Position numbers and translations under genes: made by a program | The notes under the pieces: model-generated | The model's database searches: none | The model's input: the letters and a program-made list of their open reading frames with translations, nothing else | What the model was told of the DNA's origin: nothing | IMG/VR virus record: IMGVR_UViG_3300010163_003659 | Coordinates: 1-64,000 of that record | Direction: 5' to 3' (one strand) | Origin: a virus | Lineage: Duplodnaviria > Caudoviricetes | Length of the DNA: 64,000 nucleotides | Shown here: positions 1 through 64,000 of the stretch, in pieces | Numbering within the stretch: the stretch's first letter is position 1 | Layout of the letters: each line of letters opens with the position of its first letter

Positions 1-1098
1 ATGGCGAATAAAAAAGAAACGGCTGTCCCGAATGTATCTGTTGGCGTAGATACGGGACAACCGCTTAATGTAAACAATAACAGTATAACCAATTACCCGC
101 CGAAAAACAATAGCAAAGTCCTTGAAACGGTTTCTATGGCAGAATTGTATGATTCTGTATATCCGAGCAAGCCGCCCTTGATTGACGGTCTGCTCTACCC
201 TGGGACTTATCTATTCGTAGGTGCGCCGAAGCTTGGAAAGAGCTTCCTAATGGCGCAGATTGCCTACCATATCAGTATGGGTGTGCCGCTGTGGGAATAT
301 CCCGCCCGAAAAGGAACGGTCTTGTACCTTGCCCTTGAAGATGATTACCGCCGCCTGCAGGAAAGGCTGTACCGTATGTTTGGAACGGATGGGGCAGACA
401 GTTTATTCTTTTCTGTTTCGGCGGGTAATCTTGGAAACGGATTGGATGAACAGTTGCAGGAATTTATGAAACAGCATACCGATACAAAACTGATTATTAT
501 TGACACGCTCCAAAAGGTGCGGGAAGTCGGCGGGGACAATTACAGTTACGCAAACGACTATGAAATAATTACAAGGCTGAAACAGTTTGCAGACAGCTAT
601 GGCATCTGTCTTCTGCTTGTCCATCATACCAGAAAGCAGGGTTCTGATGATAAATTCGATATGATTTCGGGGACTACTGGCTTGCTCGGTGCAGCTGACG
701 GTGCGTTCCTGTTGCAGAAAGAGAAACGTATCGGCAACGCCGCCACGCTTGAAGTGTCGGGCAGAGACCAGCAAGAGCAGAAACTCTATCTTCTCCGCAA
801 TCCCGAAACATTGTTATGGGATTTTCAAAAGGCAGAAACAGAGCTTTGGAAAGAGCCGTCAGAGCCTTTACTTGAGGAAATAGATAAAAGGATTACTGCT
901 GATTGCCCCTTGTGGCAGGGGACAGCGACGGAGCTTGCGGCTTGGCTGGAAACAGAGCTGCAGCCGAACAGCCTTGCACGGAAACTGAATGTCCTGTCGG
1001 GACGTTTAATCAACGAATACGGTATTTTTTATAGGCGGGAGAGGTGTCATGAGGGACGGATGATAAAACTGTACCGTGGGGAGCGTGACGGTATGTGA
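1..1098 (+). CDS. AAA_25 / RepA-type helicase-like ATPase
   Basis: Walker A GAPKLGKS, LYLALED, Walker B LIIIDTL, LLVHHTRK. Confidence 0.8.
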   Translation: MANKKETAVPNVSVGVDTGQPLNVNNNSITNYPPKNNSKVLETVSMAELYDSVYPSKPPLIDGLLYPGTYLFVGAPKLGKSFLMAQIAYHISMGVPLWEYPARKGTVLYLALEDDYRRLQERLYRMFGTDGADSLFFSVSAGNLGNGLDEQLQEFMKQHTDTKLIIIDTLQKVREVGGDNYSYANDYEIITRLKQFADSYGICLLLVHHTRKQGSDDKFDMISGTTGLLGAADGAFLLQKEKRIGNAATLEVSGRDQQEQKLYLLRNPETLLWDFQKAETELWKEPSEPLLEEIDKRITADCPLWQGTATELAAWLETELQPNSLARKLNVLSGRLINEYGIFYRRERCHEGRMIKLYRGERDGM

Positions 1099-1167
1099 CG
1101 GTGTGACGGTATTTTTAGGAGCGGGGTGCGGTATTGGAATAACCGTCACATCGACGCAAACCGTCAC
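1085..1167. repeat. GTGACGGT iteron-like repeats (3 direct, 2 inverted)
   Basis: GTGACGGT at 1085, 1095, 1103; ACCGTCAC at 1142, 1160; lies between rep-like gene and mob, likely replication origin. Confidence 0.6.
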
Positions 1168-1288
1168 GGATAAAGTTTTTGCGGGGTGCAGGGGGCTTTT
1201 TACAAAAAGCCGCCCTCGCCCCTCGGAGAGCGCAAAACCTGCTTGCAGGTTGCATTTTTGTTGGTGTAGCTGACAAAAGTGCTTTTGC

Positions 1289-1308
1289 GTTACTTTCGGG
1301 AAAGTAAC
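1289..1308. promoter_or_regulatory. MOBV-type oriT-like inverted repeat
   Basis: GTTACTTTC-GG-GAAAGTAAC perfect hairpin immediately upstream of the relaxase gene. Confidence 0.55.
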
Positions 1309-1364
1309 AAAGCCTACCAGACGAAAAGAAAGGGCGTGATTTTATAAGACGGACGATTAGCGCA

Positions 1365-2522
1365 ATGGTGGGGAAAGGCTCGGTTAACCATAACAGCCGT
1401 AAGTTCAAAGCGGAGAATGTTGACGGAGAACGGTCACACTTCAATGTAAACTACTGTAATGAGAATATCAAGAAAGTGTATCATAAGCTATTTGATGAAG
1501 CGTTGCAAAGATATAATGAAAAGCAGACGAGAGCAGACCGCCGTATTGCCGATTATTACGAGAAAATACGGAACTCAAAGCAGGAAAAGCCGTTCCATGA
1601 GATGATTTTGCAGATTGGGGATAAGGAAAATATGGGCGCAGGAAGTGAAAACGGACAGCTTGCAAGGCAGATTTTAGATGAATATTATCATGGATTCCAA
1701 GAACGAAACCCTAATCTCTATGTATTTTCTGCTCATATCCATATGGACGAAGCAACGCCGCATCTGCATATTGACTTTGTTCCGTTCAAGACTGGCAGCA
1801 AGCGTGGGCTTGATACAAGGGTATCTCTAAAACAGGCGTTAGCGGCGCAGGGCTTCAAAGGCGGCTCCCGTGGCGATACGGAGTGGAGCCAGTGGGTACA
1901 GTCCGAAAAAGAAAACCTTGCCGCTGTGATGGAGCGGCATGGCATTGAATGGGAGCATAAAGGCACACATGAGAAGCATTTATCTGTCCTTGATTATAAA
2001 AAGCAGGAGCGGGAAAAAGAGATTGTCCAGCTTGAGGGGCAGATTTCGGAGAAAAAAGAGGAATTTCAAATATTGTCTGACAGGGTGGAGAATTACGACA
2101 AAGGCATGGAAAATCTAAAAACTCTGGAACAGATGCTTGATACTTCTCCAGAATACCAGTTGCCAGAGCCGCAGGGGTTGATGTCGGCGAAGTCGTATAA
2201 GAATAGAGTGGCAGAACCTTTGGTGCAAAAGCTGAAATCGCTTGTTAAAACGGCACTTGTAAGGTGTTTTGAAGCGTGGGACAGCTACTATCGGCTGAAT
2301 GTCACAAACAGCAATCTCCACCGTGAGAATGAGGGATTAAGGAGAACCAATGAGAAACTGGCAGGGCAAAATGAAAACCTTCGTGCGGAAAACAAAGATT
2401 ATAAGCTTCTCCGTAAGGCATTTGGAGGTAAGCAGATGGACAGCCTTTTGGAGCAAGCAAAAGCGGTGCAGAAGTCAAAACAGCGAGGGAAACACTTAAA
2501 AAACAACAAAGAGGAAAGGTAG
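1365..2522 (+). CDS. Plasmid recombination enzyme / MobV relaxase
   Basis: HNSR motif at N-terminus, AHIHMDEATPHLHIDF (HxDExxPHxH), C-terminal coiled coil. Confidence 0.9.
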   Translation: MVGKGSVNHNSRKFKAENVDGERSHFNVNYCNENIKKVYHKLFDEALQRYNEKQTRADRRIADYYEKIRNSKQEKPFHEMILQIGDKENMGAGSENGQLARQILDEYYHGFQERNPNLYVFSAHIHMDEATPHLHIDFVPFKTGSKRGLDTRVSLKQALAAQGFKGGSRGDTEWSQWVQSEKENLAAVMERHGIEWEHKGTHEKHLSVLDYKKQEREKEIVQLEGQISEKKEEFQILSDRVENYDKGMENLKTLEQMLDTSPEYQLPEPQGLMSAKSYKNRVAEPLVQKLKSLVKTALVRCFEAWDSYYRLNVTNSNLHRENEGLRRTNEKLAGQNENLRAENKDYKLLRKAFGGKQMDSLLEQAKAVQKSKQRGKHLKNNKEER

Positions 2523-2530
2523 GAAACATT

Positions 2531-2908
2531 ATGGAAAACAGGATTTATGGCGAAAATAACGGTCTTTGGTATGCAAGGCAAGGCGACTATTACCTTCCAG
2601 AGCTTTCATTACCTCCCGAAGAAGAAAAGCCGATAGGCTTATGGGGGCAACGTCATTTGCAGTACCTTAAAGAGCATGAGCAGTTCGTTTATCTCAATCT
2701 GCTGACAAGCGGCAGGCTGAATGAATATCTGGCAAGTGTGGATGAACAGGCAGAGGATATGTTTTTTCGGCTGGTAAAGGAATATGCCGACAGGCAGGGA
2801 GTGACGGAACAGTTAAAGGAAAAAAATCAGCTTTTATGGGTTCAAAAAATGAATATTATTCGGGCTTGTGTGAGGGAGATTGTAGAAGAAATAATTTATG
2901 TACAATAG
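2531..2908 (+). CDS. tnpV: TnpV family protein
   Basis: GDYYLP...IGLWGQRHLQYLKE...GVTEQLK...WVQKMN signature. Confidence 0.85.
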   Translation: MENRIYGENNGLWYARQGDYYLPELSLPPEEEKPIGLWGQRHLQYLKEHEQFVYLNLLTSGRLNEYLASVDEQAEDMFFRLVKEYADRQGVTEQLKEKNQLLWVQKMNIIRACVREIVEEIIYVQ

Positions 2909-3029
2909 AAAAATGGCACTTCTGCATAGTGTGGAAGTGCCGTATTTCCAATTTCTGCTTGACGGACTATCCAAAATGGATTATCATAAAGTTATAAAAA
3001 TTATAACTTGTGGAAGGAAGAGGAAAAAC

Positions 3030-3368
3030 ATGAGTGATGATTTAATGAGAAAGAAATCAAACAATATTTTAACTGCAATAAATGGTTTAATTACTGATGT
3101 TGGTTTAAATGATGTAAAAACAACTTTTGATTCAAAAACTGGAATCGCAAGCGTTATAGGAAATAAAGATGGTTTCCAATACACTACAACACTTACAAAA
3201 CATATGAATGGAGTAGTGCAGACAACAACACAATTTGCTACAAATTTGGGAAAAGAGGCACTAATTTCGCAAATTAAAGCCCTAAGAAAACAAGGATATA
3301 AGCAACAGCAGATAGCAGATATGCTCAAAATTTCTCAAGCAACAGTGAGTAAATATTTGCGAAAATAA
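3030..3368 (+). CDS. Protein with C-terminal HTH
   Basis: LRKQGYKQQQIADMLKISQATVSKYL; RBS AGGA before ATG 3030. Confidence 0.7.
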   Translation: MSDDLMRKKSNNILTAINGLITDVGLNDVKTTFDSKTGIASVIGNKDGFQYTTTLTKHMNGVVQTTTQFATNLGKEALISQIKALRKQGYKQQQIADMLKISQATVSKYLRK

Positions 3369-3390
3369 TTGTAAAAGAGGGATAAAGATA

Positions 3391-3786
3391 GTGAAAAATT
3401 TGAAACTGAATGAAAATATGGGACAAGTCGTGGAGGCTCATGGATATGAACTTGATGCGACAGAAAGGTATGTTATTAATATTGAGCGTGAACTAAGTGA
3501 ACAATCAGCAATTATGACAGCGATACAGACTATTGGATTGCCTGCATTAAAAGATTATCATAAATGGTTGATGGATAATGGATTTGATGCCAATATGCCT
3601 AATCCTACGAATTGTTTTGTTTCCGCATTTTATGGAGTGAAAGCTTTGTGGAAAACGGATTTATCGCAAGGTATTGTTGTAAGGGCAGAAAATGAAGATG
3701 ATTACTTTATTGTTATAGAGTGTAGTCGATTAAATGAAGGATTTAAATATACCCAAATAATTTTGACGTTGGGTGGGTGTTTGTAA
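3391..3786 (+). CDS. Hypothetical protein
   Basis: ORF with GAGG RBS in cargo operon. Confidence 0.6.
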   Translation: MKNLKLNENMGQVVEAHGYELDATERYVINIERELSEQSAIMTAIQTIGLPALKDYHKWLMDNGFDANMPNPTNCFVSAFYGVKALWKTDLSQGIVVRAENEDDYFIVIECSRLNEGFKYTQIILTLGGCL

Positions 3787-3822
3787 TTGTATACCATTCG
3801 TATGATAGAGGAGGGAATTTCG

Positions 3823-4613
3823 ATGTATTCTGTTACTAAACGTATTAGTATGGTAAAACAACCATATGGAGGATATCTCAATAAAAAACAATTTGATATT
3901 ACTACTATTGATGATGAGAAAATATTGAATGAAACAGAAAATATTCATGCTTCATTAATAGGTCTTGTGGTAGATTATTTAACTCGTTTTATGATGGGAA
4001 CAACGGTAGAAAAAGCTTTCAAAATTTCATTACAAGGTGCAATGTGTCTTGATTTGTTTTTAAATAGCGCAACTGATAAAAAGGGGCTAGCTTTAAAAAA
4101 TGCCAAGAAACTCTTGAAAGGTATAAAAGGACTTGACGATGAATCGGTTAGTAATGCCTGTAAATTAGTTGGTTACGATGTTTGTTTTGGGCAGGTATAA
4201 TAGGCTATAAACCAGTAGAAGAAATTAATCCTAATAGTGATACCATTGGAAATATTGTGATTAGGGTTAATCGATGTTTGACTTTTTGGAAAGAATATGG
4301 TCCCATTATTAAAGATGGATTTACTTTTGAGGGAGGTTATACGGATATAGTATCATCGGGAGATGGGGATTATTTAACAAAGGATACACTGTGGGATTTT
4401 AAGGTGTCAAAAGACGAGCCTAAAAGTAAATATACACTACAGTTGCTAATGTATTATATTATGGGATGCCATTCAATACATCCTGAGTTTGAGAAAATAG
4501 AAAAACTGGGAATATTTAATCCAAGAAAAAATAAGGTTTATATAGCAAATACATCTTCGATTAGTCCTGAAATAATTGAGAAAGTTTCTCAAGAGGTTAT
4601 TGGATATAAATAA
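3823..4613 (+). pseudogene. Frameshifted PD-(D/E)XK-like nuclease gene
   Basis: Two overlapping ORFs (3787-4200, 4182-4613) with a frame change near 4188; second half has GDGDYL...WDFKVSK...LQLLMY. Confidence 0.6.
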
Positions 4614-4659
4614 CGAGTTTTTCCATAAAAATACTGTTAAAAAGGGAAAATATAATCAC

Positions 4660-5529
4660 ATGAAAAATATGAAAATTGACGCTAACGGAACAGAAATCAG
4701 AATAATGGGCGATGTTGTTAATGAGGACGCTTATATTTCACTGACAGATATTGCAAAATATAAAAATCCAGATAATGCGTTTATTGTGGTGGCAAACTGG
4801 ATGCGTAATCATTCCACAATTTCGTTTTTGGGTTTGTGGGAAAAAATTCACAATCCCAATTTTAAACCTATCGAATTCGATAGGTTTAAGACAGAGTCGG
4901 GAGATAATGCGTTTACGCTGACGCCGCAACAATGGATAAAAGCAACAGACGCAATCGGTATCGTATCAAAATCAGGACGATATGGAGGTACTTATGCTCA
5001 TACAGATATAGCCTTTGAGTTTGCGTCGTGGATTTCTCCAGAATTTAAGCTCTATATTATTAAGGACTATCAGCGGTTAAAGAAAGATGAAGCAAACCGA
5101 TTAGCGATTGGTTGGGATGCTAAGAGAGAACTTTCAAAAATAAATTATTGCATTCATACAGATGCAGTAAAAGAATTTCTGATAACACCAACATTATCCC
5201 CGCAGGAAATGGCATATACATACGCATCCGAAGCGGATATTCTTAATATGGCTTTGTTTGGTAAGACGGCGGCACAATGGAGAAACGAAAAGGGAATAAG
5301 CGGAAAAACACCTAATATCAGAGATTTTGCTTCGGCAGAGGAATTAGTTGTACTTATCAATCTGGAAGATACGAATGCAGATTTGATAAGACAGGAAGTG
5401 TCTAAAATCGAAAGGCTAAAAATATTAAGAGAAAAGGCGTATAGGCAGTTGGAACTTCTTAAAAAGAACCAAGACACGATTCAGTCGTTGAAGGAAAATT
5501 TGATTGAGGATTCAGGAAAGAATAATTAA
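4660..5529 (+). CDS. KilA-N domain protein
   Basis: YISLTDIAK...NWMRN...GRYGGTYAHTDIAFEFASWISPEF. Confidence 0.9.
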   Translation: MKNMKIDANGTEIRIMGDVVNEDAYISLTDIAKYKNPDNAFIVVANWMRNHSTISFLGLWEKIHNPNFKPIEFDRFKTESGDNAFTLTPQQWIKATDAIGIVSKSGRYGGTYAHTDIAFEFASWISPEFKLYIIKDYQRLKKDEANRLAIGWDAKRELSKINYCIHTDAVKEFLITPTLSPQEMAYTYASEADILNMALFGKTAAQWRNEKGISGKTPNIRDFASAEELVVLINLEDTNADLIRQEVSKIERLKILREKAYRQLELLKKNQDTIQSLKENLIEDSGKNN

Positions 5530-5591
5530 GATGTAAAGGAATTATATGATTATAAAAAGACCAGATAATTAATAATATAAGTGAGGTATAT

Positions 5592-6554
5592 ATGGGAATA
5601 GTACATTTTTTGAACGTAAATGAAGGGGATTGTATTTGGATAGAACATCCATCTGGGCACAATACTATAATTGATATATCCAATGGGCAAGAATTAGCTA
5701 ATATATTTGAAAATGCGGCTTTGTGTGGAAATCATAACCAAAAAAATTATCCTGTAAATCCAATAGAGTATTTGAAGGATAGAAATGTAAGTACAATTTT
5801 TAGATTTGTTCTAACACATCCTGATATGGATCATATGGATGGAATTAAAGAATTGTTTGATACATTTGAAGTTTTGAACTTTTGGGATACTGAAAATACG
5901 AAAGTGATGGATGATAATTCTTATTGGGGAAGGTATGATAAAGCAGATTGGGATTTTTATCAAGAAATTAGAACTTCATCCTCATCGCCTAAAGTTTTGA
6001 ATTTGTATGCAGGACAAAAAGGAAAATATTATAATCAAACAGAAGATGGTAAATCAGGGGCAGATGGATTATATTTGCTTGCACCTACAACGGAATTGGT
6101 AGCAGAGGCAAACAAATCAAAAGACTATAATGATTGTTCATATGTCATTTTATATAGAACAGGTAATAATAAAAAGATTATATTTGCTGGAGATTCAGCA
6201 AAAAAAACATGGGATTATATTTTAGAGAATTACGAAGAAGATGTAAAAGATATTGATGTTTTAATAGCTCCGCATCATGGTCGAAAAACAGGGGGGAATG
6301 ATGAATATTTAGATATATTAAACCCTAAATTAACATTATTTGGAAATGCGAAGAGCGAATATTTAGATTATTCATCCTGGAACAATAGAGGGTTAGAACA
6401 TATTACAAATAATCAAGCAAACTGTATTATTATTAATACCAATGATGAAGGTGGAATGGATATATATGTGACATATGAAGTATTTGCTAAAAAACGTAAT
6501 CCCTACACTTTTTATGATGAATCATATGGTGGTTGGTATATAATGACTATATAG
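5592..6554 (+). CDS. ComEC/Rec2-like metallo-beta-lactamase-fold hydrolase
   Basis: FLNVNEGDC, LTHPDMDHMDG (HxDxDH), FAGD, APHHG. Confidence 0.85.
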   Translation: MGIVHFLNVNEGDCIWIEHPSGHNTIIDISNGQELANIFENAALCGNHNQKNYPVNPIEYLKDRNVSTIFRFVLTHPDMDHMDGIKELFDTFEVLNFWDTENTKVMDDNSYWGRYDKADWDFYQEIRTSSSSPKVLNLYAGQKGKYYNQTEDGKSGADGLYLLAPTTELVAEANKSKDYNDCSYVILYRTGNNKKIIFAGDSAKKTWDYILENYEEDVKDIDVLIAPHHGRKTGGNDEYLDILNPKLTLFGNAKSEYLDYSSWNNRGLEHITNNQANCIIINTNDEGGMDIYVTYEVFAKKRNPYTFYDESYGGWYIMTI

Positions 6555-6566
6555 GGGGATAATATT

Positions 6567-7100
6567 ATGGAGGAACTTTTAACACAGATAATTGAGAAAA
6601 TTTCGTCATATAATATTTTCAATAATTTATATCCTGGAATACTATTTATCTACTTGTTAAAATTTATGTTTAGAATAAATCTATTATCGGATAATTGGCT
6701 TGAGAATTTAGTAGTATTCTATTTTGTTGGTATGGTATTAAGTAGGATAGGATCAATCATAATTGAGCCAGTAATGAAAAAAATTAAATTAATAAAATAT
6801 GCACCTTATCAGAACTATGTAAAAGCAAGTAGTATTGAACCTTTAGTGGATACGCTGTCAGAAGTTAACAATACATATAGAACATTGCTATCTACTTTTA
6901 TATGCGCATTTTTGTTTAAATTAGGTACTAATATCAATAAGGTATGTCTAAAAAATGAGATTACTTTTTTACAAGAAAATAAGGATTGGATTCTCTTAAT
7001 TTTGTTAATTCTATTGTTTGCTTCCTCGTATGTTAAACAAACAACTTATGTACGAAAAAGAGTAGAGTCTGTATTGAAAAGAAAAAATGTTGACAATTAG
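6567..7100 (+). CDS. Multi-pass membrane protein
   Basis: About four hydrophobic segments; co-oriented 12 bp after the MBL gene. Confidence 0.75.
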   Translation: MEELLTQIIEKISSYNIFNNLYPGILFIYLLKFMFRINLLSDNWLENLVVFYFVGMVLSRIGSIIIEPVMKKIKLIKYAPYQNYVKASSIEPLVDTLSEVNNTYRTLLSTFICAFLFKLGTNINKVCLKNEITFLQENKDWILLILLILLFASSYVKQTTYVRKRVESVLKRKNVDN

Positions 7101-7262
7101 TGAAAACGTGTATTATCCGCAGTTACAGAGCCAGTGTTATCAACAGCGATAACAAAATGATAACATTAGCCCATATAGGCAGGATAATATGGATATATCA
7201 AATAATCAAAAGATTTACATACTCAACAGAGAATAATTACTAAATAAAATTGATTAGTATTT

Positions 7263-7277
7263 ATCGAGTTCGAATAG
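7263..7277 (+). other. Putative att junction: guaA 3'-end-like duplication (IEFE*)
   Basis: ATCGAGTTCGAATAG, flanked on the left by GATAACA repeats (7135 inverted, 7148, 7159) and on the right by TGATGTT repeats (7338, 7349). Confidence 0.5.
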
Positions 7278-7727
7278 CGGACATTTTGGTTGGAAATCCA
7301 TATTTTCTAGGTACTTCCAACCTTTATTTTTACTATGTGATGTTAATTTGATGTTGAAAATAGAGCCAGTTACTTTCATTACTCAAAAAATAGTTGCAAT
7401 GTTCGCACAAGTTATGTATAATAGACATTGTCGAGCGTTTATAAACTATTTGAAAAGATACGTTTGGTAACGTGTTCTGTTAATTGATAATAGACAAGCT
7501 TATTTGGGCACTGACTGCGTATGTTACGCATAAGTTAAAAATAAAGTACATATGCATAGTTGTGTGAAGAAATACATTGTTGCTAATTTAATCTAGGGTA
7601 TCCTAAATGGCAGATGGGTATTTTGTGATAAATTGTAACTTTTGTGAAAGAAAGAATTACTAGAGTGTATTGATAGAGTCATTTTTATCAAGCAGGATGA
7701 GAAAGTATGGAGAATAAAACATAAAAT

Positions 7728-8117
7728 GTGCGGAGGACAAAAATTATGGAGAATAAAAAACTAATAAGTGTGGCGCAGTGGACAATATATATTTTTTTGG
7801 TTATAATTGTATTATTACCGCTAGTATCATTATTTGTAAGTGTCTTGGCTCCCACTTTTTTTCCAAGTGCAGATATTAGTGGCTTTAAAGATTATATCGA
7901 TGCATTTGCCATTATACTGAGTTTTTTATCTGTAGCATTAGGAGGATTTTCTATTTGGCAATCTCATGAAAGTGGAAAACAAGCAAATAAAGTGCTTGAT
8001 TCTATTAATGATATAAAAATAAAACAAGATACTCTACTTGTAACATTGATGAGCACCAGTAATATTTCCTCCTCTGAAACTTTGGATAATTGGGTTCATG
8101 ATGATGTTACAAAATAA
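7728..8117 (+). CDS. Two-TM membrane protein (moron-like)
   Basis: Two hydrophobic segments; AT-rich; between putative attL and integrase. Confidence 0.65.
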   Translation: MRRTKIMENKKLISVAQWTIYIFLVIIVLLPLVSLFVSVLAPTFFPSADISGFKDYIDAFAIILSFLSVALGGFSIWQSHESGKQANKVLDSINDIKIKQDTLLVTLMSTSNISSSETLDNWVHDDVTK

Positions 8118-8125
8118 AAAAGGAG

Positions 8126-8629
8126 GTGGTATCTATGTGTATGAAATATATTAATGCTAATGCAACTTGTTATAAATCAGTAGTTATGGATGGGGACAAA
8201 ATTGTTTCGCTTAATGCCCCATTTGAAGTTATCAAGTCATCAAACGCAGAGGGGACGTTATTTATTGGGGATTTTTCCTTGGTAACACAAATTGATTTTT
8301 TAGGAACTAGCGATTCCGAGCATAAGCAAGCTAATCCTTTAGAGCAGAGAAGGACGATAGACTTCAAAATAAGACTCACAAGATGTTCTAAGGAGGAAGA
8401 GCGTCTTTGCGTTGATTTAGACAGTTTCTCAATTAATCTGTCAGAGATGTATAAAGATGGCAAATTTAGTACCGCATGCTTTGATTTTTTGAAATATACA
8501 CGGATAACTAACGTAAAAAAAATTAATCTTGATGGTGGTAATGGTAAATATGTTGTTAAAATATTAATTAAAGATTCTGAGGAAAAAGAGTATTCCATAC
8601 AGTCAATGACACAGTTAACTATAATGTAG
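8126..8629 (+). CDS. Hypothetical protein
   Basis: Strong AGGAGG RBS, followed by terminator. Confidence 0.65.
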   Translation: MVSMCMKYINANATCYKSVVMDGDKIVSLNAPFEVIKSSNAEGTLFIGDFSLVTQIDFLGTSDSEHKQANPLEQRRTIDFKIRLTRCSKEEERLCVDLDSFSINLSEMYKDGKFSTACFDFLKYTRITNVKKINLDGGNGKYVVKILIKDSEEKEYSIQSMTQLTIM

Positions 8630-8652
8630 TAAATTTCTGATGTTAAAAGTAG

Positions 8653-8680
8653 AAGGGAGTTGCTAAAGCGACTCCCTTTT
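8653..8680. terminator. Intrinsic terminator between convergent genes
   Basis: AAGGGAGTTGC-TAAA-GCGACTCCCTTTT. Confidence 0.7.
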
Positions 8681-8754
8681 AGATGCTGTATAAATGGAAG
8701 ATACGTTTTTCTCGTATATTTTAATGAAGTATATATCGTTAAAACGAATTTAAT

Positions 8755-9843
8755 TCACACATTTTCTGGTCTACGTAACTTATTCAATGTTTCAGCCAAC
8801 TGCTGATCCTTGTCAGGGTACAGATGGGAATAAGTATCTAGTGTGGTTTTTACGGACTCATGCCCCAGGCGTTCAGCAATTTCCAGAGGAGTAAAGCCCA
8901 TTTCTATAAGCATGCTTGCGTGTGAGTGTCTTAGGTCATGCACCCTTATAGGCGGCAGGCCTGCTTTTTCTGCAACTCTCTTAATTTCTTTATCCAGTGC
9001 AGATTTCGTGAAATAAAATATTCTGTCCCCTTTTTCAATGCCATAGAGTTTTGATACATATTCCTGAATATCATCATACAGAAAATCGGGTATGGATATG
9101 CATCTTTTAGCTTTTGGTGTCTTTGGTTCAAGAAATAGTTCCTCTCCTCTTATCTTCGCATAGTTCTTATTGATATCTACCCTTTTTGTAGGAAGAATAT
9201 CTGCAGGGGTAAGTGCCAGCAACTCCCCGGAACGCATACCAGTATAGAAAAGCACATCAAACGCAAGTTTGACGGATGATTTCTGTATTGCATTGGAAAA
9301 CTGCTCATATTGTTCCTGCGTCCAAATATGCATTTCATCAGCCTTGCTTTTTCCCATGCTACCGGCTGCCCTGCAGGGATTGGATGGAAGCTGGTAATGT
9401 GCCACGGCATAATTCATAAGGGCAGACAGTTGGTTATTGACAGTCTTAAGATATGTCTGTGAGAATGGTTTCCCTGTATCATCCCTGTATGAAATCAGTT
9501 CGTTCTGCCATTTGCGGACTTTGATGGTGTCAATATCACATACCTTCAGGTTCCCAAAATAGGGCAGCAGCTTTCCTTGTATGATGAAGCGTTTGTTTTC
9601 CATCGTTGTAGGTTTCAGGCGGTGTGATATATCCTCTAAATAGTTTTCTACAAGGGAAGAAAAAAGTATGTCACTTGTATTTTTTTCCTGATCCATAAAG
9701 GAGTATTCATATTCTTTGGCTTCACGCTGTGTCTTGAACCCACGTTTGCAGATATGCTTCTTCTTCCCGGTCCAGTCAGTGTAATAGAAATTGGCATACC
9801 ACATGGATTTGCCATTTTTTAGGGTGTATTTATAGGCTGGCAT
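8755..9843 (-). CDS. int: Prophage tyrosine integrase
   Basis: Arm-binding N-terminus (KRGFKTQREA), GMRSGE, HDLRHSH, RLGH, TYSHLY. Confidence 0.95.
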   Translation of the reverse strand: MPAYKYTLKNGKSMWYANFYYTDWTGKKKHICKRGFKTQREAKEYEYSFMDQEKNTSDILFSSLVENYLEDISHRLKPTTMENKRFIIQGKLLPYFGNLKVCDIDTIKVRKWQNELISYRDDTGKPFSQTYLKTVNNQLSALMNYAVAHYQLPSNPCRAAGSMGKSKADEMHIWTQEQYEQFSNAIQKSSVKLAFDVLFYTGMRSGELLALTPADILPTKRVDINKNYAKIRGEELFLEPKTPKAKRCISIPDFLYDDIQEYVSKLYGIEKGDRIFYFTKSALDKEIKRVAEKAGLPPIRVHDLRHSHASMLIEMGFTPLEIAERLGHESVKTTLDTYSHLYPDKDQQLAETLNKLRRPENV

Positions 9844-9897
9844 TGATTTTCCCCTCTTTAATGTTAATTTGTTATATTTAAAAGTTGCGATAATATG

Positions 9898-10080
9898 TTA
9901 TAATATGTTTAACAAGAGAGCCGAAGCTAGAGGATACCTAGCCCCCGGCAAAATAGTACTAAAATAGCGTCTTATCTTGTCAGGATGGGGACGCTGTTTT
10001 TCACGTATCAAAATAATCATAAGAGAAATTACTGCATACAACATAATTACAAATGCAAATAAATCACTGTATGTAACCAT
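9898..10080 (-). CDS. Holin-like type I toxin peptide with read-through extension
   Basis: MVTYSDLFAFVIMLYAVISLMIILIREK single TM peptide, AAAGGG RBS; overlapping hairpin 9961-10001. Confidence 0.55.
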   Translation of the reverse strand: MVTYSDLFAFVIMLYAVISLMIILIREKQRPHPDKIRRYFSTILPGARYPLASALLLNIL

Positions 10081-10265
10081 GGTCATCATTCCCTTTCGTA
10101 ATGTCCGGGGATGAAGCATCGCCCAGTCGACTCTTTGGCCAAGTATACTATTTAGAGGTATCATTTGCTCAGTTAAATATATTATATGCATATTTCTATA
10201 TGTGTTTGCATTATCGTGTAGGTACTGAGCTCCTTTCTGGAGTTAGATTACTATTGGCATAGAAT

Positions 10266-11036
10266 CTAATTTATGATTTTTAGCTTTTTTCTAACATAGT
10301 CCTTAGTAATAGGTTCAGTATAATCAAAATATATAAGGGTAATTCCTTTCTCTTCGCATAGGCGTTTCTTTTTTACATCATTGGACTGTCTTTTTCTTAA
10401 GCCATCTTCTCCGCCCCAGTGCTTAACTGCTTGATAATGTTGGATCCCCTGATATTCAATACCGATAGCAAGTTCTTCTATAAATATATCTAGTTCTAAC
10501 ATTTCAAGCCATTTCCCGCGATAGTGGAATTGCACATTATACTCGGGAAATATACTACTGATAATATCAAAGAGGAGTTTCTCATGAATCCATTTTCCTC
10601 TACGGTTTTTTATCTCTGTCTCAGGATTAATCATCTTTATATCTGAAAATGTAGCACTTTTAAGGATATTTCGAATATAGCAGTCCAATTCATTGTGATA
10701 TACAGGTTCTGAACCGATATAATACTCGCAATATTTCCAGTTTCGTATAAAAAATTCCATCTCTACCCAAGCTTTAAAATATTGATAACATTCTTGGATA
10801 TCTCGTATATGAAATTCGTTCATAAACCCATTGCTTGCCGATGCTGAAATGTGTTCAGGGAATGCAGAACATAAGAGATATGCATTATTATACATATGGG
10901 AACGGTTTTCCCAGAATCTAACTACTATGGCACGAAATTCTTTTAGAGTGCCGTAATAGCCGTTGTAAGCTTCAACGAGGTAAGGCTTAGGTCTATTTGG
11001 GATTGTTATTTTAGGCTTAATCATATTATTTTCCAT
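10266..11036 (-). CDS. Protein with C-terminal PD-(D/E)XK/Vsr-like endonuclease domain
   Basis: LELDIFIEELAIGIEYQGIQHY...KKRLCEEKGITLI. Confidence 0.65.
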   Translation of the reverse strand: MENNMIKPKITIPNRPKPYLVEAYNGYYGTLKEFRAIVVRFWENRSHMYNNAYLLCSAFPEHISASASNGFMNEFHIRDIQECYQYFKAWVEMEFFIRNWKYCEYYIGSEPVYHNELDCYIRNILKSATFSDIKMINPETEIKNRRGKWIHEKLLFDIISSIFPEYNVQFHYRGKWLEMLELDIFIEELAIGIEYQGIQHYQAVKHWGGEDGLRKRQSNDVKKKRLCEEKGITLIYFDYTEPITKDYVRKKLKIIN

Positions 11037-11063
11037 GCACCCTTCGGTACCACTCGAAGGGAA

Positions 11064-11912
11064 TTATTTTCCCATGTTTTCGGTTCCTGTTTTCTTTAAA
11101 GGTTCATCTGCTGCAACAGATTCCTCATATCGTTGTTCTTTTATTAATTTTTTCGCTTCCCCAATTATTATATATTTGTTATCCTCATTAAGTGGTTTGA
11201 AAGAAGATAACATCTTCTCTTCCTGTTCGTCTATTTTACAAAGAAGATAGTCGGTAGAAACATTGAAGTAATTTGATAATTGCAATATGGTATTTATATG
11301 TGGTATAAAGCCATATTCTATCATGTAGTAGACTTCTTGACTTGACAATGCAAGTAGATTTTCCAAAAATGAATAGTTTGTTCCTATGGAGTTATTACAT
11401 AGTTTCCTCAGTCTATCCGCTATTTGGTAATCATACTGAAAAGGTAACTTGTTATCCAAGTCCCTTTCCCTGCTATTATTAGTAAGTCCTAAAAGGCAAT
11501 CTGTCGAGACGTCGCAAATCTCAGACAATGCAATCAGGACGGAATACGGAACTGCTTCTCTGTAGTCGATGTAATTCATTAGCGTGTTTTCTGATATTTC
11601 TAATTTATCAGCAACTTCCTTATAGCTTAATCCGGTTTTGGCAATCCAATGATTTATGGAGTGACTAAAACCTCCGGACTCGTGTTCTGGCACCGGAATA
11701 TTTTGCCTCAGATCGTTTCCGAGCAAATAGTCAACAGAAACTCCAAATAAGCTCGACATTTTTATTAGAGTTTCATAAGAAGGTCTTCGATTGCTCCGCT
11801 CATATTTGCTAATGCTTTTTTGAGATATATTAAGTTTATTGGCTAATTCAGCCTGAGTTAAGCCGAGTCGTTCTCTTTCTTTTGTTATTCTGAAACCATA
11901 CATATTAATCAC
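11064..11912 (-). CDS. CI-like repressor with three XRE-type HTH repeats
   Basis: LTQAELA...SKYER...VSVDYLLG; second VSTDCLLG; third VSTDYLL; divergent from cro. Confidence 0.85.
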   Translation of the reverse strand: MINMYGFRITKERERLGLTQAELANKLNISQKSISKYERSNRRPSYETLIKMSSLFGVSVDYLLGNDLRQNIPVPEHESGGFSHSINHWIAKTGLSYKEVADKLEISENTLMNYIDYREAVPYSVLIALSEICDVSTDCLLGLTNNSRERDLDNKLPFQYDYQIADRLRKLCNNSIGTNYSFLENLLALSSQEVYYMIEYGFIPHINTILQLSNYFNVSTDYLLCKIDEQEEKMLSSFKPLNEDNKYIIIGEAKKLIKEQRYEESVAADEPLKKTGTENMGK

Positions 11913-11927
11913 CTCGTATTACAATGA

Positions 11928-12021
11928 TACTCCTTTAAGGAGTAAAAAAAAACCGACAAATAGGAGTAAAAAAGGTTGACAATCTCCTGCAAGTAGTATA
12001 TTATTACTACAATAAGGCGAA
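11928..12021. promoter_or_regulatory. Lysis/lysogeny switch: 17-bp operators and sigma-A promoter
   Basis: Palindrome TACTCCTTTAAGGAGTA 11928-11944, degenerate copies near 11952, 11982, 12005; TTGACA 11976 -17 bp- TATTAT 11999. Confidence 0.7.
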
Positions 12022-12037
12022 TAAAGGAGGTGGCACT

Positions 12038-12256
12038 GTGAGAAATACACTCATTCAAGTAAGAGGAGATAGGACACAGGTGGATGTAGCTAACGAGATT
12101 GGGATTTCTCAAAAATATCTCTCTAAATTAGAGTTAGGTCAAAGAACGCCCAGTCTCAAAATAGCTGGACAGATTGCATCATACTACAAATGTAGCGTAG
12201 AAATGCTTTTTCCGGATATTTTTTTACCTAATCAATCGCCAAAAAGTAGTATTTAA
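12038..12256 (+). CDS. Cro-like XRE regulator
   Basis: TQVDVANEIGISQKYLSKLELGQRTPS. Confidence 0.85.
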   Translation: MRNTLIQVRGDRTQVDVANEIGISQKYLSKLELGQRTPSLKIAGQIASYYKCSVEMLFPDIFLPNQSPKSSI

Positions 12257-12288
12257 CTATATGATAGCACGAGAGGAGTGATAAGAAA

Positions 12289-12528
12289 ATGTCAAACATA
12301 ACGGCAAGAGTCAGAACCAACGTATTTTACAAGGCATGTTGTGTGGCATCAGCACACATGAGGAATATGTCTATGGCAGAATTTCAGAAATATATGCTGC
12401 GAAAGGGATGTTATATGACAGACAACATTGAAGATGTGGAAGCATACATCAGAAGAAAGTATCCAGGGCTCACAGATGCTGAAATCATGAGTGTAGCTAA
12501 CTGTTGTGTTGTCTGCCTCAATTTGTAA
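12289..12528 (+). CDS. Hypothetical protein; N-terminus paralogous to next gene
   Basis: GAGGAG RBS; MSNITARVRTNVFYKA resembles MSNLTANTKSNVFYKA. Confidence 0.6.
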   Translation: MSNITARVRTNVFYKACCVASAHMRNMSMAEFQKYMLRKGCYMTDNIEDVEAYIRRKYPGLTDAEIMSVANCCVVCLNL

Positions 12529-12549
12529 ATAAGGAAGGGGATAAACAAA

Positions 12550-13023
12550 ATGTCAAACTTGACAGCAAACACCAAATCTAACGTATTTTATAAAGCCCGT
12601 TATGAAGCGGCAACGCATAACGAACAGTTGAGCAGCCGAGAAGGGGCTGCTGACATAATGTCCATTGACAGAGGCCGGCTTTATAGGATTGAAAGTGGAA
12701 TAGCTAATCCATATCCTGAGGAAATTCACCTTATGGCAGATTTGTATAACGCCCCGGAACTGGAAAATTACTTCTGCAAAAATATATGTCCACTTGGTGG
12801 AGATATTCCAAAAGCGGAGATTGCAGACCTTGACCGAATTACGGTCAGAACATTATCGGCAATTCGGAAACTGGGAGAAACCAAGGAATTACTGCTTGAC
12901 ATTACGGAAGATGGAGTGATTGATGAATCTGAAAAGGAAGATATGGAAAAGGTTCTCCGAAACTTAGAAGAATTGGAACAGATTACACAGAACATGAAAT
13001 TATGGATAAAGAAAAATATGTGA
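12550..13023 (+). CDS. XRE HTH phage regulator (CII-like architecture)
   Basis: SREGAADIMSIDRGRLYRIESG; C-terminal DITEDGVIDESE. Confidence 0.75.
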   Translation: MSNLTANTKSNVFYKARYEAATHNEQLSSREGAADIMSIDRGRLYRIESGIANPYPEEIHLMADLYNAPELENYFCKNICPLGGDIPKAEIADLDRITVRTLSAIRKLGETKELLLDITEDGVIDESEKEDMEKVLRNLEELEQITQNMKLWIKKNM

Positions 13024-13135
13024 TAAAAGGCTGACGGTATCACTGAGCCGAGCGAAAAGTGAGGACAGCCCGGCGGTATCACTGGCATATGAGGGATTGG
13101 AATTTTACATATTACTTGCTGACATTTGACAGCAA

Positions 13136-13654
13136 GTGACAACAAGTGTGTCCGTAATTCAATCCAAAGAGGAATCCGAATCCAAAGAGAAATCCAATCT
13201 GGATATATGTTTTGAGCAGACAGGAGGTGGCAATTTGTATTTAGCACAGAATTTGAAATACCTGCGTGAGCGTAATGGGGAATTACAAAAAGATATGTGT
13301 GAGTTGCTTGGCGTAACAGAAGCGACAATGAGCAAGTATGAAAGCGGATATATCGAGCCAGATATAGAGAAGCTGATAACGCTTGCAGATCATTTCGGAG
13401 TAACGATAAATGACTTGCTCAGAAATGATTTGTGCCCTAAACCCATGTATGCAAGAAACTTGAAGCATCTTCGCAAAAAGCATGGAATGTCGCAGAAGGA
13501 CGTAGCAGATTTGTTGAAAATGGGACGGGCAGCGGTTTCCCTTTATGAAATTGGTTATAGGGAAATGAGCATCGAAGATTTGACGATACTGGCAGATTAT
13601 TTTGGTGTCACGCTGGATCAGATGGTAAAACAAGATTTATCAAAGGAGAAGTGA
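13136..13654 (+). CDS. Tandem XRE HTH regulator (start probably TTG ~13235)
   Basis: Two HTH_3 repeats: NLKYLRE...FGVTINDLL and NLKHLRK...FGVTLDQMV. Confidence 0.8.
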   Translation: MTTSVSVIQSKEESESKEKSNLDICFEQTGGGNLYLAQNLKYLRERNGELQKDMCELLGVTEATMSKYESGYIEPDIEKLITLADHFGVTINDLLRNDLCPKPMYARNLKHLRKKHGMSQKDVADLLKMGRAAVSLYEIGYREMSIEDLTILADYFGVTLDQMVKQDLSKEK

Positions 13655-13884
13655 TGTGTATGCAGGGAAAAAGAATTACGCCCGAGCGAGGAAAGGTTTA
13701 TAAGAACAAAGGCGGTGGAAAATTTTTTTGCATTCGTGGTTATAGAAATAATGCGGTAATGCAGAATGTTGCTAGCAAATGGACTTTCAAGGCAAATGGA
13801 GTAATCCAATATGAGGATGGAACCATTGAATGGGATTATTCCACAGGCGGGCATTTTAATAGCGGAAATAAGGTTTACGGCTGA
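13651..13884 (+). CDS. Hypothetical phage protein
   Basis: Coupled ORF in early operon. Confidence 0.6.
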   Translation: MMCMQGKRITPERGKVYKNKGGGKFFCIRGYRNNAVMQNVASKWTFKANGVIQYEDGTIEWDYSTGGHFNSGNKVYG

Positions 13885-14133
13885 TTGGAGGCGGTGGCTA
13901 TGCTGGTCATTAAAACTGAATTGGGAAATTTTGGGAATCCAAAAGACCTGCTGCATTACATGAAAACGGAATGTATTACAAAGGTACATGTCAAGGTGCA
14001 GTATTGCTTTGAGGATGTGTTTGAAAAGGATATGGGCATGGGAGATGTCCAGAAGTGGGCAGCAACGTTTATCAGCCCTATTGCCGGATCTTTGGAAGAT
14101 GCAATCAGATGGCTGAGGTTAGGGGGTGAATAG
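13885..14133 (+). CDS. Hypothetical phage protein
   Basis: GGAGG RBS, coupled ORF. Confidence 0.55.
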   Translation: MEAVAMLVIKTELGNFGNPKDLLHYMKTECITKVHVKVQYCFEDVFEKDMGMGDVQKWAATFISPIAGSLEDAIRWLRLGGE

Positions 14134-14383
14134 CATGGAAGGATTGGCGATGGAACCAGGGGTTGTACGGAAAAGTACACGTATATTTGTCACTCAGGAA
14201 GATGTGGCAGTGCTCCTTGGATGTGGGAAAAGTAAGGCATATAACATTGTCCGTGAAGTGAATGAGCAGGCCAGGAAGAATGGGAACCATCCATTTCCGG
14301 CAGGAAAAGCAAACAAGTATCTGTTTTCGGATATTTTTGATATCCCTATGGATGAAGTGGATAAGGTTATCAACGGAGAATAG
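14126..14383 (+). CDS. Excisionase-like HTH protein (ICEBs1 Xis-like)
   Basis: IFVTQEDVAVLLGCGKSKAYNIVREVN...AGKA. Confidence 0.65.
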   Translation: MNSMEGLAMEPGVVRKSTRIFVTQEDVAVLLGCGKSKAYNIVREVNEQARKNGNHPFPAGKANKYLFSDIFDIPMDEVDKVINGE

Positions 14384-14393
14384 GAGGTGCGAT

Positions 14394-14597
14394 ATGGCTT
14401 ATTATAACACTTGCCCAAATTGTGGTTCTAATCTGGACCCGGGCGAGAGGTGCGAATGTGAAAATGAAAAGGCAAAAGAACAGGAGAAGAAGCAGGAATT
14501 TTTCAACAGACATTTGAAAATGGAACCGGGAGCCGGACAGCTTGCGTTCGTGTTCGACAGCAGGGAGGGCCGCTATGAAAAGAAGATGTGTATTTAG
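14394..14597 (+). CDS. Small Cys-rich phage protein
   Basis: AGGAGG RBS; CPNCGSNLDPGERCEC. Confidence 0.7.
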   Translation: MAYYNTCPNCGSNLDPGERCECENEKAKEQEKKQEFFNRHLKMEPGAGQLAFVFDSREGRYEKKMCI

Positions 14598-15204
14598 CGT
14601 TGCTATTGTTATAACGCTTGCTGCTCTGTCAGCTGTGGCATTTGCAAGCAGTCTGGATGGAATGCCGGCGAATGAAAATCCAGGGCAAAGACCGGCGTCT
14701 GAAGCTGCAGCTACCGCAGAGCCGGAAACAACAAGCGGGACAAGGCAGGCAGTGATAGAAGTTGCCCCTGCTGAGGAACCTATAGAAGCACCTTATCAGT
14801 CTGTTATTGCTAGTTTGGATTGGGGTGCAGAAGAATCCTATTTACTCGCAAAATTGGCTATGGCAGAGGCGGAGAGTGAGGATATAGAGGGAAAGGCCCT
14901 GGTAATGCTGGTGGTACTTAACCGGGTTTCGGATGATGAAGAATTTCCGGACACTATTGAAGAAGTGATATATCAGCCGGGACAGTTCAGCCCTATAAGC
15001 AATGGAAGGTTCGGCAAAGTTGAGCCTGATGCGGACTGTTGGGCAGCATTGGATTTAATAATGCAGGATAAATGGGATGGGAGTTATGGTGCCACTTACT
15101 TTGAGAGTAAGAGTGAATCCACATGGCATAGCGAAAACCTTACATTCCTGTTCCGTCATGGAAAGCATTATTTTTACATAGACAAGGAGGGAGATGGTGA
15201 TTAG
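14575..15204 (+). CDS. SleB-like cell wall hydrolase (Hydrolase_2)
   Basis: Signal peptide; LAKLAMAEAESE...VVLNRV...FPDTIEEVIYQPGQFSP...GKHYFY. Confidence 0.85.
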   Translation: MKRRCVFSVAIVITLAALSAVAFASSLDGMPANENPGQRPASEAAATAEPETTSGTRQAVIEVAPAEEPIEAPYQSVIASLDWGAEESYLLAKLAMAEAESEDIEGKALVMLVVLNRVSDDEEFPDTIEEVIYQPGQFSPISNGRFGKVEPDADCWAALDLIMQDKWDGSYGATYFESKSESTWHSENLTFLFRHGKHYFYIDKEGDGD

Positions 15205-15466
15205 AAGAAAGATTATAAAAAACTTGGCAGCCGTTGTATATACTCTGGCAATAACATTTGCTATCGGAAAATGGTCTATCCATGCGGCATATATCGAAAG
15301 GGGATATAAGGCGGTTGGTGGAGAATATTGTCTTATATTTATGGCTTGCTGGATGGCATGGAAAACAATCAACTATTTATTCAAAACATTGGAGGGATTC
15401 AAACATGGGCGGAGTTGTAAAAAAGGGAGAAGTAGAGGAACTTCTCGGATGCATGGTAACAGATGA
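15194..15466 (+). CDS. Small membrane protein
   Basis: AYIERGYKAVGGEY between two hydrophobic segments. Confidence 0.6.
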   Translation: MVIRRKIIKNLAAVVYTLAITFAIGKWSIHAAYIERGYKAVGGEYCLIFMACWMAWKTINYLFKTLEGFKHGRSCKKGRSRGTSRMHGNR

Positions 15467-15713
15467 ACAGTTCAATGAGGCATTGGAGTATGCCAGAAGG
15501 AAGCAGAAGTACATACACAGCCAGGAACACAGTACGGTAGTACTACAGCACTGGTATCTCGTAAAGCTGACGGAGGAATATGTCAGAAACCTTGCTTTCT
15601 CAAAATTCACTATGGATTTATGCAGCGCACTGCGTGATATGGAAAAAGAGCACCCGGTAAAAAACCAGAGCGCCCCTACGAGTAACCATATTGTAACAGT
15701 TTCTGTTTTATAA
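15405..15713 (+). CDS. Hypothetical phage protein
   Basis: GGAGG RBS, ORF in operon. Confidence 0.55.
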   Translation: MGGVVKKGEVEELLGCMVTDEQFNEALEYARRKQKYIHSQEHSTVVLQHWYLVKLTEEYVRNLAFSKFTMDLCSALRDMEKEHPVKNQSAPTSNHIVTVSVL

Positions 15714-15749
15714 ATCAAGTAAAAAATGCAATATGGAGGTAAAAAATCT

Positions 15750-16748
15750 ATGAATGAATTATCAATCGTTAAAGAATTTCCCAAAGAAAAATACAATCTG
15801 CTGTGCAACACGGACACGATTGCTTCCATTCCGGATATTAAGTCACCAGTGGTGCAGTCTGTGAAATTGGAAACAGACCTTTCAAAAGGGGAGGTATATA
15901 TCCACCAGAAGGCGAAAAAAGAGTGGACTGACCAAAACGGCAAGTACCATCCTGCAACGCCCGCCCTGTATGCCATCACAAAAAACGGGTTAAAAAAGCT
16001 TGCTGACGGGGCCGGCATAAAAATGGTATCCAGTGAACATGTAATCCCGGCTACCTGCCAGAAATGTGTTGCTGTCAACCGGAATAGCGGGAAGGTTGTC
16101 CAGTGTGGCAACTGCAGGAACAAAGATGTGGCATTCCGGGTGACCATATCCGTCCCGCAGCTTACCGGGGAAATCCTAACAGTATCTGATACAAACGAAA
16201 TTATCGTAGAAAATTCGACTGTAGGGATGACAGACAGCCAGAAAAAGGAGTTTATGAAATACCTGCCACAGATTTGTGAGGCAAAGGCTTTGAATGGGGC
16301 TATCCGGACTGCGCTCCATTTAAAGGGGACATATACGCTGGAGGAACTGCAGAAGCCTTTTGTAGTGGCATACCTTGTGCCCAATCTGGATAACGAGGAA
16401 GTTAAGCGTGCTGCCATTGATAATATGTTCCAGTCTTCCGGGCGCCTTTTTGGAGATGTTCCAACGGTTCAGCAGATAGAAACCCGCCCTCCGGAAGGAA
16501 ATCCGGAGCAGAGTGCTGCGGAAGGGGATTATGACAGTTATGTGGATGGGACATATACGGAGATGGAGAATGTGCCACAGGCTGATCCTTCTCCGCAGAA
16601 CCAGATGACTGAAGAACAGAGGAATGATTTCTATTGTGATATATGTGGGATTTCAATAGAGGAAAAGGTCTGGGATTATTCAGTGCAGCATTATGAACGG
16701 CCGCTTTGCTATAAGTGCCAGAGGAAGGTAAGGGGGAATGGAAAATGA
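15750..16748 (+). CDS. Putative single-strand annealing/recombination protein with Zn-finger motifs
   Basis: Position directly before the SbcCD fusion; CQKC/CGNC and C-terminal CDIC...CYKC; acidic linker. Confidence 0.45.
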   Translation: MNELSIVKEFPKEKYNLLCNTDTIASIPDIKSPVVQSVKLETDLSKGEVYIHQKAKKEWTDQNGKYHPATPALYAITKNGLKKLADGAGIKMVSSEHVIPATCQKCVAVNRNSGKVVQCGNCRNKDVAFRVTISVPQLTGEILTVSDTNEIIVENSTVGMTDSQKKEFMKYLPQICEAKALNGAIRTALHLKGTYTLEELQKPFVVAYLVPNLDNEEVKRAAIDNMFQSSGRLFGDVPTVQQIETRPPEGNPEQSAAEGDYDSYVDGTYTEMENVPQADPSPQNQMTEEQRNDFYCDICGISIEEKVWDYSVQHYERPLCYKCQRKVRGNGK

Positions 16749-19700
16749 TTAAGATTTTGCATACTGCGGACTGGCATCTGGGTTCACCCAGAAGCCCAAT
16801 GAAGGACGGGGTAAATCTCCGGGCAGAAGACACAAAGCGGTGCCTTGATGAACTGGTAAGAATAGCCAGATTGGAACGGCCGGATTATGTACTTATATCT
16901 GGCGATGTCTTTGATGTTGGCCGGTTATTGTCCGACAGGTGCTGTGAGGAAATCATCACGGCTGTTCATTATATCAGAGAACTGGCGGAAGTATCAAAGC
17001 AGGTAGTTGTCATGCGTGGCACACCGAACCATGACGGGGCAGGACAATTTAATGTTCTGGGAGAAATGTTTTTTAAGTTTCCGAATGTTCATATTGTGGC
17101 TGATCCGATGGTGCTTTCCTTTAATGATGTGGATATTGCGGTATTGCCGGGATTTGACAGGGGAACATACAGGGCAAATCATCCGGGACTGTCCAGTGAT
17201 GAAGAAAATGAGGTATTTACACAGGAGCTTGCAAACATTGTTACCGGATTAAAGGCGCAGTGCGAACCAAATAAGAAGAGCGTACTCATGGCACATTATA
17301 CGGTACCCGGATGCAATACGGAGAGTGGGCAGACAATGATGCTGACACAGTTTGAGCCGATTATTCCGCAGGAGGCATTGATGGCCGCGGGGTATGACCT
17401 GGTAGCTTTGGGACATATCCACAGGCCGCAGAAGATATTACAGCATGACTGGTACTATTCCGGCGCAATAAATGCCATGAATTTTAATGATGAAGGGCAG
17501 GAGCGTGGATTCTGGATTCATACGGATATGCCATTCAATGGATGGGACAGCAGGTTTTTTAAGACACCAATCAGGGAATTTATCACATTTGACTTTACAG
17601 ATACGGACATTACAGCTATCAACCTTGGACATATTGACGAGGTGGCATTTAATTACTGGAGATATAACGGAGCAGTGCAGGATAAGATTGTCCGCATCCA
17701 TTACAGTTGTTCAGAGGAAAATGCAAAAGCCTATAAAATGAATGAGGCACTGTTAGAAAGAACATTGCTTGAAGATGGGGCTTTCATGCTATGGGAAAAC
17801 CTTCCGGATCGAATTGACGAATTTGCAAACAGGACAGAGCTTATCAAAACAACGGATCCCGAAGTAAATCTCATTAAATATCTGGAAGAAAAGCAGGTGA
17901 AGCCGGAAAAGGTACAGGAGCTGGTGCTGAAGGCAAGACCGATTATTGCAGAGGCAGAGGCGAGTGTGACTGCAGCTGCTAATACCGGAACATTTGAACC
18001 GGTGGAAATTGCAGTTAAGAATTACCGCAATTATGTGGAAGAAACCTTTAATTTTGAGGATATTACATTCTGTACTATCAATGGGCAGAATGGAGCCGGA
18101 AAAAGCAGTCTGTTTATGGATGCCATTATTGATTGCCTTTTCGAGGAACCGAGAGAGGGTGTTATCAAAGACGATACCGGAAAATCCCCTTGGCTTAGAA
18201 ATGATGAAAAGGCACGTTCTGGTTCAATCATGTTCACATTCCGCATAGGCGAGAAGAAATACCGGGTAACAAGGACAAGGGCACGTTCCGGGAAAGGTAC
18301 TTTGAATATTGCTCTGTTTGTGGATGGGGAATGGAAAGACTGCTCCAAGGAACGTTACAACGATACTCAGCAGGAGATTTTGAATATTCTTGGTATGGAT
18401 AGCTTTACCTTTAAATCATGTGCGCTCATCATGCAGGATCAGTATGGTTTATTCCTGCAGGCCAGACCAGAGGAACGTGTGGAAGTGCTCGGCACACTTC
18501 TTGGATTAGGGGTGTACCAAATCATGGAGAAAATTGCTTTCGATGCAGCAAAAGTAAATGGCGCAAAAGGCAGGGAATTGAAACAGGAGATTGAAGTTCA
18601 CAACAGAACGATTGCTGAATTTGGAAAGCCTGATGAAGAACTTGAAATGTGCAAGACAGAACTGGCAGGGTACGAGAGTAGCTTACAGGCAAAGCTTGCA
18701 GAGAGAGACCAGCAGAAACTTATCCTTGCAAACCAGCAGGCCGCCGCAGAAAGGCGGGCAAAGCTGTTGGCATCTATTACTACTCTGCAGGGTAAAAAGG
18801 CGGCGACAGAGCAAAACAGATCTGCTCAGCAGGACATTGTTGCAACCAGCACAGCAATTCTATCTGGTAAAGCGGAGATTGAGGCAAAGGTAGCTGAATA
18901 CAACGAACTTCTTGAAAAGCAGAAGGAGTTATCGGCCGGGGCAACCTTATATTCGTCTAAATTGGCAGAGCTTACTGATTTGGAAAATCAGATTAAACAG
19001 TTAGAAAGCCAGCTTTCACAGTTGAAGATAAAGCTGCATGGAGAAGAAAGTCGAAAAGCGGCTCTGGAGGTGCCTGTTGATGAAACACTTATCCGTAACA
19101 ATGTTGCTGAATATGAAAAGTATAGCGAATTGCTCCGTCAGATGAAGGAATTGCAGACTATATGGATTGAGGCGAAGTCAAACAGAGATAAAAAAGCCTA
19201 CTCAGTAGATAGCAAGAAAGCCTATATCAATCAGGAAATACAGAGGTTGAATGGCAAGAAGTCTGACCTGGAGAGAAGAACAGAGTTATTGCAGAACTCC
19301 GGTTGTTCCAATATCGATAATGCAGAATGTAGATTCCTTGCAGATGCTTTAGATGCCAAGAAACAGATTCCGGTAATCGAAAATGAGATTGCCGCATTTG
19401 AGCAGGAACAATTACCGCTGTTACAGGGTTTATACGCAGATGTAGATGAAGCAGAAAAAGCCGTTGCTAGTATCGGATATGATGAAACCTTGCTTGTGGA
19501 ATATTCCACAAGGGTACAGTCACTTGCCGGATTTCCTGCACAGCTGAAAGCAATTGAAGAGAGAGCGAACCAAATTGCCTTAATTTCAGCATCTATCCGG
19601 CATATACAGTCAAATATATCTGATTGTGAAAACAGGCTTGCTACGGTCAAATTAAAGGCTGCTGAGGTCACACAGGAACGAAGTAACTACGCCAAAGCAT

Positions 19701-20602
19701 TTGAGGAACACACCATTGTCAATAGCAACATTCTTTCTCTGAAGCCTTGGCTTGAAAAAGAAAAGGAAATACCTGTTGCGCAGGAAAGATATGCCACAGC
19801 ACTTACCAGAGTATCCGAACTTACAGTTGAGATTTCCAATATTGATAATGAAATTGCCGAAAAGCAGGCAGAGGCAGATAAGGAAATACAAGCCATGGCC
19901 GGAATAGAAGAACTCACCGGAATTGTCGCCAAGATGAATGCAGATGTGGATGCCTTTAATTCACTGGTAAAAGAAAAGCAGATGAAAATCGGTGCTTTGC
20001 AACAGAAAGCAGAACAGATTGCCAAGCTGAAAAAAGAGATCGTGGCATTGCAGGAGCGGCAGACGGAGTATGCGAAGGAAACAGCGGATTATGATGTATT
20101 AAAGGTAGCGTTTAGCCAGAGTGGTGTACCCCATCAGATTATACGGTCAATAATTCCGCAGCTGACAGCAACCTCAAATACAATTCTCGGACAAATGACT
20201 GGTGGCAAAATGGGTGTTGAGTTCCGCTTGGAGAGATTGCAGAAGAATGGAAAGGAAAAAGTGTCACTGGATATTTTCATAGAGGAATATGGGAAGTCGG
20301 TACTGCCGTATCTGTCAAAGTCCGGCGGGGAAAAGGTGAAGTCTTCCCTGTCAGTTATCCTTGCACTGGCTGAAATTAAATCATCATCTGCTGGGATCCA
20401 GCTCGGAATGCTCTTTATTGATGAGCCACCTTTCTTGGATGGGGACGGAATTCAGGCATATTGTGACTCGTTGGAAACCATACAGAACAGGTACCCCAAT
20501 ATTAAGATTATGGCAATTACACATGACCCGATGATGAAGGCAAGGTTCCCACAGAGCCTTGATATTGTAAAGACAGACGAAGGAAGCAGGGTGGTTTATT
20601 AG
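16745..20602 (+). CDS. Fused SbcD(Mre11)-SbcC(Rad50) nuclease/ATPase
   Basis: HTADWHLG, SGDVFD, GTPNHD, LGHIH; Walker A GQNGAGKS, Q-loop IMQD, coiled coil, SKSGGE, FIDEP, ITHD. Confidence 0.9.
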   Translation: MIKILHTADWHLGSPRSPMKDGVNLRAEDTKRCLDELVRIARLERPDYVLISGDVFDVGRLLSDRCCEEIITAVHYIRELAEVSKQVVVMRGTPNHDGAGQFNVLGEMFFKFPNVHIVADPMVLSFNDVDIAVLPGFDRGTYRANHPGLSSDEENEVFTQELANIVTGLKAQCEPNKKSVLMAHYTVPGCNTESGQTMMLTQFEPIIPQEALMAAGYDLVALGHIHRPQKILQHDWYYSGAINAMNFNDEGQERGFWIHTDMPFNGWDSRFFKTPIREFITFDFTDTDITAINLGHIDEVAFNYWRYNGAVQDKIVRIHYSCSEENAKAYKMNEALLERTLLEDGAFMLWENLPDRIDEFANRTELIKTTDPEVNLIKYLEEKQVKPEKVQELVLKARPIIAEAEASVTAAANTGTFEPVEIAVKNYRNYVEETFNFEDITFCTINGQNGAGKSSLFMDAIIDCLFEEPREGVIKDDTGKSPWLRNDEKARSGSIMFTFRIGEKKYRVTRTRARSGKGTLNIALFVDGEWKDCSKERYNDTQQEILNILGMDSFTFKSCALIMQDQYGLFLQARPEERVEVLGTLLGLGVYQIMEKIAFDAAKVNGAKGRELKQEIEVHNRTIAEFGKPDEELEMCKTELAGYESSLQAKLAERDQQKLILANQQAAAERRAKLLASITTLQGKKAATEQNRSAQQDIVATSTAILSGKAEIEAKVAEYNELLEKQKELSAGATLYSSKLAELTDLENQIKQLESQLSQLKIKLHGEESRKAALEVPVDETLIRNNVAEYEKYSELLRQMKELQTIWIEAKSNRDKKAYSVDSKKAYINQEIQRLNGKKSDLERRTELLQNSGCSNIDNAECRFLADALDAKKQIPVIENEIAAFEQEQLPLLQGLYADVDEAEKAVASIGYDETLLVEYSTRVQSLAGFPAQLKAIEERANQIALISASIRHIQSNISDCENRLATVKLKAAEVTQERSNYAKAFEEHTIVNSNILSLKPWLEKEKEIPVAQERYATALTRVSELTVEISNIDNEIAEKQAEADKEIQAMAGIEELTGIVAKMNADVDAFNSLVKEKQMKIGALQQKAEQIAKLKKEIVALQERQTEYAKETADYDVLKVAFSQSGVPHQIIRSIIPQLTATSNTILGQMTGGKMGVEFRLERLQKNGKEKVSLDIFIEEYGKSVLPYLSKSGGEKVKSSLSVILALAEIKSSSAGIQLGMLFIDEPPFLDGDGIQAYCDSLETIQNRYPNIKIMAITHDPMMKARFPQSLDIVKTDEGSRVVY

Positions 20603-20612
20603 GAGGTATGGC

Positions 20613-21509
20613 ATGGCGGACAATAAAAAATATTACTATCTGAAACTGAAAGAAGGATTTTTTGAATCAGATGAATTAAAAATCCTGCAGTCTATGCCGG
20701 ATGGATACTTGTATAGTGATATTTTGCTCAAGTTGTATTTAAGGAGCCTCAGTAATGGTGGGCGGTTGATGTATAAAGATGTAATTCCCTATACATCATC
20801 CATTCTTGCAACGTTAACAGGGCATCAGGTAGGTACTGTAGAAAAAGCAGTAGAAACATTAAAACAGTTAGGCCTTATTGAAATTTTGGATAACGGGGCT
20901 ATTTATATGATGGATATTCAAAATTTTATAGGTCAGAGCTCTACTGAAGCAGACAGAAAAAGGGATTACAGAAAGCGGATAGATGCTGAAAAAATGGCTA
21001 TTTGTGATAACTCTTGTGGACAAATGTCCGGACAAACAGTAGGACAAATGTCCAAAGATATAGAGGACAAATCTCCACCAGATATTAGAGATAGAGATAA
21101 GAGTATAGAGAATAGAGATAGAGATAATATAAATACTTTTGCTCAGAGCTCTGGCAACCAGGCCTCTGAACTTCAGGAAGAGCCATTTATCACACTGCAG
21201 CTGAACACAGGGGAAGAGCATCCTGTTTACGACAAGGAGATAAAGGGATGGGAAGAACTGTATCCTGCAGTTGATGTCCGGCAGCAGCTTAGGAGCATGA
21301 AAGGCTGGCTGTTAGCAAATCCGGCTAAACGGAAAACCAGAAGAGGGATTAACCGTTTTATTAATAACTGGCTTTCCAGAAAGCAGGATAGGGGACATGG
21401 AAAATATGATGCAAAGAGCAGTTACCAACAGGTAGCAGGCCAGAGCGGTTATTCACCAGAACTGTTAGAACAGCTGATAAACGAAAGCAGGGGTGATCTA
21501 GGTGGATAA
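20613..21509 (+). CDS. Phage replisome organiser / replication initiator
   Basis: KYYYLKLKEGFF...DGYLYSDILLKLYL N-terminus; C-terminal RFINNWL; internal iterons. Confidence 0.85.
   Translation: MADNKKYYYLKLKEGFFESDELKILQSMPDGYLYSDILLKLYLRSLSNGGRLMYKDVIPYTSSILATLTGHQVGTVEKAVETLKQLGLIEILDNGAIYMMDIQNFIGQSSTEADRKRDYRKRIDAEKMAICDNSCGQMSGQTVGQMSKDIEDKSPPDIRDRDKSIENRDRDNINTFAQSSGNQASELQEEPFITLQLNTGEEHPVYDKEIKGWEELYPAVDVRQQLRSMKGWLLANPAKRKTRRGINRFINNWLSRKQDRGHGKYDAKSSYQQVAGQSGYSPELLEQLINESRGDLGG
21018..21128 (+). repeat. Prophage origin iterons inside the initiator gene
   Basis: GGACAAATGTCC 21018 and 21042, GGACAAACAGTA 21030, GGACAAATCTCC 21065, followed by AGAGAT repeats. Confidence 0.75.
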
Positions 21510-22254
21510 TCTGGAAAGGTATCTTAAGGCGCATCCATCACTGGAACGCAGAAACGCCGCTCTCCCAATGCAATACAATTGTCCTGAGTGTTGTGATACG
21601 GGCTGGATAATGGTTGATGATGGGGGGCACGGAACAGCAAAGAGATGCAAATGTATGGCAGCTGACAGGATTAATGCATTGATAAAACAGAGCGAATTGC
21701 CGGAGGAATTTCTGAACAAAGATTTTAACATGTATGAGGACAGGAACCATCCGCAATTAATTGCGGCAAAAAATAAAGCAGTCAGGTATGTGCATGATTT
21801 CAAGAGGATTGAAAATGAAAGAGGCAATTCCATACTTTTTTGCGGGCAAGTTGGTTCTGGAAAAACGCATTTAGGGACAGCCATATGCAGGCGTTTGATA
21901 GGCAATGGGATAGCAGTCAGGTATATGCCATACCGGAATACTGTTACAAAAATAAAGCAGATTGTGACGGATGAAGCCAGTTATGGCAATGAGCTGGATA
22001 AATATAAAAAATCAAGGGTGTTGTATATTGATGATTTATATAAGGGGAAGCTAACGGATGCAGATATAAATATAATTTATGAATTGGTCAATTACCGCTA
22101 TATGAACCAATTGCCGCTTATTATTACTACAGAAAAAAATATTGCCAGCCTGCTGGATTTTGATGAAGCAATTGCATCCAGAGTCATTGAAATGTGCAGG
22201 GGAAATATTGTGCAGTTTAAGGGGAAGGAACTGAATTACCGCATGATTTTATAA
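21502..22254 (+). CDS. DnaC/IstB-like helicase loader
   Basis: CPECCDTG Zn motif, GQVGSGKT, LYIDDL, SRVIEM. Confidence 0.85.
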   Translation: MDNLERYLKAHPSLERRNAALPMQYNCPECCDTGWIMVDDGGHGTAKRCKCMAADRINALIKQSELPEEFLNKDFNMYEDRNHPQLIAAKNKAVRYVHDFKRIENERGNSILFCGQVGSGKTHLGTAICRRLIGNGIAVRYMPYRNTVTKIKQIVTDEASYGNELDKYKKSRVLYIDDLYKGKLTDADINIIYELVNYRYMNQLPLIITTEKNIASLLDFDEAIASRVIEMCRGNIVQFKGKELNYRMIL

Positions 22255-22357
22255 AAACGAATCTGGTGGAAAAAAGATGGAACCGCAACCACGTTAAAAA
22301 CAGTGGAAAAAGAGCACTTTTATATGTTTTTCTATTTAGATGAAAAGGAGGGCAACT

Positions 22358-23488
22358 ATGGAAATGAAAGGATTTAATGAAAATGAGATTTCCGAACGGA
22401 ATAAAGAAGCTCTGAAGTCTGGAACATGGCAAATGGCAAGGGAAGCAATGAATGCAGAGGTGCAGCATTTTACAGAGGCGCCGGAGATTCAACCTTTCGC
22501 TATAGAGAAAGTAAGTAAAAATGATAATGTCTATGGGGTTGTATGGGGGAATGTTGTCAGGGAATATCTCAAAATGGCATATTCTGGGGAAAATGCGCAG
22601 GCGGATGTTATATCAGATGGCATTACATATAAGGTCTTGAAGCGTGAAGAAGTGACAGCTTTCTATGATGCGGATGGCAACACACTTTTTGATGTGGAAA
22701 ATAAGCGGCTTGAAAAGGAATATGAATGGTTGATGAATGACAACGCGAAAGCAGATGCTGAAATTTCAAAATTAGAGGGGAGCGAAACAGATGTGGCCCA
22801 AAAAGAAAATGCAGAAATGGTTAAAGAAGAAACAGATACGAAAATTGGCGAGGCTTCGAAGACTGGGCATGCAGAGGATGAAAAAGAGGGTTCATCGGCT
22901 GATAAGACAGAAAGTGTGAAGTCCTATAGTAGTGGCGAAGAAAAACTCATTGCAGAAGAAGATGAAATGATTGCTTCTGTAAAGCCAGAGTTCAAAAAGA
23001 TAATGCAGGCACAGATGGACTTGATATTCAAGGAACTGATCAGCTGGACTAAGCAGGATCCGGAGTTTGAGAAAAAAGTTTTGCTTAATCATAAGAGTAT
23101 GAAACGCTGCATGAAATTTTGCGCTGATAAGGCTATGGGGCTTAGAGAACCGTCCGACCAGGAGAAAGCTGCCGCTAGAAACAATAATATTCCAATCATG
23201 ACACCAGTGGGGAGTGACATGCTTTTTGAATGGATTAAGGAATATTATGACAAAGACGATAAGGCAGAGGTTGAAAAAGAGAAAAAGGCGGCTGCAGCTC
23301 AAAAGAAATCTGCTGACCAAAAGAAAGCTGTTGGAAAGAAAAAAGCGGCTTCCAAAGAAACCGTTTCAAAAAAGCAGGAGAAAAAACCTGTGGAAAAGAA
23401 AGAGGATACGAAAGCGGCAGGCTCTCCGAAAAAGCAAGACAAATTTGTAAATGGACAAATTTCCATGTTCGATTTGCTTGATGTATAA
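22358..23488 (+). CDS. Protein with C-terminal PcfK/AcrIIA9-like domain
   Basis: KSMKRCMKFCADKA...DMLFEWIKEYY, Lys-rich tail, GQISMFD; located upstream of PcfJ. Confidence 0.55.
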   Translation: MEMKGFNENEISERNKEALKSGTWQMAREAMNAEVQHFTEAPEIQPFAIEKVSKNDNVYGVVWGNVVREYLKMAYSGENAQADVISDGITYKVLKREEVTAFYDADGNTLFDVENKRLEKEYEWLMNDNAKADAEISKLEGSETDVAQKENAEMVKEETDTKIGEASKTGHAEDEKEGSSADKTESVKSYSSGEEKLIAEEDEMIASVKPEFKKIMQAQMDLIFKELISWTKQDPEFEKKVLLNHKSMKRCMKFCADKAMGLREPSDQEKAAARNNNIPIMTPVGSDMLFEWIKEYYDKDDKAEVEKEKKAAAAQKKSADQKKAVGKKKAASKETVSKKQEKKPVEKKEDTKAAGSPKKQDKFVNGQISMFDLLDV

Positions 23489-23498
23489 GGAGGGCAAC

Positions 23499-24062
23499 AT
23501 GATTAAGGCATATAAGGGATTTAATAAAGATCTGACATGCACGATGGGGCATGGGAGGTTTCAGTATAAAGAAAACGAATGGATGGAGGAGCCAGAAGCG
23601 AACTGTGTGAGGAATGGTTTTCACTGTTGCTACAATCCGCTGGATTGTCTGTCATATTATCTGGATTTCAGCAAATCTACATATTATGTCGTCAATGCTG
23701 ACGGGGATATACATGAGGATGGAAGTGATACTAAAATCGCATGCACCAGAATTAAATTAGTGAAAAAGCTGACAATGGAGGAATTTGTTGCACATGCTCT
23801 GATTTATATGTCGGACCATCCATACCTGAAAACAAATAGCATAGTGAAAAGCGAAAGCGCCTATGGTGAAGCTCGGGATGGTTTTTGGATAGTAAGGGGA
23901 AAGAACCCTAGATGCATGGCGCCGATTGGAACCATTGTTGGCATGGCGCAGGAGGCGATAGACAGTAAGGAAATTGTGGCAATGACAGTTTATAAGGTGG
24001 ATGGGGAAAGTTATCTGCAGGATGTTGCCTATCTGGTAAATGGAGAGGAGGCGGTATCTTGA
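23499..24062 (+). CDS. Conserved phage protein (AYKGF...GFHCC family)
   Basis: KAYKGFNKDLTC...NGFHCCYNPLDCLSYY. Confidence 0.7.
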   Translation: MIKAYKGFNKDLTCTMGHGRFQYKENEWMEEPEANCVRNGFHCCYNPLDCLSYYLDFSKSTYYVVNADGDIHEDGSDTKIACTRIKLVKKLTMEEFVAHALIYMSDHPYLKTNSIVKSESAYGEARDGFWIVRGKNPRCMAPIGTIVGMAQEAIDSKEIVAMTVYKVDGESYLQDVAYLVNGEEAVS

Positions 24063-26206
24063 AAAGGAAACTGATTGAGAAAATACCATGGCAATCTACA
24101 GGAGAGAAAGAAAAAATGTTCGTCGTTGCCAAAGTACATAACATTGGCGGTGAAGACGTACTCATTATTGATTTTGCTCTGGATAAGCCGATAGTTCGGA
24201 TTGCGCTATCGCACAATGATTTTGAAAACTATATACCAGAAGAAAGTCCATGCACAAATGTTCCACGATGGGGAAGGAGGCAATATGACGATTTCCGGCA
24301 TGGCAACGGATTCTATCTTCCTTACAATATGTATCGCAACTGGAAGACACTGGCGGACAGGGAAACGGCCGATACCATTCATCGGTTTGTGTACGGCGAG
24401 GATGATAGGTTTCATACGGATTGGAATTGTGATATCGATCATCTGCAGCGTGAAATTTATTGTTACAAACAAGAGCAGGCAGAGATTCGCCGGTATGAAC
24501 GACTTGAAAAGAAAATGGCTACGGTACCAGAACCGACCGAAGGATTTAAAAACTGGGCAATGACTTTTGTGGAAGAGCATGTAATGTATATGCTGCCATT
24601 CCACAAAAAGAAAACCACAAAGGCAACCTGTTCTGCCTGCCAGAGCGAGCATGAATATGATAAGGGCAAAATACAACCCAAACAAATAATAGCCTGCCCG
24701 TCCTGCGGGGCAGAATGTACAGTTAAGCGAGTGGATTATAAAAACTGCAATCCCATCCCTGGTTATCAATTCAGAAAAGAAGTTCTGTTGTTCCAAAAGA
24801 TTGGTGAGGAATTCTGCGAAAGACATTTCTATGCAACACGATGGGTGGACTTTTCTGGAGAGGAAACTAGACTGACGGAAATAGGGCGCATATTCTATCC
24901 GATTGGAAAGTACAATCCGAGCTGGAATGGAGATCTGACATATGGATTAAGAGGAAAAGGGCGTACGTACTTCAATAAATATAATCCATGGAGCGGCAAG
25001 GAGTTTTGGGATGATAAGAACCTTTCTGGAATGTCAAACATAATCCTTTGTCCTGGTCCAGTCTATCCAAGAACAATAAACAAGAAAATGTTCGAGGGTA
25101 CTAGATATCAGTATTGTGCAATGGAGCTGATTAGAAACGAAAAAGGTTTTACGCCAATCGGCTATTTGGAAAAATTCAATCAAATGCCACAGAAAATGGA
25201 AATGATGGTTAAGACTGGGTTGCTGCGAATGGCACTTGAAATTACCAAATATGAATTCAAAGGCTCCGGAAAACCATGGGAGCAGATGGGGATAACAAAG
25301 AAACATATGAACCGGCTCAGGGATATCAATGGCGGACACAGAGCTTTACTCTGGATGCGTTATGAAGAAGGAACTGGAAAAGCTGTGGATGATGAAACTA
25401 TAAGGTATTTTGAGAGAGAAAAAATCGATCCTGATGATATTGCTTTTATTTCAGACAGGATGTCAGAGCGAAAAATAATGAATTACATCATCCGGCAACG
25501 CAAGCAGCGGAAATCAAAAACCGAAGAGGTGCTGATTCTTTGGAGAGATTATCTGTCAATGGCAATGCGGATGAAAATGGATGTTCAGCAGGAACTTATA
25601 TTTAAGCCGAGGGATGTAAAGAGGGCTCATGATGATTTGGTAAAACTATGCGGCGGCGCCGATGTAGCAAAGCGTGCCGGCGAGATTATTCAAAAGTTCC
25701 CAGATGTGGATGAAATCCTGCAGTCCATCAAAGACAAATATGAGTATATGGATGATCAATACGCTTTGGTCGTACCGGAAAAAATTGAGGGAATTATATA
25801 CGAAGGCAGGAAACTAGGTCATTGTCTCGACAAAAGCGATATTTATTTTGATCGAATCCAGAGGAGAGAATCCTTCATTGTTTTTCTTCGTAAAGCGGAG
25901 GATATCGAAAAACCATATTACACATTGGAGATTGAGCCTGACGGAACAACAAGACAGAAGCGAACCACAGGAGATCGGCAAGACAAAGACTTCCAGGAGG
26001 CAGTGTCATTTATCCGAAAGTGGCAAAGAGAGGTTAAAAAGCGTCTTAATAGGGCGGATAAGGAGCTTGCGGCACAGTCTGCAGAGTTGAGGGAAAAAGA
26101 GTTCGAGGAGCTCCGAAAGAACCAGACAAAGGTGTGGCATGGAGCGTTGGCCGGGAAATTGCTTGTCGATGTTCTTGAAGCGGATTTGATGGTAGCAAAC
26201 GGATAG
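24059..26206 (+). CDS. PcfJ-like protein
   Basis: WRDYLSMA...PRDVKRAHD...EGRKLGHC...IVFLRK...PYYTLE. Confidence 0.85.
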   Translation: MKRKLIEKIPWQSTGEKEKMFVVAKVHNIGGEDVLIIDFALDKPIVRIALSHNDFENYIPEESPCTNVPRWGRRQYDDFRHGNGFYLPYNMYRNWKTLADRETADTIHRFVYGEDDRFHTDWNCDIDHLQREIYCYKQEQAEIRRYERLEKKMATVPEPTEGFKNWAMTFVEEHVMYMLPFHKKKTTKATCSACQSEHEYDKGKIQPKQIIACPSCGAECTVKRVDYKNCNPIPGYQFRKEVLLFQKIGEEFCERHFYATRWVDFSGEETRLTEIGRIFYPIGKYNPSWNGDLTYGLRGKGRTYFNKYNPWSGKEFWDDKNLSGMSNIILCPGPVYPRTINKKMFEGTRYQYCAMELIRNEKGFTPIGYLEKFNQMPQKMEMMVKTGLLRMALEITKYEFKGSGKPWEQMGITKKHMNRLRDINGGHRALLWMRYEEGTGKAVDDETIRYFEREKIDPDDIAFISDRMSERKIMNYIIRQRKQRKSKTEEVLILWRDYLSMAMRMKMDVQQELIFKPRDVKRAHDDLVKLCGGADVAKRAGEIIQKFPDVDEILQSIKDKYEYMDDQYALVVPEKIEGIIYEGRKLGHCLDKSDIYFDRIQRRESFIVFLRKAEDIEKPYYTLEIEPDGTTRQKRTTGDRQDKDFQEAVSFIRKWQREVKKRLNRADKELAAQSAELREKEFEELRKNQTKVWHGALAGKLLVDVLEADLMVANG

Positions 26207-26214
26207 GAGGGCTT

Positions 26215-26403
26215 ATGGAAAAACATAAAACCAAGAATTTACTCCAGAAACTTAATGATGAAGATAGAAATACCCTCTGTTGCCTGCTGATTAAAGCTGG
26301 GTATGCGGTCAGAATCGGTGAGGAGCGTCTTGAAGGCAAGGGGCAGACAATGTATTTTGTTGAATTTTGGGAGGTGGCTGATGATAAAGAAGAGAAAGGC
26401 TAG
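26215..26403 (+). CDS. Hypothetical phage protein
   Basis: LIKAGYAVRIG; AGGAGG RBS. Confidence 0.65.
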   Translation: MEKHKTKNLLQKLNDEDRNTLCCLLIKAGYAVRIGEERLEGKGQTMYFVEFWEVADDKEEKG

Positions 26404-26629
26404 AAAACCTATCACTAGGATAAGGACTTACCTGAAATATGGATTTGTAATAACAGAGCATGAATACCAGCACTGTCCAAGGTGTAATCACATCTTAAAT
26501 GCAGGCCCTAATTATCAACCTAAATACTGTGACCAGTGCGGACAGAAGCTCAATTTCTTCGGAATCAGATGGAAAGAAGATGTGCAATTAGGTTATGCGA
26601 AAAGAGGTGAAGCTTATGAATCGGTCTAA
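26381..26629 (+). CDS. Small Zn-ribbon protein
   Basis: CPRC...YCDQCGQKL; start approximate. Confidence 0.55.
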   Translation: MIKKRKARKPITRIRTYLKYGFVITEHEYQHCPRCNHILNAGPNYQPKYCDQCGQKLNFFGIRWKEDVQLGYAKRGEAYESV

Positions 26630-27683
26630 AATCGAATGGTGCGACCATACATGGAATCCCATTACTGGATGTCGGCATGAATGTCCGTATTGCTATGCAA
26701 GAACCATGGCTGCCAGATTTGCAGGAGATGTGAGACTGAATAAAATGGCTAAGGCAGATTATCAGCTGGTAAAGGCAGAAGACGGATCAGAGGAGATCTA
26801 TTATCTGGAAAAGCCTATGCTGAATGAAACAGGGAAAGCGTTGGTATATCCGTTTGGATTTGAGCCCACATATCACAGATACCGTATGGATACGCTCGAT
26901 AAGTTAAAAATGGGAAACAACATTTTCGTTGGGGCAATGGCAGATGTTTTCGGAGCATGGGTACCGGAAAAATGGATTACAGATATTTTTGATGTATGTA
27001 CGAAGCGGCCGCAACACAATTATATGTTCCTCACAAAGAATGCGGAAAGATATCTGGAATTATATTCAGCAGGGAAGCTTCCGGAAACAGATAATCTGTT
27101 TTATGGGGCAACCATAACGCAAGGCCTGCAGTTAGAAAGAGCCACCAAAGTATTTGTAGAATTGCCAGATAGGTTTCATACATTTTTCAGCATAGAACCT
27201 ATTCTTGAGGATATAGCTGCAAAAGAAATCTGGCAGGAGGCAGTCTTTCAAACGGATTGGATAATCATAGGGGCACAGACAGGCCGGAGTAAAGATAAAG
27301 TGATACCAGAGATGGATTGGATAGAGAAAATTGTGGAAAGTGCGGATGCGGCATGTGGTGTGCCGGTATTTATGAAAGACAGCCTTATTCCAATCATGGG
27401 AGAGCCGGATATGCGGAGAGATTTTCCGAAGCAGCTCCAACACTCCGAGATAAGCCCTAAGATGAAAAAGAAATTGTTTGATGTATGCGCTGAGTGTAAA
27501 GCCCATTTGAAGAAAAGCGAAATGATTACATTGCTGGCAAGGTCAAAACGGGGAGAGCAGCCAAAACAGTTTGGGTTTATGTGCAGGGAGTGTTTTCAGA
27601 AGTATTGTAAAAAGATGGGTTTGGCTGTACCAAAATTGGAAGAAATGATAAGCAGTATTGTTTTAAAAAAGGAGGATGAATAG
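26616..27683 (+). CDS. DUF5131 / phage Gp37-Gp68 radical-SAM-like protein
   Basis: IEWCDHTWNPITGCRHECPYCYA (CxxxCxxC), FLTK, SIEP, WIIIG. Confidence 0.85.
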   Translation: MNRSKIEWCDHTWNPITGCRHECPYCYARTMAARFAGDVRLNKMAKADYQLVKAEDGSEEIYYLEKPMLNETGKALVYPFGFEPTYHRYRMDTLDKLKMGNNIFVGAMADVFGAWVPEKWITDIFDVCTKRPQHNYMFLTKNAERYLELYSAGKLPETDNLFYGATITQGLQLERATKVFVELPDRFHTFFSIEPILEDIAAKEIWQEAVFQTDWIIIGAQTGRSKDKVIPEMDWIEKIVESADAACGVPVFMKDSLIPIMGEPDMRRDFPKQLQHSEISPKMKKKLFDVCAECKAHLKKSEMITLLARSKRGEQPKQFGFMCRECFQKYCKKMGLAVPKLEEMISSIVLKKEDE

Positions 27684-27685
27684 AA

Positions 27686-28318
27686 ATGGCAGAAAACTGT
27701 AAAAAAGAAATTGTGGATTTGTTGGTTAGTACAGGAAGGGAGAATATGGATAAGCTGATTTTACATATGGATGAAAATGGTTTTTTCACATCACCATGTA
27801 GTGGCAGCTATCATCTTGCTTATGAAGGGGGGCTTGCTGAGCATAGCTTGAACGTGTGCAGGGCAGCTTTTAAGCTGTTGGATACACTTGGGCCGGATAT
27901 GCCAAAAGACAGGCAGATACCAAAAGAGTCTGTTATTATTGCATCTATTCTTCATGATTTAGGAAAGATGGGGCAGTTTGGAAAACAGAACTATATTCCA
28001 AATATGTTGAAAGGACGGGCAACGAAAGCAAATCCTCATCCTGAACCTCAGCAATCGGAGAAAAAACCGTTTGTGACCAATCCGGAGTTGCTGTATGTGG
28101 ACCATGAAATCCGGAGCATTCAGATAGCATCACAATTTATTGAACTAAAAGAGGAAGAAAGCTTTGCAATACTCAATCATAACGGAATGTATAGCAATTT
28201 AAGATATGCATATTCCGGAAAGGAAACACCTTTGAATCTGATTATCCATTGGGCTGATATGTGGGCAGCGAGAGTAATTGAGATTGAGGGCATCTATGAT
28301 GATGCCAAGGGGGAGTAA
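27686..28318 (+). CDS. HD-domain phosphohydrolase
   Basis: GGLAEHSLNV, LHDLGK, HWADM. Confidence 0.85.
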   Translation: MAENCKKEIVDLLVSTGRENMDKLILHMDENGFFTSPCSGSYHLAYEGGLAEHSLNVCRAAFKLLDTLGPDMPKDRQIPKESVIIASILHDLGKMGQFGKQNYIPNMLKGRATKANPHPEPQQSEKKPFVTNPELLYVDHEIRSIQIASQFIELKEEESFAILNHNGMYSNLRYAYSGKETPLNLIIHWADMWAARVIEIEGIYDDAKGE

Positions 28319-28390
28319 AACCAGTTTATATGTGAGGAAGTCATTCTAACTAAGCAATTATTTGTTGCGCATAAGGAAAGGAGAGGGACT

Positions 28391-28672
28391 ATGGCGAAAA
28401 GAAGCTGCAGGCGGACAGTAGATGAGAGCAGGATGCATGAAAAGGCTGTAAAAATGCGGAAAATGACGGATGAACAACTGGTGCATTATGTAGAGGACAG
28501 GGTGGAAAAGGCAAGAAGTGAGGGCTTTAATCGTGGGAAGGAACAGAGACAGCCTATCAATATCATGGAGCTTATTAGTGCTATTGGTAATGTAAGAGGC
28601 ATCGGGGAAAGCAAGTTGGCAGATATTAAGGCTATCCTGGAAAAGCATTTGGAGGTGGGAGATGGTGGCTGA
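28391..28672 (+). CDS. Phage protein with C-terminal HhH-like motif
   Basis: AVKMRKMTDEQL; VRGIGESK. Confidence 0.6.
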   Translation: MAKRSCRRTVDESRMHEKAVKMRKMTDEQLVHYVEDRVEKARSEGFNRGKEQRQPINIMELISAIGNVRGIGESKLADIKAILEKHLEVGDGG

Positions 28673-29225
28673 TCCAAGAAGACAGATAATTGGGAGACGA
28701 AGCAAGGCATCCGGGGACGCCTTTGAACGTTGGCTGTCAAATGCCTGTGAGTTTTATCTGCGGAACGGCTGGGCACACATAGAGAAGACACCGGAACCTT
28801 TTCATATTACAGGTAAAGATAAAAACGGAGTTGTCCGGGGATACTACGAGAAAAAGGGACAACCAGACTATAAAGGTATTTTATGTGATGGAACCGGTAT
28901 TATGTTCGAGGCAAAACATACGGATTCTGACAGAATAAATCAGGCTGTTATTACTGACATGCAATGGAAAAGCCTTGATATATATGAAAAATTTGGCGCC
29001 CACTGCTATGTGATGGTATCCTTGGGGCTGATGAAATTTTATAGAGTTCCATGGGATATTTGGAAAAGGATGAAAGAACTGCTTGGCCATAAGTTTATGA
29101 CAGAGCAGGAGCTGGAACCATATAGGCTGTTGGAAAGGCAATGCATAATTCTTATTTTGGAAGGAGTGGAACTAAAAGATGGTTATACAGAAAAAAGAAC
29201 TTGCAGCAAAGATAAACAAAATTAA
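28662..29225 (+). CDS. recU: RecU-family Holliday junction resolvase
   Basis: GDAFE, KTPEP, PDYKG, FEAKHT. Confidence 0.8.
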   Translation: MVADPRRQIIGRRSKASGDAFERWLSNACEFYLRNGWAHIEKTPEPFHITGKDKNGVVRGYYEKKGQPDYKGILCDGTGIMFEAKHTDSDRINQAVITDMQWKSLDIYEKFGAHCYVMVSLGLMKFYRVPWDIWKRMKELLGHKFMTEQELEPYRLLERQCIILILEGVELKDGYTEKRTCSKDKQN

Positions 29226-30228
29226 AGGGGTGGTTCCAAAGAAAAGCACAATGCCAGTTTTACAGGGCATTTTAGTAAAGGGAGGATATTTAATTGCCAA
29301 TAATATGGAAACGACCGTCAAGGCGAAGATAGAGGGTGCAGGGGACGAATGTTTTATCATTCCGGAGAGAGCCTTTGACCTTATCAGCAATCTTCCGGAT
29401 GGGGAAGTAGAGATTTCTGTTACGGCTCAAAATACCATAACAATTAAGGCAGATAAAATTAAGAATAAATATCAGACAATGGATCCGGAACAGTTTCCAG
29501 ATACAGCAACACAAAAGACTGAAAATCAGATGACAATTAAAGCAAATATACTTTTAGAATCCATGAAACGTGTGTCCTATGCGGTGCCGGCACAGGGAAA
29601 TAATGCGGTGATGTCTTCCATGTGTCTGCAGGCGGCAGACGGTCAGCTGAATTTTGTAGGGTTGGATGGGCATGTTTTGGCATGGGACAGGGTGGACTAT
29701 GACGGAGATTTTGAACTGCTGATACCAAAGAATACGGTAGATAAACTGAAATCGCTTGGATTGACGGGGGATGTTCAGATAACGCACAACAAGACTGGGG
29801 CAGTATTTATCACAGAGGATTTTGAGGTTTACACCAGACTGATTGAAGGAAAGTATTTCAAATACCAGACTATGTTCAAGGAACTGCCATTACATACTGT
29901 TGTATCGAGAACGGAGCTGCTGGATGCCATGACAAGGGCAAAGATGTGTACCGAGGAAAGGTGCCCAGTTAGATTTGAAATGCAGGAGGATCAGTTAAAT
30001 TTGAGCATTAAGGATAAGACTACAGATTACCATGAAACAGTGGATTTGCAGGAAAAACTTTCACAGCCTCTTACAATCGGATTTGATGCCAGATTGGTAC
30101 TGGAAACATTAAAGGCTTTTGGCTGTGACAATGTTGGTATCTCTCTTGAAGGTCCTAAAATGCCTATGATTGTTGAAGCTGAGGATAGCGATTTTAAGAC
30201 AATCGTTCTTCCTGTAGCAATAAATTAA
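29179..30228 (+). CDS. dnaN: Phage-encoded DNA polymerase III beta sliding clamp
   Basis: MPVLQGIL, GLDGHVLA, TRLIEGKY, IGFDARLVLETL, IVLPV. Confidence 0.85.
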   Translation: MVIQKKELAAKINKIKGVVPKKSTMPVLQGILVKGGYLIANNMETTVKAKIEGAGDECFIIPERAFDLISNLPDGEVEISVTAQNTITIKADKIKNKYQTMDPEQFPDTATQKTENQMTIKANILLESMKRVSYAVPAQGNNAVMSSMCLQAADGQLNFVGLDGHVLAWDRVDYDGDFELLIPKNTVDKLKSLGLTGDVQITHNKTGAVFITEDFEVYTRLIEGKYFKYQTMFKELPLHTVVSRTELLDAMTRAKMCTEERCPVRFEMQEDQLNLSIKDKTTDYHETVDLQEKLSQPLTIGFDARLVLETLKAFGCDNVGISLEGPKMPMIVEAEDSDFKTIVLPVAIN

Positions 30229-30472
30229 GCACCATGTAACAGTACCGAATTTTGGTCTCACAGGAAAAATATATCACGAAATAAAGCAGGGCGGTGGGTG
30301 CTGCCGCCCGGAAAGGAGCAGTTATGGTAACTATAATTCTTATGGTTATTGCGGTGATTCTGTTTTTAGGAATAATGGGCGATAATGAGAAGTTTAATAA
30401 ACGGACCTATTGCTTTGGCTTCATTGCCTGCGTGGTGGCAGTTGTAGCTATAGAAGCCATAGATAAATTGAT

Positions 30473-31288
30473 ATGAAAGCTATAGCAAAGTACCCAGGAA
30501 GTAAATGGTCTGTTTCGGATCGGATCATAAACTTTTTTCCAGAACATCACAGCTACCTTGAGCCGTTTTTTGGAAGTGGCGCCATATTATTTAATAAGTC
30601 GAGGTCGAACATAGAAACCGTAAATGATTTGGATGGCAATGTTGTAAATTTGTTTGAATGTATCAGAACAGATCCAGAAAGATTAGCCAGAAGCATTTAC
30701 ATGACACCTTATTCCAGAGAAGTATATGAAAAAGCTTATCATGCGATACCAGAGGATAAGTTTGAAGCTGCCTTATATTTCTATATTCGTTTGAATATGG
30801 GGCATGGTTTTCGGACAACAGGTGAAAAGGTTGGGTGGAAAAATGATGTGCAGGGCAGGGAACGTTCCTACGCATCACAGGATTGGTGCAATCTTCCGGA
30901 AAAAATTATGCAGGCAGCGGAAAGGCTTAGAGGGGTACAGATAGACAACAGACCAGCATTGGAACTGATACCACGCTTTAATTATAAAAATGTATTGATA
31001 TATTGTGATCCACCATATATGTTGAAAACTCGGCATGGGAAACAGTATAGATGTAAGATGGATGATAAAGACCATGAGGCACTTCTGGACGTGCTTTTAA
31101 AGCATAAAGGATATGCAATTATCAGTGGCTATGAAACGGAGCTTTACAATTCAATACTGGCAGGATGGAACAAATACGAAATGATTGCATATTCTCAGAC
31201 ATGCTCCAAGAAGAAAGAAGTCTTGTGGATGAATTATGAGCCACCTGGAAAACAGCTAACATTTGAGGATTTAGGAGGGTTTGGATGA
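30473..31288 (+). CDS. Dam-family (D12) DNA adenine methyltransferase
   Basis: KYPGSK, EPFFGSGA, NDLD, YCDPPY. Confidence 0.9.
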   Translation: MKAIAKYPGSKWSVSDRIINFFPEHHSYLEPFFGSGAILFNKSRSNIETVNDLDGNVVNLFECIRTDPERLARSIYMTPYSREVYEKAYHAIPEDKFEAALYFYIRLNMGHGFRTTGEKVGWKNDVQGRERSYASQDWCNLPEKIMQAAERLRGVQIDNRPALELIPRFNYKNVLIYCDPPYMLKTRHGKQYRCKMDDKDHEALLDVLLKHKGYAIISGYETELYNSILAGWNKYEMIAYSQTCSKKKEVLWMNYEPPGKQLTFEDLGGFG

Positions 31289-31433
31289 AAGCATTTTATA
31301 CATTGTTAGGATGTATTGTTTGGAACAGAGTAATGGAAACAGTGAAACGCATCCAGAGTTTGAGTGACGAGGAATTTAATAGGATGATGCAAAGTGTAGG
31401 GCCAGAGGAAAAGAAAATGGCAATAACAATTAG

Positions 31434-31905
31434 ATGTATTGGGAGGTTAGGATAATGGGTGATTGGAAAAAAGTTTGCAGATGTAAGGAATGCGGAGAAA
31501 TATACCCCAAGGGGATTCCTCTTAATTGTAGAAAATGTGGAACAGAAATAGGAGCAACAACACCGGCCATTCTGCAAATGCTTGGACAGGGAGAAGTTAC
31601 ACTTACCAAAAAGTGCGAGAAAGTAATTGCCAAACGAGGTTTCTTTGGATGGAAAGTAAAAGAAAGTGAAAGCGAAGGTGATAGCAAAAATGAAGATATG
31701 TCCTAAATGCGGCAGGAGTTTTGAAAGGCTTCTGGCATTATCGAGAACTGATAATAAAACCATGATTTGTGATGAATGCGGAACTATGGAGGCTTTGGAC
31801 AGTCTGCCACATGGGGTCCTAACACCACAGGAGCGTACAAAGATAGCAGTAGCAGCGACAGGGAATAAGTGGGCGATGGAAAATTTCAATGCCACACATA
31901 ACTAG
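31434..31905 (+). CDS. Two small Zn-finger phage ORFs (31434-31706, 31666-31905)
   Basis: CKECG/CRKCG and CPKCG/CDECG motifs. Confidence 0.55.
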
Positions 31906-31914
31906 GAGGTTTGT

Positions 31915-32610
31915 ATGGATGCTGAGGAAACAAAGAGGCAAAAAGCAAGGCAGCTTAGGTATAAAAAGCCAATAGCAAAGAACCTAAATTTAATGACTAT
32001 CCGAGAGGAGCTGTGGGATATTCAAGAGGAATGCGAAGATGTTCATTGGTATGCTGATACAGACGAAGAAACTTTAATAAATGCGCTGGATGGAAACGAA
32101 GATGAAGCATACGAATTTAGAATGATGTTCGGAGACCTATGTGCTGAATGCGAAAGAATGCTTGAAGACTTAAACGAAGAATGGATTCCTGATTGTTTCG
32201 ATCAGTTTTTTGTGGCAATAGGAGCTGGTGAGGATTTTGGAGGGCTTTTAGGATACGATTCCTATGAACAGGACTATTTCGGTTTATCCTGTACTGATGC
32301 CTATGCAGAGGATGAAAGCAAAAAAATTCTCAAACGACTGACAAAAGATGATTTGATAGCGGCGGCCAGACAGTGCTTTAAGGTTTACCAATCATTTATA
32401 GCATTAAGGCACAGGTATGATTGCCTAAAAGCTGCTATTGATATCCTACGAGATCAGAATACTGGTTATCTGCAGATGGTTAAGCAGATAGAAGAAGCAT
32501 ATGAAAAAGCCGAAAAAGAATCACTCGGATTTCGTTTTGACTTTGGTGAAGGGGTAAGGGAGTTGGATAGGATTTTAGGAAACATGCCACAAGAAGCATG
32601 GATACAATGA
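31915..32610 (+). CDS. Acidic hypothetical phage protein
   Basis: AGGAGG RBS, long ORF. Confidence 0.7.
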   Translation: MDAEETKRQKARQLRYKKPIAKNLNLMTIREELWDIQEECEDVHWYADTDEETLINALDGNEDEAYEFRMMFGDLCAECERMLEDLNEEWIPDCFDQFFVAIGAGEDFGGLLGYDSYEQDYFGLSCTDAYAEDESKKILKRLTKDDLIAAARQCFKVYQSFIALRHRYDCLKAAIDILRDQNTGYLQMVKQIEEAYEKAEKESLGFRFDFGEGVRELDRILGNMPQEAWIQ

Positions 32611-32622
32611 GGAAATATCGAG

Positions 32623-33441
32623 ATGAAAGGGCAGCTGAGATTTGATGAATTCATGAATATATCAGAGGAAAAACCACAGCAGGAAATCAACGGGTGCGTT
32701 AAGCAGAGAACTCCGATGGCGGATCCATGTTATTACTGTTTGTGCAATTCCTGTATAAACAATGCAGAAAGTACAACAGTTAACCTGGGTGGGGATAAAT
32801 TTCCGAATGATTGGGAGGCGTGTTTCTTTTGCGATGATTGTCGGAAATTTGATGGCAACACTGCAAAAAGAAATATGGAAAGGGAACAATGTGATAGGTA
32901 TGAAATTGATGATTATCATGCGAAAAAGAACCGAAAGAAATTCAAAGTTGTCAAGTGATTTAAGAGATATGTAACTCTTTTACATAACTGGAATACGGAA
33001 GGAAGAAGTATGGATGTAAATAAAATCGATGGAGAGCAATATTGTATGTACTGCAATTACTGGAAAAAAGTTGATGGTAGGTGTCAGTGCATTCATAAAA
33101 AAGCAAAGAAGTGTTGGTTTGCAAATCAGCTCAACGGATGCGATTGTTTTGAAGGAGAATTGCAACCAAAGCAGGACTGGTCAAAAGCATGGTCTGTCGG
33201 ATATAGACCAAGCACATTCAGCAAATAGGAGGCAACGACTATGGCTCATAAAGAAAAGTATTGTATGTACTGGTACTGTAAAAGGAACGGAGGAACTACT
33301 TGCTGGGACTGGGGAAATAAATGGGCAGGAAGACCTTGCCCTAATGATGAACGTTGTGAAAAGTATCGAATCTGTAAAAACTGCAATGGTGTTATGGGAG
33401 AGTGCCGGACATACCAGAAAGTGAAGCGGGGTGAATTGTAA
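32623..33441 (+). CDS. Three small Cys-rich ORFs (32623-32958, 33010-33228, 33241-33441)
   Basis: Each has an RBS; multiple CxxC motifs. Confidence 0.5.
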
Positions 33442-34652
33442 TGTATAAGCAAAGTCAATTATGGTTTTTCTTCCGATTTCTCCAGGAGGTAGAAAAGGAA
33501 CTATCCAAAGAAGAGGAAAAGCAGGTGATGATTGAAAAAGCTATCAATTTGAAGCTCATGTGTGATTATGTTGTCAGCTGTTCCTATGGTGATATTGTTC
33601 TGATTATCTGTATGCTGCGCGATTATGTGAAAATGCTGGATGAGGTAAGAAGTGACATTCAATGGGAGGTTTACTACCGAGAGAAATTTATCAAAATGGC
33701 AGATAGGTTGTCAGAACAGATTGAATACGATTATGATGCGGCATTGGAAAAGTGCAAAAAGAAATTAGAGAAAAAAGAAAGCTCTAGTGATGTTGGTGAA
33801 GAGGCTATGGCCCTGGCGGTGAAGCATACCAAAGGAAAGAAAACGAGGAAAGAAAAGGAGGGCTTGAATGGAAAGAATTGATTGTGAAAAGTGCAGAAAT
33901 GGACACTTTTATGAAGGCGATAAATTACGTTGCAGGCTAAGGAAATGTCAACCAGATTATGAGGATATGCAGGAGGCGAGGCAAGCATTATGCAAAGCTT
34001 TCCCAAAGAGTTTTATAAACAAGAAAGATGAATTCATTGCTGAGGAAAGAAGTAATCAATATTTTATGCTGAGTGATTGTGAATATCCAGAAGATATAGA
34101 TTGCAAAGTATTGGAATGGTTATCGAGGGCTGCATGCAAAGGAGCTCCCTTTAATCAGGAGTGGAGAAATCGTAAATTCAGAAAATTTATGTTGGATGGA
34201 ATAAATAATTTTCTTGACACAAATTTTTCTGAGGAAGAGATGGGAGAAATATATACATATTTAGGGAATGCATGCAACCATACGAAAACCATGCAATTTG
34301 TAGAAAGCGGTTTTGATATAAAAGTTTTGAAGGAGGTGGCAACATAATGAACATTAATGATTTGATTTGTGAACTTTTAGAAGAGCCTGTGACACAAGAG
34401 GATAATGGCATAGAGTTCACAAGCAGAAGCGTAGAGCTGATACATGAAATTGCAGAAATGTGTAATGAGATTCCCATTGTGCAGAAGACAAAGGAGCAGG
34501 CGGAAGACTACGCAGAGGGGTTATCTGCAGAGCAGGTATATATGGATATGCTAGTTAAGATTGTGGAGGCACCGACGGCAATTCACATGAAAATGTCGGC
34601 AAAAATGCTGATACCGATTATAAGTCGGAAGCTGAAAGAGAGGGGATTGTGA
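33441..34652 (+). CDS. Three coupled hypothetical phage ORFs (33441-33881, 33868-34347, 34347-34652)
   Basis: Overlapping start/stop codons with RBSs. Confidence 0.6.
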
Positions 34653-35206
34653 TGGATAGAAAAAAGACAACGGAGTTCCTTGGGAACTTGCTCATTTCAG
34701 ATAGGTTTGGAGGAATAGGAAAATATTGGGCGAAGGAAGTCAGCATAGATCCATGGGCGGCCAAAGGCAAACCTAAAAGGGTTGACTATATGCAATTCGT
34801 TCCAGCTGGGCAGTGCTCTGTGTCAGATATAGAAAAAGGTATATTTGTCTGCTATGAAATCAAGAGCTGCAAGCAGGATGTTTACAGTGGAAACGGATTA
34901 AATTTTCTCGGAGAGAAGAACTACATAGTGACAACAATGGAATGTTATAAAGACTTGTTGCAGGATTTTCGAGATGGAACATTTGCAAGACATCTGCACG
35001 AAGTAGCTCCAGAATCATCTTCGCATTTTGGAATAATGGTAGCAATACCTTTTATGTCTGAAATGACGGATGAATTTGAAAATCCAACAGAAATTGATTG
35101 TGAGAATGGTCGATGGAAGCTGGCCGTTATACAGCAATGTGTCCCAGGACTAAGAAAAAAACCAATGACAGAGCTATTGTTTTGTATGCTGAGAAGTGGG
35201 CATTAA
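34649..35206 (+). CDS. PD-(D/E)XK (MmcB-like) nuclease-fold protein
   Basis: WAKEV...RVDYM...CYEIKSCKQD...NYIV. Confidence 0.65.
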   Translation: MMDRKKTTEFLGNLLISDRFGGIGKYWAKEVSIDPWAAKGKPKRVDYMQFVPAGQCSVSDIEKGIFVCYEIKSCKQDVYSGNGLNFLGEKNYIVTTMECYKDLLQDFRDGTFARHLHEVAPESSSHFGIMVAIPFMSEMTDEFENPTEIDCENGRWKLAVIQQCVPGLRKKPMTELLFCMLRSGH

Positions 35207-35963
35207 AGAATGGGAGGAATGTAGAGTGATAAGACCTATTTTGTTTAATACAGACATGGTTAAATCAGTATTGGACGGAAGAAAAACAGTAACTAGACGA
35301 TGTGTAAAAGCAAAGAGCAAAAATGCTTGTGGGTTCTATGTTACATTCAGAAAATCAGACAATGCGTTTATGGGTGTATATGATTATGACGAAAATGAAA
35401 TGCAGTATGATAATCAACAGACACAGCCTGCATATCCGGGAGATATTCTATGGGTAAGAGAAACATGGAGAGTAGGGGCATGGGACATTCAAAATCAAAT
35501 GATAGCATTTGATTATAAAGATGGAACCTGCGGAGAACTTACATACATACATGACAGGGAATTGCTTGAAAGACTGGTAAACCAATCAAGAGAGAATGCC
35601 CAAAAAGCCGGGTGCAAATACAATGGTGCTGATTTTATCTGGAAAAAAGGGAAATCTCCTTGCCGGTGGCATCCTTCTATCCACATGTCAAAAGAAGCGG
35701 CTCGTATCTGGCTCAAGGTTACGGATGTGAGAGTGGAGCGGTTACAGGATATAAGTGGTATGGATGTATTAAAAGAGGGAGTTAATAGCCATGTGCATCC
35801 AGAAGCGGACTATTTTGACGTGAATCAACGAGAAATGTTTCAAAGTCTATGGAATTCCACAATAGATAAAAAGCAGATTGATACATACGGATGGGAAGCT
35901 AATCCATGGGTGTGGGTGATAGAATTTGAACGGTGCGAAAAACCAGAGGGGTGGTGCGTATGA
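35196..35963 (+). CDS. ASCH-like phage protein
   Basis: PILFNTDMV..LDGRKTVTRR, LWVRETW, WHPSIHM, VERLQDI, NPWVWVIEF. Confidence 0.75.
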   Translation: MGIKEWEECRVIRPILFNTDMVKSVLDGRKTVTRRCVKAKSKNACGFYVTFRKSDNAFMGVYDYDENEMQYDNQQTQPAYPGDILWVRETWRVGAWDIQNQMIAFDYKDGTCGELTYIHDRELLERLVNQSRENAQKAGCKYNGADFIWKKGKSPCRWHPSIHMSKEAARIWLKVTDVRVERLQDISGMDVLKEGVNSHVHPEADYFDVNQREMFQSLWNSTIDKKQIDTYGWEANPWVWVIEFERCEKPEGWCV

Positions 35964-36163
35964 TTTGCCTGAATTGTGGAAGAAAACTAAGAAGTGCAGC
36001 AAGCAGGGAGGCGGGGTATGGACCTGTCTGCTACAGAAAAATGTTCGGTACCAGCCTGCGAAGCAGTCGCAAAGACAGTGTTTCAGTGACGGCTGATACC
36101 CCCTACTACAATATCCCTGGTCAAATGACGATGGATGAATACCTGCAGAGAGATTCAGAATGA
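35960..36163 (+). CDS. DUF6011-like Zn-finger protein
   Basis: CLNCGRKL...SREAGYGPVC. Confidence 0.7.
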   Translation: MICLNCGRKLRSAASREAGYGPVCYRKMFGTSLRSSRKDSVSVTADTPYYNIPGQMTMDEYLQRDSE

Positions 36164-36263
36164 ATGGAAAAAGGAGAGTGCTTTCGCAACCCTCCCAACA
36201 GACAGTTATATTATATCATAATTCGATATGAATTAGAAATAAATTTCAAGGAGGTGCGAAAGC

Positions 36264-36854
36264 ATGGATAGCCAGACAACAGACAATAAGACTTTAGTGG
36301 TTCTGACACATGAACAGCTAAAGGATATTTATGAGAATGCGGCTGCTATTGGAGCGAAAGAGGCTCTGAAAATGTTCGAGCAGGAACGGAAGAAAGAGCA
36401 GGGGAAAAGAGCGGATCGGCGGCTGAGGAATACCAAGCTGCTGCTTCGTAATTATCATATGCTGAAGGAACACGCAGAAAATTCAGTTTTTGGAAGAACT
36501 CAGATGGAGGAATCCGCAATAGATATTCTGGAATCAATGATGTCAATGTACGACAATGAGGTAATTATCGAAAGCATAAAGCGGAGCGCCACCAGAACTG
36601 CAGTTATTGTTTCCCATATAGAAACAATGTTTGGGCTGTATGAGGCGTATTGTGGCAAGGCTCCAAACCGGGAAATTGAAATGAGGCGGTACGAGGTTGT
36701 ATGGGATATGTATATGGCGGATAATACCTTATCGGCAAAGGAGATTGCAGATAAGCAGAACATATCTACTAGAAATGTATATGAGGACATCAAAGTTGCG
36801 ACAGAAAGATTATCAGCCCTTATTTTTGGGGTGGATGGATTGAAAGTTCATTAA
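36264..36854 (+). CDS. Late-gene transcription regulator (ArpU/RinA position; C-terminal sigma-region-4-like HTH)
   Basis: TKLLLRNY; LSAKEIADKQNISTRNVYEDI; last gene before the late region. Confidence 0.7.
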   Translation: MDSQTTDNKTLVVLTHEQLKDIYENAAAIGAKEALKMFEQERKKEQGKRADRRLRNTKLLLRNYHMLKEHAENSVFGRTQMEESAIDILESMMSMYDNEVIIESIKRSATRTAVIVSHIETMFGLYEAYCGKAPNREIEMRRYEVVWDMYMADNTLSAKEIADKQNISTRNVYEDIKVATERLSALIFGVDGLKVH

Positions 36855-36939
36855 ATCCGCCATCTGCAAAAATTCTTCCTTGATTTTTCAATATAAAAGT
36901 GAGAAAATTGTACTCGTAAAATTCTGAATCGAACATCGG

Positions 36940-36971
36940 AGGAAGTCTGAGGCTATCGGACTTCCTTTTTT
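36940..36971 (+). terminator. Intrinsic terminator in the late-operon leader
   Basis: AGGAAGTCTGA-GGCTA-TCGGACTTCCT followed by a T run. Confidence 0.65.
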
Positions 36972-37051
36972 CGTGCAGTTTTTCCGAGAAAGGAGAGAAT
37001 CAGACACAGGAAAGCATGAAGCTCCTCCAATATAAAAAATGGAGGAAAAGC

Positions 37052-38437
37052 ATGGATTATACTTTGATTGTGCTGTTGACCTATGCAGTAACAATGTTTG
37101 GGGTAACAGTATTTATGACGAAAAAAGAGAACAATATCGAGAAATTCTGTGTTGGAAACAGGAATGCCGGCTGGATGGTGTCGGCATTGAGCATAGCTGC
37201 CACATGGATATGGGCGCCAGCTCTGTTCACATCAACTGAGAATGCCTACACAAAGGGTTTTGCAGGGCTCTTTTGGTTTCTGGTACCGAACGTACTGTGT
37301 CTGATATTGTTCATTCCCTTTGCAAAGAAGATAAGGGAAGAAATGCCGGAGGGAATTACATTGTCCGGCTATATGTATGGGAAATATCATTCCAAAGCTG
37401 TGAAAAACGTATATCTGTTCCAACTCGGCGCATTGTCGGCATTATCAACGGGAGTGCAGCTGTTGGCGGGCAGCAAGATATTAAGTATGCTTACCGGGAT
37501 ACCGTTCGCAGCTATGACAATTATTATGGCTGCGATTGCATTTTCATACTCACAGTTCTCCGGGATAAAAGCATCAATACTGACAGATGCGCTCCAGATG
37601 GTATTCATGTTGGCCGCCAGCATCGGTTTTGTTGCTTTTGGTGTAAAGAATGGTGGAGGGTTGGAAACACTGGTTACGGGTTTAGGAGGAGCCGCAGGGG
37701 ATGCCGGATCATTATTCTCAAAGAGAGGATGGGAAATCTTTTTAGGATTCGGACTTCCAACAACGATAGGACTTATCTCAGGACCGTTTGGAGACCAGTG
37801 CTTTTGGCAGAGGGCATTTTGTGTTAGAAAAGACAGAATAGGTAGGGCTTTCTTTGTGGGAGCGCTGCTGTTTGGGATTGTGCCTTTGTCAATGGGTGTG
37901 CTTGGCTTTATCGGTTCTGGCATGGGATATGTCGCAGCGGATACCGGAATAATCAATTTTGAATTGATAAGCACACTATTCCCGGCATGGGCGGTCATCC
38001 CGTTCCTGTTTATGATTGTATCGGGGCTGCTGTCGACGATAGATAGCAACTTGTGTGCAATATCATCCCTCACAACAGACATTTTCAAGGAAAAGACACT
38101 CGGAAAAACAAAGTTCGCTATGATTTTACTGTTGGCTGTTGGAATTACCGTAGCCAACATACCAGGATTGACAGTAACGCACCTGTTCCTGATGTACGGA
38201 ACATTAAGGGCTGCTACCCTGCTCCCGACGATATTTACCCTTAAAGGAATAGAATTGAAACCGAGGGGAATTGTTGCAGGAATTATATCTGCTTTGATTA
38301 TCGGCTTGCCGATATTCGGATATGGAAATATACAGGGAATTGCGATTTATAAGACCGCAGGCAGTCTTTTGACAGTTATTCTTTCTGGAGCGGTGGCTCT
38401 GGCAGTAAGCAGAAAGAGAGGTGTACGGAATGGGTGA
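37052..38437 (+). CDS. Sodium:solute symporter (SSS) family protein
   Basis: About 13 TM segments; ALSIAATWIWA, GDQCFWQR, GLLSTIDS. Confidence 0.85.
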   Translation: MDYTLIVLLTYAVTMFGVTVFMTKKENNIEKFCVGNRNAGWMVSALSIAATWIWAPALFTSTENAYTKGFAGLFWFLVPNVLCLILFIPFAKKIREEMPEGITLSGYMYGKYHSKAVKNVYLFQLGALSALSTGVQLLAGSKILSMLTGIPFAAMTIIMAAIAFSYSQFSGIKASILTDALQMVFMLAASIGFVAFGVKNGGGLETLVTGLGGAAGDAGSLFSKRGWEIFLGFGLPTTIGLISGPFGDQCFWQRAFCVRKDRIGRAFFVGALLFGIVPLSMGVLGFIGSGMGYVAADTGIINFELISTLFPAWAVIPFLFMIVSGLLSTIDSNLCAISSLTTDIFKEKTLGKTKFAMILLLAVGITVANIPGLTVTHLFLMYGTLRAATLLPTIFTLKGIELKPRGIVAGIISALIIGLPIFGYGNIQGIAIYKTAGSLLTVILSGAVALAVSRKRGVRNG

Positions 38438-39215
38438 TGTACTTGGCAGAAAGCAGAGGATACAAAACTCTGATTGGATAGATGCATTTGGGAAAATAGA
38501 ACAGCTGGTGTCGAAGAAGGAACTGGATCAGCTGGTCGAAAAGACAGTAAAAGAGATTAAGAAGAAAACCAAAGGGAAGAAGGCCGCCTATGCATGGAGC
38601 GGTGGAAAGGATTCCCTGGTACTCGGTGAAATCTGCCAGCGGGCAGGGATAACCCCTTGCGTCCTCGTAATCAGTAATTTGGAGTATAAAGCATTTATAG
38701 AATGGGTAGAGGGGCATAAGCCTCCGGAATTGTCCATAATCAACACAGGGCAGGATATAAAATGGTTGGCCGATCATCTGCAGATGCTTTTCCCACAGGA
38801 CAGCAAATTTGCGGCAAGGTGGTTTCAGATTGTACAGCATAGAGGTCAAACAAAATATTACAAGGAGCAGGAACTGGATATGCTGCTGCTTGGAAGGCGG
38901 AGAGCTGACGGAAATTATGTTGGCAAGGGAGATAACATTTACACCAACGGACAGGGGGTAACAAGATACAGTCCCATGTCTGATTGGACGCATGAGCAGG
39001 TGTTGGCATATATCCATTATTATAATCTGGAAATGCCGCCGATTTATGACTGGAAAAACGGTTATCTCTGCGGAACGCATCCATGGCCGGCAAGGCAGTG
39101 GACCGGGAGCGTGGAAAATGCCTGGGCAGAAATTTACGAGATTGACAGCTCCATTGTAACCGAGGCGGCAGAGCATATCCAGAGTGCAAAAGACTTTCTG
39201 GAAAGCCTTAAATAA
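38430..39215 (+). CDS. PAPS-reductase-like PP-loop protein
   Basis: AWSGGKDS, LGRRRADG, SPMSDWT. Confidence 0.8.
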   Translation: MGDVLGRKQRIQNSDWIDAFGKIEQLVSKKELDQLVEKTVKEIKKKTKGKKAAYAWSGGKDSLVLGEICQRAGITPCVLVISNLEYKAFIEWVEGHKPPELSIINTGQDIKWLADHLQMLFPQDSKFAARWFQIVQHRGQTKYYKEQELDMLLLGRRRADGNYVGKGDNIYTNGQGVTRYSPMSDWTHEQVLAYIHYYNLEMPPIYDWKNGYLCGTHPWPARQWTGSVENAWAEIYEIDSSIVTEAAEHIQSAKDFLESLK

Positions 39216-39338
39216 ATACGCTGACATTTGACAGCACTTGCAAGCGGTTGTTTGCAGGCTGTCTTTTTGCTATTTGCAGATAGCACATATATATCATACA
39301 TCAATCGTTCCTCCAATAAATCACAGGAGGATACGAAC

Positions 39339-39965
39339 ATGGAAATAACCACAATGAAACTGGCTGACCTTGTTAAGCCGGAGAAGAATGTCAGAATCCA
39401 TACCGAACAGCAGCTGAAGGAGTTTAGGCGCAGCGTGAAGATGTTCGGACAGATCCGCCCTATTGTTGTTGACGAGAACAACATCATTCTGGCGGGAAAT
39501 GGTCTGTACGATACACTCATTGCTATGGGGAAAGAAACAGCAGATGTATATCGGTATGACAATCTCACTGAAAATCAGAAAAAGAAGCTGATGATAGCAG
39601 ACAACAAGATTTTCAGCCTGGGTATTGAGAACTTGGAAACACTGAACAGCTTTTTGGAGGACCTGCAGGGAGATTTGGATATCCCTGGCTTTGATGAAGA
39701 AATCTTAAAGCAGATGGTCTCCGAGGCTGAGGATATTACAGATAAGCTCTCCGAATATGGAACGCTTGATGATGAAGAGATTCAGAGTATCAAGGAAAAT
39801 GCTGAAAGGAAAGAGCAGCAGATACAAAAGATTGAATCAGGACAGGAGCAGACGCCACAATCGGCGCTTCCGTCACAGCAGGATCCAGAGGGAGGTAATG
39901 AAGAAACCACCGAAGTAAGAAAATTCGTTACCTGTCCTAATTGCGGAGAAAAGATATGGCTATAA
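39339..39965 (+). CDS. ParB/Srx N-terminal domain protein with C-terminal Zn ribbon
   Basis: NVRIH...FGQIRPIVVDENNIILAGNG, IADNK, CPNCG. Confidence 0.8.
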   Translation: MEITTMKLADLVKPEKNVRIHTEQQLKEFRRSVKMFGQIRPIVVDENNIILAGNGLYDTLIAMGKETADVYRYDNLTENQKKKLMIADNKIFSLGIENLETLNSFLEDLQGDLDIPGFDEEILKQMVSEAEDITDKLSEYGTLDDEEIQSIKENAERKEQQIQKIESGQEQTPQSALPSQQDPEGGNEETTEVRKFVTCPNCGEKIWL

Positions 39966-41104
39966 AGAGATGTCCGGCCAGCATTGATGTTGTAGAGGCA
40001 GCAAAAATCAGAATCCGAAATGTATTTCGGAACGGTCTGCCGGTATATATGTCCTTTAGCGGTGGAAAAGACAGTTTGTGCCTGTCGCAGCTCGTAATGA
40101 ATCTGATACAGACAGGAGAAATCAACCCGGCACAGCTGACTGTGCAATTTATTGATGAAGAAGCCATATTCCCATGCATGGATGAAAAGGTAAGGGAATG
40201 GCGAAAAAAATTTATGCTTGTTGGAGCAAAGTTTGAGTGGTTCTGCCTCGAGGTGAAACACTACAACTGCTTTAATGAACTGTCCAACGACGAAACATTC
40301 ATTTGTTGGGACAGATATAAAAAGGATGTTTGGGTAAGACAGCCGCCATCATTCGCAATCCAAAATCACCCGCTGTTGAAACCCCGGACAGATGCGTATC
40401 AAGATTTTCTTCCAAGGGTATGTTCTGATGGGGTAACGATAACTGGGATAAGGACGGCGGAATCGGTTCAAAGATTACAGAATGTGGCAACCATGCTGAA
40501 AGCAGGGAAGACCGCAACGAACAAGCACCAGGTATTTCCTCTGTATGACTGGACCAATAACGATGTGTGGTTGTACCTTCTTCGAGAAAAGGTAGACATA
40601 CCAGAGATTTATCTATTCTTGTGGCAGTCCGGCACAAGAAAGGGGCAGCTTAGGGTATCGCAGTTCTTTTCTATTGATACCGCCAAAAGCCTTGTGAAAA
40701 TGAATGAGTATTATCCTGACCTTATGGAGAGGATAGTTCGCCGGGAGCCTAACGCATATCTCGCCGCTTTATATTGGGATAGTGAAATGTTTGGAAGAAG
40801 CACGACAGCCAGAAAGCAGAATGAGAAAGGGAAAGCAGAGAAAGATTATAAAGCCGCCCTTTTGGAGTTGTTTTCTGATATGGATGGTAATTTCCAAACA
40901 AAACACAAGAGATATGTGGCCGAACGGTATAGGAATTTCTTTATGAGCGTTTCTGCCATTGCAGACAATAAGGACTGCAAAGCTATTTATGAAGGGCTCA
41001 TTTCCGGTGATCCAAAGCTGCGGTCGTTCCGGGCATTGTATCAGCGGATATATGGTAAATATATCACAGAAGCCAAAAAGAAGGAGGGAATGCGAAATGG
41101 ATAG
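39956..41104 (+). CDS. IbrA-like PAPS-reductase/PP-loop protein
   Basis: SFSGGKDS, FIDEE, GIRTAESVQR, PLYDWTNNDVW, LRVSQ. Confidence 0.8.
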   Translation: MAIKRCPASIDVVEAAKIRIRNVFRNGLPVYMSFSGGKDSLCLSQLVMNLIQTGEINPAQLTVQFIDEEAIFPCMDEKVREWRKKFMLVGAKFEWFCLEVKHYNCFNELSNDETFICWDRYKKDVWVRQPPSFAIQNHPLLKPRTDAYQDFLPRVCSDGVTITGIRTAESVQRLQNVATMLKAGKTATNKHQVFPLYDWTNNDVWLYLLREKVDIPEIYLFLWQSGTRKGQLRVSQFFSIDTAKSLVKMNEYYPDLMERIVRREPNAYLAALYWDSEMFGRSTTARKQNEKGKAEKDYKAALLELFSDMDGNFQTKHKRYVAERYRNFFMSVSAIADNKDCKAIYEGLISGDPKLRSFRALYQRIYGKYITEAKKKEGMRNG

Positions 41105-41618
41105 TAAGATGATAAGCCCTCTTGATACTCTGCAATGGGTAGACAGGGGCATGGTAAAACCAAATGATTATAACCCGAACAAAGTATCGAAACAAAATCT
41201 GGAACTGCTGAAGCAGTCCATTTTAACCAACGGATGGACATTGCCGATTGTGGTGAGGCCGGATTTTACGATTATTGACGGATTCCACCGTTGGACCGTT
41301 GCAGGAGAAGAGCCTCTGGTTTCCATGTTGGAAGGGAAGGTTCCGGTTGTTATTGTAGAACATAAAGACAAAGCAGGAAATATTTACGGTACTGTAACCC
41401 ATAACAGGGCAAGAGGCACACATTTGCTAGAGCCTATGAAAGCAATCGTTAAGGAATTGATGAGCGAAGGTAAGACGGTGGAGGAAATCGGAAAGCAGCT
41501 CGGCATGAGACCGGAAGAAATCTTCCGTCTTTCTGAGTTTTCAAAAGAGGACTTCCTGAAAATGATGATTAAGCCGAATGAGGGCTATTCAAAAGCGGAG
41601 TTCATAACGAAGATTTAA
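41097..41618 (+). CDS. IbrB-like ParB protein
   Basis: PNDYNPNKV...GWTLPIV...IIDGFHR...TVTHNRARG. Confidence 0.85.
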   Translation: MDSKMISPLDTLQWVDRGMVKPNDYNPNKVSKQNLELLKQSILTNGWTLPIVVRPDFTIIDGFHRWTVAGEEPLVSMLEGKVPVVIVEHKDKAGNIYGTVTHNRARGTHLLEPMKAIVKELMSEGKTVEEIGKQLGMRPEEIFRLSEFSKEDFLKMMIKPNEGYSKAEFITKI

Positions 41619-41720
41619 TGATAAATCAATAAATATGCGTGAGAGCCACACACCGGGGAGCGTATGCTCTCCTTTTTGCGTTCCCACGATTGCAAAAACG
41701 AATAGAAGAGAGGTGGTGAT

Positions 41721-42551
41721 ATGCCGAGGGCGCCGAGCGAAAAAATGATTGAAGCTGAAAAGCTGTTTAATGATGGAATGGCAATGGTGGAAATCGCAAA
41801 GAAACTGGGAGTTTCTGATGGTACTGTCCGTAGCTGGAAGAACAGATACGGATGGGCTGACAAGTCAAAAAAAAACAAACGCAACGTTGCAAAAAAAGAC
41901 GGTAAGAAAACTGCAACGTTGCAAAAGAAAAAGAAGGGCGGGCAGCTGGGAAATCAAAATTCTAAGGGAGCATCTAAAGGCAAGGGTAACCCAAAGCCAG
42001 TACCGCCACCCGATAGAACAAAACATGGTGGATATGTTCCTGTGTTCATGGATGCCCTCGATGAAGATGAGCAGGAACTCGTTGCAACGATTCCAGAAGA
42101 TACAGAACGGCAGCTCATGGAGCAAATACAGCTTTTTTCCATTCGGGAGCGCAGAATATTAAAAGCAATCAATAAATACCGGGAGCAAAAGGGAGACGTT
42201 GCGGTTGCTGATGTTACCAGATTTGAGGATAAGAGAATCTTCAAGGATAAGGAGGAAGAGGCAGAATACAATAGGCGCCAGAAGAAAAAAGTTGATAATG
42301 AAGAGATTCTTCCGGGTAAGTCCTACAGCATACAGACGCATACATCAAATAAGGATATGATAATAGCGAGGCTGGAACAGGAGCTTTCGACTGTTCAAAG
42401 CAAAAAGACAAAGGCTATTGAAGCATTGTCGAAATATCGCTTAGAAAAAGCAAAGTTGGAAAGTGAAAGTGCTGGAAATGATGCTGTTGACGATTGGATT
42501 GCAGCGGTTCTTGAGGAAGATGAGGGAGAGGATGTGAGTGGTGATGAATAA
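41721..42551 (+). CDS. terS: Terminase small subunit
   Basis: N-terminal HTH (EIAKKLGVSDGTVRSWKNRYGW), KGGQLGNQN, KHGGY; directly upstream of terL. Confidence 0.85.
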   Translation: MPRAPSEKMIEAEKLFNDGMAMVEIAKKLGVSDGTVRSWKNRYGWADKSKKNKRNVAKKDGKKTATLQKKKKGGQLGNQNSKGASKGKGNPKPVPPPDRTKHGGYVPVFMDALDEDEQELVATIPEDTERQLMEQIQLFSIRERRILKAINKYREQKGDVAVADVTRFEDKRIFKDKEEEAEYNRRQKKKVDNEEILPGKSYSIQTHTSNKDMIIARLEQELSTVQSKKTKAIEALSKYRLEKAKLESESAGNDAVDDWIAAVLEEDEGEDVSGDE

Positions 42552-42920
42552 GAACTCACGAGCGTTAAGGAAACGGTTCTTCCAGAAGAGAATTCCGGTA
42601 TATAGGAAAAATCCTGTCATATTCGCAAGGGAGGTATTGTTATTTGAGCCGGATGAATGGCAAATGGCGGCATTGATGGACTTGGCAGAGAATCCGAAAG
42701 TTGCGATTAAATCTGGGCAAGGTGTTGGAAAAACAGGTTTAGAAGCTGTGGCACTGCTGTGGTTTTTATGCTGCCACCCATATCCGAGGATTGTAGCGAC
42801 TGCACCAACCAAACAGCAGCTACACGATGTGTTGTGGTCCGAAGTCAGCAAATGGATGAGCAAGTCTCCTTTGCTCTCAGAAATCCTCAAGTGGACTAAG
42901 ACATATATCTACATGGTTGG
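42538..42920 (+). CDS. terL: Terminase large subunit, 5' part (interrupted)
   Basis: PDEWQ, Walker A SGQGVGKT, ATAPTKQQL; terL similarity stops at the att repeat. Confidence 0.9.
42900..42920 (+). repeat. attL of inserted element
   Basis: GACATATATCTACATGGTTGG; 19/21 identical to 63340-63360. Confidence 0.9.
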
Positions 42921-43000
42921 TGCGTCATTATTTAACTTTTCGTATCATCTGATATATGGCGGTATTGTTAAAGGGTGTATTTATATCAAATTATATTTTA

Positions 43001-43059
43001 TGGTGTCAATTAGTTTGTAATATGGTGTCAGAATTGGTGTACAGAAAAAAGTGGTGTCA
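43001..43059 (+). promoter_or_regulatory. Integrase arm-type sites (left)
   Basis: TGGTGTCA at 43001, 43023, 43052 and TGGTGTA at 43035; same motif at 63253 and 63265. Confidence 0.7.
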
Positions 43060-43280
43060 TATTGAAAAAAAGTGCTTGACAAGGGTTTTGATGAAATTTG
43101 TTACTCTGTACTTTTATTTCCATTCATTTTGAAATATGGGGTGTTTTATCTATCACCTGCTATTATGTGTTCTTAAGAGGCTGAAAGAGCGCGATTTGCT
43201 ATAATATTTATATCACTTTACATGGCTTGCCACAGTAAAAGGAAAATTAAAAAGACAAAAAAGAATAGGAGGTTTTTAAA

Positions 43281-43490
43281 ATGGTTGCAAGGGAAAAGGC
43301 TGATACAATGGTAACTTTGTCGGACAAGCGGCTGCTGAGTATAGACGAGTTTGGTATTTATGCCAGCATCGGAATATGTAAGGCAAGAGAAATAGCGGAG
43401 GAAACAGGCTCTTTGCTCAAGGTGGGGAAAAGAGTGCTTGTTGACCGGGTAAAGTTTGACCGGTGGTGTGATGAACACAGTGGAGTATGA
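43281..43490 (+). CDS. Excisionase-like small HTH protein
   Basis: RLLSIDEF..YASIG..KAREIA..G...VGKRVLVDRVKFDRW. Confidence 0.7.
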   Translation: MVAREKADTMVTLSDKRLLSIDEFGIYASIGICKAREIAEETGSLLKVGKRVLVDRVKFDRWCDEHSGV

Positions 43491-43520
43491 TACTTGGAGG
43501 AAAGGGGTAAATAAATCAGC

Positions 43521-43934
43521 ATGGGAAGGAAGAAAAAATATTCTCCTAAACCATTTGAAAGTGCTGGTGGAGCAAACGATACTAGCGCCAACATATATGA
43601 AAGTATGTTGACTTCTGCTGCCTTTCAGGATTTAACCAAGAATCAGAGGCTATTGTACATATACATGAAAGCCCAGTTTTACGGTAAAAGGAAGCCAGAG
43701 AAAGATTTTCCGGATGTGGAACAGCTGCAAGGAGATGAATTGTTTTATTTTAATCTTTCTTTGGCTGAAAAATATGGACTTTATACCCGGGCGAACCATA
43801 TGCAGTTTTATAATGACATTAAGATAATAGAACAGCATGGATTTATAAAGACTGTGAGCAATGGGCGTTCTACAAAATCTCGGACAATTTTTAAATTTGT
43901 AGGTGATTGGAAGCTTTGGAATGATACAAGTTAA
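43521..43934 (+). CDS. Winged-helix protein (replication-initiator-like)
   Basis: SAAFQDL...LYIYMK...IEQHGFIK; immediately followed by palindromic iterons. Confidence 0.55.
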   Translation: MGRKKKYSPKPFESAGGANDTSANIYESMLTSAAFQDLTKNQRLLYIYMKAQFYGKRKPEKDFPDVEQLQGDELFYFNLSLAEKYGLYTRANHMQFYNDIKIIEQHGFIKTVSNGRSTKSRTIFKFVGDWKLWNDTS

Positions 43935-43937
43935 AAT

Positions 43938-44079
43938 CCTAGGTGGATTTTTCCACCTAGGCAGGAGGTAAACTAGGTGGATTTTTCCACCTACCCAGAA
44001 GAAAATGGGAAAAAGGTAGGTGGAAATTTCCACCCAGTGTCTGAATATTTTGATACTTACCTAGGTGGAAATTTCCACC
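43938..44079. repeat. Four palindromic iterons TAGGTGGA(T/A)(T/A)TTTCCACC
   Basis: 43938-43961 (perfect 10-bp arms), 43973, 44017, 44060; AT-rich tract follows. Confidence 0.85.
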
Positions 44080-44200
44080 ACTTTATATAAAGTTTACCAT
44101 ATACTTATAAATTTATTGGAAATTAGAAATGGCTGATATGGGCATGCGGATATTGCTTTCAAACAGGAATAGGGATTTGTTATAGAAAGGAAATGAAATT

Positions 44201-44305
44201 GGATATCTGTCCGTTGTTTGCTGTGACATTTGTACGACGTTTGTTATGACATTTGTCCGGACATTTGTACATCATTTGTTGTGACATTTGTCCAGACAAA
44301 TGTCC
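44201..44305. repeat. ~12-bp GACATTTGTCC array matching helper origin iterons
   Basis: Units at 44201, 44224, 44236, 44247, 44259, 44282, 44294; 44252-44268 is the exact reverse complement of 21020-21036. Confidence 0.85.
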
Positions 44306-44819
44306 TGTCTGCCATTATTGCTGATATGGGAATGTGTGTGGTTTTTCTTCTGATTCCTGATAATAGGATATCTGTAAAGCCTTTATTTTCAAGGTTCAGG
44401 GCATGGTATACCACTGGTAGTTATTTGGTTGCCACAGGTTAGGATAGAGTTAGGTTTGCACAGACCTCTAAATACATGGTGCAAAAAATGACTATTCCAT
44501 TGTGCAAAAATGTCCAATGGAAAGTACCAGAGAAACCAATGGATTGTGTAATAATGTCCAACCAATACCAAATAATAAACCATAGCGAACAGATGTCCGA
44601 TGTATAACTGAATACGGGCATAGGATAGCTCTAAGCCTGAGTAATGTAGCAGCAGGAAAATACTACAGACATGGGTATGCAGACAATAATACCGCTACAG
44701 ATAATGGGCTATTTGCCCAAAGCATAATAAAAGCCTGACTGCTGGGACAGAAAGGCTTTTAAAAGGCAAGTGTGGCATTTGCCATATTGGTAAATCTATT
44801 ATAAGGGAGATGCCGTCAT

Positions 44820-45674
44820 ATGTCGAATGAAAAGATTGTTGAGCAGATACAGCAGGGCATTAATGTGACAGCCAATCAGGAAAAGCTCTGGGAGCAAAAT
44901 AAGGGTTTTGTGGTACAGTGTATCAGAAAGTATGTAGGCGGGTGTGATGGGCAGGATTTTAAGGATTTCCTACAGGAAGGTTTTATAGGCTTGATAGATG
45001 CAGCCCGCCTATTTGATGCCGGGCATGGGGTGAAATTTTTGACTTATGCAGAGTACAGTATACGGAGAGCCGTATACCGTTATAATGGCATGAATACCTA
45101 TATGGTGTGTGTCCCGGAGTATCTTAAGGCGAGAATGAGGAAGTTGGCCGCATTCAGGCAGAAATATCGGGAAGAACACCACAGGAACCCGGAACCGGAA
45201 GAAATACTGAACGCTTTACACATTTCTTACCGTTCCCTCTGCCATCTGGAGAAAACCATAATGAACATAAGCACCAGGAGTCTTGATGAGTACATATCGG
45301 AGGATGGGAATACCAAACTGGCCGACCTGCTCTCAACAGATGAAAAGATTGACGAGCTGGCCGGAGGAAGTGAGTACCAAAGGGAGCTGCATGAGGAACT
45401 GGAAGCGGCACTTTCCATTTTGGATAATAAAACTGCCATGATGATACGGTGTGCATATTACCAGGGGAACAATTACACCAAGACCGCTGAAATATTTGGG
45501 TGCAGCAGGCAGGCGGTTGATGAACGCATAAAGAAAGGCTTTTATAAGATACTCCATTCAAGGCATAGGAAAAGGCTGGAAAGCTTCATGTGGGAGGGAT
45601 ACCATGTAGATTCCCGGCGCCTGAAGGACTATGTGGAGGAAATTGACAATATAAGCAGTGATTTTTTGTTATAA
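44820..45674 (+). CDS. Sigma-70 family RNA polymerase sigma factor
   Basis: DFLQEGFIGLIDAARLFD...KFLTYAEYSIR (region 2), SLDE (region 3), TAEIFGCSRQAV (region 4). Confidence 0.85.
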   Translation: MSNEKIVEQIQQGINVTANQEKLWEQNKGFVVQCIRKYVGGCDGQDFKDFLQEGFIGLIDAARLFDAGHGVKFLTYAEYSIRRAVYRYNGMNTYMVCVPEYLKARMRKLAAFRQKYREEHHRNPEPEEILNALHISYRSLCHLEKTIMNISTRSLDEYISEDGNTKLADLLSTDEKIDELAGGSEYQRELHEELEAALSILDNKTAMMIRCAYYQGNNYTKTAEIFGCSRQAVDERIKKGFYKILHSRHRKRLESFMWEGYHVDSRRLKDYVEEIDNISSDFLL

Positions 45675-45679
45675 GGCAG

Positions 45680-46501
45680 GTGGATGGGCATATGCCATAT
45701 TTTTATGATTATTTTGCTAAGGAATACAGGGACAGGCATAAGGAGGGGCTGTTTCCTGCCCCTGCTGCCATGTTCCGGGATATTAGGCAGGATGTGCAGG
45801 GATGCAGGCGGGTCTTAAAAAGTGCTTTTACCGGCTATCGTGAGGGCAGGAATACAGAAGTATTGAAAATGTTGTTTATGGAATACCGGGAATATATTGC
45901 AGGGCTGAATGATATGCAGGCAAAAGACAGATGTAATGCTTTTGCTTACCAGTATATGGTAGAGACATATGCTGGCAGCAGGGCGATAGCCACAAAGCTG
46001 GGGGTTGTGAAGGATACTGTATGGAATTACATCAACAGATGCATTGATGAAATGCTGATACTCTGCATGGGAATACCGGCAGCAGTTGAAGGTCCTGAAG
46101 GCAAAGAAAAGATTGTCCGGATGCTGGCAGGGGGTTGCAGGCTTCTACGGAATATGGCAGGGGAATATGTCCTGCTGCTCTTCCCGGGCAGGAGGCAGAA
46201 CCGGGCAGTAGAATGGGGCAGAGAGATAACAGGAGATGTTCTGCAGCAATTTGCGGGGGCTGTGGAGGCATACCTAGACTATTGCAGGGATGGACACACC
46301 CGCATTGATACTGACATCCGGAAGGCGTGGGTTCTGGAAAGGTGCATTGACGGAATTAGCCCTGCTGCCATTGCTGAAGAATATGGATGTTGTGAAAGCA
46401 CAATCTATGCAGATATTCGGGAGAATGATAGACGGCTTGCGGCCATGCTGTTTGATATGGAAAGAGATACTGCAAGCAACGGAAAAGTAAGGATAAATTG
46501 A
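45680..46501 (+). CDS. Tandem two-domain homologue of helper late regulator
   Basis: Two HTH-ending modules, each resembling the C-terminal half of 36264-36854. Confidence 0.55.
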   Translation: MDGHMPYFYDYFAKEYRDRHKEGLFPAPAAMFRDIRQDVQGCRRVLKSAFTGYREGRNTEVLKMLFMEYREYIAGLNDMQAKDRCNAFAYQYMVETYAGSRAIATKLGVVKDTVWNYINRCIDEMLILCMGIPAAVEGPEGKEKIVRMLAGGCRLLRNMAGEYVLLLFPGRRQNRAVEWGREITGDVLQQFAGAVEAYLDYCRDGHTRIDTDIRKAWVLERCIDGISPAAIAEEYGCCESTIYADIRENDRRLAAMLFDMERDTASNGKVRIN

Positions 46502-46707
46502 TGCCAGAGAAGAATAGGGGAATAGATTTTTACTCAAAAATGAGTAAAGCAGACAGCAGTGGGAAAACGTCAACGGATTATGACATTTCTTTGGACATGT
46601 CAAAGCAGATTTGTATGATACAGAGGATGTCGGAGGGGAAACAGTGTCGGCAGTACCTTATCGACTTGGAGAAGGCATGAAATACACTGGAGCAGGTTAT
46701 GGCAAGG
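46498..46707 (+). pseudogene. AntA/AntB antirepressor fragment
   Basis: DYDISLDMSKQICMIQR..GKQCRQYLIDLEKA*NTLEQVMAR: TGA where the family normally has W; N-terminus missing. Confidence 0.65.
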
Positions 46708-46724
46708 GAAGGGGAATCTAAAGT

Positions 46725-47480
46725 ATGGAACAGTTGATCATGATTGAAAACGAGATGGTACCAGTATATACTACCAGCACAGGTGAGAAGGTAGTATATG
46801 GAACAGAGCTTCATCGAGTTTTAGAGGTAAAAAGCAATTATCGGGAATGGGCAAGCAGACGTTTTTTGGATATTGGAGCGGTGCAGCAGGAAGACTTCGA
46901 AAGCGTCGAAATTCCGACACTGGCAGGCGGCACTCCGAGGAAAGAGCATATTATCCGGTTGGATACCGCCAAAGAAATGGCTATGCTGGAGAGGAATGAG
47001 AAAGGAAAGCAGATCAGACGGTATTTTATTCAAGTTGAAAAGAAATATAGGGGCAGCAGTTCTGGGATGATTCCGAAAGGCAGGCAGCTGATGGCATTGG
47101 CGGTGATGGAGGCACAGAAGATTATTGCGGAACAGGAGCAGGTCATCTGTAGAATGAAGCCTAAGGAAGTTTTTGCTGATGCGGTGTCTGCATCCGACAG
47201 CTCCATCCTAATTGGGGAACTCGCCAAGATACTCCGGCAGAATGGGATTGCCACCGGGGAAAAGAGGTTATTTAGCTGGATGCGGCAGCAGGGCTATTTG
47301 ATACGCAGGAAAGGCATAGATTATAATATGCCGACGCAACGGAGCATGGAGATGGAACTCTTTGAGATAAGGGAGCGGACTATCAACAATCCGGGCGGGA
47401 GTATCCGGATAACAAAGACTGTGCTTGTGACAGGCAAAGGGCAGCAGTATTTCATTAATAAATTTTTGGATGAGGATTAG
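46725..47480 (+). CDS. Antirepressor, AntA N-terminal plus KilAC/ANT C-terminal
   Basis: ELHRVLEVKSNY..W, LDTAKEMAML, RRYFI; ILIGELAKIL..NG, NMPTQRSME, VTGKGQQYF. Confidence 0.9.
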   Translation: MEQLIMIENEMVPVYTTSTGEKVVYGTELHRVLEVKSNYREWASRRFLDIGAVQQEDFESVEIPTLAGGTPRKEHIIRLDTAKEMAMLERNEKGKQIRRYFIQVEKKYRGSSSGMIPKGRQLMALAVMEAQKIIAEQEQVICRMKPKEVFADAVSASDSSILIGELAKILRQNGIATGEKRLFSWMRQQGYLIRRKGIDYNMPTQRSMEMELFEIRERTINNPGGSIRITKTVLVTGKGQQYFINKFLDED

Positions 47481-47584
47481 TATACAGTTATTTCTTATAT
47501 GCAGCAAATAAAGTTCTCAATATGGTTGACAAAAAAGCTGACAAATTGTAAAATTAGCTCATATCTAAAAATGATTGGAGGAAA

Positions 47585-48220
47585 ATGATGGGAGCATTTG
47601 GTAAAGATTTGTTAACCCAACACGAGATGATAACCTTGGCATCAATTGTACAGGTTGGAGATGCTACTTACTTTGATTTGCTAGAGGCAGAAAGACCGAT
47701 GTTTGCGCATCCGTATTTCACTGATTTGAAGGGAAGAGTACGGACGAAACTTGTACAGATGCAGTGTGAGATGGAGCACTATGACGGCAAGTTCCCATTT
47801 GCGTTTTCTGAACGGGAATTTTGCTATGGGCATAAAGTGCCAGAATTAAGGAATAAGTATATGATAATCCATTTTGCACAAAGTAATTCGCCGACTTCCC
47901 TTCCAAGCAAGGCTGATTACAAATGTGAATTGACATTTAACAATGATTCGTTGTACCGTCAAATGAGATTTGACTTTTTAGGAGAACAAAAATATGTTAA
48001 AGAGCCATATTATGGCATTTTGGTTTTCGGAGGCCGGCAGGGAAAGACATTTTGCCGTTTACAGTTTCCGGAGCCGGGATACAGGGCTATTGCAGATTAC
48101 ATTGATATACCTATGATGAGTTTGGTGCCTGAAAAGGAGGAAACAAAGAAATTTGAAAGGAAAAAGGCGATACTGAGGGAGGAATTTCTAGCTCATAATG
48201 TCAGGGAAGAAGTATTATGA
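47585..48220 (+). CDS. Hypothetical protein; putative toxin of RosmerTA-like pair
   Basis: Translationally coupled (ATGA) to XRE-ImmA gene; own promoter TTGACA 47526. Confidence 0.45.
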   Translation: MMGAFGKDLLTQHEMITLASIVQVGDATYFDLLEAERPMFAHPYFTDLKGRVRTKLVQMQCEMEHYDGKFPFAFSEREFCYGHKVPELRNKYMIIHFAQSNSPTSLPSKADYKCELTFNNDSLYRQMRFDFLGEQKYVKEPYYGILVFGGRQGKTFCRLQFPEPGYRAIADYIDIPMMSLVPEKEETKKFERKKAILREEFLAHNVREEVL

Positions 48221-49374
48221 AAAATAGTGTCATTCCAAGCCGCATAACAGAGGCACGTGAGGCTTGTGCATTGTCAATGGGGGATTTGGCAGAAAGAATA
48301 GGGGTTACGAGGCAGTCTGTTTCAAAATATGAAAGAGGAATTATGAGCCCTTCACTTGATGTCTTACAGTCAATTTCAGTTTTATTGCATTTCCCGGTTG
48401 ATTTTTTTTATAAAGAAGAGCTGGGAATAAGCACAGGAACAAGCCCGTTATTTTTTCGTTCTAAATCCAATATTTCCAAAAAAGTAAAGATGGCATGTAA
48501 GCACCAGGTAAAATGGGTTTGTGAGATAAGAAAACAGTTGGAAAGATATGTTAAATTTGTTGACCAGAACACTCTTGTAGTTGATGTGGATTATGAGAAT
48601 CTGCAGGATAGTGACATTGAAGAAATAGCTCTGTCGGTAAGACATGAGTGGGAACTTGGTGATGCTCCTATAGATGATTTGATAGGTATTTTAGAGAATC
48701 AGGGGATAATTGTAGCCCAATTTTCGGGAAATGATTTCTGCTCCTTTAATGGAATTGATGCGTATTCCTCATGGTATGGCGGAATACCTTATATAATTTA
48801 CAATTCAATGCAGAAAAGTGCTGTCCGTACAAGGTTTAGTATTCTTCATGAGTTGGGGCATTTAATTTTTCACAGTTCTGTTTCAGAAGAAGATGCAGTA
48901 AAAAAAGAAGTTGTTGATTTTGCAGATATGCAGGCAGACAGATTTGCAGCAGCTTTTCTTTTGCCGTCCACCTCTTTCCCGAAAGATGTAAGGGGAACCT
49001 CTTTGGCTTATTTAGAGATAATCAAAAAGAAATGGGGAGCTGCAATGTCTACCATAATCAGGCGTTGCGAGACATTAGACCTTTTGACGGATAATCAAAT
49101 CGGGTATTTGAAAAGGCAAATGACAACAAACAAGTATTGGCATAAGGAGCCCCTGGATGATGTGCTGCAGATTGAGCCGCCGGAGATGTTACGTGATGCG
49201 GTTTATCTGTTGATAGATAACAATATAATCACAAAACATACTTTTTTGGACTTATGTGCTTTGCCACCAAAGGATTTACAGTGCATATGCTCATTGCCGG
49301 ATGGCTTTTTTGGCAGTCCCCTGCAGAAGCAAAAACCTGTTTTAAGAGTGGTGAGGGAGGGGGAAGATTTTTGA
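48217..49374 (+). CDS. XRE HTH - ImmA/IrrE (M78) metallopeptidase fusion
   Basis: LAERIGVTRQSVSKYERG; RFSILHELGH; QADRFAAAFLLP. Confidence 0.9.
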   Translation: MKNSVIPSRITEAREACALSMGDLAERIGVTRQSVSKYERGIMSPSLDVLQSISVLLHFPVDFFYKEELGISTGTSPLFFRSKSNISKKVKMACKHQVKWVCEIRKQLERYVKFVDQNTLVVDVDYENLQDSDIEEIALSVRHEWELGDAPIDDLIGILENQGIIVAQFSGNDFCSFNGIDAYSSWYGGIPYIIYNSMQKSAVRTRFSILHELGHLIFHSSVSEEDAVKKEVVDFADMQADRFAAAFLLPSTSFPKDVRGTSLAYLEIIKKKWGAAMSTIIRRCETLDLLTDNQIGYLKRQMTTNKYWHKEPLDDVLQIEPPEMLRDAVYLLIDNNIITKHTFLDLCALPPKDLQCICSLPDGFFGSPLQKQKPVLRVVREGEDF

Positions 49375-49473
49375 GATGTAATTTGTTTGGAAGTTGCAAT
49401 AAAGGCAAACGGCATAGAAATTAAAGTTATAGGGAATAATATATTGATTAATAGAGGCAGCACTTTCAATGTG

Positions 49474-49504
49474 AAGCCGGGCACTGCAAGTGTCTGGCTT
49501 TTTT
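49474..49504 (+). terminator. Intrinsic terminator
   Basis: AAGCCGGGCAC-TGCAA-GTGTCTGGCTT followed by T run. Confidence 0.7.
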
Positions 49505-49568
49505 GCGTACAGGGGGGGTGTCTGCAAGGGAAAGCCTACAGGGCAGACAGCGTTTTTTGTGTGTGAGG

Positions 49569-49853
49569 AAAGCGAACGTTCGCTTAATTACAAAACAATG
49601 GCACATGGCGGTAAGGATACTGTAAACCTGCTGTTTATGGTATCCCGCCCATATTGCTGTGCCTTTTTAAAAAGCGAACGTTCGGTTTGCCCCATACAGA
49701 AAAACGGGCGGGGATTTACCGCAGCGTTGCATTTTCCGCAGAAGGAAAACGAATCACAGGTGGAGCGGTTTGCCAGTGCAAGAAGGTGGCGCAGGTGGAA
49801 CGGCCGAAAGCTCCCCACGGAAGCAAAAACAAATGATTGCAACGTTGCAAAAG
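49569..49853. repeat. Palindrome cluster incl. 16-bp match to helper terS
   Basis: AAAGCGAACGTTCG at 49569 and 49671; GCAGCGTTGCA 49721; TGCAACGTTGCAAAAG 49838-49853 = 41912-41927. Confidence 0.75.
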
Positions 49854-50466
49854 CCTGAGGGGAGTCTGTGGCACACGCAGAGGCTTCATTTTGCCGCTCT
49901 AATGGCCGGAATGATAAGAATTGCCCTTCAGCATTGCAAAGGGGCTGTATGGGCAAAATAGGCGGTGCGTGGGGTGGGGCTGCTGCCGTGCAATATTGTG
50001 GCAGGGGATAGGAGGGGCAACAGGAAGAATTTCATGGGGACAGGATGCACAGCGTCAAGGTGTGGGCGGGATAGGATACCATCTGCCCCATCATAGGCGA
50101 GGGGAGTGTATTGAAAGGGTTTGGGATAGCCTGGGGATGCCAGCGCTGCAGTGAAGGGATCCTGCTGCCGTCAGAGACATAACCAGAGACAGAGACATAG
50201 GCATAACCGTATGGCCTTCAGATTGCCCGAAATTCGGTTGAAATTATTTTAGACAATAATTTTATCGTTGAGAGAATAAAATGAGCATGGCGGCCAAAAT
50301 AGAAGGCGAACAGAACTATATCAAACTTGAAGCAGTTAGGACAACAGGTTCTGCTTATAGGAACATAGGAATTTTTTAGTTGCGTATGGGACTAACTAAT
50401 ACTATAATAGTGGTAGATAACAAATGACAAGGGAGGACAAAAGATGGAAATACGGAGGTGGAATTT

Positions 50467-51120
50467 ATGGGACAAAGAGTTAAAAACGAACTAAATAATG
50501 TCTCGATTGGAGGCAGCTATATTGGCAGGAGTAGTATAGTTAATAATTATTATATTCATCAGGCAGAAACAGGAACAGAAGGGAGCAGGGATGACAAAAC
50601 AATATTCATTTCCTATAACTGGCATGATGGGAAGATTGCAGACAGGATTGACAGGCATCTGTCAGGGCTTCCAAGTGTAACTGTAAAAAGGGATGTGCGT
50701 GACATTGGCCCATGGAAAAGCATCCGAGAGTTTATGGAAGGCATCCGGCAGCAGGATTATGCGGTTTTCATTGTCAGCGATTCTTATCTGAAATCAAAAA
50801 ATTGTATGTTTGAGGTTACAGAAATGATGAAAGAACAGGAGTATGCGGACAGAATTTTCCCGGCCGTTGTGGAAACCGACATATATGATCCGTTGGTACG
50901 TGCCAGATACATAAGTTACTGGCAGCAGGAATGTGATAAGCTGGAGGCTGCTGTAAAGGGGCTGGATCCGGCCAATGCAGTTGAGCTGGCAGCAGATTTG
51001 AAATGTTATAAAAATATTGCATCTTCTGTAGGGGAGTTTTTAAGCATAGTTGCAGACAGGAACAATCCGGATATCCATGAGGTAGAGGTACAGATAGAGA
51101 AAGCATTACTGAAGAACTGA
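50467..51120 (+). CDS. TIR-domain protein with N-terminal amyloid-like motif
   Basis: IFISYNWHD, RDVRDI, VSDSYLKSKNCMFEV (catalytic Glu); N/G/S/Y-rich first 30 aa. Confidence 0.9.
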   Translation: MGQRVKNELNNVSIGGSYIGRSSIVNNYYIHQAETGTEGSRDDKTIFISYNWHDGKIADRIDRHLSGLPSVTVKRDVRDIGPWKSIREFMEGIRQQDYAVFIVSDSYLKSKNCMFEVTEMMKEQEYADRIFPAVVETDIYDPLVRARYISYWQQECDKLEAAVKGLDPANAVELAADLKCYKNIASSVGEFLSIVADRNNPDIHEVEVQIEKALLKN

Positions 51121-51139
51121 CTGATAAGGGGGAATTACT

Positions 51140-53521
51140 ATGGATCAGAGAATAAATAATCACTTTAAGGGTGGTAACATAGAAGGCGATTATGTAGGGG
51201 GGAATCAGACAAAAAACTACTATATATCCATGTTTCAAGATTTAGAGCGAGAGTTTGTTGTTACACATAATGCCGATATCAAGCCAGTGTCCTATTTTAC
51301 TGGACGAGAAACAGAGCTGCAGGAGTTGCGCCAGCGGCTAGAGGAAGGGCGCAAGTCTGTTCTAGTAAGCGGGATGGGTGGCATTGGAAAAACACATATC
51401 TGCCGGAAGCTGTTTGAGGAATACACCAAAAAACATGCTGATGGTGAGGATATACCTTTCTGCCATATTGGATATGTTGAGTATAATGGGGATATGGGCA
51501 GCAGTCTGCAAACCTGTTTAAAATTTAAGGAGCAGGACGATTCGGGGCAGAATCAAGAAGCGGCATGGAGAGAACTGGAATATCTAGCGGCAGGTGGGAA
51601 ACTTCTGCTGTTTGTGGATAATGTAGACAAGCCTGTAAACGCTGATCCAGGATTGCAGAGGCTAAAGGGGATTCCCGGAGCGGTTATTTTGACATCTCGG
51701 CAGGCTTCTTTTAGTGATGAATTTGAACCATACCCGATAGGTTTCCTTGATATGGAGCAGTGTAAAGAGATTTATGAGAAAATCCGGTTTAAGGGCAGTA
51801 AGAGAAAAGTCAGACTGGAGGAAGAACAGGATTTGAAATATGTCATAGAGGATTTGGCTGGGAGGCATACCATTACAGTTGAACTTCTGGCGCATTTGGC
51901 ACGTACAAAAACATGGACAGTGAAAAGGCTTAGAGAAGAGTTGGGGCAAAAAGGGTTCTGTCTGGCATTTCATAAGAACGGGAAACTTGTCAATATCCAA
52001 AAATCTTATGAAGTGCTTTATGATTTGTCCAAACTGACAGAAGCAGAGCAAAACATTCTGGAGGCTTTTTCAATATTTCCGTATATTTCTTTGGAGGCAG
52101 AGATATGTAATCAATGGCTGCTTGCGGATGCTGGAGTAAGTGAAGAAGATGATATCTTAATGGGATTATATCAGAAAGGTTGGCTGCAGTTTGATATAGA
52201 GCAGGGAAGCTATGCTATGCATCCTGTGTTTGCGAAATTTATTTATGAAAGATGTAAGCCAAAATTGGAAGGGCATCGTGGATTGATAGAGGGATGTCAG
52301 AAGTGTTTGGAAATACCAGAAAGCGGTTCTGTTATGGAGTGCCAGCATTTTATTCCTTTTGCAGAGAATATTTTGAAAAAAATCAGCATGGAAAATGAAA
52401 TAGAACATGTTCAGTTTATGGACATATTGGCATATTCACTACAACATACAAGGGAGTATGCAAAAGCAGAAGTATTATACGAAAAGATTTTACAGATTAG
52501 AAAGAAATTGTATGGACAAAAACATCCAGATACAGCTACCGGTTATAATAATTTAGCAGCTGCATATGCTGAACAGGAAAAGGATAAAGAAGCGAAAAAA
52601 TTGTATAAAAAAGCTTTGTTGATAAGAGAGAAAGTGTTAGGGGAGGAGCATCCAGATACAGCTGACAGTTATAATAATTTGGCAGGGGTTTATTCCAAGC
52701 AGGGGAAGTGCTGGAAAGCAGAGGGACTACATAAAAGAGCCTTGTTGATAAGAGAGAAAGTGTTAGGGGAGGAGCATCCAGATACAGCTGACAGTTATAA
52801 TAATTTGGCAGTGATATATGCTGAACAAGAAAAGTACAGGAAAGCAGAAAGGTTCTGTAAAAGAGCCTTGTTGATAAGAGAGAAAGTGTTAGGGGGGGAG
52901 CATCTAGAGACAGCTAATAGTTATAATAATTTGGCAAGGATATATGCTGGTCAAGAGAAATATAAGGAAGCAGAAGAACTGCATAAAAAAGCCTTGTCGG
53001 TAAGAGAGAGGGTGTTGGGAGAGGATTATCCAGATATAGCTTATAGTTATGATAGTCTTGCAGAGATAAATGAGATTCGAGAGAAGTATAAAGAAGCAGA
53101 AGAATTATATAGAAAAAGCCTACAAATAAGAATGAAAGTGCTAGGGGAAGAATATCCAGATACAGTCATGAGTTATCTCAACTTGGCAAGTGTGTTGAGT
53201 GAACAAGGAAAGTATGGGAAAGCAGAAGAGTTGTATAAAAAGGGTATACAGATAGGTGAAAGCGTTATGGGAAAAGAACATTCATATACAGCTATAGGTT
53301 ATAATAATTTGGCAGGAGTATATATAGAACAAGGAAAGATTGACAGGGCAATAATATATTATCATAAGGCTTATCAAGTTTTTGTGAACAAATTTGGAAG
53401 AGATGATCCAGATACACAAGTTGTATATGGAAATTTGGAAGCGATATACAGAGCATATAATCCAGAAGGCAATTTTGAACAGTGGCTGGAAGAAAAGATG
53501 AAAGAAGCAGATTTGGATTAA
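51140..53521 (+). CDS. NLR-like STAND NTPase (NB-ARC) with ~8 TPR repeats
   Basis: GMGGIGKT, LLLFVDNV, ILTSR, MHP; 42-aa repeats LGEEHPDTADSYNNLA. Confidence 0.9.
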   Translation: MDQRINNHFKGGNIEGDYVGGNQTKNYYISMFQDLEREFVVTHNADIKPVSYFTGRETELQELRQRLEEGRKSVLVSGMGGIGKTHICRKLFEEYTKKHADGEDIPFCHIGYVEYNGDMGSSLQTCLKFKEQDDSGQNQEAAWRELEYLAAGGKLLLFVDNVDKPVNADPGLQRLKGIPGAVILTSRQASFSDEFEPYPIGFLDMEQCKEIYEKIRFKGSKRKVRLEEEQDLKYVIEDLAGRHTITVELLAHLARTKTWTVKRLREELGQKGFCLAFHKNGKLVNIQKSYEVLYDLSKLTEAEQNILEAFSIFPYISLEAEICNQWLLADAGVSEEDDILMGLYQKGWLQFDIEQGSYAMHPVFAKFIYERCKPKLEGHRGLIEGCQKCLEIPESGSVMECQHFIPFAENILKKISMENEIEHVQFMDILAYSLQHTREYAKAEVLYEKILQIRKKLYGQKHPDTATGYNNLAAAYAEQEKDKEAKKLYKKALLIREKVLGEEHPDTADSYNNLAGVYSKQGKCWKAEGLHKRALLIREKVLGEEHPDTADSYNNLAVIYAEQEKYRKAERFCKRALLIREKVLGGEHLETANSYNNLARIYAGQEKYKEAEELHKKALSVRERVLGEDYPDIAYSYDSLAEINEIREKYKEAEELYRKSLQIRMKVLGEEYPDTVMSYLNLASVLSEQGKYGKAEELYKKGIQIGESVMGKEHSYTAIGYNNLAGVYIEQGKIDRAIIYYHKAYQVFVNKFGRDDPDTQVVYGNLEAIYRAYNPEGNFEQWLEEKMKEADLD
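52616..52811 (+). repeat. 126-bp-period TPR coding repeats
   Basis: 52616-52685 identical to 52742-52811 (70 bp). Confidence 0.85.
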
Positions 53522-53725
53522 GTCATAGGCACGATATTGGCTAATGGTAATGGATGCACTGATTCTGCTGCCGTACAGCAGTAGATATTGTTATGTTGAA
53601 ATAGTGGAATTTATGCAGGACCTTAGTGATGAGGAACTGGAGACATTGAACAGGCAAGTAAATCAGGCGATGGAGCATGTTCGCATCGTTTACAAATGAA
53701 ACAAAATGTGGAAGGGGAATGTACC

Positions 53726-54322
53726 ATGAAGAGAGAAACAACTCCGATCAGAGTGACGGATAAGATTATGGAATTATGCAGCGGGATAGTACCGGATGCG
53801 AAACCGGAATATGTTTCGGTTAAAGTGCAGGAATGGAGCAGACCAATGGAATGTTTTCCCAATGTGGAGCGTATGGTTCAAGAGCAGGGCGGGCAGCAGA
53901 TTAATGGTTGGGCAATCTGGCAATGGGCGAATATCCTTGTAGAGGCCGAGGCTCATTCTGTGTGGCAAAGTCCGAAAGGGGAACTGATGGATATTACCCC
54001 TCATGACAATGGGGAAAGGGAAATCCTATTCCTGCATGATGCTGGCATGGTGTATTCCGGGCAGAGCATTGGAAATGTAAGGCTTGCCATCACCGGATCA
54101 CCGCTGGCTGCTGAAATGGTCGATCTCGGCGATAAGATAGATGCGGTCATGTGCAGTTACAAGCCAGGAACGGAAATTCCACTTTGGGAGCTACGGCGCC
54201 GACTGCTGCCACTAAAGGAGCAGAGGGAGGCAATCGTGGGGATGTTGAACCAGAAAGCCAGCAGGAATGCCCCTTGCCCATGCCAGTCTGGATTAAAGTA
54301 CAAGAAATGCTGTGGGAGGTAA
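53726..54322 (+). CDS. SEC-C motif protein
   Basis: C-terminal SRNAPCPCQSGLKYKKCCG; ECFPNV...GWAIW...EAHSVW...DITP. Confidence 0.75.
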   Translation: MKRETTPIRVTDKIMELCSGIVPDAKPEYVSVKVQEWSRPMECFPNVERMVQEQGGQQINGWAIWQWANILVEAEAHSVWQSPKGELMDITPHDNGEREILFLHDAGMVYSGQSIGNVRLAITGSPLAAEMVDLGDKIDAVMCSYKPGTEIPLWELRRRLLPLKEQREAIVGMLNQKASRNAPCPCQSGLKYKKCCGR

Positions 54323-54325
54323 GTT

Positions 54326-54907
54326 ATGATATTTGATGTTATTTTCAGCATCCTTTCAACAGTTATTAGTTCAACTTCTCTTATATTTATTAAAGAGGTT
54401 TTTGACAGAAAGCAGAACCATCAGGAAAATAAAGAAATCCAAGAAGATGCTGAGAAGATTATTGGAGATACATTTAAAAGTGATGATGTAATTGACTTGA
54501 TGCTAAAAAATGTTCGTGAATTGAGAGAGTATTACATAATCAGCAAAAGACAGGCAACAAATGCGTTTTCTGCTTCACTGATAGTCTGCTTTTTGGGTTT
54601 TATTGTTTATATTGCGGGTATCGCTGTATTTGTTATTTCTGGAGAAAATGCATTACTGTTAACTACCATATCAGGAACAATAGTGGAAGTAATTTCCGGA
54701 TTATTTTTCTGGCTTTATAGACATGCAATTAAGCAGTTAAATATTTATCATCAGAGATTAGGTACAACAGAGAAGTATCTGACAGCAATTCGTTTAGTGG
54801 ATAAAATGGGACAGGATAAGCATGATGATATGTACAAGCATATTATTGAATGTGTTTTAATAGATAATCGTATGCAATCAAATGAGGAAAATGAAAAAGA
54901 GCAGTAA
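54326..54907 (+). CDS. TRADD-N-associated 2TM-like membrane protein
   Basis: EYY..SKRQA..AF..S....LGF...TM-TM..FFWLY.....L..YHQRL pattern. Confidence 0.55.
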   Translation: MIFDVIFSILSTVISSTSLIFIKEVFDRKQNHQENKEIQEDAEKIIGDTFKSDDVIDLMLKNVRELREYYIISKRQATNAFSASLIVCFLGFIVYIAGIAVFVISGENALLLTTISGTIVEVISGLFFWLYRHAIKQLNIYHQRLGTTEKYLTAIRLVDKMGQDKHDDMYKHIIECVLIDNRMQSNEENEKEQ

Positions 54908-55118
54908 GAAGGAATATGTTCTCTAATCTGCAGAGTGTTTCAAATCCGTCCGAAAAGGCTTTTGGCGATTAATTTAACTGTTGAGAGGGGAAAAGAGGAA
55001 TATGGAGCAAATTAGAGGGTATAGGGAGCGTGTTGTACATTAGACAGCAGGCTCTTTCTTTATGAGATTTAAAGTTGCGTAAGCATTAAACCAATATTAT
55101 AATAAAGACAGATAAAGG

Positions 55119-55361
55119 ATGATAGGGGGAATGGTGGAAATGATGGAAGTGTTTAATGTTATTAGTGGAGTATGTTCCATTGTTGGACTGTCTGTTTCTC
55201 TTTTTACGGCCAGCAAGGTGATTAAAATAACGCAGAACATTAACAGTGGCAATGTAGATGACCATTCAAAGGTTGTTAATGGAGGCAAAGGCAATACATA
55301 TAATGGGCCATATGCAGGGAGGGATTATACGAATGAGACGAGAAGTGGACAACAGAAATAA
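55119..55361 (+). CDS. Small single-TM protein with C-terminal amyloid-like motif
   Basis: Hydrophobic VFNVISGVCSIVGLSVSLFTA, then N/G-rich tail with GNTYNGPYAGRDY; start may be 55131-55143. Confidence 0.75.
   Translation: MIGGMVEMMEVFNVISGVCSIVGLSVSLFTASKVIKITQNINSGNVDDHSKVVNGGKGNTYNGPYAGRDYTNETRSGQQK

Positions 55362-64000: not shown

Follow-up and report, generated by a model that had tools for sequence, protein, structure and literature searches.

A satellite-like element, a parasitic piece of DNA lodged within a gut-bacterial prophage, encodes a protein that is built of two fused modules of the type found in the regulator of that helper prophage, a structural and evolutionary statement that can be made safely. 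The two halves of this tandem protein are homologous to each other and to the helper regulator, each is predicted to end in a sigma-region-4-like fold, and the gene is strictly linked to, and has diverged together with, a sigma factor gene of the same satellite, which is itself embedded in the terL gene of the helper. The best explanation for the sigma factor and the tandem protein is that they form the regulatory cassette of a helper-embedded satellite lineage of Lachnospiraceae and related Clostridia. All coordinates refer to the whole 64,000-nt stretch of DNA analysed (the window), which belongs to a virus record of 95.9 kb carrying helper and satellite as a composite.

The tandem regulator gene (45692-46501, + strand) encodes a protein of 269 aa (30.9 kDa, pI 6.75) in which an N module (residues ~1-136; 45692-46099, + strand) is followed by a C module (residues ~137-258; 46100-46465, + strand), each half amounting to 15-16 kDa. 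The open reading frame proposed originally, 45680-46501, is indeed present on the + strand and opens at a GTG (45680), but our family alignment (A1, 33 homologues) favours the ATG at 45692 (MPYFYDYF...) as the probable start; the peptides that had been quoted from the tandem and helper genes were found in their translations. The likeness between the tandem protein and the helper protein (36264-36854), as well as that between the N and C halves, lies below pairwise detection, since BLASTP returned no match in either comparison and it is the profiles that reveal it. The phrog_1558 model covers the helper protein over its full length in the PHROG profile search (E 1.9e-53) and also matches residues 64-133 of the tandem protein (E 2.1e-9), there over profile positions 104-172 of 178 only; the single-module architecture of that family (~180-200 aa with a long N-terminal helix) is not that of the tandem protein. 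With alignment A3, made up of 36 sequences of the tandem family (identities of 20-79%, distant representatives having been added from a phmmer search), hhalign matched the C half to helper residues 57-192 (Prob 98.7, E 4.1e-16, 116 columns), the N half to helper residues 84-193 (Prob 96.9, E 2e-10, 95 columns) and the N half to the C half (Prob 97.3, E 2e-11, 73 columns), the respective E values from a narrower first family alignment being 1e-8, 1e-4 and 2e-4. Controls were far weaker, whether the halves were compared with region 4 from the adjacent sigma family (E 0.053 and 7.6e-4, Prob <=25) or with the reversed helper alignment (E 0.15-0.28). In distant homologues from two other genomes the phrog_1558 model matches each half separately, and the C half of these proteins is reached by tblastn with the helper protein as query (34% over 85 aa, E 3e-7). 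Profile comparison thus confirms each ~130-aa half as homologous to helper residues ~57-193 and, as judged from these alignments, the tandem protein is an internal duplication of the module that forms most of the helper protein. The original prediction of a covalent tandem of two helper-regulator-type modules is thereby borne out, the likeness of each half to the helper protein going well beyond that of generic HTH domains. The shared HTH from which it had started is real, but the region in common is much longer than the motif that was quoted, and the description of the first half as the weaker copy needs correction, for a single-sequence HMM gives this half, and not the second, the better phrog_1558 score. 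Helper residues 1-56 have no counterpart in the tandem protein by either hhalign or the AF2 models.

The tandem family falls into some 140 clusters when grouped at 90% identity and into 39 at 50% identity, full-length representatives having two modules in all 39, and its range so far is confined to rodent-gut and related Clostridia. A phmmer search of 1.84 billion representatives retrieved two-module relatives and fragments only, with no single-module bridge to phrog_1558, and tblastn of the tandem protein against phage and plasmid collections gave no match. Pfam assigned generic HTH families only to the 36 family members, with Sigma70_r4_2 in 7 and Sigma70_r2 in none of them, and beyond such generic models the family is without a Pfam family of its own.

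The AF2 model of the tandem protein, built on A3, is compact and all helical (pLDDT 91.6, pTM 0.86). In VIA-align its residues ~180-257 resemble region 4 of many sigma factors, the best row superposing residues 189-253 of the predicted model on region 4 of SigF (8jzt_A; Z 7.9, rmsd 1.2 A over 56 residues). Modelling was less successful for the helper protein (pLDDT 66.9), though its C-terminal third came out well; residues 113-190 match region 4 of SigW (5wuq_A; Z 9.1, rmsd 2.5 A over 64 residues), and the long N-terminal helix (residues 16-62) has no counterpart in the tandem protein. VIA-align rates these Z values as middling, the rows being uniformly sigma region 4. On these predicted models, each module begins with a helical part and ends in a sigma-region-4-like HTH fold. 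Foldseek with the whole tandem model found no match in PDB or BFVD at E <= 0.001; as modelled, the two-module arrangement as a whole is without a listed counterpart in PDB/BFVD and the C-terminal domain alone matches sigma region 4. The tandem protein is not a sigma-70 factor in the sense of region 2 plus region 4, its N half being homologous to the C half and not to region 2. The recognition helices of the helper protein, the N half and the C half have in common the frame (S/T)..(T/N)V(Y/W).(D/Y)I, while most exposed positions differ; an RL further along is common to the helper and the C half, and the recognition helix closest to that of the helper is found in the C half of a second type of cassette (type B, see below). 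Both HTH motifs, including the recognition helix, are strongly conserved across the tandem family.

The helper protein (36264-36854, + strand; 196 aa, pI 6.0) is a single-module phrog_1558 member in which a long N-terminal helix precedes a sigma-region-4-like C-terminal domain, and its gene lies where the early genes end, immediately upstream of the packaging genes and of terS, in the slot of the late transcriptional regulators (Ltr). Homologues occupy the position between replication genes and terS in three cultured phages, namely Enterococcus phage EFC-1, Listeria phage LWP01 and Faecalibacterium phage FP_Brigit. The Ltr superfamily of Gram-positive phages, which includes RinA, ArpU, LtrA/Sigma70_r4, LtrB/DUF1492 and LtrC, is defined by this gene position together with a sigma-region-4-like C-terminal domain (Quiles-Puchalt 2013, PMC3753634). 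Therefore, the best reading of the helper protein is that of a presumed late regulator. As in that superfamily, the C-terminal domains of both the helper and the tandem protein are structurally like sigma region 4 in the predicted models, and each tandem half, at ~15 kDa, has the size of one Ltr. In contrast to Ltr proteins, which are small (~130 aa, ~15 kDa) and basic, neither the tandem nor the helper protein is small or basic; the tandem protein is doubled and in the window its gene does not lie upstream of terS; the helper late leader carries a terminator; and no Pfam or NCBIfam model of an Ltr family is matched by the helper protein or the tandem protein, the DUF1492 and ArpU clusters among the ESM Atlas look-alikes serving as leads only. 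Since neither protein is basic, unlike the described RinA-type Ltr proteins, a role in binding RNA polymerase or a sigma factor is as possible as DNA binding. The zinc-binding Cys motif of the Ogr/Delta proteins is absent, with no match to such a family in Pfam, PHROG or NCBIfam. The resemblance to Ogr/Delta is architectural and convergent because the fold is all helical and sigma-region-4-like where Ogr/Delta are zinc fingers, just as anticipated when a convergent solution in an unrelated protein family was proposed.

The satellite interrupts the helper terL, which follows terS (41721-42551) and is split into 42538-~42925 (phrog_5902 positions 15-130) and a part from 63353 onward, whose frame matches phrog_5902 positions 128-326. 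The insert of ~20.4 kb is bounded by a 17-nt direct repeat, ACATAT[A/C]TCTACATGGT, whose left copy ACATATATCTACATGGT (42901-42917, + strand) is the attachment core in terL at the satellite start and whose right copy ACATATCTCTACATGGT (63341-63357, + strand) is the core at which terL resumes. These observations support a satellite-like integrative element embedded in the helper's terL. Its genes run from an Xis-like gene and orf137 through a non-coding stretch to the sigma gene, the tandem gene and an antirepressor gene; then come a fused HTH-M78 regulator, a TIR plus STAND-TPR cargo, Uma2 and a DnaD-like replication gene and, at the right end, a second Xis-like gene and a tyrosine integrase. 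Profile searches of the satellite in the window revealed no capsid, portal or terminase genes. The antirepressor gene ant (46725-47480, + strand) encodes AntA and KilAC domains (Pfam ANT 8e-33, AntA 4.6e-16) and in most loci follows the tandem gene at a variable distance. Satellite genes from 43281 to 57720 are all co-oriented with the helper late operon. A comparable organisation has been reported for the helper-embedded PICIs of Gram-negative bacteria (Tommasini, Mageeney and Williams 2023, PMC10111431), which likewise lie in a helper late gene (including terminase), co-oriented with the late operon, so that helper late transcription can run into the satellite, and in which the interrupted gene is similarly restored only on excision. 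The elements described here differ in residing in Lachnospiraceae and in carrying a sigma factor and a doubled regulator, sigma factors being unmentioned in PMC10111431.

Some additional signals were noted within the element. Repeats of the TGGTGTCA type cluster just inside both of its ends (43001-43070 and 63250-63275) and are candidate arm-type sites for the Tn916-like integrase with its Integrase_DNA N-terminal domain. A perfect extended -10, TGCTATAAT, at 43197-43205 lies ~75 nt upstream of the Xis-like gene (43281-43490), so that the left end of the satellite probably carries its own housekeeping-sigma promoter. Just after orf137 (43521-43934) four palindromes GGTGGA(A/T)(A/T)TTTCCACC are spaced by 34-45 nt at 43942-44079; they were rejected as an operator shared with the helper, occurring nowhere else in the window, helper included, nor in 18 loci compared, and from their sequence they look like a private operator or partition-type array. 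Further on, contigs of three rat-gut runs carry 18 different letters where the window has a 102-nt stretch with GACATTTGT repeats (44180-44283), with flanks 93-99% alike, so this repeat region varies between strains. The label 'METAGENOMIC RNA-Seq' of three runs was rejected as evidence of transcription, for coding and non-coding sequence are covered alike and the reads are probably DNA. Rfam gave no match over the whole window, the consensus promoter and terminator scan of the window was uninformative, and no promoter or operator was identified for the sigma/tandem pair.

The partner of the tandem gene, at 44820-45674 (+ strand), encodes a sigma-70-family factor of 284 aa with regions 2, 3 and 4 (Pfam Sigma70_r2 2.5e-11, r4 1e-4, r3 0.005; phrog_351 1.5e-43; NCBIfam TIGR02937 80 bits, above cut-off), its stop lying 17 nt before the tandem-gene ATG. 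In every locus whose sequence extends that far, a sigma gene stands directly upstream of the tandem homologue, and in the distant type stop and start overlap. Pairwise identities of tandem and sigma proteins are strongly correlated over 120 locus pairs (Spearman 0.86, Pearson 0.95), a figure that is descriptive because locus pairs are not independent and that is driven largely by two or three cassette types; for the tandem protein versus ant, xisL and orf137 the locus pairs gave 0.08, -0.19 and 0.41. Identities to the window are 63-79% for sigma and 57-66% for the tandem protein in the first cassette type, 45-46% and 29-31% in the second, and 40% and 26% in a distant satellite (L024), with xisL, orf137 and ant at 50-81% across these loci. 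The type of cassette is not matched to the helper regulator: an 81%-identical regulator accompanies the 30% type in ASF492 and the 57% type in L012. Immediately upstream of the sigma gene a hairpin with a U-run (44730-44760, + strand; fold -16.6 kcal/mol, z -3.8) is conserved in all aligned loci, its stem letters changing yet still pairing, and it can be regarded as a candidate terminator or attenuator insulating the cassette. The hairpin loop keeps CTGCTG..ACAG, followed in many loci by TGGCA and AATCCATTRTAAGGGAG; a sigma-54-type reading of this TGGCA was rejected, the -12 GC not being kept across loci. Sigma-type proteins that work only with a second, co-encoded small protein are found in phage SPO1 (gp33/gp34), T4 (gp55/gp33) and B. 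subtilis (SigO-RsoA) (in part, PMC3152322). Unlike in those systems, the satellite sigma factor has its own regions 2, 3 and 4 and its partner, as predicted from sequence, has two sigma-region-4-like units and is a relative of a phage regulator.

The comparison was extended to 25 related loci from Acetatifactor, Roseburia, Hungatella, Eubacterium (including E. plexicaudatum ASF492) and other Lachnospiraceae, plus IMG/VR contigs. These have in common a block of Xis-like gene, (orf137), sigma, tandem gene, (ant), variable cargo, Xis and integrase. Ten loci besides the window, with left flanks of sufficient length, have the element after the 5' part of terL, the right junction being seen in L020; the helper regulators of these prophages are 74-89% identical to that of the window. 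In three loci (L005, L012 and L038) the satellite lies ~1.3-2 kb downstream of the helper regulator, and in L005 (6588-7950) it is preceded by a truncated Na+/solute symporter gene, terS being absent together with the 5' part of terL, an arrangement that reflects either a recurrent deletion or a second insertion site. One contig (L001/L002) holds two satellite copies in tandem with a 13.2-kb period and equal match identities, and L014 has two different satellites side by side, the integrase of one adjoining the Xis-like gene of the next. The pair is also present in another embedded satellite, L024 (726-16774 of a Bacillota MAG), which adjoins a tape-measure gene and runs from a replication initiator and a helicase loader through sigma, the tandem gene, two uncharacterised genes, a head-morphogenesis gene and terS to Xis and integrase. 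This satellite, with genes of its own for replication initiation, helicase loading, head morphogenesis and the small terminase, looks like a classical PICI. There the tandem homologue precedes the head-morphogenesis gene and terS, so that the pair stands in the Ltr position relative to late genes that belong to the satellite itself, whereas in the window the tandem gene is followed by ant and cargo and not by terS. The only phrog_1558 match in the L024 genome is the tandem protein itself, and the helper-regulator query gave no match there, which, because the genome is a MAG, means that a helper regulator was not found and not that its absence is proven.

The DNA downstream of the helper regulator gene bears on how this protein may act. 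Six further helper prophages have conserved the leader of 161 nt that follows the gene, and in the window the late leader proper (36880-36971, + strand) combines a promoter-like site, TTGATT-17 nt-GAAAAT (36880-36908, + strand), a second -10-like element, TAAAAT, 8 nt after the first (36917-36922, + strand), and a terminator with a 13-bp hairpin and U6 (36941-36971, + strand; fold -19.8 kcal/mol, z -2.95). We take this layout to be that of a Q-type anti-termination unit, as at lambdoid PR'. The TAAAAT sits about where a sigma-dependent pause element would be and the terminator precedes the first late gene; in Enterococcus phage EFC-1 a hairpin with a T-run is also present after the homologous gene. 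The terminator suggests anti-termination rather than simple activation, and the leader sequence hints at a Q-like mechanism. Weak hints in the same direction come from the helper protein versus phrog_79 (Q-like; E 0.0055) and versus 6jnx_P (Z 6.8, rmsd 6.9 A in VIA-align), from PF06530 (phage antiterminator Q) in 1 of 36 target relatives (0.0033) and from a Q-like ESM Atlas likeness (cosine 0.90). The late-leader pattern occurs once in the window, with no copy in the satellite, and 12-15-mers taken from the leader turn up in the satellite no more often than do those of shuffled leaders.

Since the tandem protein is always found with the element's own sigma factor, it most likely runs the satellite transcription programme. 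We put at about even the chances that it is a doubled Ltr-type regulator belonging to the satellite, a pseudo-dimeric transcription factor that acts on satellite promoters in concert with the satellite sigma. Placed behind a conserved candidate terminator and co-oriented with the interrupted late operon, the cassette would therefore be made when helper late transcription enters the satellite. According to this model, late transcripts of the helper would cross the conserved hairpin and express sigma and the tandem protein, a timing suggested by the gene layout; the satellite sigma would then redirect RNA polymerase and the tandem protein, its presumed partner at promoters, would bind an asymmetric site through its two non-identical recognition helices, if it does bind DNA, and activate the downstream genes of the satellite itself, with ant and the cargo as putative targets in the window and the head-morphogenesis gene and terS in the distant relative.

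The original prediction offered two other outcomes, activation or jamming of helper late transcription, by analogy with satellite P4, whose Delta protein is roughly a head-to-tail double of the Ogr unit of its helper P2. Both here and in P4 the satellite encodes a relative of the helper's late-gene regulator as well as an antirepressor; what differs is that Ogr-type proteins are small and zinc-binding where the module described here is helical and sigma-region-4-like, and that the tandem protein is locked to a satellite sigma factor, none being known in P4. Delta is described as a mimic of P2 Ogr (PMC8096241). It is possible, though in our opinion unlikely, that the tandem protein acts in Delta fashion, taking the place of a helper-regulator dimer on the helper late leader and activating or anti-terminating late transcription, and there is a similarly small probability that the satellite, with its antirepressor, could then itself drive virion production. 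Homology of each half to the helper regulator over ~95-116 columns speaks for such a role, as do the C-half recognition helix, which keeps the helper pattern VY.DI(K/R)....RL..(L/M) and comes closest to it in the distant type-B homologues, the constant residence of satellites of the window lineage in prophages with a 74-89% identical regulator, and the antirepressor gene that follows, recalling the P4 epsilon and delta pair (in part, PMC8096241). However, cassette type and helper regulator show no co-variation, the pair is present in the L024 genome whose only phrog_1558 match is the tandem protein, the exposed positions of the recognition helices differ among the helper, the N half and the C half, and the satellite is without any promoter resembling the helper late leader, while P4 has helper-type late promoters; moreover, a strictly linked sigma factor would be left unexplained.

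That the tandem protein jams helper late transcription, by occupying the regulator's site on DNA or RNA polymerase with no activation or by titrating the helper regulator, much as SaPI PtiA acts on LtrC, would agree with its homology to this regulator and with the restraint that satellites commonly impose on helper late genes (PMC8096241). We nonetheless regard it as quite improbable, for a satellite without capsid or terminase genes presumably needs the helper late genes for any transfer, there is again no co-variation with the helper regulator, and the modules pair with one another inside the modelled chain (pTM 0.86), which suggests that the dimer surface is already taken. In a further, rather unlikely reading the tandem protein would be an anti-sigma, chaperone or adaptor that holds or releases the satellite sigma, with no promoter-specific DNA role; tight linkage and co-divergence, the near-neutral pI and the service of sigma-region-4-like domains as protein-protein interfaces in several systems (PMC3152322) are all compatible with this, but the strong conservation of both HTH motifs, recognition helix included, across the family and the lack of likeness to known anti-sigma domains in the fold searches argue against it. 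These readings are not strictly exclusive, in that a cassette driving the satellite programme and also reading the helper leader would satisfy both the favoured and the Delta-like explanation.

Satellites that copy or block helper late regulators are exemplified by P4 Delta, by SaPI PtiA, which acts on LtrC, and by PLE CapR; to our knowledge there is no described case of this in Gram-positive gut anaerobes, and a satellite that carries a sigma factor is, so far as we are aware, likewise undescribed, none having been found in literature searches. It is tempting to speculate, as a minor possibility, on a two-part takeover kit for helper late genes in which the satellite's own sigma factor and a covalent double of the late regulator/antiterminator act together with an antirepressor. 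If true, the satellite would turn on the virion genes of its helper independently of the helper regulator, as a Gram-positive, sigma-based counterpart of P4 epsilon/delta transactivation operating from inside the helper terminase gene. The sigma/tandem cassette shows, in a form that lends itself to clean tests, how a parasite of a phage may duplicate and fuse a regulator module and couple it to a sigma factor, and it offers a handle on the mechanism of the sigma-region-4-like late regulators of Firmicute phages.

Follow-up and report, generated by a model that had tools for sequence, protein, structure and literature searches.

Why does a mobile element that lacks a small terminase carry, in its non-coding DNA, a palindrome that belongs to the small-terminase gene of the phage in which it resides? 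The question is raised by a 95.9-kb IMG/VR provirus record, a gut-bacterial prophage, whose first 64 kb (64,000 nucleotides, here called the window) were analysed. The palindrome, GCAACGTTGC, occurs at only three places in the whole record, two of them in the helper phage's terS and the third in the element.

The helper terS (41721-42551, plus strand; Pfam PF10668/PF06056; PHROG 1889, E = 1.5e-53) encodes a protein with an N-terminal HTH, a basic linker and a C-terminal domain. The adjoining large-terminase gene is split: a 5' fragment of terL (42538-43020, plus strand; 89% identity to residues 1-126 of an intact orthologue) is broken off at the attL core (42908-42917), and a 3' part (63353-64000, plus strand; 68% identity to residues 124-467 of the intact orthologue) extends past the window to position 64459 of the record. 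TerL gave no Pfam terminase match, and its nearest cultured relatives, ~50% identical, belong to the phiCD27 clade, in which termini were not detected. Between the two parts lies an integrative element of ~20.4 kb (42918-63347, plus strand), flanked by the 10-bp core TCTACATGGT, present as a direct repeat at 42908 and 63348, and encoding a tyrosine integrase just inside its right junction (61975-63183, plus strand; Pfam PF00589, E = 1.5e-31). Because terL is split, the core is repeated and the integrase lies at the right junction, the palindrome array can be placed in a terL-embedded element that is co-oriented with terL. Insertion in a late gene, co-orientation and a direct repeat that would restore the gene on excision are thus all found, as in helper-embedded satellites.

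The element encodes a sigma-like protein, an HTH_23 protein, an antirepressor, an HTH-M78 protein, a Uma2 nuclease, defence-type TIR and STAND-TPR proteins (STAND NTPases), and a DnaD-like initiator (58520-59374, minus strand); AlpA is absent from its annotated ORFs. Searches of its ORFs by Pfam, PHROGs and tblastn found no homologue of TerS or TerL, several small ORFs being without assignment, in agreement with the sequence-only reading, which had described a satellite with no TerS of its own; by these homology searches it has the makeup of a satellite that depends on the helper's terminase. No excised circular or separately packaged form was present in the collections searched, and no close relatives were found in IMG/VR through its HTH-M78 protein or integrase. 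In the related composites G001 (L050), L051, L052 and L139, compared with window positions 63337-63438, ~85-100 nt of terL past the att core stay joined to the 5' part of terL; these elements may be inserted slightly further into terL, or may have a terL-like left end. Directly upstream of terS (38421-41618) are two PAPS-reductase-domain genes and a ParB_N gene, which are kept in relatives and which we take to resemble an IbrA/IbrB-type pair.

The first terS copy of the palindrome (41881-41890), a proposed TerS recognition site, is read N-V-A, and the second, which starts at 41913, 32 bp from the first, is read with its flank (41912-41927) as A-T-L-Q, so that one word is used in two reading frames. 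The copies in the element fall in a non-coding region between the HTH-M78 gene and the TIR gene (49375-50457; G+C up to 55%), which was correctly called non-coding beforehand, since it holds no ORF with a Pfam match and no Rfam match. It contains four sites. Two A-type palindromes, both AAAGCGAACGTTCG, lie at 49569-49585 (core CGAACGTTCG at 49573; related elements have a B site, i.e. a copy of the first palindrome, in this place) and at 49671-49687 (core at 49675, with the next B site following 46 nt downstream). They are followed by a degenerate B site with one mismatch, GCAGCGTTGC (49721-49730), the positional counterpart of perfect sites in related elements, and by a perfect B site (49838-49853), the last of the array, whose flank, ending in AAAAG, is like that of terS copy 2; these 16 nt match 41912-41927 exactly. 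Re-checking confirmed the positions previously given for both palindrome families, the 16-bp match and the 49721 copy. The second palindrome is found in the 95.9-kb record only at 49569 and 49671. After the last site comes a conserved block (49854-49965, plus strand) that includes CTGTGGCACAC and a small terminator-like hairpin (49865-49881). The four sites match the related composite G001 position by position, with spacings of 102, 46 and 118 against 103, 45 and 139. Between the conserved block and the TIR gene (49966-50457) are ~500 nt of G-rich non-coding DNA (G+C up to 55%), absent as conserved sequence in relatives that also have TIR-NLR genes.

That two places in 64 kb have one exact 16-mer in common is weak evidence and not significant by itself: outside the paralogous NLR genes, five exact 16-mer pairs were observed in the window, against 1.9 expected (range 0-4) in order-2 Markov simulations. 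Two other exact matches of 17 nt (13118-13134 with 39220-39236, and 2972-2988 with 47860-47876) join unrelated parts of the window and may be due to chance, ~2 being expected. The significance of the match comes instead from the count of the 10-bp palindrome in the window (three observed, 0.02 expected) and, above all, from the comparative data. In five host genomes totalling 24.8 Mb, GCAACGTTGC occurs 29 times, and 25 of these occurrences are a terS pair (copies 32-33 bp apart) or an element array lying 5.5-8 kb downstream of the terS pair. The palindrome is therefore not common genome-wide, which removes the condition that the sequence-only reading had itself named as refuting.

Conservation within terS was examined in 34 loci with relatives of the window's TerS, obtained from IMG/VR. 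All 30 relatives with a TerS identity of at least 70% carry GCAACGTTGC twice in the same place, 29-32 bp apart, while in three divergent relatives (51-62% identity) the homologous place holds two copies of GGAGCGTTCC, a word that occurs only there. Among 21 distinct terS sequences (TerS 70-99% identical), the palindromes are invariant, with 6/6 third-codon positions unchanged inside them against 15/133 (11%) overall, and they are the only invariant runs of at least 8 nt in the first 420 nt of the gene. This pattern indicates that selection on the terS palindromes acts at the level of DNA and not of protein. GCAACGTTGC occurs exactly twice, both copies in terS, in each of 27 records of related phages, five of them complete genomes (60-98 kb). 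The site is thus inside terS and unique in the genome, uniqueness being found for two other site types as well, and the constraint is on DNA rather than protein. Phages without the element keep the sites strictly, and so a phage-encoded function needs the palindromes.

Twenty further copies of the terL-embedded element, from Lachnospiraceae genomes and metagenomes, carry two to six palindrome copies each. Three are in IMG/VR relatives of the helper, with 6, 3 and 2 (plus one degenerate) extra copies of GCAACGTTGC in non-coding DNA; the other 17, from species-representative genomes and metagenomes of Lachnospiraceae and allies, were found through the palindrome itself and form a biased sample, the first four (the window's included) having been found through terS and being unbiased in this respect. 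Hosts include Eubacterium plexicaudatum ASF492, Acetatifactor, Hungatella and Bacterium D16-36. Together the 21 copies, with the window's, hold 58 first-palindrome sites in non-coding arrays, in which the distance between sites is 135-161 bp or, in close pairs, 34-42 bp; the window's own element contributes one perfect and one degenerate copy only. The first site of the array is preceded by AAACAAAT, as in the upstream flank of terS copy 1, and the last is followed by AAAAG, as downstream of terS copy 2, and then by the conserved block with CTGTGGCACAC. No terS-like reading frame was found around the arrays, and no homologues of the window's non-coding region were found in cultured phages. The sites have stayed perfect, whereas the intervening DNA has fallen to 70-77% identity or shows no detectable similarity. 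The related satellites thus share a short identity with the helper's putative signal region that is conserved amid diverging DNA, as in a mimic. In the Acetatifactor genome G083 (contig 3, 157779-177769; L218, L181), two arrays lie 13 kb apart downstream of one terS pair, which suggests two tandem elements in one terL.

The identity of these sites with the terS palindrome, their conservation, their exclusivity and their genomic context are matters of observation. From them we infer, with a probability of roughly 60%, that the paired GCAACGTTGC in terS is the site recognised by the helper TerS to start packaging (as a pac site, or as the part of a cos-type site that is recognised), and that the TerS-less element has copied it so that the helper packages the element; the inference covers TerS binding and cleavage as well as the element's packaging. 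A borrowed terminase site accords with a satellite that is lodged in terL and lacks a terminase. On induction the element would excise, with terL restored, and would then replicate; the array (49569-49853), in which the palindrome has A-rich flanks resembling those in terS, would recruit the helper TerS and TerL, and element DNA would enter helper capsids. Since several element sites would compete with the helper's two, packaging of the element would probably be at the helper's expense. The idea of a packaging-signal mimic for the helper terminase, already put forward by the sequence-only reading, withstood every computational test run.

The element resembles its helper in a second kind of cis site. 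The helper replisome-organiser gene (PF09681) contains three iterons (21018-21076), and the element has at 44201-44305 about six iteron-like copies of GGACAAATGTCC that are similar to them. In some related elements the iterons directly adjoin the palindrome array.

The position of the array also bears on a regulatory function, in which TerS or another palindrome-binding protein would act upstream of a cargo promoter, letting the element sense the helper's late phase and switch its downstream defence and cargo genes on or off, with no part in packaging. The arrays always lie between conserved regulatory genes and variable cargo, upstream of the cargo, and several relatives have a -35/-10-like pair after the last site (from an alignment read by eye); in G001, again by eye, a close pair is followed by a promoter-like pair with a ribosome-binding site. 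The fixed distance of A-like motifs from B sites points to a composite nucleoprotein site. Matches to promoters are weak, however, and poor in the window's own copy, and TerS proteins are not known as transcription factors. A regulatory role gives no clear reason why an operator should copy both flanks of the terS site, and the adjoining of array and iterons in some relatives is more like an ori-pac module. We regard such a role as unlikely.

The number of sites, up to six in related elements against the helper's two, would also suit a decoy that titrates the helper TerS and disturbs helper packaging, the element itself staying unpackaged, and so would the presence of defence-type genes (TIR, STAND NTPases) in the element. 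But DNA bound by TerS would normally also be cut and packaged by TerS-TerL, and the integrase, the initiator-like gene and the iterons are what is expected of a transferable element. A pure decoy is, in our estimate, distinctly improbable.

We give equally little credence to binding of the palindromes by a protein other than TerS, the candidates being the helper's ParB/IbrB-like protein and two kinds of element protein, sigma-like and HTH_23. The genes for the latter two (44820-46501) are conserved better than any others in the element, the HTH of a 273-aa protein matches the same PHROG 664 HTH region as TerS, and the ParB_N gene is directly upstream of terS. Against the element's proteins stand the strict retention of the sites in element-free phages and recognition helices that differ from the TerS helix. 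The neighbouring ParB/IbrB-like protein was rejected as the binder because ParB_N is encoded in only five of the 43 records with analogous terS palindromes and is missing from the other 38; terS is the one gene that always accompanies the palindromes.

That the element sites are a functionless relic or a chance likeness, such as a decayed captured terS fragment, is scarcely credible, since the chance-level 16-mer match and the degenerate site of the window's element are outweighed by 58 sites in 21 elements that are perfect amid diverging DNA, by the genome-wide exclusivity of the palindrome and by arrays that have no terS-like reading frame around them.

Other identities of the region were considered and rejected. 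A structured RNA is not supported, RNAalifold on nine elements giving -5.5 kcal/mol with a covariation term of ~0. Rfam returned nothing at its gathering thresholds, and at a relaxed E-value gave only miRNA-precursor matches far below the gathering scores, one of them spurious, to an imperfect 120-nt hairpin (49569-49688, z = -4.5) whose base is formed by the two AAAGCGAACGTTCG copies. This hairpin folds well, but its base is not conserved, the two sites differing in relatives. An ORF at 49490-49858 (122 aa) has no family match and a frame that is not conserved in relatives. A cre/LacI-type operator was set aside by inspection, the half-site being one base too short.

The second palindrome was followed through IMG/VR by a scan for two copies of CGAACGTTCG 12-42 nt apart, which gave 83 stretches, and 79 newly fetched loci were examined. 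At 55 of these a homologue of the window's TerS is encoded, and the pair comes immediately behind its HTH. This bears out the suggestion made in the sequence-only reading that the word reads S-E-R-S in other clostridial TerS proteins. Forty-six distinct TerS have two or three copies, the first starting 6-17 residues after the motif GT[IV]RxWK, and the word is read ERS 75 times and NVR 27 times. In these 46, the spacings are only 19-24, 29-35 and 38-42 bp, i.e. whole helical turns, and in 24 of them the spacing is not a multiple of three. In 43 records CGAACGTTCG is confined to terS. A search of IMG/VR for CGAACGTTCG arrays at spacings of 80-110 or 125-155 bp found only unrelated tandem repeats and one unrelated contig of 14 kb (L087, 1647-4814), which has 13 copies with conserved flanks in 3.2 kb of poorly coding viral DNA, in a neighbourhood where no protein family was recognised.

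It had also been suggested that the second palindrome may be the equivalent signal for another helper. It occupies the corresponding position in 46 other distinct TerS genes. It is not clearly an independent signal: an A-like motif, GA[AG]CG[CT]T[CT]G, precedes a B site by 38 or 45 nt in 12 of the 21 elements, and 23 of the 26 such motifs in 164 kb are placed in this way. In one element subfamily the second palindrome thus belongs to a composite repeat unit, and the idea of a second helper is weakened. The element-bearing phages all share one terS site type, and no phage with a CGARCGYTCG-type terS pair is resident in the five host genomes.

Paired words also occur in cultured Clostridia phages of the same TerS family, just after the HTH-coding part of terS, and are candidate recognition sites: GGTGCACC twice, 21 bp apart, in phiC2 (L284) and phiCD27 (L286), GGCGCACC twice in phiCD38-2 (L285), and CGAGCGTTCG with its reverse complement in Acutalibacter phage Fontainebleau (L283). 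A pac site has been attributed to phiCD38-2 (PMC5127024), which has a TerS of the family, while PhageTermVirome classed Fontainebleau, whose TerS falls in the broader family, as 5' cos (PMC10197239); because of this call, 'pac' may be the wrong word for the terS site. We put forward tentatively, and with more doubt than confidence, the wider possibility that in a large Firmicutes TerS family (phages of C. difficile, Listeria, Enterococcus and gut Clostridia) the packaging recognition site is marked by a lineage-specific palindrome, present in two to four helically phased copies just behind the HTH-coding segment, and that the terL-embedded Lachnospiraceae satellites, which interleave GCAACGTTGC and CGARCGTTCG, could be packaged by helpers of two TerS specificities.

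Several known systems share parts of this arrangement. Pac sites embedded in small-terminase genes, a subject of reviews such as PMC9611059, are those of P22 (gene 3), SPP1 (gene 1 region) and Sf6. The terS palindromes are like these in being a unique putative recognition sequence within terS that is conserved beyond coding needs, and differ in consisting of two to four short perfect palindromes, helically phased and directly after the HTH-coding segment, and in being a word that is lineage-specific across a large Firmicutes TerS family. Satellites that carry cos sites include P4, with the cos of P2, and SaPIbov5, with the cos of its helper. Like the present element, P4 and SaPIbov5 bear the helper's packaging signal (here putative) without having terminase specificity of their own, whereas their signals are cos sites cut to cohesive ends and the putative signal of the present element may be of the pac or the cos type. 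Cos-carrying satellites of this kind have been cited as a precedent (PMC11417361) for the mimicry described next.

PLE, the Vibrio cholerae satellite of phage ICP1, has a 14-bp mimic of the pac site that is needed for transduction (Boyd and Seed 2024, PMC11417361) and is present in all PLEs near the satellite origin (PMC11417361). Packaging-signal mimicry by satellites is thus already known, and the element, as read here, is a variant of that mechanism: in both, a short non-coding stretch is identical to part of the helper's (here putative) packaging signal. The differences are several. PLE is integrated in the host chromosome and not in its helper, and also encodes a TerL inhibitor and packaging specifiers; the ICP1 pac site is intergenic and its TerS unidentified, whereas the palindrome described here is inside terS; and the palindrome, with its proposed role in packaging, is repeated two to six times in the satellites.

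Helper-embedded PICIs (HE-PICIs) lie in late genes of lambdoid prophages (Tommasini, Mageeney and Williams 2023, PMC10111431). The element is like them a satellite inside a helper late gene, co-oriented with it, with the gene completed only on excision and a tyrosine integrase at one end. HE-PICIs reside in lambdoid prophages of Gram-negative bacteria, carry genes of the AlpA and Bro-N types and have integrases of one particular clade; the element belongs to Lachnospiraceae phages, has sigma-like, HTH, antirepressor and defence genes, and its integrase is assigned by Pfam to the tyrosine type. Among the papers searched, none has the palindromic words in a phage context, the exact words returning only papers on CpG oligonucleotides.

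The comparative evidence is unusually clean and would yield a testable pac rule for a large TerS family. If the proposed reading is correct, the rule is a simple one, paired palindromes directly after the HTH-coding segment, and would allow prediction of pac from sequence for the whole family, C. difficile phages included. It would likewise extend helper-embedded satellites, described in Gram-negative lambdoid phages, to gut Firmicutes, and would present a terminase-less satellite that lives on borrowed cis sites (origin-like iterons and packaging palindromes) while splitting the helper's terL. It would further predict what DNA transduction is likely to carry in Lachnospiraceae of the mouse and human gut, TIR/STAND cargo defence genes included.

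A further set of repeats lies near the left end of the element. At 43939-44080, in a non-coding stretch upstream of the element's iterons and sigma-like gene, there are four palindromes of 16-20 bp with the form GGTGGA-N6-TCCACC, which comprise two pairs of exact repeats and look like operators.

What the first reader, a model, noticed from the sequence alone, without database searches (positions are those of the whole stretch)
50467..53521. TIR effector and NLR share a cognate N-terminal amyloid-like signalling motif
Seen: the TIR protein begins MGQRVKNELNNVSIGGSYIGRSSIVNNYYI and the adjacent NB-ARC-TPR protein begins MDQRINNHFKGGNIEGDYVGGNQTKNYYI. They align as M-x-Q-R-x-x-N-x6-I-x-G-x-Y-x-G-x(5-6)-N-Y-Y-I, although the rest of the two proteins is unrelated. 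The NLR has no effector domain of its own, and the TIR keeps the catalytic Glu (CMFE). Known: fungal NWD2/HET-S, RHIM and bacterial BASS motifs link an NLR to a separately encoded effector by amyloid templating. Inference: phage sensing by the TPRs nucleates a G-x-Y-x-G amyloid that clusters the TIR NADase and causes abortive infection. Such systems are mostly described from filamentous/multicellular bacteria, so one on a Clostridial satellite, with the motif N-terminal on the TIR, looks new.
Basis: partly seen in the sequence, partly recalled or inferred. Interest (0 to 1): 0.9.

Follow-up and report, generated by a model that had tools for sequence, protein, structure and literature searches.

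The report
Shared signalling tag links TIR and NLR
A TIR enzyme of the NAD-destroying immune type and the sensor protein encoded next to it start with the same conserved ~28-residue sticky tag, which most likely lets the activated sensor switch on the enzyme by prion-like templating; this is a new variant of a known bacterial design, not a new kind.

Summary
A 217-aa TIR_2 protein (50467-51120) and the adjacent 793-aa NB-ARC/TPR protein (51140-53521) share an N-terminal motif of about 28 residues. Their alignment score is 57, against 21±4.5 for shuffled sequences (z 8).

The motif is functional at the protein level:
- It is kept in more than 100 listed TIR homologues (68-93% identical, gut Lachnospiraceae).
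- In 26 of 28 loci with readable flanks an NLR carrying the same motif lies beside the TIR gene.
- The motif has dN/dS of about 0.17, while the linker behind it varies freely.
- Partners co-vary weakly but significantly (p 0.0003-0.004).
- AlphaFold2 models residues 1-40 as disordered.
- The motif is rich in N and G and almost free of proline.

A second pair 4 kb downstream (a 73-aa membrane peptide and NLR2) uses a distinct variant, with the motif at the effector's C-terminus. A motif profile also finds membrane peptides with two tandem copies, as in HET-s, inside DUF2326 ABC-ATPase operons.

The best reading is a BASS-type amyloid-like signalling tag. Amyloid formation, NADase activity and phage defence are untested. 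Amyloid signalling with TIR partners and in antiphage defence is already published (Dyrka 2020; Ibarlosa 2024). The new points are the motif family, the N-to-N topology, the host clade and the paired modules. This scan has noted BASS-like pairs on other DNA.

The parts
50467..51120 (+). TIR effector gene (217 aa): N-terminal motif, variable linker, TIR_2 domain and C-terminal helices
   Evidence: ORF and ribosome-binding site. Pfam TIR_2 E 6e-17. AlphaFold2 gives a TIR fold from residue 44, and the best Foldseek matches are the plant NLR TIR NADases L6, RPP1, RUN1 and Roq1.
50467..50553 (+). Effector-side signalling motif (residues 1-29), pattern M-x-Q-x-[IV]-x-N-x-L-x4-[IV]-x-G-x-Y-x-G-G-[ND]-x3-N-x-Y-Y
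   Evidence: Conserved in nearly all of the 120 listed homologues. pN 0.26 against pS 0.69. pLDDT is about 26, i.e. disordered in the monomer. No Pfam or NCBIfam family covers it.
50554..50595 (+). Variable polar linker (residues 30-43) between the motif and the TIR domain
   Evidence: Length and sequence vary among homologues. pN 0.51, about twice that of the motif.
50812..50814 (+). Codon of E116, the putative catalytic glutamate of the TIR NADase site
   Evidence: Invariant in alignment A1. Aligns with the Glu of 'WCLDEL' in the plant TIR NADases RPPT, RPV1/RUN1 and L7.
51140..53521 (+). NLR1 gene (793 aa): N-terminal motif, NB-ARC NOD module, TPR array
   Evidence: Pfam NB-ARC, AAA_16, TPR_12 and TPR_10. 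It starts 19 nt after the TIR stop codon and has its own ribosome-binding site.
51140..51226 (+). Sensor-side signalling motif (residues 1-29), joined directly to the conserved start of the NOD module
   Evidence: Aligns with the TIR motif at z 8.0. Conserved in 22 NLR orthologues (alignment A2).
51371..51394 (+). Walker A (P-loop) of NLR1, residues 78-85
   Evidence: G-M-G-G-I-G-K-T read directly from the translation, inside the NB-ARC match.
52529..53470 (+). TPR repeat array of NLR1 (about residues 464-777), the presumed ligand sensor
   Evidence: TPR_12 in 7 stretches (E 1e-91) and TPR_10 in 8 stretches.
55140..55361 (+). Second module, effector: 73-aa peptide with one very conserved N-terminal hydrophobic helix (acidic residue at position 2-3) and a C-terminal G-P-Y-A-G-R-D motif
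   Evidence: ORF. 90 homologue clusters, usually called as genes of 70-73 aa.
55333..57720 (+). Second module, sensor: NLR2, 67% identical to NLR1 from the NOD module onward, but with a different N-terminal motif (G-P-Y-A-G-R-D) that matches its own upstream peptide. Its TPR array is cut to about 2 repeats and followed by a TM helix and an unassigned ~270-aa region.
   Evidence: BLASTP of NLR1 against NLR2. The ATG at 55333 has a G-rich ribosome-binding site inside the first motif copy. Motif score 53 against 20±4 (z 8.2), while cross-pairs score z 4.4 and 2.1. The C-terminal 273 aa have no Pfam hit.

Best explanation
This is a two-gene immune module of the NLR plus amyloid-signalling-motif type. 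NLR1 is the sensor and the TIR protein is the executioner. They are coupled only by a shared, intrinsically disordered N-terminal tag of about 28 residues.

Proposed mechanism. A ligand, presumably phage-derived, is bound by the TPR array. This drives nucleotide-dependent oligomerisation of the NB-ARC module. Oligomerisation brings several N-terminal tags together, because each tag is joined directly to the NOD module. The clustered tags nucleate an ordered cross-beta fold of beta-arch type. That fold templates the same fold in the tags of free TIR molecules. The TIR domains, on a 14-residue flexible linker, are thereby concentrated, assemble, and become active NAD+-consuming enzymes. The result is growth arrest or death of the infected cell (abortive infection).

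A second module in the same island works in parallel. It consists of a 73-aa membrane peptide and NLR2, and it uses a diverged variant of the tag, giving largely insulated signalling with a membrane-disrupting output.

Shown here: the gene pair, the domains, the shared tag, its conservation, purifying selection, partner co-variation, disorder in the monomer, N/G-rich and Pro-free composition, its portability between effector and sensor classes, and its tandem doubling on membrane effectors. Inferred: the cross-beta or amyloid state, templating, NADase activity, the ligand, and defence.
For: (1) The motif similarity is far above chance, at z 8.0 for this pair and z 8.2 for the second pair. Cross-pairs reach only z 4.4 and 2.1.

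(2) 210 TIR homologues have E <= 0.001. The 120 best are 68-93% identical and nearly all keep the tag, whereas the linker behind it varies.

(3) Among 28 loci (27 fetched plus the window) with a tagged TIR and readable flanks, 26 have a tagged NB-ARC gene beside it. It is immediately downstream in all but L010, where it lies just upstream. The two exceptions are L004 and L016, and L016 has a degenerate tag.

(4) TIR relatives at 57% identity or less lack the tag and lack the NLR neighbour. Most of them carry other, larger architectures.

(5) Selection acts on the protein. For the motif, pN is 0.26 and pS 0.69 (dN/dS about 0.17). For the linker, pN is 0.51.

(6) Partners co-vary. Cognate identity is 0.43-0.44 against 0.38-0.40 for non-cognate pairs, with permutation p 0.0002-0.004 before and after removing near-duplicates.
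- GGD occurs on both sides in L007, L089/L090 and L156/L163.
- 'YTGGNSI' occurs on both sides in L012.
- In L011 an NLR N-terminus is almost identical to its TIR N-terminus.
- In the second motif type, GPYAGRD, YVGRD, GD-x-VGRD and forms without Arg are matched between partners.

(7) NLR1 and NLR2 are 67% identical from the NOD module onward but differ in the tag, and each tag matches its own neighbour.

(8) AlphaFold2 models residues 1-40 as disordered (pLDDT about 26) next to a confident TIR fold.

(9) Composition is N 3.7-fold and G 4.1-fold enriched, P 0.03-fold and L 0.5-fold. This partly matches the BASS bias reported in 10.1101/2020.01.06.895854 (section 9).

(10) A 33-position profile of the tag finds 45 proteins at E <= 1e-3 among 1.84 billion representatives. 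They include small membrane proteins with two tandem copies of the tag. This is the effector-side doubling known from HET-s and from BASS1/6. AlphaFold2 places strands at matching positions in both copies, though at low confidence.

(11) E116 aligns with the catalytic Glu of plant TIR NADases.

(12) The module lies in a defence island next to a Rosmer system (RmrA E 1e-104).

(13) There is published precedent. BASS motifs pair NLRs with Bell, TIR2 and CHAT proteins, and Bab/Agp amyloid signalling gives abortive infection in E. coli.
Against: There is no direct evidence of an amyloid or cross-beta state.

No known amyloid-motif family in Pfam (the HET-s, sigma, PP and RHIM models named) matches, even at E <= 10. 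The BASS1-11 profiles could not be obtained for comparison.

The effector carries the tag at its N-terminus, whereas the published BASS and fungal effector motifs read here are C-terminal.

Co-variation is small in size, about 4 percentage points, and the permutation test is not fully corrected for phylogeny.

The window's own TIR tag departs from the consensus at two near-invariant positions (Gly-Gly-Asn to Gly-Arg-Ser).

The AlphaFold2 model of the two-repeat peptide has pLDDT of only about 50 in the repeats.

The ligand and the defence phenotype are unknown, and PADLOC has no model for this system.
Confidence: 0.6

Rival explanations
1. The tag is a homotypic adaptor that is not an amyloid. 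It acts like the effector-associated domains (EADs) of Kaur, Aravind and colleagues: it mediates finite, stoichiometric docking of TIR molecules onto the NLR oligomer, for example by beta-strand augmentation within the ring. There is no self-propagating templating.
For: All the genomic evidence fits this equally well: the same tag on sensor and effector in one locus, portability between effector classes, and co-variation. It matches the 'EAD principle' described in PMC8195603. The N-to-N topology is common for EAD pairs. No amyloid family profile matches.
Against: The tag is only about 28 residues, is modelled as disordered, and has no predicted helix or globular core. [quoted passage not shown] The N/G-rich, Pro-free composition and the tandem two-copy form on tiny membrane effectors are hallmarks of beta-solenoid-type amyloid motifs. 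No Pfam family covers the tag; I did not check whether this Pfam copy holds EAD models.
Confidence: 0.27
2. The shared N-terminus serves a common purpose other than coupling the partners. Examples are a localisation or degradation signal, or a docking site for a shared inhibitor. In this reading both proteins are regulated alike but do not contact each other through the tag.
For: The tag sits at the extreme N-terminus of both proteins, which is the usual place for sorting signals and degrons. Direct contact has not been shown.
Against: The tag also occurs at the C-terminus and in tandem internal copies of membrane peptides. Variants are matched within loci rather than being uniform within a host. 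Two distinct variants coexist in one island, each shared by one neighbouring pair. There is no signal-peptide-like hydrophobic core.
Confidence: 0.05
3. The similarity is a by-product of a recent duplication or gene conversion of the 5' gene ends, or a nucleotide-level signal such as a translation-initiation element, with no function for the protein motif.
For: In L011 an NLR N-terminus is nearly identical to that of its TIR, which shows that exchange between the two gene starts does occur.
Against: Synonymous sites in the motif are near saturation (pS 0.69) while the amino acids are kept (pN 0.26), and the adjacent linker is free to vary. The motif is maintained across more than 100 listed homologues (68-93% identical) and on unrelated protein classes.
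Confidence: 0.02

Closest known systems
BASS (bacterial amyloid signalling sequences) in Bell/NLR gene pairs, with TIR2, CHAT and hydrolase variants (Dyrka et al. 2020, bioRxiv 10.1101/2020.01.06.895854)
   Same: An effector-less NB-ARC/TPR NLR has a ~25-aa N-terminal motif repeated on the protein encoded by the adjacent collinear gene. The genes are tightly spaced or overlapping. The composition is N/G-rich and Pro-poor. Some effectors carry tandem pseudo-repeats. TIR is among the reported effector domains. The second pair in this window (hydrophobic-helix peptide with a C-terminal motif, then NLR2, overlapping by 29 nt) has the canonical layout.
   Different: In the TIR pair the effector-side motif is N-terminal, whereas the published screens looked only at effector C-termini. 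The hosts are gut Lachnospiraceae, not the Actinobacteria and Cyanobacteria that dominate the published BASS pairs. The membrane effector is far smaller (about 45 residues before the tail) than Bell domains (100-140 aa). Identity with any of BASS1-10 could not be tested.
Bab/Agp BASS11 abortive-infection system of E. coli (Ibarlosa et al. 2024, bioRxiv 10.1101/2024.11.07.622273)
   Same: A two-gene module on a prophage defence island in a unicellular bacterium. A small membrane-targeting effector is coupled to a TPR-containing sensor through a shared amyloid motif. BASS11 is also reported on TIR, CHAT, NACHT and NB-ARC proteins. Both motifs work with a non-NLR sensor: the TGP protein Agp there, and DUF2326 ABC ATPase operons for this motif.
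   Different: [quoted passage not shown] The effector motif there is C-terminal. Amyloid formation and defence have been shown experimentally there and not here. Sequence relatedness of the motifs could not be tested.
Fungal NWD2/HET-S and other HRAM, sigma and PP systems
   Same: The logic is the same: NLR oligomerisation nucleates an N-terminal motif that templates the effector. The effector may carry two pseudo-repeats that form a two-rung beta-solenoid. Several orthogonal motif subclasses can coexist in one genome to keep pathways separate.
   Different: There is no profile match to the Pfam HET-s, sigma, PP or RHIM families. This system is bacterial, and the effector in question is an enzyme (TIR) tagged at its N-terminus.
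Effector-associated domains (EADs) of prokaryotic conflict systems (Kaur et al. 2020/2021, PMC8195603)
   Same: The same small terminal module sits on a STAND NTPase and on separately encoded effectors in one locus. It widens the set of effectors that one sensor can recruit.
   Different: EADs are mostly folded alpha-helical, Death-like domains. This tag is a short, disordered, N/G/Y-rich peptide. No Pfam family matched the tag.

Membership tests
BASS-type NLR-associated amyloid signalling motif pairs | A short (~20-30 aa) motif is shared by the N-terminus of an effector-less NLR and a terminus of the protein encoded by the adjacent collinear gene | tested here: met
   Window pair z 8.0. Seen in 26 of 28 loci with readable flanks.
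BASS-type NLR-associated amyloid signalling motif pairs | The effector-side motif lies at the C-terminus of the effector | tested here: not met
   The TIR carries the motif at residues 1-29. The second pair in the window does meet this feature.
BASS-type NLR-associated amyloid signalling motif pairs | Composition biased to N, G, Q, V and I and depleted in P, L and K, with beta-strand propensity | tested here: inconclusive
   N 3.7-fold, G 4.1-fold, Q 1.5-fold, P 0.03-fold, L 0.5-fold and K 0.8-fold, but V and I are not enriched. AlphaFold2 predicts strands in the two-repeat relative, with pLDDT only about 50.
BASS-type NLR-associated amyloid signalling motif pairs | The sequence matches one of the BASS1-11 profile HMMs | not testable with these tools
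   The profiles and logos are not in any library offered, and the papers hold them only as images.
BASS-type NLR-associated amyloid signalling motif pairs | The motif forms amyloid fibrils or prion-like foci, and the NLR-side motif seeds the effector-side motif | not testable with these tools
   This needs ThT, EM, ssNMR or GFP-foci assays.
BASS-type NLR-associated amyloid signalling motif pairs | Partner motifs are more alike within a locus than between loci (cognate matching) | tested here: met
   0.43-0.44 against 0.38-0.40, p 0.0002-0.004. Matched variants in the second motif type.
Pfam amyloid-motif families named (HET-s, sigma, PP) and the RHIM motif | Profile match of the motif peptide | tested here: not met
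   hmmscan of the four motif peptides against the whole of Pfam-A at E <= 10 returned no family.
TIR-domain NADase effectors | TIR fold with the catalytic glutamate in the alpha-C helix | tested here: met
   Pfam TIR_2 E 6e-17. Foldseek matches to L6, RPP1, RUN1 and Roq1 TIRs. E116 aligns with the Glu of 'WCLDEL' and is invariant.
TIR-domain NADase effectors | NAD+ hydrolase or cyclase activity upon oligomerisation | not testable with these tools
   This requires an enzyme assay.
NLR-like STAND NTPases (NB-ARC + TPR) | NB-ARC NOD module with an intact P-loop, followed by a repeat sensor | tested here: met
   NB-ARC E 1.5e-9, AAA_16, and a TPR_12/TPR_10 array. Walker A read directly at residues 78-85.
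Effector-associated domains (EADs) | A folded small adaptor domain (mostly alpha-helical, Death-like) shared by NTPase and effector | tested here: not met
   The tag is shared, but it is modelled as disordered with no helix, and no Pfam family covers it.
Catalogued anti-phage systems (PADLOC-DB v2) | Match to a system-specific protein model | tested here: not met
   Only weak generic TIR and TPR hits for the TIR and NLR proteins. By contrast, RmrA and RmrT are found just upstream.

The most novel reading that the evidence does not exclude
The tag defines a new, widespread family of portable cross-beta signalling motifs in gut Firmicutes. It works in an N-terminus-to-N-terminus topology that the published C-terminus-restricted screens read here could not have detected. 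It is used by at least two unrelated sensor classes, NB-ARC NLRs and DUF2326 ABC-ATPase systems, and by at least four effector classes: TIR, a mini membrane helix, a two-repeat membrane peptide, and a ~200-aa unknown domain. It has diverged into orthogonal variants, so one mobile island can run two insulated death pathways, NAD+ depletion and membrane attack.
Probability: 0.4. Interest if true: 0.75.

Novelty: new variant of a known kind. Interest (0 to 1): 0.62.

Why it matters
Amyloid or prion-like signalling between an immune sensor and its executioner is established in fungi and mammals. In bacteria, function has been shown experimentally for only one system, Bab/Agp in E. coli.

This locus would extend the principle in four ways:
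- It reaches abundant, non-filamentous gut commensals (Lachnospiraceae) and their mobile elements.
- It includes an enzymatic (TIR) effector tagged at the N-terminus. That constrains how templating can activate a globular enzyme and points to clustering rather than refolding.
- It implies that motif screens limited to effector C-termini undercount such systems.
- It offers a natural pair of related but distinct tags in one island, which is a ready-made test of signalling specificity and cross-seeding.

It also links NLR pathways and ABC-ATPase (DUF2326) conflict systems through one shared tag.

Tried and rejected
- Comparison with the BASS1-11 profiles was not possible. The papers show them only as images, and no library holds them.
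- Family libraries. Pfam at E <= 10, NCBIfam and PADLOC give nothing for the tag.
- Deposited phage genomes (blastn, distant mode) gave no match. IMG/VR gave only one further locus, L083.
- The AlphaFold2 model of the two-repeat membrane peptide places matching strands in both repeats, but at pLDDT of about 50. I treat this as weak support only.
- Chance similarity is rejected by the shuffle test.
- A DNA-level or recent-duplication explanation is rejected by the synonymous versus non-synonymous pattern.
- A signal peptide or other targeting peptide is rejected. The tag also occurs C-terminally and in tandem, and its variants are matched per locus.
- Distant TIR_2 relatives (30-57% identity: Gammaproteobacteria, Algoriphagus, cyanobacteria, Anaerolineae, human-gut contigs) were checked for the tag and none has it.
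- Literature searches for amyloid signalling in Lachnospiraceae or Firmicutes found nothing specific.


Full report
**1. What is in the sequence**

The stretch 50467-53521 holds two collinear genes on the + strand, separated by 19 nt. Each has a purine-rich ribosome-binding site 6-8 nt before its ATG.

- The first gene encodes a 217-aa protein with a Pfam TIR_2 domain (E 6e-17, residues 46-158).
- The second encodes a 793-aa protein with NB-ARC (residues 57-265), AAA_16, and 7-8 TPR_12/TPR_10 repeats over about residues 464-777.
- Its P-loop is intact (residues 78-85, read directly).
- Only about 30 residues precede the conserved start of the NOD module, so the NLR has no effector domain of its own.

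They align over 29-30 positions with 12 identities, several conservative changes and one single-residue gap. The local alignment score is 57, against 21.1±4.5 for 20,000 shuffles of the same residues (z 8.0; no shuffle reached it).

**2. The motif is conserved, selected and tied to the gene pair**

The TIR protein has 210 homologues at E <= 0.001. The 120 best are 68-93% identical over the full length, and the sources name Lachnospiraceae, Eubacterium and Bacilli MAGs.

Nearly all of these begin with the same pattern: M-x-Q-x-[IV]-x-N-x-L-x4-[IV]-x-G-x-Y-x-G-G-[ND]-x3-N-x-Y-Y. A polar linker of variable length and sequence follows, and then the invariant start of the TIR domain.

I fetched loci from genome, metagenome and viral collections.
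- In 26 of 28 loci (27 fetched plus the window) with a tagged TIR and readable flanks, an NB-ARC gene carrying the same motif at its N-terminus lies beside it.
- It sits directly downstream in all but one locus (L010), where it lies directly upstream.
- The exceptions are L004 and L016. L016 has lost two near-invariant motif residues.
- TIR relatives at 57% identity or less lack both the tag and the NLR neighbour, and most carry other, larger architectures.

A joint alignment of both sides is clean over about 28 columns.

Codon analysis of 28 TIR genes gives these values:

| Region | pN | pS | dN/dS |
|---|---|---|---|
| Motif | 0.26 | 0.69 | about 0.17 |
| Linker | 0.51 | 0.78 | not computable (pS saturated) |
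| TIR domain | 0.11 | 0.72 | 0.05 |

The constraint is therefore on the peptide, not on the DNA.

**3. Cognate matching**

Across 25 non-redundant pairs, a TIR tag is more like its own NLR's tag (0.439) than like other NLRs' tags (0.402), with permutation p 2e-4. After removing near-duplicate lineages at three thresholds, p stays at 0.0003-0.004. The effect is small, and the test is not a full phylogenetic correction.

It is backed by specific cases:
- Gly-Gly-Asp instead of Gly-Gly-Asn on both sides in L007, L089/L090 and L156/L163.
- 'YTGGNSI' on both sides in L012.
- In L011, a second NLR whose first ~20 residues nearly copy the TIR's.

The clearest evidence is inside the window itself. A second NLR (start at 55333) is 67% identical to NLR1 from the NOD module onward but has a different N-terminal tag. 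That tag matches the C-terminus of the 73-aa peptide encoded just upstream, with a 29-nt overlap (55140-55361). The score is 53 against 20±4 (z 8.2), whereas the cross-pairs reach only z 4.4 and 2.1.

This peptide family has 90 clusters. It has an extremely conserved N-terminal hydrophobic helix with an acidic residue at position 2-3, and a C-terminal G-x-Y-x-G-R-D tail. In five further loci the tail variants are matched with the partner NLR: GPYAGRD, YVGRD, GD-x-VGRD, and forms without Arg.

**4. Properties of the tag**

- AlphaFold2 with a 46-sequence alignment gives a confident TIR fold from residue 44, but pLDDT of about 26 for residues 1-40.
- Relative to the TIR domain, the tag is 3.7-fold enriched in Asn and 4.1-fold in Gly. 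It is almost free of Pro (0.03-fold) and poor in Leu, Ala and Glu. This overlaps the bias reported for BASS motifs.
- No Pfam family matches the tag peptides even at E <= 10, which includes the HET-s, sigma and PP amyloid-motif models named. NCBIfam and PADLOC do not match it either.
- A 33-position profile built from 46 tags was searched against 1.84 billion representative proteins and found 45 proteins at E <= 1e-3.

Besides TIR and NLR N-termini, those 45 proteins include:
- divergent tagged TIRs;
- small proteins with an N-terminal tag and a C-terminal TM helix;
- ~200-aa proteins of unknown fold with an N-terminal tag;
- nine small membrane proteins with a TM helix followed by two tandem copies of the tag core (alignment A4).

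Two effector-side pseudo-repeats against one on the sensor is the arrangement known from HET-s and from BASS1/6. AlphaFold2 puts strands at equivalent positions in both copies, but with low confidence.

In three contigs, the two-repeat peptide and the tagged ~200-aa protein flank a DUF2326 ABC-type ATPase in one operon, with no NLR. The tag is therefore a portable coupling device used by more than one sensor class. Related Lachnospiraceae NLRs also carry other N-terminal motifs that are again repeated at the N-terminus of the upstream gene product (L155, L157, L159).

**5. The effector and the context**

The best structural matches of the TIR model are the plant NLR TIR domains L6, RPP1, RUN1 and Roq1. 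In profile alignments, the segment ending in 'CMFE' falls on the plant 'WCLDEL' helix, so E116 sits on the catalytic Glu. E116 is invariant in the family.

The genes lie in a 20.4-kb insert bounded by a 10-bp direct repeat that occurs exactly twice in the window (42908 and 63348). The insert interrupts a terminase-like ORF of an IMG/VR provirus record. It also carries a tyrosine integrase, sigma factors, an antirepressor, a Rosmer system (RmrA E 1e-104) and a SEC-C/TRADD-N-associated-2TM gene pair. The NLR is patchy: close or distant matches were found in 8 of 401 sampled genomes of the family. This distribution is typical of mobile defence genes.

**6. Interpretation**

The best-supported reading (confidence about 0.6) is a BASS-type amyloid-like signalling module. 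Ligand-driven NLR oligomerisation clusters the N-terminal tags. The tags nucleate a cross-beta fold that templates the tag on free TIR molecules. The concentrated TIR domains become active NADases, and the cell dies or arrests.

The main rival (about 0.27) is finite homotypic docking without amyloid, on the EAD principle (PMC8195603). It fits the genomics equally well. It fits the disorder, the composition and the tandem doubling less well.

A shared sorting or degradation signal (0.05) and a neutral duplication or DNA-level signal (0.02) are disfavoured by the matched variants and by the codon analysis. The remaining ~0.06 is left unassigned, for explanations not listed here.

**7. Comparison with what is known, and novelty**

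BASS motifs next to NLRs, including TIR2 effectors, were described in 2020. Amyloid signalling as an antiphage abortive-infection mechanism on E. coli prophage islands was shown in 2024, with BASS11 also found on TIR and NB-ARC proteins.

What looks new:
- The motif family itself. It matches no library family, and identity with BASS1-11 could not be tested.
- The N-terminal position on the effector. The published bacterial and fungal screens read here searched only effector C-termini, so this topology lay outside their search space.
- Its abundance in non-filamentous gut Lachnospiraceae.
- Two related but distinct tag variants in one mobile island.
- Use of the same tag in DUF2326 ATPase operons.

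I class it as a new variant of a known kind, with interest 0.62. This scan has already noted BASS-like pairs on other DNA, and the second pair and the terL insertion on this DNA.

**8. Limits**

Nothing here shows fibrils, templating, NADase activity, the ligand or defence. The window's own TIR tag carries Gly-Arg-Ser where the family has Gly-Gly-Asn. This makes its core look partly like the second tag type, and whether that permits cross-talk with NLR2 is unknown.

Noticed in passing
window 55140-55361 and 55333-57720: A second effector/NLR module. A 73-aa peptide (conserved hydrophobic helix, C-terminal G-P-Y-A-G-R-D tail) overlaps by 29 nt the start of NLR2, whose N-terminus repeats the tail. 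This is the canonical BASS layout with a miniature Bell-like effector. The family has 90 clusters, and tail variants are matched to partner NLRs in other loci.
   Followed up: yes
window 56899-57717: NLR2 keeps only about 2 TPR repeats. After them comes a basic stretch, a predicted TM helix and about 270 residues with no Pfam match. The sensor part appears to have been replaced.
   Followed up: partly
window 47585-49374: A Rosmer-type defence pair lies just upstream. RmrT-like (E 1e-6) is followed by RmrA (HTH plus M78 peptidase, PADLOC E 1e-104), and the genes overlap by 4 nt.
   Followed up: partly
window 53696-54907: A gene pair sits between the two NLR modules. One is a 208-aa protein ending in a SEC-C zinc motif. 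The other is a 193-aa protein with the cyanobacterial TRADD-N-associated 2-TM domain (PF20712, E 2e-17). It may be a third conflict module.
   Followed up: no
window 42908-42917 and 63348-63357: The 10-bp core TCTACATGGT occurs exactly twice and brackets a 20.4-kb insert that carries the whole defence island and a tyrosine integrase (61975-63183). The interrupted ORF has a P-loop and a weak terminase-ATPase hit, and it resumes after the insert.
   Followed up: partly
L167:269-3206, L169:2385-5258, L170:2333-5267: The same tag occurs in operons without an NLR. The gene order is: a ~200-aa unknown protein with an N-terminal tag, an 81-83-aa protein (not seen in L169), a 612-616-aa DUF2326 ABC-type ATPase, and an 85-88-aa membrane peptide with two tandem tag copies.
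   Followed up: partly
L155, L157, L159 (Lachnospiraceae genomes): More distant NB-ARC/TPR genes carry unrelated N-terminal motifs that are again repeated at the N-terminus of the upstream gene product. One example is an F-N-F-x-x-x-V...N-x-G-[ND]-V-x-[FL]-G-D motif. N-to-N motif pairs may therefore be common in this clade.
   Followed up: no
L011:7976-8059 versus L011:6001-6099: A second NLR in this locus has an N-terminus almost identical to that of the neighbouring TIR over about 20 residues. The first NLR there is truncated (294 aa). This looks like recent recombination that re-matched sensor and effector tags.
   Followed up: partly
window 50524-50532 (TIR residues 20-22): The window's TIR has Gly-Arg-Ser where the family has a near-invariant Gly-Gly-Asn; a 93% identical homologue keeps Gly-Gly-Asn. 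The change makes the core resemble the G-R-D of the second tag type, so cross-talk with NLR2 is conceivable.
   Followed up: no
L016:6001-6645: An orphan tagged TIR with no NLR nearby has lost two near-invariant tag residues (N7 to S, G20 to E). This fits relaxed constraint once the partner is gone.
   Followed up: no
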